A stretch of 25,476 nucleotides of DNA from positions 1 through 25,476 of IMG/VR virus record IMGVR_UViG_3300025530_000048. One strand, given 5' to 3'. Shown here piece by piece: positions 1-25,476 of this stretch. The stretch's first letter is position 1. The number at the start of each line of letters is the position of its first letter. The stretch is from a virus. Lineage: Duplodnaviria > Caudoviricetes. The notes under the pieces are model-generated. The model worked only from the letters and a program-made list of their open reading frames with translations. It was not told the origin of the DNA and did no database searches. The translations under genes and the position numbers were made by a program.

Positions 1-469
1 TGGGCTTTTTTAAACTGAGAGCATCTACCGCCTCTTGCAAAGTAGGATAATCAGACGGGATGTTAATTTTCAAATATTCGGATTGCGTTGTTTCCGCCTT
101 ATGCGCAGCAAACTGAGCTTGCATATCCCGTGTTACATCTCCAGCTACGTTAATCTCGCGCTGCGGTGTGTAACTTGGATCAACAGTGCGGACATCCTCA
201 AGTTCATTTTTATTAGATGTCAGTTGCGCCTGCATATCTCTAGTTACATCTCCAGCTACGTTAATCTCGCGCTGCGGTGTGTAGCTCGGATCCAAATTGC
301 GGATATCTACCAACTCCGGGTCTTTATCCGGTCCGCCTCCAACGATGATATTATCAACCCGATCATCTACAGCTTTAATCTCATCCACCATTGTATCAAA
401 GTTGGAGTTTATTTTATCTGTGCCCTGACGGAGATTGTCAGTGTATGTGATTTTTTTGATTTCTGCCAT
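1..469 (-). CDS. Tail spike/fibre-like protein, 5' part (runs off the window)
   Basis: Not in the ORF track; translated by hand from ATG 469 (GAGGTGA upstream): MAEIKKITYTDNLRQGTDKINSNFD...INIPSDYPTLQEAVDALSLKKP, no stop in the window. PSDYPTLQEAVDA resembles the N-terminal cap of parallel beta-helix proteins; the gene lies directly after Dit. Confidence 0.75.
   Translation of the reverse strand, partial: MAEIKKITYTDNLRQGTDKINSNFDTMVDEIKAVDDRVDNIIVGGGPDKDPELVDIRNLDPSYTPQREINVAGDVTRDMQAQLTSNKNELEDVRTVDPSYTPQREINVAGDVTRDMQAQFAAHKAETTQSEYLKINIPSDYPTLQEAVDALSLKKP
113..306. repeat. 111-bp-period in-frame tandem duplication (37 aa) in the tail spike gene
   Basis: 132-172 and 243-283 are identical over 41 bp; the protein has DPSYTPQREINVAGDVTRDMQAQ twice. 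Confidence 0.95.
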
Positions 470-480
470 CCATCTTCACC

Positions 481-1293
481 TCACAAATACTGCTCTTGCA
501 AAATGACTTGCATTGTACAACTAAGCCCCACGCCAGTTATCGACATCTCATTGTCTCCCTGGTATAACTCGATAAAATCACCATCAAAGTTTGGTAGTCC
601 ATTGTCACCATCAGCAGTAACCGTCATGTGTTGGCCATCGATCACCCATAACTTGCCTGCTAGATCACTGATCCTAAACGACTTACCATTTGCGCTTACG
701 GATACGTTTTTTCCTACGCCGGAAAGTATAATTTTGGGGCGCACAGATAGGCTTCCGCTGCCGACCGTAACAGTGTGTGTAGTGTTGCCTGTTACGTCTA
801 TCACTTCGCCCCCGGTATATCCCATTGGATAATCAGCCTCAAACGTGATTATCTCTGATCCCCAAGTAACCTCATCATTGGTAACCTCGGAGTAAGCAAA
901 CGGATCAGCAGCTATTAAGGGCAGCGAAAACAACCCCGTGCCCATGATCCGTTGGATATCAAACGCCCCATAATACCGAACGTTGAAATACTGGTTGGGA
1001 CGTTCAGCAACTTTAAGTCGCATCAACCTAGGCCGGCCGTGTCGATCGACAAGATGCGCTGCAATACCCTGTACTACGCGTTGCAGCTCTTTATAATTGC
1101 GAGTAATAACTGCACAATCATAAACAAAAAGGCGCGAGTTGAGATCTGCGCCGAAGTCGTATATACCATGTCTTCCTGCTATTGATAGTGTGCGATCAAC
1201 CGTACTAGGCAAGCCGGGGCGCTTGCTAGTCCCGCGGACGATAAAGCCTAGATCGACATTCGACTTATCATCTAACCAAATTTGCGGTTTCAC
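481..1293 (-). CDS. Distal tail protein (Dit, Sipho_tail family)
   Basis: 270 aa directly after TMP; 'SIAGRHGIYDFG', 'LPLIAADPFAYS' and 'FIELYQGDNEMSI' are typical Dit motifs. Confidence 0.85.
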   Translation of the reverse strand: MKPQIWLDDKSNVDLGFIVRGTSKRPGLPSTVDRTLSIAGRHGIYDFGADLNSRLFVYDCAVITRNYKELQRVVQGIAAHLVDRHGRPRLMRLKVAERPNQYFNVRYYGAFDIQRIMGTGLFSLPLIAADPFAYSEVTNDEVTWGSEIITFEADYPMGYTGGEVIDVTGNTTHTVTVGSGSLSVRPKIILSGVGKNVSVSANGKSFRISDLAGKLWVIDGQHMTVTADGDNGLPNFDGDFIELYQGDNEMSITGVGLSCTMQVILQEQYL

Positions 1294-4200
1294 AGAGCAC
1301 CCCTCCTTGCTTGTTCTGCCATGTTCCAGATTTCTCTTGCCAGCAGCTCAATGTCATGATCATTTCGGACGATGATATGAGCGCCAGAAAACAGCCCTTC
1401 AAAGTTGATCGTGCTTGTAGTCGGTACCGCTGCAACTGTCGCTCCTGGAGTAACTGCACCAACTTGGATATTGGATGCTGCAACATTGAGCTGTGCAACC
1501 TGTCTCCTCACATCCCCAATGCTGTCTTGGATACCAAGCGCCAATCCCTCGCCGATGTTTTCGCCGTACTCTCTCATCAACCTGGACGGAGATGCGATAC
1601 CAAAAAACTGCTTGATGCTGTCTCCTATCCCCTGGGCAATGCTTTTGGCTTTTTCCCAAACCTTATTTGCCATGCTGCCGATACCATCAACTAAACCCTG
1701 CATCATGTCTTTACCAACTTGGGCAAGGTTGAGATTTTTGAAAAAGTCTATGACTTTATTCCAGATGTTTTTCACCCAGTCGTAGGCCCTATTCATCCCA
1801 TTTCTAACAGCATCAACAACACCGTTGACTCGATCGCTAACCCAGTTCTTCACGCTGTTCCATGCGTTCTTTGTCCATTCAACGATGTTATTCCAAACAG
1901 TTCTGATATCATTTCCGAGCTTTTGCCAGCGATTGAGGACCTCGCCCGTCTCCCAGTTGACAGCATTGATATGCTCATTGGCCCGCTTCTTCGCTTCGTC
2001 TACAACACGTTTGTGCATTTCCTCGGCTCGTTTAATCGTCTCATCTCGTTGCCTTTGAGCTTCCGCGATGAGCTTGTCGGCTTGCTCAGCTGAAATAGTA
2101 CCAAGCTCATCACGCTGGCGGATGATATTGCGGAGCACGTCATTATACTGCTCCTCTGCCGCGCGAATCGTTTCGTCGCGTTGTTTTATGCTGTTTTGTA
2201 CTACCTCAGCCGCTTGCCTAGCTGTCAGGTCATTTGCATTTTCCAGCATCCGTTCCAAGATGATTCTTTGCTCGATCTCATTCTCCGACAGCATCTCAAT
2301 ACCAGCCTGGAGCATCTCCTGCTGGATGCGATTGATCTCAGCCGCTTCTTCCTGCGTCAACCCTCTTTTTTCTTCGGACGCCCGGCGCAGGATCTCCTCG
2401 ATGTGCGCCTGCCCTTCTTCTACTGCAAGTCTCTGATTTTCCTGTGCCTGCTGCACGCTGGCCAGAATCTCCGCCTGTTCCTCTTCGGTCAGACCTTGAG
2501 CGTTTGCGAAAAACTCCTGCATGGATGCGAGTTCTTCTGCGTGCTTGGTCTCCATCGACGCAAGGATTTGGTCGCCCATGCTGTTAAATGTGCCAACGAT
2601 GTTGTCGGCCATCTCCTGCGTGACGGCTTGGCCGCTCCAGGCAAGTTGATTGAGTGCGACAGTTGCTTGGTCATTCAAGTCCATAAAGGCGCCTACAGCT
2701 TCCTGCGTCGCCTTAGACACCTCATCGCTAAACCGTTCGACCGCAGGTATGGCTTCTTCGGACATGTGTTTGTGGAGTGCAATACCACCCGCCACAAGAG
2801 CAGATATGCCCGCGATGATCAGGCCTATGGGTCCCATCGCAAACTTAATGGCTGTTCCTAGTGCTCCCACTGCGACAGATACACCTTCTATCGCGGGCAC
2901 CACTTTAATAACAAGAGGTAAGAGCTTTCCAATCCCGGATGTCAACGTGCCAAGCACCATTAACAATGGGCCTATCGCTGCAGCTATACCTGCTATGGCT
3001 ACGATCGTTGTCTGAGTTTCTGTGCTCAGGTTTGCAAACCAGGTAACGATCGGCTTGACTGCCTCAACCAGCGACACCAACACCGGCACAAGAATATTAC
3101 CGATCTCTATAGCGAGGTCGGCAAGCTGGTTTTTAGCCATTGCGAGTTTTGATTCAGTTGTCGCATACCGCTGTGCGACCTCATTTTGGAGGGCGGAGTT
3201 TTCCTTCCATGCTTCCGTAGATGTTGCAATGGCGTCCCGTAACACATCGCTTGCCCCGGCCAAGCGCAGGAGTGTGTCGGATTCGCGGATTCCGCTGATG
3301 CCCAAGTCATTAAGGATAAGCGTCAGGTTTTCGCCAGCTGCACTCGACGCCGCCAATCCATCGACAAAGGCTTGCAACGCAACTGCAGGATCTGCGCTAA
3401 ACGCAGCGGCAAACTCCTCAGCCGACATCCGAGCAACCGCGGCAAATTTTTCGAGGTCTTCGCCCGCCAGAGATACAGCCGTCTGCATCTTTTTAAGCGT
3501 CGTGCTCATTGCAGTACCGCCGGCTTCCGCCTCAATGCCAACCGATGACATGGCGGCGGCGAGAGCCATGATCTGCGCCTCTGTCATGCCGATCTGCGCA
3601 CCCTGGCCGGCGAGACGCAGTCCCATCGCCACGATCTCCGCCTCGGTTGTCGCCAGCGAGTTGCCCAGAGCTACCACAGACGATCCAAGACGGTCAAAAT
3701 CGTTTTGCGACATGCCTACAATGTTCGCAAACCGAGCAAACTGTGTGGCGCCCTCCTCGGCTGTAAGGTTGGTTGCTTCGCCGAGTCCGATCATGGTCTC
3801 GGTAAACTTCAGGATGTTCTCTGTCTGGATACCGAGCTGCCCCGCCGCCTCTGCGACAGCCGCGATATCAGTTGCCGACGCCGGCATGCGCTTCGACATG
3901 TCGCGAATTCCTTGCTCCAGCTGAGCAAATTCTTCTTCCGTAGCATCGACCGTCTTGCGGACGCCAGCAAACGCGGACTCAAAATCAATAGCCGCTTTAG
4001 TAGCAGCAACCCCGATCCCGGCGATAGGAGCCGTTACGCCTATTGTTAACTTCTTACCTACATCGGTGATTTTTTCGCCGGCTTTTTTCATCTTCTCGCC
4101 AGCTTCTTCGAGCCTCTTGCCAAGCGACTGGATTTCAGGGCTTGTGCTCTTAAGTTGCTTCTCCAGCCTCTTCAACTCTTGCTCAGTCTTGGCTACCTCA

Positions 4201-4502
4201 CGCTGGAAAGCCCGATACTGCCCTTCGCTGATCTCCCCGCGCTGGAATTGCTCATTTACCTGCTCCTGTACTAGTCGCAGTCGATTCAGCTTTTCTTGTG
4301 TATTTTCAACCGCATCACTCAGTAGCTTTTGTTTCTGTGCTAACAACTCCGTATTAGTCGGATCAAACTTGAGTAATCGCTCAACCTGTCTGAGTTCGCT
4401 TTGGATATCTCTCGCGTGTTTATTGACGTCGCTCAGTGCCTTGGCTAAACCCGTTGTGTCAGATCCAATGACAACGTTAATCCCGCGTATGGTTTGGGCC
4501 AA
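1290..4502 (-). CDS. Tape measure protein (TP901-type core)
   Basis: ~1070 aa, Ala-rich and helical; 'AAIDFESAFAGVRKT' core, Trp-periodic C-terminal region, 'FGIASPSRLM' end motif. Start placed at TTG 4502 (MAQTIRGINVVIG), 6 nt after AAAGGCAGGTG; the ORF track uses GTG 4511, which lies inside that RBS. Confidence 0.95.
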   Translation of the reverse strand: MAQTIRGINVVIGSDTTGLAKALSDVNKHARDIQSELRQVERLLKFDPTNTELLAQKQKLLSDAVENTQEKLNRLRLVQEQVNEQFQRGEISEGQYRAFQREVAKTEQELKRLEKQLKSTSPEIQSLGKRLEEAGEKMKKAGEKITDVGKKLTIGVTAPIAGIGVAATKAAIDFESAFAGVRKTVDATEEEFAQLEQGIRDMSKRMPASATDIAAVAEAAGQLGIQTENILKFTETMIGLGEATNLTAEEGATQFARFANIVGMSQNDFDRLGSSVVALGNSLATTEAEIVAMGLRLAGQGAQIGMTEAQIMALAAAMSSVGIEAEAGGTAMSTTLKKMQTAVSLAGEDLEKFAAVARMSAEEFAAAFSADPAVALQAFVDGLAASSAAGENLTLILNDLGISGIRESDTLLRLAGASDVLRDAIATSTEAWKENSALQNEVAQRYATTESKLAMAKNQLADLAIEIGNILVPVLVSLVEAVKPIVTWFANLSTETQTTIVAIAGIAAAIGPLLMVLGTLTSGIGKLLPLVIKVVPAIEGVSVAVGALGTAIKFAMGPIGLIIAGISALVAGGIALHKHMSEEAIPAVERFSDEVSKATQEAVGAFMDLNDQATVALNQLAWSGQAVTQEMADNIVGTFNSMGDQILASMETKHAEELASMQEFFANAQGLTEEEQAEILASVQQAQENQRLAVEEGQAHIEEILRRASEEKRGLTQEEAAEINRIQQEMLQAGIEMLSENEIEQRIILERMLENANDLTARQAAEVVQNSIKQRDETIRAAEEQYNDVLRNIIRQRDELGTISAEQADKLIAEAQRQRDETIKRAEEMHKRVVDEAKKRANEHINAVNWETGEVLNRWQKLGNDIRTVWNNIVEWTKNAWNSVKNWVSDRVNGVVDAVRNGMNRAYDWVKNIWNKVIDFFKNLNLAQVGKDMMQGLVDGIGSMANKVWEKAKSIAQGIGDSIKQFFGIASPSRLMREYGENIGEGLALGIQDSIGDVRRQVAQLNVAASNIQVGAVTPGATVAAVPTTSTINFEGLFSGAHIIVRNDHDIELLAREIWNMAEQARRGAL

Positions 4503-4507
4503 ACAAA

Positions 4508-4543
4508 ACACCTGCCTTTCTCAATATCGAAAAAGGCAGGCGC
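4508..4543 (-). promoter_or_regulatory. 16-bp stem-loop sequestering the TMP RBS (translational repressor or terminator)
   Basis: mRNA GCGCCUGCCUUUUUCG-AUAU-UGAGAAAGGCAGGUGU pairs fully (4 G-U); the 3' arm contains the RBS and is followed by UUUGUUUG. Confidence 0.8.
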
Positions 4544-4548
4544 TTGGC

Positions 4549-4689
4549 TCACTCTGCTTGGTGGCTCTGGCTCTGTCCTTGGATATTCACCTTCACAATC
4601 TGTTTGCAACGCTGACACTTTATCTCCAAGTCAGCGGACCGAGCAAAAAACAGTGTCTGCCCACAATTAGGACATCGTACTTTCTGCAT
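4549..4689 (-). CDS. com: Mu Com-family zinc-finger protein (46 aa)
   Basis: MQKVRCPNCGQTLFFARSADLEIKCQRCKQIVKV matches the Com pattern RCxxCxxxLF...EIxCxRC; ATG 4689 follows GGAGGGAG. Confidence 0.8.
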   Translation of the reverse strand: MQKVRCPNCGQTLFFARSADLEIKCQRCKQIVKVNIQGQSQSHQAE

Positions 4690-4999
4690 GTTTTTCTCCC
4701 TCCAATTCAGTTCGGAGGCGGAGGCGATCCATCTCATTCTTAATCTCTGCCTTCTTGTTTTCTATCTGCATCATAATTCCTTTTAAGGCTTTCCCTTTTG
4801 CACGCTTCCCTCTACTCAACAATTTTTGTTGCTCTCGTTGTAACTTTCGAATCTTGTCGTTTTGATAATAACCGTAAAACTCGCCGCAATACGGGCAAGT
4901 AAAGCCCACTGCTTCGATGTCATCCCAGACATGGACTTTGCCGATCTCGATTAACACAAACTCTTGCCGGCATCCCTTATTGCATTTAACCCTTTGCAA
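4667..4999 (-). CDS. Hypothetical zinc-ribbon plus basic coiled-coil protein (110 aa)
   Basis: TTG 4999 after GGGGTGAGG; CNKGC...FTCPYCG followed by a K/R/E/Q-rich helix; overlaps the com start. Confidence 0.7.
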   Translation of the reverse strand: MQRVKCNKGCRQEFVLIEIGKVHVWDDIEAVGFTCPYCGEFYGYYQNDKIRKLQREQQKLLSRGKRAKGKALKGIMMQIENKKAEIKNEMDRLRLRTELEGEKHAESTMS

Positions 5000-5003
5000 G
5001 GCC

Positions 5004-5240
5004 TCACCCCCGGAAAAAGGCGTCAATGTCCGCCTGCGTTGCCTCGCGCGGCTCGTCAGGATCATCTCCTAAATACGCATGGGCGATGTCAAAAAAGTCT
5101 TGCAACGTCAAAAGATCAAGCTCATGCAAGGACATTCCGAAACGCATTGCCGCGGATATGATGTTAACGTCTGTACGATCGCAACGATTATCTGCGCTTC
5201 CTTTGGGCCGCCGGTGCCACGGTTTTTGGACTACGAAAAA
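5004..5240 (-). CDS. Tail assembly chaperone C-terminal ('T') frame, probably reached by frameshift
   Basis: Open +1 frame overlapping the chaperone 3' end: DRTDVNIISAAMRFGMSLHELDLLTLQDFFD...REATQADIDAFF; no clear RBS of its own. Confidence 0.65.
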   Translation of the reverse strand, partial: FFVVQKPWHRRPKGSADNRCDRTDVNIISAAMRFGMSLHELDLLTLQDFFDIAHAYLGDDPDEPREATQADIDAFFRG

Positions 5241-5592
5241 AGGCTCTTTGCGCTTCCGCGAAAACCGTTTGCAGCAGTTCCCCATTCAAAAGATCTAGTT
5301 CCTCATTTTCTTGCAACCAAACATCAAACGAAGGAAAATTCCCAGTAGGTCCTGCTGCCGTCCGCGCCAAGGTCCAAATTAAACGTAGCAAGGAAACGGA
5401 ATCAAAGGCCGCCAAATTCATGTCCTCCGGATCTACTCTGCCTATCTTTAGGGCTTCTGCGCTGACCATTGAAGTGATCATTTTAGTCAAATCCCCGAGC
5501 AGATCCCTACCAAACTCCTGCTGATAATAAAGGAGGCTCAGGTTAGATCCCCTGAGCCTTACAGTCTTGTCGCCAACATTGATTTCCTGCAT
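5188..5592 (-). CDS. Tail assembly chaperone (G-like)
   Basis: 134 aa between major tail protein and TMP; 'LLYYQQEFGRDLLGD' is typical; AAGGAGG RBS. Confidence 0.8.
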   Translation of the reverse strand: MQEINVGDKTVRLRGSNLSLLYYQQEFGRDLLGDLTKMITSMVSAEALKIGRVDPEDMNLAAFDSVSLLRLIWTLARTAAGPTGNFPSFDVWLQENEELDLLNGELLQTVFAEAQRAFFRSPKTVAPAAQRKRR

Positions 5593-5603
5593 GGTCTACC
5601 TCC

Positions 5604-6188
5604 TTAGATTTCCGGCGTAAATGTCGGTGTGTAGACCGACGTGAAGAAGGAATTATATACATCCGCGTTAGTGTCATTCAGCTCGATATCACCTTTAACC
5701 ACAATCTTGCCATTGATTTCGATTGGACTGATTGTGATGTTGAGTACGTCTGTAGCAGGCGTGATCGATTCGCTCTGTGTCGTCCGCTCCTTGGCTGGGC
5801 GAGCCGCTACGCAGTCGTAATAGACAAATCGACGGTTGCGTTTGTCGCCTTGCACTTGCCCCAGTAGAGCGAAGTGTTTAGGCATCGCATCTGCAATCTC
5901 GATGATCGTCCCGTTGTCGTCAATCTCCCAGCCCAACATCTCGGCAAGCACTTCGTCCGGTACGTTTGCGAGTTCAAGCTCTCCTGTGTAACCGTTATTG
6001 GCGGTGTAGGAAAAATAGAGTTGGTTGTCAGCGTAGAAGTTAGTAGCTTCCCCCACGGCTGTAGGCGTCCAGCGCACTGCACCAGGAATGCGAATAGGAG
6101 TTTTCCAAGCGGGTTGCTCAGCCGCCTGATCATCAAAAAACGCGATGTGTACATCGCGCAGACCAAACGTCACTTTATTTTGAGACAT
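5604..6188 (-). CDS. Major tail protein (phi13 family)
   Basis: MSQNKVTFGLRDVHIA...FYADN...NNGYTGELE; start moved to ATG 6188 after GGAGG. Confidence 0.92.
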   Translation of the reverse strand: MSQNKVTFGLRDVHIAFFDDQAAEQPAWKTPIRIPGAVRWTPTAVGEATNFYADNQLYFSYTANNGYTGELELANVPDEVLAEMLGWEIDDNGTIIEIADAMPKHFALLGQVQGDKRNRRFVYYDCVAARPAKERTTQSESITPATDVLNITISPIEINGKIVVKGDIELNDTNADVYNSFFTSVYTPTFTPEI

Positions 6189-6192
6189 TCTA

Positions 6193-6513
6193 TCAACCTC
6201 CAATGATTTGGATTTCATAAATGACTTGGTGAAGTTTTTCGGAATCAAGGTAAGCTTCAACCTTGGAATAAGGGATCCCGAGTTCTTTTAATTTTTCCTG
6301 CACCTTACCTTCCGCGACCAGATCCTTTTGAGTTGTGTAAAGCTCGATTTGATAGTTGCCGATCTCGGAGTAGTTAATATTGTCAGCTATCAAGTCATTT
6401 GAGTAAGCAAATGAATATACCAGATAAGGAGGGGATGGCTCTGAGTTAAATTTTGCGTATGCTATCGGATAGCCAATTTCTCTCAGCTCCTGCAAAAGCT
6501 CTGCCAATGTCAA
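6193..6513 (-). CDS. Putative tail terminator/completion protein
   Basis: 106 aa; position before the major tail gene; 'PPYLVY...ADN...YQIELYT' pattern. Confidence 0.75.
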   Translation of the reverse strand: MTLAELLQELREIGYPIAYAKFNSEPSPPYLVYSFAYSNDLIADNINYSEIGNYQIELYTTQKDLVAEGKVQEKLKELGIPYSKVEAYLDSEKLHQVIYEIQIIGG

Positions 6514-6519
6514 CCCGCA

Positions 6520-6903
6520 TCACCCTCCGTTTTTGATAATAGACTGGATCCGGCGCATCATCTCAGGTTCGGTGCGATCATAGTTAGGTCGGATATGTGG
6601 TCTACCTGGGACTCGCCCCCCGCCCCGCTTCGCATGGCCAAACTCCAGTAAGTGAGCGATACTGCCTTTACGGCGGTTATAGATGACATAGCGGACTTCG
6701 CCGCCGGAGCTGATCTTTTTTCTTGTCCATCCCTTAGCATATTCCCCGGTTCGTTTCGGCGAGTCTCTGCTTATATCTTTCCTGAGATTCTTTGATGTCG
6801 TGTCGAGCTCTCTTTCAATGGCTGCAGTCACATCTTCGGTGTAATCGCGAACGGCCTGCGTGATCTCGGCGGCCAGGTTGTCGATACTAACGGTTTTTGC
6901 CAT
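6520..6903 (-). CDS. HK97 gp10-family tail completion protein
   Basis: 'SPKRTGEYAKGW', 'HLLEFGHAKRGGGRV.GRPHIRP'. Confidence 0.88.
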   Translation of the reverse strand: MAKTVSIDNLAAEITQAVRDYTEDVTAAIERELDTTSKNLRKDISRDSPKRTGEYAKGWTRKKISSGGEVRYVIYNRRKGSIAHLLEFGHAKRGGGRVPGRPHIRPNYDRTEPEMMRRIQSIIKNGG

Positions 6904-6909
6904 CGCCGA

Positions 6910-7284
6910 TCACACCCTTCCTTCGGCGATAATTGTAAACGTCTCGTTTAGTTCGTCGTCGTTGATAATACTTTTTACATCGTATTTCTTTCCTTTGTAC
7001 CTCAACTCGATCCGAGTTCCATGCTCGCAAAATAGATCATCGAGAGGTTTTGAGTACCGTACTACAAACCGGGTAATATGCACGGTATTGGTCTGAGCAG
7101 CGGCCGCATACTCTGAGCCTTTCAGCGTTTTCACCATGGCCCATACCGTGCAAATCTCGCCAAACGTTTCAATCTCATTGCCGATCTCATCTTGGGTGAT
7201 CATCGGTCCCCAGATGGAGACGCGCTTGTTAAACCGTCCGCTATGGCTGTTGGCATTGTATCTATTCGGCTTCATCATCATCAC
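6910..7284 (-). CDS. Head closure protein (SPP1 gp16-like)
   Basis: 'GRFNKRVSI...QDEIGN...VWAMVK...RFVVRY...KKYDVKSI'; start ambiguous among four tandem ATGs. Confidence 0.85.
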   Translation of the reverse strand: MMMMKPNRYNANSHSGRFNKRVSIWGPMITQDEIGNEIETFGEICTVWAMVKTLKGSEYAAAAQTNTVHITRFVVRYSKPLDDLFCEHGTRIELRYKGKKYDVKSIINDDELNETFTIIAEGRV

Positions 7285-7552
7285 TCGTTCCCAGAGCTTT
7301 TGCCATCATCAGATTATTGATCTGGGTCAAAAAGTTGGTGTGAAAATACTCGAGTGCATCGTTATAGGCATAACGAGCACGCTCGAACACCAATTCCTTG
7401 AATACAGGATCGCCTAGATCGTAATCCCCGCAAATTCGGATGAGATCAGCATAGGATGCTTCAAGAATGCGCTGCAGGTTGCCGTCTTCTTCGTCATCAA
7501 GGTGCATTCGGAGCATGAACTCCTCCACGATATCCGGAGTGATTTGAGACAT
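7262..7552 (-). CDS. Head-tail connector (gp6/gp15-like)
   Basis: 'KELVFERARYAYNDALEYF' motif and position. Confidence 0.82.
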   Translation of the reverse strand: MSQITPDIVEEFMLRMHLDDEEDGNLQRILEASYADLIRICGDYDLGDPVFKELVFERARYAYNDALEYFHTNFLTQINNLMMAKALGTSDDDEAE

Positions 7553-7557
7553 CTAAT

Positions 7558-7779
7558 TCACCCCTCATCAGAGTCGCTATCCTCACCGGCTGTTTCCTCG
7601 TTTTCCCCTTCGTCTGCGACTTCTTCGATGTAAATCTTGCCGTATTTGTTTTTTGTGGTAGACAACTCTTCCAAGCGCTTTTTCGTCGTCTTGAATCCCT
7701 CGGCAGGATACTCATCACCGACGTTGTAAATGTGCCCATCATGCTTCAAATCTTTAAATCTGCGCACTACCCGATACAT
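7558..7779 (-). CDS. Small conserved phage protein after the capsid gene (acidic tail)
   Basis: MYRVVRRFKDLKHDGHIYNVGDEYP...RLEELST; AGGAGG RBS. Confidence 0.75.
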   Translation of the reverse strand: MYRVVRRFKDLKHDGHIYNVGDEYPAEGFKTTKKRLEELSTTKNKYGKIYIEEVADEGENEETAGEDSDSDEG

Positions 7780-7808
7780 TTAGTACTAACACCTCCTATA
7801 TGGGGATG

Positions 7809-7838
7809 AAAAAGAGACTCCCGATTAAGGAGTCTCTT
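7809..7838 (-). terminator. Intrinsic terminator overlapping the capsid stop codon
   Basis: AAGAGACTCC-TTAATCG-GGAGTCTCTT followed by TTTC on the minus strand. Confidence 0.75.
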
Positions 7839-8979
7839 CGCCGCTGCCAAATTTGATGTCCAAGTCATATACAAGCGCCGCTTTGTTGTCCTTCGGCTTG
7901 CCGTTAGCGAATTGCTTAATCGTGTAGAGCATCGCATCTTCGATTGCCAGCGTTTGATCAAAGCGGTTGATCTTGTACCCACCGGCCAAAGCTGCAATGT
8001 ATTCGCCTTTCACGAAGAACAGAGCCTTTTTCTCTGGAACCTCTTCCGACTCCACCAGCTTGATGTTATACGGCAGTGCCGTTACCCACTGACCATTAGC
8101 GGTTTGCACAGTGTTCCGGAATTGGACACTGATAGCATCCACAGGATTCACGACCATGTGAACCTTACCCAGTACCTTTCGAGCTTTACCTTTTTCATCT
8201 GTAGACAGCGCCTTAATCACATCGTGCAATTCGCCGGCTACAACTTCGCCAAACTGAGAAGGCGCAAAAGTCAATACGCCGGAAGATGTCTTATCGGTTA
8301 CAGCGCCGTTCTCCGCGACATCTTTCATCAGCCCAATCGGTTCATTTTGAGTAGGCCCACGACCATTAACCAAGCCGTACTCCAAACCAACAGAGTAGGA
8401 CTCAACGAGCAGCGTCCGGACGTAGCGTTCCACCCATTCCGGGCCGAGCTCGAGCATGTCTTTCGGGATGACCGCGAAGGCCGTGAGTTTCAGCTGACCG
8501 ATCTGCTCTTCACGGAACGCTGTGCTAACTTGTCCCTTGATTTCGCCGAACAAGTTGCCCCAGGCGTATGCCTTAGTTGGATCGGAATAGATGTAGCGTG
8601 TGACCGCTCCAAGATCCTGCAGACCGATGGCTTCCAGCAACGGATGAGCTGCCACCAGGTCCTCGAACACGCGCTCTTGCGTCGTTACCGGCAAAATCGA
8701 ATCATCAGTAAATCCGCCAGATGCAATTACCTCGTTGAAAAACCTGCGCTCTTCCGATGTCAAAACATTTTGACCACGTGCGGCAAGGATTTGGCTGTCC
8801 ATATTCTCATTGCGGACCTGGGTCAGGATCTTTTCTGTGAGGTCCTCGACCAGCGCATCTTGCAGCTCGTTCCAAGCCTTCGCCTGCGCCTCTGCGTCAG
8901 CCCCTTCCTTTACTAAGTTCATGTAAGCTTCTTTCTTAGCCTCGAAGTTTTCCATTTTACCCTTTAACCTCATCGTCAT
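7825..8979 (-). CDS. Major capsid protein, HK97 fold
   Basis: 384 aa with N-terminal helical delta domain; 'LTSEERRFFNEV', 'NGRGPTQNEPIGL', 'KQFANGKPKDN'. Confidence 0.95.
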   Translation of the reverse strand: MTMRLKGKMENFEAKKEAYMNLVKEGADAEAQAKAWNELQDALVEDLTEKILTQVRNENMDSQILAARGQNVLTSEERRFFNEVIASGGFTDDSILPVTTQERVFEDLVAAHPLLEAIGLQDLGAVTRYIYSDPTKAYAWGNLFGEIKGQVSTAFREEQIGQLKLTAFAVIPKDMLELGPEWVERYVRTLLVESYSVGLEYGLVNGRGPTQNEPIGLMKDVAENGAVTDKTSSGVLTFAPSQFGEVVAGELHDVIKALSTDEKGKARKVLGKVHMVVNPVDAISVQFRNTVQTANGQWVTALPYNIKLVESEEVPEKKALFFVKGEYIAALAGGYKINRFDQTLAIEDAMLYTIKQFANGKPKDNKAALVYDLDIKFGSGEETP

Positions 8980-9003
8980 TAAAAATTACCTCCTTGTTTT
9001 TAA

Positions 9004-9735
9004 TTAAAAAATGAACCTTACTCCAGCTTTCACCGGGGTGGGTTCATTCGTTTGATCTTGATTTTTTAGTTGTGCCAACTCATTTTTCAAATTGGCGACT
9101 TGTGCTTTAAGTTGATTGATCTTTTCATCCCTGTCGTCAACGACAGAATCAGCAAAGCCAATATCAACAGCTTTTTGGGCGCTGAACCACGTTTCTTCAT
9201 CGACCATCTGGCGGATCTCTTCGCGGCTCACTTTTGCTTTGGTCATGTAAATATCGATGATGCCTTCCTCCAATTCTTCTAAGACCTGAGCCTCCTTCCG
9301 CATGTCTGTTTTCGATCCCCAGACAATGCTCCAAGCTTCATGGATCATCATCATCGCTCCTAGACCCATGACCAACTCATCCGCCGCCATGGCGATGACA
9401 GACGCCGCAGAACACGCCCACCCATCCACATAGATCGTCACTTTTCCCTTGTGTTGCTTTAGGCGGTTATAGATCGCGATCCCATCAAAAGCATCTCCTC
9501 CCGGGCTGTTTAGTCGGATCACGATGTCTCCCTTAGCCTCTTTTAGTGCCTGATCTATGTCAGATGCTGAAATGGACTCCTCGAACCAAGAGTCGCCAAT
9601 CACTCCGTAGATCGTGATCTCGGTCGTGTTGGTCTCCTCGTTGTATTTTGCTTCAAACTTCCTCTCGATCTTCTCTAGTTGGTCAACATAGGATTGATTC
9701 TTGAAGGATTTTAAAAATTCTCGGACTCTAGTCAT
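9004..9735 (-). CDS. ClpP-like head maturation protease
   Basis: 'RLNSPGGDAFDGIAIYN', 'DGWACSAASVIAMA', 'MMMIH', 'ETWFSAQKAVDIGFAD'; start ATG 9735 preferred over GTG 9747. Confidence 0.93.
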   Translation of the reverse strand: MTRVREFLKSFKNQSYVDQLEKIERKFEAKYNEETNTTEITIYGVIGDSWFEESISASDIDQALKEAKGDIVIRLNSPGGDAFDGIAIYNRLKQHKGKVTIYVDGWACSAASVIAMAADELVMGLGAMMMIHEAWSIVWGSKTDMRKEAQVLEELEEGIIDIYMTKAKVSREEIRQMVDEETWFSAQKAVDIGFADSVVDDRDEKINQLKAQVANLKNELAQLKNQDQTNEPTPVKAGVRFIF

Positions 9736-10870
9736 CGTCCCCCTCACCCCCTTTCAAAGTACTTTCATAGTTTTTCGTCAAGACGTATTCATCCAACGCT
9801 GGATTATCCACTGGCTCATCTCCCAACTTAACGCGGATTTCATTAGCGTTATACACACCGGATGCGCGCAGCTTGTCAACTGCATTCGCTAACTCTAGCG
9901 GATTCAGTTCAGTCACTCCATAAACATAAACCCGTTTGCCTTGCATGTATTCCGCTTTTGTAATCGTCTTGGCGTTTAGCTCATCGTGGATCTTTTTGAG
10001 GAGCGGGGAGATGCAAAACTTGTTGTACGCCTTGATCGCCGTCTCGTACTCAGACATATCTCCATAAAGAAGCGATGAAGGAATTCCTAAAATATTGGCG
10101 ACAACATCCACCAGATCACGCTTCAGCTTAGCAAGCTCGTCAACGGATTTTCCGTTATTTGAGCCGTCTGCCACCTCGTTGTATTCAAAACCCTTGAGTT
10201 TGGGAACGAGGGCAACACTCTTATTTTGGAAAGACTCGAACAGACGATCGATAAATGCCTGCAGTTGCTCTTTTCCCTTTTCATCCAGCTGCTGTGTTGA
10301 GTCGATTCCTACAGTCCCACGGATCTGGTTGCTCCGTTTTTGCGTTTCCAACATCCGTGCGTACAACTCGGAATAATCCTCGAACATCCCATCCATAAAC
10401 CGAGACAGCTTGACGTTGTGATAGGTGAGATAAATCACTTCATCCATGCGGAATGTTCGTTGGAATGTGTAGTCCTTTACAGTTACATCTCTAAACGTAT
10501 CTGGATATACCGCATACTCTTCGCGGGTGAAATCGTCTGCTATTAACAAATCATTCGTATCAGATAGAATCACTAGAACCTCATTGTCGTAGATCAGCTT
10601 GTAAACAAGGTGATGCCAAAACTCTGAAGCAGATTGATGCGCATTGGGCCTGACGTTGAGCAGATAATCCCAGTCATCATATACCCGTTTGCCGTTTTCA
10701 ACAATCCGAAACTTGCTCAAGCTGATCGTTCGGCCGATAAAGTTGATACACGTCTCCAGAGCCATCTTTTTAAGATAGGGGCGCTTTGCTAAGTCGTAGA
10801 ACAATTCCAAGTCAATAAATGAGCTCTCATGTTTTCCCTCGCGTTTGAAGATTGTCTTTAAAAGTCCCAT
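9728..10870 (-). CDS. Portal protein (HK97 family)
   Basis: 'LLNVRPN...SASEFW', 'VANILGIPSSLL', 'NEIRVKLG', 'LTKNY'. Confidence 0.93.
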   Translation of the reverse strand: MGLLKTIFKREGKHESSFIDLELFYDLAKRPYLKKMALETCINFIGRTISLSKFRIVENGKRVYDDWDYLLNVRPNAHQSASEFWHHLVYKLIYDNEVLVILSDTNDLLIADDFTREEYAVYPDTFRDVTVKDYTFQRTFRMDEVIYLTYHNVKLSRFMDGMFEDYSELYARMLETQKRSNQIRGTVGIDSTQQLDEKGKEQLQAFIDRLFESFQNKSVALVPKLKGFEYNEVADGSNNGKSVDELAKLKRDLVDVVANILGIPSSLLYGDMSEYETAIKAYNKFCISPLLKKIHDELNAKTITKAEYMQGKRVYVYGVTELNPLELANAVDKLRASGVYNANEIRVKLGDEPVDNPALDEYVLTKNYESTLKGGEGDDD

Positions 10871-10891
10871 CCGCTTTTCTCACCCCCCTTG

Positions 10892-12568
10892 TTAGAAGTT
10901 CAGTTCACTAAGCACATCCAGCGCATCTTCGATGTTGCTCTCGCTTAGTTCCTCGATCCGGTATAGTCCACAAACAAGCGCCTGGAAGCCGTCAGTCTTT
11001 CTCCGGATCGGTTCTTTCTTGCCGTACACCTTGTTACCGTCTTTCTTGATGGTGACCAGGACGTTGTTCGTGTACCAGCGCATGAGCGGGTTGTCCCCCC
11101 AGACAAACATCCTCTTCGCAAAGTATGTCTCTACTCGCGGAGCCAGCAGACCGTGGATCGCTTCTGGTCGACGAATTACTTCGACTTCAAAACCCACCGC
11201 CTCTAACATCGGTTTAAGCATCTCCATGCGGTAACTGTCCCCGATTATCTTCTTGATGTTGTATTTCAACCTCATAGTCACAAACCAGTTGACGATGTGT
11301 TCGAAGTTGATCATTTCCTCATCGACAACAGTGAGCAGTCCTTGGGACTCCCATTCCTTGATTGGTGCGAATTTCTCAGTCTCTCCCACATTTATCCTGG
11401 AGTAGCCATAGTATTTATCGGCAAACTCTTTGCGCACGAACGAATGAGTGATAAACGGAACCTTGCCGTCGTGTTTGAACACCAGCCCGACAGCGGCGAA
11501 GTCTCGAATCTGCGCAAAATCAAGACAGCCAATGCACTCTTTGCCTTCGAGATCCGGGAGGGGTTGGTTTGTAGCCGCTATTTCCTCCCACTTAGCAACC
11601 GATCTTTCAAGATCAGTTACCGGCAGATTCATACGCTTTGTCATGAATTCCTCGCGGTTCGAAGGATCGTCAATCAGGTTGTCGTACTCCTCTTTGATCG
11701 TATCAAAAAGTCCCTGAGCATACTCCCCTCTGGGCTCGCTCAGCATGGGATTCGCTTTCTCCCAGTTAGACGGATCATCCACCTCTTCTTCGTCGTCCAG
11801 TTTGCAGATAAAAGGAAATAGAGAATCCGACCTGGCACTGCCTTCTAGAACCTTGCGCGCGCGTTCTTTCATCTTGTCGAGAAACCCATCTCGCACATAT
11901 CCGTCCGTTCCGATGTAAAATTCCCTCGGCGGCTGGCGTTTCCCAAGCCCCGATGTGTGAACTCGAACGTTCTGGTTGTCCTCGAAGTAGTGGATCTCGT
12001 CAAAGACTACCGCGCCGTCACGCAATCCATCTTTTGTGTTGCCATTTGAGGTTCGATACTTAAAGACGCTGTTAGTTTTCTTGCTTAAAACCTGTGTGGC
12101 TGTCGCCTTGAAATGACGTTGGAGCGTCGGATGCTGCTTGACGACATCCCCCACCTCTTCGACAGAGGTTTTCGCCTGTTCCTCTGAGTTGGCAACGACG
12201 GATATGTTGTAGCCACGTACACCGTGCAGTTCGCTAATTAAAAAATGGCTGATCACAGAGATCAAGCCATTCTTCCCCGCACCGCGGCCCATCATCCAAA
12301 GATGACGGCGATAGAACACCCTGCGCGTGCCCTTATAAAACAAAAAGACGAAAGCGATCAAAAACTTCTGGAAAGGTTGCAATGGGAAATACCATTTTTC
12401 CGCGAACCTCACACAGTTTTCAATCATTTCGTCGTCAAAATACAAGTCATCACGAGACAGTACATCTCGCTCCAGGTATTCAATTAATTTAATTCGCTCT
12501 ATATTAAGTTTTATCTTGCCCTCCCGGTAAAGAGCAATGTATTCGTCCACATACTTCTGTCTAAGCAT
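10892..12568 (-). CDS. terL: Terminase large subunit
   Basis: Walker A 'MGRGAGKN', Walker B 'VVFDEIH', nuclease 'GCLDFAQIRD' and 'RKTDGFQAL'. Confidence 0.96.
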   Translation of the reverse strand: MLRQKYVDEYIALYREGKIKLNIERIKLIEYLERDVLSRDDLYFDDEMIENCVRFAEKWYFPLQPFQKFLIAFVFLFYKGTRRVFYRRHLWMMGRGAGKNGLISVISHFLISELHGVRGYNISVVANSEEQAKTSVEEVGDVVKQHPTLQRHFKATATQVLSKKTNSVFKYRTSNGNTKDGLRDGAVVFDEIHYFEDNQNVRVHTSGLGKRQPPREFYIGTDGYVRDGFLDKMKERARKVLEGSARSDSLFPFICKLDDEEEVDDPSNWEKANPMLSEPRGEYAQGLFDTIKEEYDNLIDDPSNREEFMTKRMNLPVTDLERSVAKWEEIAATNQPLPDLEGKECIGCLDFAQIRDFAAVGLVFKHDGKVPFITHSFVRKEFADKYYGYSRINVGETEKFAPIKEWESQGLLTVVDEEMINFEHIVNWFVTMRLKYNIKKIIGDSYRMEMLKPMLEAVGFEVEVIRRPEAIHGLLAPRVETYFAKRMFVWGDNPLMRWYTNNVLVTIKKDGNKVYGKKEPIRRKTDGFQALVCGLYRIEELSESNIEDALDVLSELNF

Positions 12569-12569
12569 A

Positions 12570-12884
12570 TTAGATCAATTCGCTTACATCATCATCTGTC
12601 TCTTTCACAGGAGGTGGGGTGTCCAGTCCCAGATCTTTACCGAGAGCGATCAGCGAGGCGTTGATCTTATTCTTTTCAGCGATAGCGGGGTTGGGTTTCG
12701 TGAAACGCTGCGCCCCGTTAATGGTTGTGATCATTACACCATGTTTTTCTATCGCCTCATCGAGCATATAGTAGAGCCTTACCAGGTTTAAGTAGCGCTC
12801 GATTTTCTCTTGCTGAACCTTGCTTTTGCTGTCGATTCGCTTAAGCAACTCGTTTTTTATCGCTTTTAACTTTTTTTCATCCAT
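12570..12884 (-). CDS. terS: Terminase small subunit (P27 family)
   Basis: 'IEKHGVMITTINGAQRFTKPNPAI...LGL', directly upstream of terL. Confidence 0.92.
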   Translation of the reverse strand: MDEKKLKAIKNELLKRIDSKSKVQQEKIERYLNLVRLYYMLDEAIEKHGVMITTINGAQRFTKPNPAIAEKNKINASLIALGKDLGLDTPPPVKETDDDVSELI

Positions 12885-13000
12885 CCCATCCCCCCCCTAA
12901 CGTGTAAATTTTCGCGAAAAAATGCGACAGTCGAGCCCGCCCGCCGGTGCCGGAGAAAAAGTTTTGCTCAAACCCTTTGGCCCGGGGGTGTCCTGTTGAC
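12885..13000. other. Putative cos/packaging region
   Basis: Non-coding gap upstream of terS. Minus strand reads CCCCCGGG...CGGCGGGCGGGC (12946-12935), followed by the palindrome TTTTCGCGAAAA (12909-12920). This resembles joined 3'-overhang cos sites of HNH/P27-TerS phages. Confidence 0.6.
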
Positions 13001-13002
13001 CC

Positions 13003-13230
13003 CTACCGAATCGCTTCTTCGCTGATCTTCACGTCCTCCGGACAAGGTTCACTCTTGTCAACATACTTAAGTTCAAACTTGTGCTCTCCGTTGTCCTCAG
13101 CCGTCTTCGTTCTCCAGAAATACTCCACGGCCTTTTTACCCGTGACCACTTCGCCTTTGTAGCGAATGACCGGAACGCTGTTCAAGTCTTGCACTTCGAT
13201 CACCAGCAACGGTTGCGCTTTTTCACTCAC
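13003..13230 (-). CDS. Hypothetical protein (75 aa)
   Basis: GTG 13230 after GAAAGGTGG, immediately after the HNH stop; MSEKAQPLLVIEVQDLNSVPVIRYKGE. Confidence 0.7.
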   Translation of the reverse strand: MSEKAQPLLVIEVQDLNSVPVIRYKGEVVTGKKAVEYFWRTKTAEDNGEHKFELKYVDKSEPCPEDVKISEEAIR

Positions 13231-13231
13231 G

Positions 13232-13570
13232 TCAATCCCACCTTTCGTCATGTGCCCACTTGTTCACCTTGGGCTCGAACCCTCTCCCGTGGATCTCGTT
13301 GTGGCAGTCCACGCACAGCGTTTCCAGGTTGTCGATCTCAAGCGCCAGATCCGGACGCTGCCCCAGCTCCTGGACATGATGCACGACCAGCTGAATCTTC
13401 TTCCGTCTGGCCGTCTCGCTGTATTCGTTCGTGTCGATGCTGACCATGCCGTTACGCTTGCACTCCTGACACTCGTAATTGTCCAGCCGCTTGCGTTCTT
13501 CACGCAGCCGCTTCCACTCGCGGCTGTCGTAAAACTTCCGCTTCTGCTCGTCCGTCTTGTACTCTTGCAA
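13232..13570 (-). CDS. Packaging-associated HNH endonuclease
   Basis: 'FYDSREWKRLR', 'ECQEC', 'VHH...NLETLCVDCHNEIH'; TTG start after GAGGTG. Confidence 0.93.
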   Translation of the reverse strand: MQEYKTDEQKRKFYDSREWKRLREERKRLDNYECQECKRNGMVSIDTNEYSETARRKKIQLVVHHVQELGQRPDLALEIDNLETLCVDCHNEIHGRGFEPKVNKWAHDERWD

Positions 13571-13581
13571 GTCTCACACCT

Positions 13582-13654
13582 CGCATATTCCCGGACACCG
13601 CGCCGCACCTATCCAGCTCGGCAGGAGGAGGTCGATGCGCACCTTGCGACGCGG
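13582..13654 (-). ncRNA. Candidate structured RNA in the late-operon leader
   Basis: CCGCGUCGCA pairs with UGCGGCGCGG, enclosing ACC/GGU and UCC/GGA helices; CGCAU/AUGCG could close a pseudoknot. Confidence 0.45.
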
Positions 13655-13664
13655 CGGATCGGAT

Positions 13665-13696
13665 AAAAGAAAAAGCCGCCCGATCGCTCGGACGAC
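13665..13696 (-). terminator. Intrinsic terminator downstream of the putative late promoter
   Basis: GTCGTCCGA-GCGA-TCGGGCGGC followed by TTTTTCTTTT. Confidence 0.85.
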
Positions 13697-13728
13697 TCTA
13701 TATACAACTCTCACACATCTTGCACACT

Positions 13729-13777
13729 ATCATAGTATCACGGATTAAAAAACCTGTGGGTGGCATAAAAGTGGCAT
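13729..13777 (-). promoter_or_regulatory. Putative late promoter with activator-binding direct repeats
   Basis: ATGCCAC-TTTT-ATGCCAC (13777-13760) right after the regulator stop codon, then extended -10 TGaTACTAT (13740-13732); no consensus -35. Confidence 0.65.
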
Positions 13778-13779
13778 CT

Positions 13780-14184
13780 TCAATTCACCTTTACCTTCTT
13801 GACCTGGCTGCTGATACGTTTGATGTGATCGTATGAATATCCTAGACGTTTGGCAATCTCTTTCAGCGGCATATTCTCGATGTCTCGTAGATAGGCGACC
13901 TGATACTTAATCCCCTCGAATCCGCGTATATTCAACTCGATCTGGTTCCGTGTTGCACGCTTCTCTGCCAGCCTCTCAGACACTTCGCGGATTTGCTCGA
14001 CTACTTTGTCATATTGCTCCAGGGCCTTATCCAGCGGGACATGTACAGTGTGATCATCCGAAGGAATACGACCGGAGAATATCACCTTGCGAACTGCTTG
14101 CAACTCCTTCTCCAGATCCTGCAGACGCCACTCATAGATCTCGATCTCTTTCGTGATGTCGTAGTACAGCTTGACAAAACTCAG
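13780..14184 (-). CDS. Late transcriptional regulator (sigma70 region-4-like HTH; RinA/ArpU position)
   Basis: C-terminal HTH 'MPLKEIAKRLGYSYDHIKRISS'. The frame is open upstream of the track's TTG 14103 to CTG 14184, 6 nt after GAGGAGTGA. Confidence 0.8.
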   Translation of the reverse strand: MSFVKLYYDITKEIEIYEWRLQDLEKELQAVRKVIFSGRIPSDDHTVHVPLDKALEQYDKVVEQIREVSERLAEKRATRNQIELNIRGFEGIKYQVAYLRDIENMPLKEIAKRLGYSYDHIKRISSQVKKVKVN

Positions 14185-14251
14185 ATTGTATCACTCCTCG
14201 CATCGAATTGAAGTCACTCTGAATTCGAATGTCCAGCCTATCGCTTCAAAC

Positions 14252-14446
14252 TCAAAACTCACACCTCCCGCTCGGGCAATCGTTGCCGTACACCCGCGAC
14301 TCGTCCGGCAGATCATCCGGTATCCAGCTCAGCGCTTGCCTCAACTGCGTCAATGTCGTCGCGTCCAGATCACCGTGTTCTTCGATCACATCGACGATAG
14401 CGGCGACGCGATCCAGACGTTCTTGCAAAATCTCTTCGCGGCTCAC
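14252..14446 (-). CDS. Hypothetical protein ending in CPSGRCEF
   Basis: GTG start coupled to the upstream stop (GTGA); AAGGAG RBS. Confidence 0.72.
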   Translation of the reverse strand: MSREEILQERLDRVAAIVDVIEEHGDLDATTLTQLRQALSWIPDDLPDESRVYGNDCPSGRCEF

Positions 14447-14688
14447 CCTCGCTCAACTCCTTCGCCTAGTATGTCTTTGCGTGTAATCGCCGCTACGTGA
14501 CTGAGATCGACATAAAACAACTGCTCTTCCCCGTCAATATTGCCCCAGGAGAGTTTTATCAACTCTCCGGTCAAGTCGAGTGTCTTTCTCTCGATACTTT
14601 CGACCTGAAGCTCAACGATCTGTCCTGACTTAAGATAGATTTTTACTTCTTGTTTGAACTCACCGGTTCCGCCACAAGTTTCGCTCAT
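14443..14688 (-). CDS. Hypothetical protein (81 aa)
   Basis: ATG 14688 overlaps the upstream TGA (ATGA) after GAGGAGG. Confidence 0.72.
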   Translation of the reverse strand: MSETCGGTGEFKQEVKIYLKSGQIVELQVESIERKTLDLTGELIKLSWGNIDGEEQLFYVDLSHVAAITRKDILGEGVERG

Positions 14689-14984
14689 CTCTGTTCGACC
14701 TCCTCGATCAACCTCTCCAGATACCATCTTGCCTTACGTAGATCCTCGACACCGTTCTTCCGCTTCCACCGCCACACGTACTTAATCACATTGCCCGTGC
14801 AGACGGCTTCGATGCCTTCGAGGCCCGTCGTCGCCGCCTCAATCGCGTCGATACACTCGACTTTGCCGGCAGTGTAGTGCGCCGGGTGATCGATAGCTTC
14901 TGCTTTGCGACAATCCTCGCACACTACACCGTCTTTATCCAATCCGTGTAAGATGACTCCGCATCTCGTACACACTGCGCTCAC
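14685..14984 (-). CDS. DUF3310 (T7 gp1.7/SaV-like) protein with N-terminal CxxC...CxxC
   Basis: 'IDHPAHYTAGKVECID...GNVIKYVWRWKRKNGVEDLRKARWYL'. Confidence 0.88.
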   Translation of the reverse strand: MSAVCTRCGVILHGLDKDGVVCEDCRKAEAIDHPAHYTAGKVECIDAIEAATTGLEGIEAVCTGNVIKYVWRWKRKNGVEDLRKARWYLERLIEEVEQR

Positions 14985-15274
14985 TTCTGATCACCATCCT
15001 TGTTAATCCGTCCCATTACCCGATCAAACTCCTGCCCTGTCGTATCATCCAGCGTGATCGTCGCCATGCCGTCCCACTGCTCCCTGATCTGCGTGGCCTT
15101 ATCATGCAGCTGCTTCTGCAGCCGAGGCGGCAGTACGATCTCTGCCGCGTCGGTATAGTGCTCGACGGCCTTTGCGTAGGCCTGGCTGTGTAGCCAGTTC
15201 ATCCATTGCCAAAACTGATCGTTGGTCATGGCCTTGATCCGCTGGAACGCTCTTCGCTTCTGGCGGTCATCCAT
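14981..15274 (-). CDS. Hypothetical protein (97 aa)
   Basis: Overlaps both neighbours in the co-directional string. Confidence 0.72.
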   Translation of the reverse strand: MDDRQKRRAFQRIKAMTNDQFWQWMNWLHSQAYAKAVEHYTDAAEIVLPPRLQKQLHDKATQIREQWDGMATITLDDTTGQEFDRVMGRINKDGDQK

Positions 15275-16643
15275 CGGACTTCACCCTCTCAATCCTTGCT
15301 TTAACCGCTTGCATCAGTGCCTCCTGTCCGGTGTTCTTCCGTTCGATCGCTCCAACCGCATCCTCGTCCATCGTGCCCTCAGCCACATATCGCCGGACAA
15401 CGACTCGATTGGTCTGGCCCTGTCTATGCACTCGGGCATTTGCCTGCAGATACTCCTCCAGGCTCCAGATCTGATCGAACCAGATTAACGTCTGACAACT
15501 TGACTCCTGCAGGTTGAGTCCGTGGCCGGCTGATTTCGGATGTAGACACAACAGTTCTATCTCGTCATTGTTCCAGGCTCGTATATCTTCATTGCCGTCT
15601 CTTCCCTTTCGCAGGATCCTCGCTTGCGGGAATCGCCTCTGGATCCGCTCGAGGCTGTGCTGGTAGTAATAAAACACCATCACCGGCTTGCCGTTTGCTG
15701 CCTCAATGTCGTCCTCCAGCTGGTCCAACTTGGCATCATGAATCATCTTGACGCCTCGCTGCTCGTCGTACACCGCACCGCTCGCCATCTGCAGCAGCTT
15801 GTTGCTCAAGACTGCTGCCGTCTGTGCGACAACATCAGCGTCAGCAAACTCCAGCAGCAGATCACGCTCTAGCTTCTTGTACAGCTCCCACGGCTTACCG
15901 GTGATCTTGATCAGCACCGTCTGCTCGATCTTTTCCGGCAGCTCCAACCAATCCTCAGCTTTCATGCTTACGACGATGTCGCTGATCGCTTCGTAGATCC
16001 GTTGCTCCGCTTCTTTCTTCGCCTTCCAGTCGTATACGATATGACCGCTGCGAGCTCCCGGGACAAAGTACCGATCACGAAATCCGGTGATCGTCTTGCC
16101 CAAACGCTCGCCCTGGTCCAGCAGATAGATCTGTGGCCAAAGGTCGATTAGCGTATTAGGTGCTGGCGTACCTGTCAATTCTACTACCCTGTTGATCATA
16201 GGCCGGACTCGACGGAGTGCCCGGAATCGCTTGGCCTGATGATTCTTGAAGCTGCTGGACTCATCAATGATCACCATATCAAAGTCCCATTTCGTGCCCA
16301 GTTCGCTCACCAGCCATTCGACATTCTCGCGGTTGATCACGTATAGATCTGCTTCGGATCTCAACGCTCGTCGCCGCTGTTCTGCACTCCCCAGGATCTT
16401 CGAGATCCTGAGATGCTGCAGATGATCCCATTTCCCCACTTCACGCGACCAGGTATCTTCTGCGACCCGCAACGGCGCGATTACGAGAGGCTTGATCACC
16501 TCAAACTCTCTCAGCAACATATCGACTGCCGTTAACGTGCTCACTGTCTTGCCAAGGCCCATCTCCAACAGCAAGGCGATGTAAGGCGTGTCCAGTATCC
16601 TTTGAATCGCATACTCCTGATATTTGTGTGGGATGAACTTCAT
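15267..16643 (-). CDS. SNF2-family helicase
   Basis: 'EMGLGKT', 'IIDESS', 'LTGTP', 'SAGHGLNLQ', 'QANARVHRQGQ'. Confidence 0.95.
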   Translation of the reverse strand: MKFIPHKYQEYAIQRILDTPYIALLLEMGLGKTVSTLTAVDMLLREFEVIKPLVIAPLRVAEDTWSREVGKWDHLQHLRISKILGSAEQRRRALRSEADLYVINRENVEWLVSELGTKWDFDMVIIDESSSFKNHQAKRFRALRRVRPMINRVVELTGTPAPNTLIDLWPQIYLLDQGERLGKTITGFRDRYFVPGARSGHIVYDWKAKKEAEQRIYEAISDIVVSMKAEDWLELPEKIEQTVLIKITGKPWELYKKLERDLLLEFADADVVAQTAAVLSNKLLQMASGAVYDEQRGVKMIHDAKLDQLEDDIEAANGKPVMVFYYYQHSLERIQRRFPQARILRKGRDGNEDIRAWNNDEIELLCLHPKSAGHGLNLQESSCQTLIWFDQIWSLEEYLQANARVHRQGQTNRVVVRRYVAEGTMDEDAVGAIERKNTGQEALMQAVKARIERVKSDG

Positions 16644-16921
16644 TTCGGCATCACCTCCTGGATGAATCTCTCTATGTCGTCTTCCGAATCGATCTTGAAA
16701 ACCTGGTGCCCCCTAGCCTGCAGTCTCTTCATCCATTTCCGCTGAAGCGGCTCAAGCGGTTTGCCTGGTGCCTTCAGTTCAGCAAATGCTACACGTCCGC
16801 CAGGCAAGATCACAATGCGATCAGGCACGCCTCGGTTCCCTGGACTCGTCCACTTCGGCGCGAGCCCACCGATACGTTCCACTGATTGACGGAACTTTTT
16901 CTCAAGTGCCGATTCTCGCAT
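16640..16921 (-). CDS. VRR-NUC domain nuclease
   Basis: 'SPGNRGVPDRIV...FAELKAPG...PLQ'. Confidence 0.93.
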   Translation of the reverse strand: MRESALEKKFRQSVERIGGLAPKWTSPGNRGVPDRIVILPGGRVAFAELKAPGKPLEPLQRKWMKRLQARGHQVFKIDSEDDIERFIQEVMPK

Positions 16922-16924
16922 ACG

Positions 16925-17204
16925 TTAACCTCCGTGATCAGTAGTATCACGCGCGCGCGTATACGTGCGTTTTTTACGTTTAACCTATATTTCTGTAGGT
17001 TACACATAGGTTAATTTCATTTTTTTATTTTTTGATATATTTACTGATACAACTGATACATATCCGCCTAACGGCTAGTGTTTACAAGGCTTTAGCGTGT
17101 ATCAGGGATGTTGATTTTTACTGATACGTTACTGATACACTGTTACAATCGCCTGTATCAGTTGTATCAGTGATGATCAGTAGCTTTGGTATGCTCACTG
17201 ATAC
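16925..17204. repeat. Putative replication origin with CTGATAC iterons
   Basis: Exact CTGATAC at 17044, 17053, 17121, 17132 and 17198; inverted (GTATCAG) at 17099, 17155 and 17164; variants at 17140 and 17175. AT-rich tract at 17011-17042. Lies immediately downstream of the primase-helicase. Confidence 0.8.
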
Positions 17205-19561
17205 ACGTCATCGACTCTTTCAAACACGGTCTGTAAGCCGTATCCTGCGACTCTGGCCCTGCCTTTTCGCTCTTCCCATCCGGGTATGTGACGCAAGATG
17301 TCGCAAATCTCCTTCGCGTCCCACGGTTTCATGTCTCCTCGACGTTTGCCCAAGCATTCCACCCAGATCTGCGCCGCGCACACGCGTCGTCTTAGTCCGA
17401 TCGGCCGATCCATCTCATCAGTTTCTTCCTGCTCAAGCCATTCCGCGATCAGGCCTTCTCGCGGATCCGATTCCATGTGTGCTGCTTGTCGCCTCTCCGC
17501 CTCTGTACGTGCTTCGTCATCCAGTTGCAAGGATTCCCCCGCCTCGTACCACGTCAGCACCTCAGCCCAGATTTGGCGAACCTCGGCATCATCTAGGTGC
17601 TCCCAATGGCTAAGCTCCGCCCGACTCGGATCCACCTCAACTGGCCAGAACCGGCGGTTACCTGTTGTGTCACGCAGAAACTCACGGCTGTTCGTCGTGC
17701 CGAAAAACACGCACTTACGCGGAAACTCTGACACCTGCCGATCATAGGCCACCCGGTATCGATCCTCGGTCTTTGAGAGAAACGCCTTTACCTCTTCAAC
17801 CTCTGACTTCTTCATCGCCGACAGCTCGCCAATCTCGAAGATCCAGCCGTTCTGCAGATGTTCGCCTGCTTCCTTATTTTCGAATGTGCGCAACGAATCA
17901 CTGAACCAGTCTCGCCCAAGCTTGGCCAATATCGAGCTCTTGCCTGCGCCTTGAGGGCCTACCAGGACAAGCATCTGGTCAAACTTGCAACCAGGCTGAT
18001 AGAGTCTAGTGACCGCCGCCAACAACATCTTCCGTGTCACCTGCCGCACATAATGCGTATCAGGCGCGCCGAGATACGTGATAAACACTCGTTCAGCTCG
18101 CTCAATCCCGTCCCACTCTACGCTCTCCACATAGGTCTTGATCGGATGAAACGTATTCCGGTGCACGACCTCTGTAAAGGCGTTCTGGATGAGTCTCGCT
18201 GACTGAATGCCATAATGTTTAGCAAACCAGTGCAGGAGCCGCTTATCATCGGCAGCAAGCCACGGCTCGTATAACCGGTTCGGGCGTTCGCGCTCACGCC
18301 AAGGCAGCGGCTTGCAGATTACCTCGGTGTTGCCGAACGCGTCATATCCCAGTACACCACGCCATGGGCCATGAGTTAGGATCAACTCCACGTTGCTGGC
18401 CGTAGGCAGGACCTCGCCTGTCTTATGGTGTAGTTCCAGCTTCTCCGTCCAGCTGTCATCCTCCGGCTCATCGTCATCGAAGTCCTCGTCCGCGAAGTCA
18501 GTCTGCAGATCTGACATCATCTCAGCTCCGGCGAGCCGCTTAACCTCCGGCAGCCTGATTGCCCACTGCTCCACGGCCAGGTGGCTCGGCTTCTTGGCGT
18601 CCGGTGTAAACTCCTTGACACGCTCATCCAGGTGACCGAACTTGTGCACTCGAACGAGATCAAACAGGTTGTATGTGCGACCGTCGGCCACCGGATCACT
18701 GTCCTGGTGTGAATAGGCTAAGTCCTGGTCGGGAAATATCTGTAGACCGTTTGCTGACGTACCGTGTAGATACGTGTACCGATTAGCCATTGTACCCGGC
18801 TCGTACACGTCCGATAGAAACCTCTCGATTCCTTCAGCGATCGTAAACGCTCGGCAGAATAGTCCGATCGTGCCCATCTTTGTTCGCGGATCCTGCGCCT
18901 TAGTCGTGGCTGTTCTGAGCGCCTTGGTCTCATCTGGATGCCGCGGCCAAGCCATCACATCCGACCAGTCGTCGTACTCTGCGAGCACGCTGTCTACGTC
19001 GAGCGGATCACCCTCGTAGACTTCAAAAACCGGCTCCGCATCTTTGCTGCAACTCGGCATGTACATGAGCCGGTGAACGTCGAATGTGGTCTTGTCGAAG
19101 TACGTGATGCCAATCTGGTCGGCGATCTTACGGCTGACTGCAGCATATTCGTCCGGAGACAGCGCCCGACTGCAAGGGATAATCAGGCGGTATTTGGGCT
19201 TATGTGGACGATGGCTGTGTGTCGAGTAAACCACGTAAGCGTGTCCGCCCAAGACAAGCTCGCAGGTGAAGATGAAGTCGTCATCTGCATAATCTGCATC
19301 CAGCGTGACCAGGCTGCGTGACTCGACGTTCTCTTTCTTCCGCCGGCCGCCCCGGATGAACCCGCCGACAAAAGCGGGCCCATCCTTGACTTTACCCTTC
19401 GCCGGCGTGGACATCTTGTCATACTGCGCCATCGTCTCGTTCGTCCGTCGAACCTTCCGCAGCCTCTCGACGAACTCTTCCCAGGTAAGGTATTCAGGTT
19501 TCCAGTTTGTATCAGCTCGGTGCTTGCCGAACGATATATCAAGCTCGTGCATGCTGCTCAC
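17195..19561 (-). CDS. Primase-helicase (VapE/VirE domain)
   Basis: N-terminal primase-like 'LVTLDAD...YSTHSH...PKYRLIIP'; C-terminal 'GPQGAGKS', 'FEIGEL', 'GTTN...FLRDTTGNRRFWP'. Confidence 0.93.
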   Translation of the reverse strand: MSSMHELDISFGKHRADTNWKPEYLTWEEFVERLRKVRRTNETMAQYDKMSTPAKGKVKDGPAFVGGFIRGGRRKKENVESRSLVTLDADYADDDFIFTCELVLGGHAYVVYSTHSHRPHKPKYRLIIPCSRALSPDEYAAVSRKIADQIGITYFDKTTFDVHRLMYMPSCSKDAEPVFEVYEGDPLDVDSVLAEYDDWSDVMAWPRHPDETKALRTATTKAQDPRTKMGTIGLFCRAFTIAEGIERFLSDVYEPGTMANRYTYLHGTSANGLQIFPDQDLAYSHQDSDPVADGRTYNLFDLVRVHKFGHLDERVKEFTPDAKKPSHLAVEQWAIRLPEVKRLAGAEMMSDLQTDFADEDFDDDEPEDDSWTEKLELHHKTGEVLPTASNVELILTHGPWRGVLGYDAFGNTEVICKPLPWRERERPNRLYEPWLAADDKRLLHWFAKHYGIQSARLIQNAFTEVVHRNTFHPIKTYVESVEWDGIERAERVFITYLGAPDTHYVRQVTRKMLLAAVTRLYQPGCKFDQMLVLVGPQGAGKSSILAKLGRDWFSDSLRTFENKEAGEHLQNGWIFEIGELSAMKKSEVEEVKAFLSKTEDRYRVAYDRQVSEFPRKCVFFGTTNSREFLRDTTGNRRFWPVEVDPSRAELSHWEHLDDAEVRQIWAEVLTWYEAGESLQLDDEARTEAERRQAAHMESDPREGLIAEWLEQEETDEMDRPIGLRRRVCAAQIWVECLGKRRGDMKPWDAKEICDILRHIPGWEERKGRARVAGYGLQTVFERVDDVYQ

Positions 19562-19568
19562 CTACTTT

Positions 19569-20348
19569 TCATGCGGTTAGGTCTGCTTCCTTCACAAATA
19601 CTCCGTTGATCATTTTCCCCTTGCGGTCCTTAATCTCCTCGTATGCGGCTTCAATGCACTTTTCAATATCGAGACCGAGCTGAAGAGACAGAACCGTCAG
19701 TACGACGTACATGTCGCCGATTGAGTCGATGATCAACGCCTGGTTACCCTTCTCCATCCCTCGACACAGCTCTCCGACTTCTTCCATCAATTTGAGGGCC
19801 TGCTTGACCGGATCCGCAGTATGCAAGTCTCGTTCTTTCGCCCACCGCTTGATCTTTGATGCCACGCTTTCCGCTTTGGGCTGTGTGTGTTGCAGGATCA
19901 GTTGTTCCAGCTGCTTAGCCAGACAGGAAGGTGCTTCTGGTGTTGGAATCGGCTCATCTTCAGGCTGTGCTATAGGCTGTGTGTCAGACTCGGCGCCGGA
20001 TTTCCTTACCGCTGCCATCAACTCCAGTTCCCGATCCTCCGCATCCTTTTCCTTGATACCCCACGTCTGCAGCTGGCGGTAAAATGCCTGAGTGTTGCTC
20101 TTATAACGCTCCTTCATAATCTCCGTGCGGCCTTTACCCTGCAGTCTCAACTGCAGATACTGCTCTTTGGTCAACGTGCTCATATGCTTTTCCTCCCTTA
20201 TCAGTTTCCCGGTAGCTCGATAATGTTCGAGTTCTTCGGGAGTCAATTTGTAGGTGATAACCGGACCGGATCCGCGAGACATCTCCTCGATCTCCCGTTT
20301 CGGGACCGGCGTCCCAGTAGATCCATACAAGAGATGTTCACCTCTCAA
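19569..20348 (-). CDS. MazG-like NTP pyrophosphohydrolase with long N-terminal extension
   Basis: C-terminal 'KQALKLMEEVGEL...DSIGD...AYEEIKDRKGKMINGVFVKE'. Start uncertain: TTG 20348, or in-frame ATG 20183 with a strong RBS. Confidence 0.85.
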   Translation of the reverse strand: MRGEHLLYGSTGTPVPKREIEEMSRGSGPVITYKLTPEELEHYRATGKLIREEKHMSTLTKEQYLQLRLQGKGRTEIMKERYKSNTQAFYRQLQTWGIKEKDAEDRELELMAAVRKSGAESDTQPIAQPEDEPIPTPEAPSCLAKQLEQLILQHTQPKAESVASKIKRWAKERDLHTADPVKQALKLMEEVGELCRGMEKGNQALIIDSIGDMYVVLTVLSLQLGLDIEKCIEAAYEEIKDRKGKMINGVFVKEADLTA

Positions 20349-22297
20349 TCCTTCTGATAAAACTCACACTCAAAGCCAGCTGCCTTGAGCGGTAACCCCG
20401 GCGCCCAGTCTATCGGTTGACTCATTATTTCTGTGACCTCTTCCACGGATCCGACGCCGATCGGCACTTCCAGCACAACCTCATCATGTACATGAAGTGG
20501 TATCCGGTAGCCGGCGGCATCTAACCTTAGTAAGCTCTCTGTTAGGCAATCCCGAGCGATCCCCTGGACGAGGTTCTCCACGAGCGTGCCGCCCCAAGTG
20601 CGCTGACGAACCATCTTACCTGTTTGATCTGGAGCAAGGAACGTAAGTCCTTCCTTGCCATCGAACTTCGGATCCGGCTTTACCTGCGGCGACGGATAAG
20701 CCAGGCTATGGCCGCTTGGTAGGTCGGCGAACAAGTATCCGTCGGCATACCGGTATTGCACGCCGTGCTCCAGCTTAACGGTTGATTTAGTCCGAACTGC
20801 CTCAATCGCTGCCTCCTCTGCCCGATACCACAGCCGGCGGATGTTCGGATTAGCATCTCGCCACTGCTTCACGAGATCCGGATACTGTTCTTCCGGGATC
20901 TCTTTTTTCTTGTCCATGGCTGCCAGAGCGGCCACTCCGCCTCCGAATCCACAGGCAAGCGTTGCCACTTTTCCGGGAGCACGATACCTGTAGTTTTCAT
21001 GCCCCTTGACGATCGTTTCGAACGGGATCCCAAACATGCGCGCAGCTGTCGCCTCGTAGATTTTGCCGTGACCTTTGAAAACCTCCAGCACCCAGTGCTC
21101 GTCAGCAAGCCAAGCGATCACGCGCGCCTCGATCGCTGAGAAGTCCGATACGATGAAACGATGTCCGTCTGCCGGTATAAGCGCGGTGCGGATGAGCTCA
21201 GATAGCACAAACGGTACAGGGCCGAACATTATCTCCAGCCATTCGAAGTCGCCGGACACCAATATCTCACGTGCCAGAGCCAAATCCTTCAAGTGGTTTT
21301 GGGGCAAGTTGTGCATCTGAACTCGGCGACCGGCCCAGCGCCATGTCCGGCTCGCTCCACAGTATTGGAGGATTCCCCTAACTCTACCGTCATTGCAGAC
21401 TGAAGTCTGCATGGCAACGTACTTGCTGACCGAAGTCTTACCAAGCTCCTGCCTGATATCCAGCATGCGCCTGGTGGCGTCATCGGGAGCTGCGTCAAGC
21501 AGAACAGACATGTTATCCTTACTTAAGCTGTCGATCTGCATGCCGTGATCAGAAAACCAACCCTTAAGTTGCTCGATGCTGTTAGGGTTATCAAGTCCTG
21601 TGAGATCTCGCGCCTCCTGGATCAATCGTTCGTTGTATTGATCTGAGCAAGAAATCGCCTGGCTTACCATTTTCCGATCAATCCTGACGCCGAGATCATT
21701 GATCTTCTGATCGATTGCCCAGACTTTCCACTCCCGATCTGGTACCGGGAACTTCTCCAACCGTTTGCGGATCTCGCGCTCCACAACAACGTCCTGGCGA
21801 TTGTATTCGATGAACTCCTGCCACTTATCCGGCGCATGATGCGGTAAATTCCGAGTGCGACCGCCATTGACTTTAGTCGGTTTGCATGGCACTGAGAAGT
21901 ACTTGATCAGGTTTTTGCCCTTGCTATCCTTCTGCTCCTCGAGCCCCAGCGCGATAGCTGCCTTTTCGAGTGAACCGGGTAGCCCGAGCGTGTAAGCATG
22001 AGCCATTGAGCAGTGCCAGAATCGCGGATCACAGGCCAGGCCGAAATGTTTGGTAATCGCAGTTCGCTCAAATGAAGCGTTCCACGCGGTTTTGATCACG
22101 TCAGACTCAAGAGCACGCATCACATCTACCGGGACGTCCTCGAATTCGGTCAGGTCAATGACCGTCACCGGATCGTCATCGAACGCGAACGCAAAAAGCA
22201 GGATCTCGAAGTCAGGAGCCTCGACGTAACGGTGAGCACCGCATAATTTGAGGTCGATACTGGAGTAAGTCTCGAGGTCAATCTGCAATACGGTCAT
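20345..22297 (-). CDS. Phage family A DNA polymerase (3'-5' exonuclease plus polymerase)
   Basis: Exo I 'IDLETYS', motif A 'SDFSAIEARV', motif B 'RAPGKVATLACGFG', motif C 'HVHDE'. Confidence 0.96.
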   Translation of the reverse strand: MTVLQIDLETYSSIDLKLCGAHRYVEAPDFEILLFAFAFDDDPVTVIDLTEFEDVPVDVMRALESDVIKTAWNASFERTAITKHFGLACDPRFWHCSMAHAYTLGLPGSLEKAAIALGLEEQKDSKGKNLIKYFSVPCKPTKVNGGRTRNLPHHAPDKWQEFIEYNRQDVVVEREIRKRLEKFPVPDREWKVWAIDQKINDLGVRIDRKMVSQAISCSDQYNERLIQEARDLTGLDNPNSIEQLKGWFSDHGMQIDSLSKDNMSVLLDAAPDDATRRMLDIRQELGKTSVSKYVAMQTSVCNDGRVRGILQYCGASRTWRWAGRRVQMHNLPQNHLKDLALAREILVSGDFEWLEIMFGPVPFVLSELIRTALIPADGHRFIVSDFSAIEARVIAWLADEHWVLEVFKGHGKIYEATAARMFGIPFETIVKGHENYRYRAPGKVATLACGFGGGVAALAAMDKKKEIPEEQYPDLVKQWRDANPNIRRLWYRAEEAAIEAVRTKSTVKLEHGVQYRYADGYLFADLPSGHSLAYPSPQVKPDPKFDGKEGLTFLAPDQTGKMVRQRTWGGTLVENLVQGIARDCLTESLLRLDAAGYRIPLHVHDEVVLEVPIGVGSVEEVTEIMSQPIDWAPGLPLKAAGFECEFYQKD

Positions 22298-22320
22298 TGC
22301 TCATTTCCTCCAGTTTGGAT

Positions 22321-22348
22321 AATGAAGGGGACCCGTTACCGAATCCCC
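22321..22348 (-). terminator. GC-rich hairpin or weak terminator between SSB and polymerase
   Basis: GGGGATTCG-GTAA-CGGGTCCCC followed by TTCATT (poor U tract). Confidence 0.55.
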
Positions 22349-22358
22349 GCGCGTGCTG

Positions 22359-22961
22359 TTAGCTTAAGAAGTCATCGTCTTCGTACGAATCGACCACATC
22401 ATCGAAATCCTCGTTGGCAAAGTCATCATGAAGACTGGCTCGTCCGCCAAGGAATTCACCGTCTTGAACTTTCACGATGTTGTTCAGGCCTGCGGCAACG
22501 CCCTTGTTGCCTTTCGCATCGTACGGGTAGAAGTTGAGTGACACCTTCGCGTAGCATCCGGAATAAACTTCAGTCGAGTCCGTGATCTCCTGGAACTTGA
22601 CCTTGCCATCCGAACCCTTGCCGATCGGCTTCGCGATGCCAGGCTTCGTCTTGGAAGTGGCATTTAGGAAGTAGTGACCGGCGTATGCTTCATCGTCCGG
22701 ACGTTCCTCGTCGCCATCGCGCAACGGTTTCTTCAAATTGACTGGGATCTTGCCTCCCCACTTCGACGACTTGCCTTGTTCAACTGCTGCGTCCACAGCA
22801 GCCTTGATCTTTCGCAGCGTATCCTTGTCCTCCTTCGGGATAAGAATCGAAACGCTGTACTTTTCCTCGCCGTTATCATCTGGACGTGGTTCGAAGATGT
22901 GGCAGTACGAGAGACGTACCTTGCCTGTGATAACCTTAGTTGTTTGATTGTCGATTGCCAT
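22359..22961 (-). CDS. DUF2815 single-stranded DNA-binding protein
   Basis: 'VRLSY', 'PLRDGD', 'VYSGCY', 'GVAAGLNNI' and an acidic C-terminus. Confidence 0.92.
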   Translation of the reverse strand: MAIDNQTTKVITGKVRLSYCHIFEPRPDDNGEEKYSVSILIPKEDKDTLRKIKAAVDAAVEQGKSSKWGGKIPVNLKKPLRDGDEERPDDEAYAGHYFLNATSKTKPGIAKPIGKGSDGKVKFQEITDSTEVYSGCYAKVSLNFYPYDAKGNKGVAAGLNNIVKVQDGEFLGGRASLHDDFANEDFDDVVDSYEDDDFLS

Positions 22962-22967
22962 GAATGA

Positions 22968-24170
22968 TCAGTCCTCCATAATGAAATTTTCATTTGCAAA
23001 ATCAGATTCGATACTGTTGAGTTCTGGACGCGGGTCGGTGTCTACAACTAGCACCGGCTTTCCAGGTGGCTTCTGAATCAGATCGCCGGCGATTTCAGCA
23101 AGCTGCTTCTTCCCGACAACTTTCTCCAGCTTGGAGATTCCGAGCAGTTTAACCTCTGTGATCGAGTCTGCCGGGAACCCTTGGCTGTCGAGAAGCTTAA
23201 GCAGGGCGTCCTCATCCGCGATCTTGCGGACGCTGCGGCCTTCTACCAGCTTCCACCCCGGTATGCGTTCACCCCTCATAGCCTTCTCTTGAGCAAACTC
23301 CTGCACGTCCTTCGCCCAGGATTGGAGCTGTTCGGCGATGTGTAGGATCTGCCCGATCTCTTCGATCGAGAGGAGCGCTGGGTCTTGGAACTCGTACGAC
23401 AAGGCTTCCATATTCGCTTCTGCACGAGCCCGACAGTTACCCTTAACCTTGCACCATCGGCAGTGATCGCCGGCCTTGAACTCTCCCTCGCCGCGCCAAG
23501 CAAGCTCTGCGGCTGGGCGTACAACTGTCTCGCCCCACTCTCGTAAACTCTCAACATCGATCACGTCGGTGCTGATAGAGTCGAGCCGAGGCTGGACGAT
23601 CGTCATATGCACCTCACGGATGTCGTACATCCAGTCGAAACCCTCCAGAGCACCGAGTGCATAAAGCCTCATCTGCGGATTGCCGACCGCGCTGACGGGT
23701 ACACCCTTGCCATACTTGAGGTCGATGATTTCCATGACCCCGTCTGCGATAAGCACAACGTCGCCGGTGCCGTACCCATCCGGGACCAGGTACGAGAAGT
23801 TCAATCGTTCTTCGAGCATGATGATGGCATCTTTACTACGGGCCTTGGCCGCCATGAATCGCTCACCGACGAGCTCTACATAGGCCGTAACGGCTGACTC
23901 CATCTCAGCGTTGTAATACAGGTTCTCCGCCTTGAATACCTCGATCTGCTCGTCCAGCTTCTTACGCTCAGCAGCCTTTAGGACCGTCAGCCGCCGGCGA
24001 AGCAATAGCTCTGCATATTCATGCGCCGCTGTCCCTTCATCCGCGTACTCGCTCCGTTTATCCGGCACGCTCTCCTGCAGCCTGGCGCTAGGCGGGCAGT
24101 TGATCCATTGCTCCGCCTTGGATGCACCAAGCAATGCATGAGCGCGCTCTGCGTGTGCTGGCTGACTCAT
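22968..24170 (-). CDS. DUF2800 Cas4-like PD-(D/E)XK exonuclease
   Basis: 'WINCPPS', 'EGTAAH', 'GTGD...IIDLKYGKG', 'NPQMRLYALG', 'CRWCKVKGNC'. Confidence 0.92.
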   Translation of the reverse strand: MSQPAHAERAHALLGASKAEQWINCPPSARLQESVPDKRSEYADEGTAAHEYAELLLRRRLTVLKAAERKKLDEQIEVFKAENLYYNAEMESAVTAYVELVGERFMAAKARSKDAIIMLEERLNFSYLVPDGYGTGDVVLIADGVMEIIDLKYGKGVPVSAVGNPQMRLYALGALEGFDWMYDIREVHMTIVQPRLDSISTDVIDVESLREWGETVVRPAAELAWRGEGEFKAGDHCRWCKVKGNCRARAEANMEALSYEFQDPALLSIEEIGQILHIAEQLQSWAKDVQEFAQEKAMRGERIPGWKLVEGRSVRKIADEDALLKLLDSQGFPADSITEVKLLGISKLEKVVGKKQLAEIAGDLIQKPPGKPVLVVDTDPRPELNSIESDFANENFIMED

Positions 24171-24520
24171 AGTTCCTCCAGCCTTGCCATAAACTCGGCC
24201 CGGCGATCCTCCGGTATCCCGGTAAGGTTTTTTGCACCGAACTCTTCGATCAGAGCTTTGACGGCGGCCTTATCCTTCACAGTCTGAGCTTTCGCCCGGA
24301 TCTCCTCGATCGACGGAGCGTCTTCAGCGGACTTGTCCGACTTAGTCTGAGGTGGTGCCTTGCTCTCTTGCTTAGGTGTCGGTTGTTGATCGGCAACCGT
24401 CGACACCTGCACATCAGCGATATCCTCCGTTCGCATACCTGCGAGTGTGTTGGCGGCGTCCTGCATGAGCTGACGCAGCTCATCGGCGTTATTCGCTGCG
24501 ATTGTAATGGTAATAGGCAT
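24167..24520 (-). CDS. Conserved replication-module hypothetical protein
   Basis: C-terminal 'SIEEIRAK...VKALIEEFGAKNLTGIP' domain, typical of the gene before DUF2800; AGGAGG RBS. Confidence 0.8.
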   Translation of the reverse strand: MPITITIAANNADELRQLMQDAANTLAGMRTEDIADVQVSTVADQQPTPKQESKAPPQTKSDKSAEDAPSIEEIRAKAQTVKDKAAVKALIEEFGAKNLTGIPEDRRAEFMARLEEL

Positions 24521-24535
24521 AGATGATTTCCTCCT

Positions 24536-24802
24536 TTATGAATGTTGAAGCTTGTCGACAATCAACCCCGCACACCCCGGACAGATGCGATACTGTCCCA
24601 TCTCGGCATACCGATCAGCCACTGTGCCGCACAGCGAGCAGCCGCCAGCGGGCTTGTACTTGCGCAGGACGATCTCCTCGTCGGACGTGTAGATCTCGAC
24701 CGGATCGCCCTCAGCGATACCGTACGTGCGACGTAGCTCTTTCGGGATGACGATGCGACCTAGATCATCGATACGGCGTACAATGCCGGTTGCTTTTTTC
24801 AT
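24536..24802 (-). CDS. abrB: AbrB-family transition-state regulator
   Basis: 'ATGIVRRIDDLGRIVIPKELRRTYGIAEGDPVEIY...IVLRKYKP' plus C-terminal CxxC...CxxC. Confidence 0.88.
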   Translation of the reverse strand: MKKATGIVRRIDDLGRIVIPKELRRTYGIAEGDPVEIYTSDEEIVLRKYKPAGGCSLCGTVADRYAEMGQYRICPGCAGLIVDKLQHS

Positions 24803-24981
24803 AGAGCATTTCTCCTTTTCAGCGCCCAGGGCATGATTTCATCCAGTTGTGCTTCCGTTAATTCTAGTTCTTTTCCTAATGCTTCGATGTCTGACTTGAT
24901 CCTCTCGCAAACCAAGCAATCGGGATCAGTGCAAACTTCCAAACGCCCCAAAAGTTCATGGAGAAGCTGGATCTTATTCAT
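24799..24981 (-). CDS. Hypothetical protein (CTDPDCLVC)
   Basis: 60 aa; overlaps the abrB start. Confidence 0.65.
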   Translation of the reverse strand: MNKIQLLHELLGRLEVCTDPDCLVCERIKSDIEALGKELELTEAQLDEIMPWALKRRNAL

Positions 24982-25057
24982 GCCTCAGCACCGTCCTTAC
25001 TCGTTCCTCAACGTCCCAATCAACGGATAAATTCACATGGATTAGTACAACTATCAT
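24974..25057 (-). CDS. Small ORF (27 aa)
   Basis: GGAGGAGGT RBS then ATG 25057: MIVVLIHVNLSVDWDVEERVRTVLRHE; overlaps the next start. Confidence 0.5.
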   Translation of the reverse strand: MIVVLIHVNLSVDWDVEERVRTVLRHE

Positions 25058-25059
25058 GC

Positions 25060-25141
25060 TTTACCTCCTCCGCTCCAGCATGGTATACTGGAGCTAATAA
25101 ATGATCTTCTTACTGAGCCACCGTTGCCGCGGTGGTTTTTT
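25060..25141 (+). ncRNA. Candidate counter-transcribed short RNA unit
   Basis: Extended -10 TGgTATACT (25081-25089); terminator GCCACCG-TTGCCG-CGGTGGT-TTTTT (25117-25141). Confidence 0.5.
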
Positions 25142-25262
25142 CCTGATGCGAGATAATCGCCTGCTCGATCGTCCGCGTCGCAAACCATTCCTTCGCCTCT
25201 TTGGTGATGAGCTTGGTGCGCCGATCCGCATCACAGACCTCGCCGATCCAAAAGACTTCCAT
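25110..25262 (-). CDS. Hypothetical protein (50 aa)
   Basis: ATG 25262 after GGAGG (MEVFWIGEV...); the track's extension to 25397 is not supported by an RBS. Confidence 0.6.
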   Translation of the reverse strand: MEVFWIGEVCDADRRTKLITKEAKEWFATRTIEQAIISHQEKTTAATVAQ

Positions 25263-25264
25263 GC

Positions 25265-25366
25265 TTACCGCCTCCATCGTTTCATGTTTTGCGCGCTGGC
25301 AAACTCCAACATCGCCAGCCTCTCGCTGTCCGTCAGCGCCATCCAGACTCGTCCTGTTACGCTCAT
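25265..25366 (-). CDS. Small hypothetical protein (33 aa)
   Basis: AAGGAGGTGA RBS then MSVTGRVWMALTDSERLAMLEFASAQNMKRWRR. Confidence 0.6.
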   Translation of the reverse strand: MSVTGRVWMALTDSERLAMLEFASAQNMKRWRR

Positions 25367-25368
25367 GG

Positions 25369-25476
25369 TTATTCGTCACCTCCTTCCACGGATACACCCA
25401 AGTGCTCTAGCGCTATACATACATGCTCATGAGCGTCTTCAAGCTTGTAGATCTCATCGACAGGCATCGGCTCCTG
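25369..25476 (-). CDS. 3' end of a hypothetical gene starting outside the window
   Basis: Open frame ...QEPMPVDEIYKLEDAHEHVCIALEHLGVSVEGGDE-stop. Confidence 0.5.
   Translation of the reverse strand, partial: QEPMPVDEIYKLEDAHEHVCIALEHLGVSVEGGDE

Follow-up and report, generated by a model that had tools for sequence, protein, structure and literature searches.

The locus and its gene order

The window (the whole stretch of 25,476 nt that was analyzed) is a single contig holding the late region of an HK97-type siphophage. Its minus strand carries, in order, replication genes, terminase, portal, Clp protease, capsid, connectors, major tail protein, two chaperone-like open reading frames (ORFs), an accessory ORF, a com-like gene, the tape measure protein (TMP) gene, and Dit. 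A Firmicutes host is suggested because the closest com relatives in named genomes belong to Bacillota, for example, Alkalibaculum, Paenibacillus, and Clostridium. A 9,765-nt contig from an RNA library covers positions 3930–6300 with zero differences and, being a contig, cannot show transcription, ends, or levels. The features around the com-like gene are as follows, with SD standing for Shine–Dalgarno sequence and ON and OFF for the predicted SD-free and SD-sequestering folds.

5004–5592, minus strand: pair of chaperone ORFs, likely for tail assembly (PHROG 709 and 3033)
4667–5065, minus strand: accessory ORF upstream of com (PHROG 1315, a family that assigns no function)
4549–4689, minus strand: com-like gene, 46 aa, CCCC zinc ribbon (CxxC-x15-CxxC)
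4570–4580, minus strand: 5' strand of the outer stem P0, with bulged A4576 and A4572; holds GAGCC 4573–4569 (from the window's minimum free energy [MFE] fold of 4585–4526 and family covariation)
4546–4567, minus strand: inner hairpin P1/P2, GAGCC 4567–4563 paired with GAGCC 4550–4546, bulged A4566 and A4549, short inner stem
4533–4541, minus strand: switch strand, pairing with 4580–4570 (ON) or with the SD arm (OFF)
4508–4543, minus strand: OFF hairpin, predicted to hide the TMP SD; 16 bp including G-U, 18 with flanks (RNAfold), loop 4527–4524
4509–4521, minus strand: SD-like region of the TMP gene, AGAAAGG-C-AGGUG, in the 3' arm of the OFF hairpin, 6 nt before the TTG
1290–4502, minus strand: TMP gene, TTG start, 1070 aa (PF10145, E = 1.6e-19); start agrees with homologues
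481–1293, minus strand: Dit gene, after TMP

The ORF pair at 5004–5592 likely encodes tail assembly chaperones, given its position between the major tail protein and TMP. A slippery-looking stretch of six T then C (5241–5235, minus strand) lies near the end of the 134-aa chaperone-like ORF, and the ORF at 5285–5004 overlaps that ORF in the +1/−2 frame, not the usual −1. The accessory ORF has cysteine pairs of its own and, in this family, separates the chaperones from TMP whether com is present or not (L002, L012, L063, L070); in com-less relatives (e.g., L002, L012, L019, L022) it adjoins TMP directly.

A Com-like zinc finger protein

The com-like gene has an SD-like motif of its own upstream (GGAG), and its start overlaps the 3' end of the upstream ORF. 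An earlier note on this DNA had read the ORF (4689–4549, minus strand) as a 46-aa Com-type zinc finger and proposed a search against the Mu-like Com family. The identification holds, if narrowly by Pfam, where PF10122 gives 23.0 bits against a cut-off of 22.9 (a margin of only 0.1 bit). PHROG 6417, "translational regulator," is matched at E = 1.7e-10, PHROG 13819 is matched as well, and BLASTP aligns the protein with Mu Com at 18 of 37 identical residues (49% over 37 aa). Twelve of 15 aligned relatives match PF10122 at E ≤ 0.01 (best 9.9e-9), and Atlas features of the protein point to Com clusters (0.93). A homologue search with the 46-aa sequence returned 4 proteins only. It matched no NCBIfam family above cut-off, and a PDB search gave generic zinc ribbons only and no solved Com chain.

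The Com relatives are 36–51 aa long, with C-terminal tails in three frames, and tail length is described as variable in the Com family (PMC6240691). The C-terminal disordered segment of the 62-aa Mu Com is largely absent from the 46-aa protein. It has been suggested that this tail is possibly needed for melting (PMC6483171); most of it is missing in the window Com. In two related contigs (L060 and L108), the first com cysteine pair is one base out of frame next to an intact RNA cassette, reflecting either a sequencing error or a pseudogene.

A hairpin over the TMP Shine–Dalgarno sequence

The earlier note had also placed a 16-bp hairpin at 4543–4508 with the TMP ribosome-binding site in its 3' arm, and we find it at these positions. 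Its energy is −27.5 kcal/mol (z = −7.5), and 0 of 200 shuffles were equally stable. We take 4509–4521 to be the SD of TMP from its complementarity to the 16S 3' end. The TTG at 4502–4500 aligns with the first codon of TMP homologues and lies outside the stem. The start had been called weak, and this is right for the TTG of the window but does not hold as a rule: by a rough heuristic, ATG is used in 24 of 47 cassettes. TMP genes that lack com likewise start at GTG, TTG, ATA, or ATC.

Among the 47 aligned cassettes, the core of the OFF hairpin is in the MFE fold of 44 at full length; this core was itself required by the collection filter of the set. Stems of at least 11 bp cover the SD in 31/47 cassettes versus 1/56 com-less TMP loci, while the energies needed to open the SD overlap (median 10.1 kcal/mol for cassettes vs. 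7.1 kcal/mol for 55 com-less controls). Taken alone, the OFF hairpin covaries weakly, with one doubly changed pair and a score reached by 53 of 500 shuffles in a MAFFT alignment that has four misaligned rows. At one locus, L533, com and the site are both present, but the SD hairpin is weak (−6.5 kcal/mol on its own).

GAGCC motifs and the SD-free fold

Three GAGCC motifs had been described at the 3' end of com. They start at 4573, 4567, and 4550, as described, and form the sole cluster among the 49 GAGCC sites of the window; under random placement, such a triple arose anywhere in 0.9% of 20,000 trials. They are not free repeats. RNAalifold, applied to the 47 cassettes and unprompted, returned a long SD-free hairpin with bulged adenines upstream of the SD, in which the motifs are paired. 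In the family fold, P0 has two bulged adenines, P1 (GAGCC:GAGCC) has two, and P2 has one. What is conserved is a paired structure containing four half-sites; the base of the SD hairpin (4543–4539) is the fourth of them. Most likely, the GAGCC motifs do not work in single-stranded form but as part of a bulged duplex in competition with the SD hairpin.

The 3' strand of P0 doubles as the 5' arm of the SD hairpin, making the two predicted folds mutually exclusive. P1/P2, which encloses the com stop (TGA, 4551–4549), is compatible with both. Window RNA cut before the SD arm adopts exactly the ON fold, and P0 is present in 45 of the 47 folds of cassettes cut before that arm. The window energies are −36.0 kcal/mol for the SD-hairpin fold versus −13.6 kcal/mol for the SD-free fold.

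Covariation, which the earlier note had wanted checked for the SD hairpin, is seen in the ON fold. Across the 47 cassettes, 97.5% of cells are paired in this fold, and 7 of 17 pairs are doubly changed, with 63 such cells. This covariation and pairing was reached by 0 of 500 shuffles (slid controls, 26–44%); the cassettes are non-redundant yet related, so these shuffle counts are not p-values. The 5' strands of the ON fold were not part of the main collection pattern. The bulge columns hold A in 45–47 of 47 cassettes. In a set of 59 (the 47 plus 12 outside the alignment), the switch strand pairs with both of its partners in 53–58 cassettes, depending on the position. Concerted three-way changes are seen, of the types C-G-Y/U-A-U/A-U-A and G-C-G/A-U-A (e.g., in LPCPA58, L184–L186, and L192).

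The first half-site lies within the com coding sequence in 46/47 cassettes, so that the motif overlaps the com 3' end. The com stop falls at varying distances, 8–42 nt, ahead of the switch strand, and the motif occurs in each of the three com frames; selection therefore acts at the level of RNA or DNA and not of the peptide. The conservation of GAGCC, likewise proposed for checking, is accordingly a matter of nucleotides, which are kept in all three frames. Rfam 15 gave two matches for window positions 3500–6500, both far below the gathering score, and none at E ≤ 0.5 for 17 loci. With this family comes an RNA element that is defined by covariation and has no counterpart in Rfam.

Recurrence of the cassette

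A survey of com next to TMP, also suggested earlier, showed the arrangement to be recurrent. Of 80 loci in the TMP family of the window, 9 have a com-like ORF immediately upstream of TMP (8 found by regular expression and L060 by eye). These 9 include the sequence of the window itself, and the upstream DNA is too short at three of the 80. The com cassette is dispensable at the level of this TMP family. On a tree of the TMP N-terminus, built from 64 of the 80 loci after duplicates and short-flank rows were dropped, the com label changes 6 times, and at least 4 of these changes are forced by well-supported branches. One com-less locus (L034), which shares a supported clade with five com-positive loci, retains the SD arm only.

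The cassette is also found before several unrelated TMP families. A nucleotide pattern found both com and a TMP-like ORF at 19 of 19 matches (two with little downstream DNA), and TMP PHROGs of several families were matched by 28 of 28 picked com-linked downstream ORFs. A looser pattern of the RNA only gave 120 matches, 97 with the zinc finger upstream; the com-less matches that were seen are mostly chance occurrences inside other genes (the two tested were terminase and polymerase). In metagenomes, a pattern of the inner hairpin plus switch core only, with the SD hairpin left out, gave 71 matches. Here, com was present in 64 of the 69 with enough flank, the SD hairpin was in the MFE fold of 66/68, P0 was found in 70/70, and TMP PHROGs were matched by 33 of 36 downstream ORFs tested. 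A second viral pattern (the CCTAY variant) was set aside as mostly chance, with CxxC..CxxC upstream in 13 of 120 matches, 12 of them true cassettes. In two cultured phages, Anaerostipes AC844P2 and Clostridium LPCPA58, the cassette precedes the long tail ORF and com is unannotated; com is thus a gene missed in the annotations of cultured phages. The Anaerostipes phage version contains CC-GAU-GAG.

A covariance model run against 100 chosen sources gave 28 matches at E < 1e-4, all of them com-TMP cassettes (one ends at a contig edge). The model had no match at E < 0.05 at com loci preceding Mom, methyltransferases, terminase, or head genes, nor at Mu, at chance pattern matches, or at 9 com-less TMP loci. 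Within the window, 4589–4498 alone scores (65.4 bits). A search of the window for further copies that might serve as targets in trans gave only a weak match at 9057–8976 (E = 0.31), a terminator-like hairpin, which we rejected. The long terminator-like hairpin with its U-run (9049–9011, minus strand) sits where the Clp protease gene ends, shortly ahead of the capsid SD, and has one C-A mismatch in a CC/GAG context.

A proposed switch and its alternatives

We start from what the sequence and the computations show, namely the com gene, two mutually exclusive predicted folds that are conserved and covary, and the association with TMP; that Com binds, and that binding activates, we infer. On this basis, Com-dependent translational activation of TMP, like that of Mu mom, is the probable reading, and the cassette would be a protein-dependent ON-switch. 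Since only one of P0 and the SD stem can form at a time and the latter is the more stable, the default would be OFF, with the SD hairpin outcompeting the SD-free fold, and Com binding would turn the switch ON. Com would load on the GAG/CC bulged-A elements of P1/P2, its predicted loading site, at the 3' end of its own message. Further copies of Com would then stabilize P0 and draw the shared strand off the SD stem. With the SD freed, TMP would be translated only after enough Com had accumulated from the late transcript, and tail initiation would be delayed or dosed. The stable hairpin probably also severs the direct translational coupling from chaperone to TMP that is seen in com-less relatives. 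The earlier note had drawn a Com/mom-like architecture before TMP; the adjacency, the motif conservation, and the covariation bear this out, except that the GAGCC motifs most likely do not serve as free repeats. Against activation by Com count the variant cassette with no com beside it, the majority of close TMP relatives without any cassette, the weak SD hairpin of L533, the weak covariation of the OFF hairpin taken alone, the overlapping SD opening energies, the missing literal Mu motifs, and the shortened C-terminal tail.

Other explanations can be weighed against the same data. Ribosomes translating or terminating on com or the upstream gene could operate the switch in cis, leaving Com secondary or only autoregulatory. 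The overlap of the motif with the com 3' end in 46/47 cassettes would fit, as would a com-less locus (L498) that keeps the RNA directly behind a chaperone stop. However, the distance between the com stop and the switch strand can take any value between 8 and 42 nt, in any frame, the passage of ribosomes would disrupt P0 and so favor OFF, and recognition by a protein is indicated by the four cysteines and by the invariance of the bulged adenines. We regard this as unlikely. Com could also act negatively, with a stabilized P0 and the U-run of AT-rich members causing termination before TMP, Dit, and the downstream tail genes and thereby capping their dose. P0 would form co-transcriptionally, ahead of the SD arm, at least 6 U occur within 8 nt after the switch core in 26/47 cassettes, and few copies of TMP are needed per virion, a low requirement that a capped dose would suit. 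Yet 8 of the 47 cassettes have at most 3 U there, the window has 5, and the U count falls with the GC content of the locus (rho = −0.46). In addition, those Us pair in the SD hairpin, P0 is long and bulged, the conserved SD pairing would be left unexplained, and a terminator scan calls none here. Termination promoted by Com at P0 is possible in AT-rich members only, and as a general account it is quite unlikely.

The earlier note had further proposed that the SD hairpin might serve as an attenuator. In that case, the hairpin and its U-run would form an intrinsic terminator that Com relieves by antitermination. The window does have UUUGUUU after the 16-bp stem, and mutually exclusive folds make the geometry possible, but a U-tail (at least 5 U of 8) follows the stem in 1/59 cassettes and the terminator scan of the window makes no call at the SD hairpin. 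The attenuator proposal does not stand up to these counts, and we consider antitermination very unlikely. Finally, the cassette could be an inserted element, selfish or vestigial, with an RNA fold that leaves TMP output unaffected. Its patchy distribution (9/80 loci, at least 4 forced gains or losses on the tree) is what such an insert might show; the covariation, the three-way pairing, and the exclusive link to TMP across unrelated TMP families argue against it and make this reading highly improbable.

Returning to Com-dependent activation, a broader version can be offered tentatively, as less likely than not. In Firmicutes siphophages, the cassette would be a portable cooperative switch with four to five bulged-A Com sites per hairpin, working as a threshold timer on tail initiation. 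It would also be one member of a wider, undescribed Com gating of virion assembly genes (TMP as well as terminase, scaffold, protease, and tail tube). Control of tail assembly is usually explained by chaperone frameshifting and weak initiation; if activation by Com is true, a post-transcriptional checkpoint is added. In many Firmicutes phages from gut, digester, and soil, the same family would then control a structural gene that is essential. The cassettes are natural protein–RNA pairs for reading Com specificity and, again if the activation is true, would supply a self-contained translational switch of ~190 nt for Gram-positive synthetic biology.

Comparison with known Com systems

Com is known from one system, Mu mom, in which it restrains a host-toxic enzyme. 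Mu Com recognizes CC(N)2-3GAG in a hairpin loop with the GA accessible, and its site partly overlaps the translation-inhibition structure (PMC6483171). The window shares with Mu the CCCC zinc finger, a target located in the 3' portion of the com message itself, half-sites of the GAG and CC kind, and a Com-side hairpin that overlaps an inhibitory stem over the initiation region of the next gene (in silico for the window). Unlike in Mu, the next gene is TMP and not Mom or another DNA-modification enzyme, and TMP starts 47 nt after the com stop, whereas Mu mom overlaps com by 80 nt. The window element is a long multi-bulge hairpin with GAGCC half-sites in place of a single CC(N)3GAG loop, and it differs further in that the overlap with the inhibitory stem is ~9 nt and the start codon is outside the stem. 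Com itself is 46 aa here versus 62 in Mu, and the RNA model finds no match in Mu. The window contains neither of the Mu motifs, GAG(N)2CC and CC(N)2-3GAG, in literal form. A bulged A in a GAG strand facing CC may be the Mu CC/GAG element in an internal form. As proposed, the cassette works like Mu com/mom yet fails two of its defining features, the literal motif and the DNA-modification target.

Homologues of com precede DNA methyltransferase genes in Mu-like prophages (FluMu hin1523, hia5, and B3 ORF48), and these loci resemble the window in having a Com homologue before a gene other than Mom, with predicted Com sites (PMC3299994). Their targets are host-toxic DNA-modifying enzymes, whereas the target in the window is an essential virion protein. 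The RNA model had zero matches at the com-methyltransferase loci tested. In Pseudomonas, com-like genes lie before llpA bacteriocins, tailocin cargo or lysis genes, and levansucrase (PMC6240691). As in the window, the gene there is a short, often unannotated PF10122 gene that appears as a portable front end; the passages of that study dealing with these genes name no RNA element or virion structural target and leave a wider role for exploration (PMC6240691). No report of Com before TMP was found in open-license PMC papers or bioRxiv main texts; subscription papers and supplementary motif tables could hold one.

Exceptions and other com loci

One variant cassette, present at four loci (L498, at 1106–1267 on the minus strand, L510, L537, and L546), keeps both folds with no com adjacent. 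The motif is abutted by a chaperone-like gene (DUF6673), and in L498 a gene for a 53-aa zinc ribbon of the zf_Tbcl type (PF13451) is found one gene upstream. This zinc-ribbon protein is a possible replacement for Com; it is also possible that Com is supplied in trans.

Homologues of com also lie directly before other virion and packaging genes: terminase (L120 and, by similarity to it, L176), head scaffold (L151, L172), protease/major head (L160), major tail (L115), and tail terminator (L166). The TMP-type RNA model is unmatched at all of them (L115, L120, L151, L160, L166, L172, L176), and such loci may use other RNA elements. In L120, a terminator-like hairpin lies between com and terminase.

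Clostridial Com-like zinc ribbons occur in apparently non-tail contexts as well (L155, L171, L201, L207, L220, L225, L236), followed by a gap of 100–190 nt and then by unrelated small regulators; L236 has weak matches to the RNA model. At L168 (2090–2200), where the model is unmatched, a divergent zinc ribbon precedes TMP and a strong SD-covering hairpin of different sequence is present, possibly a second type of element.
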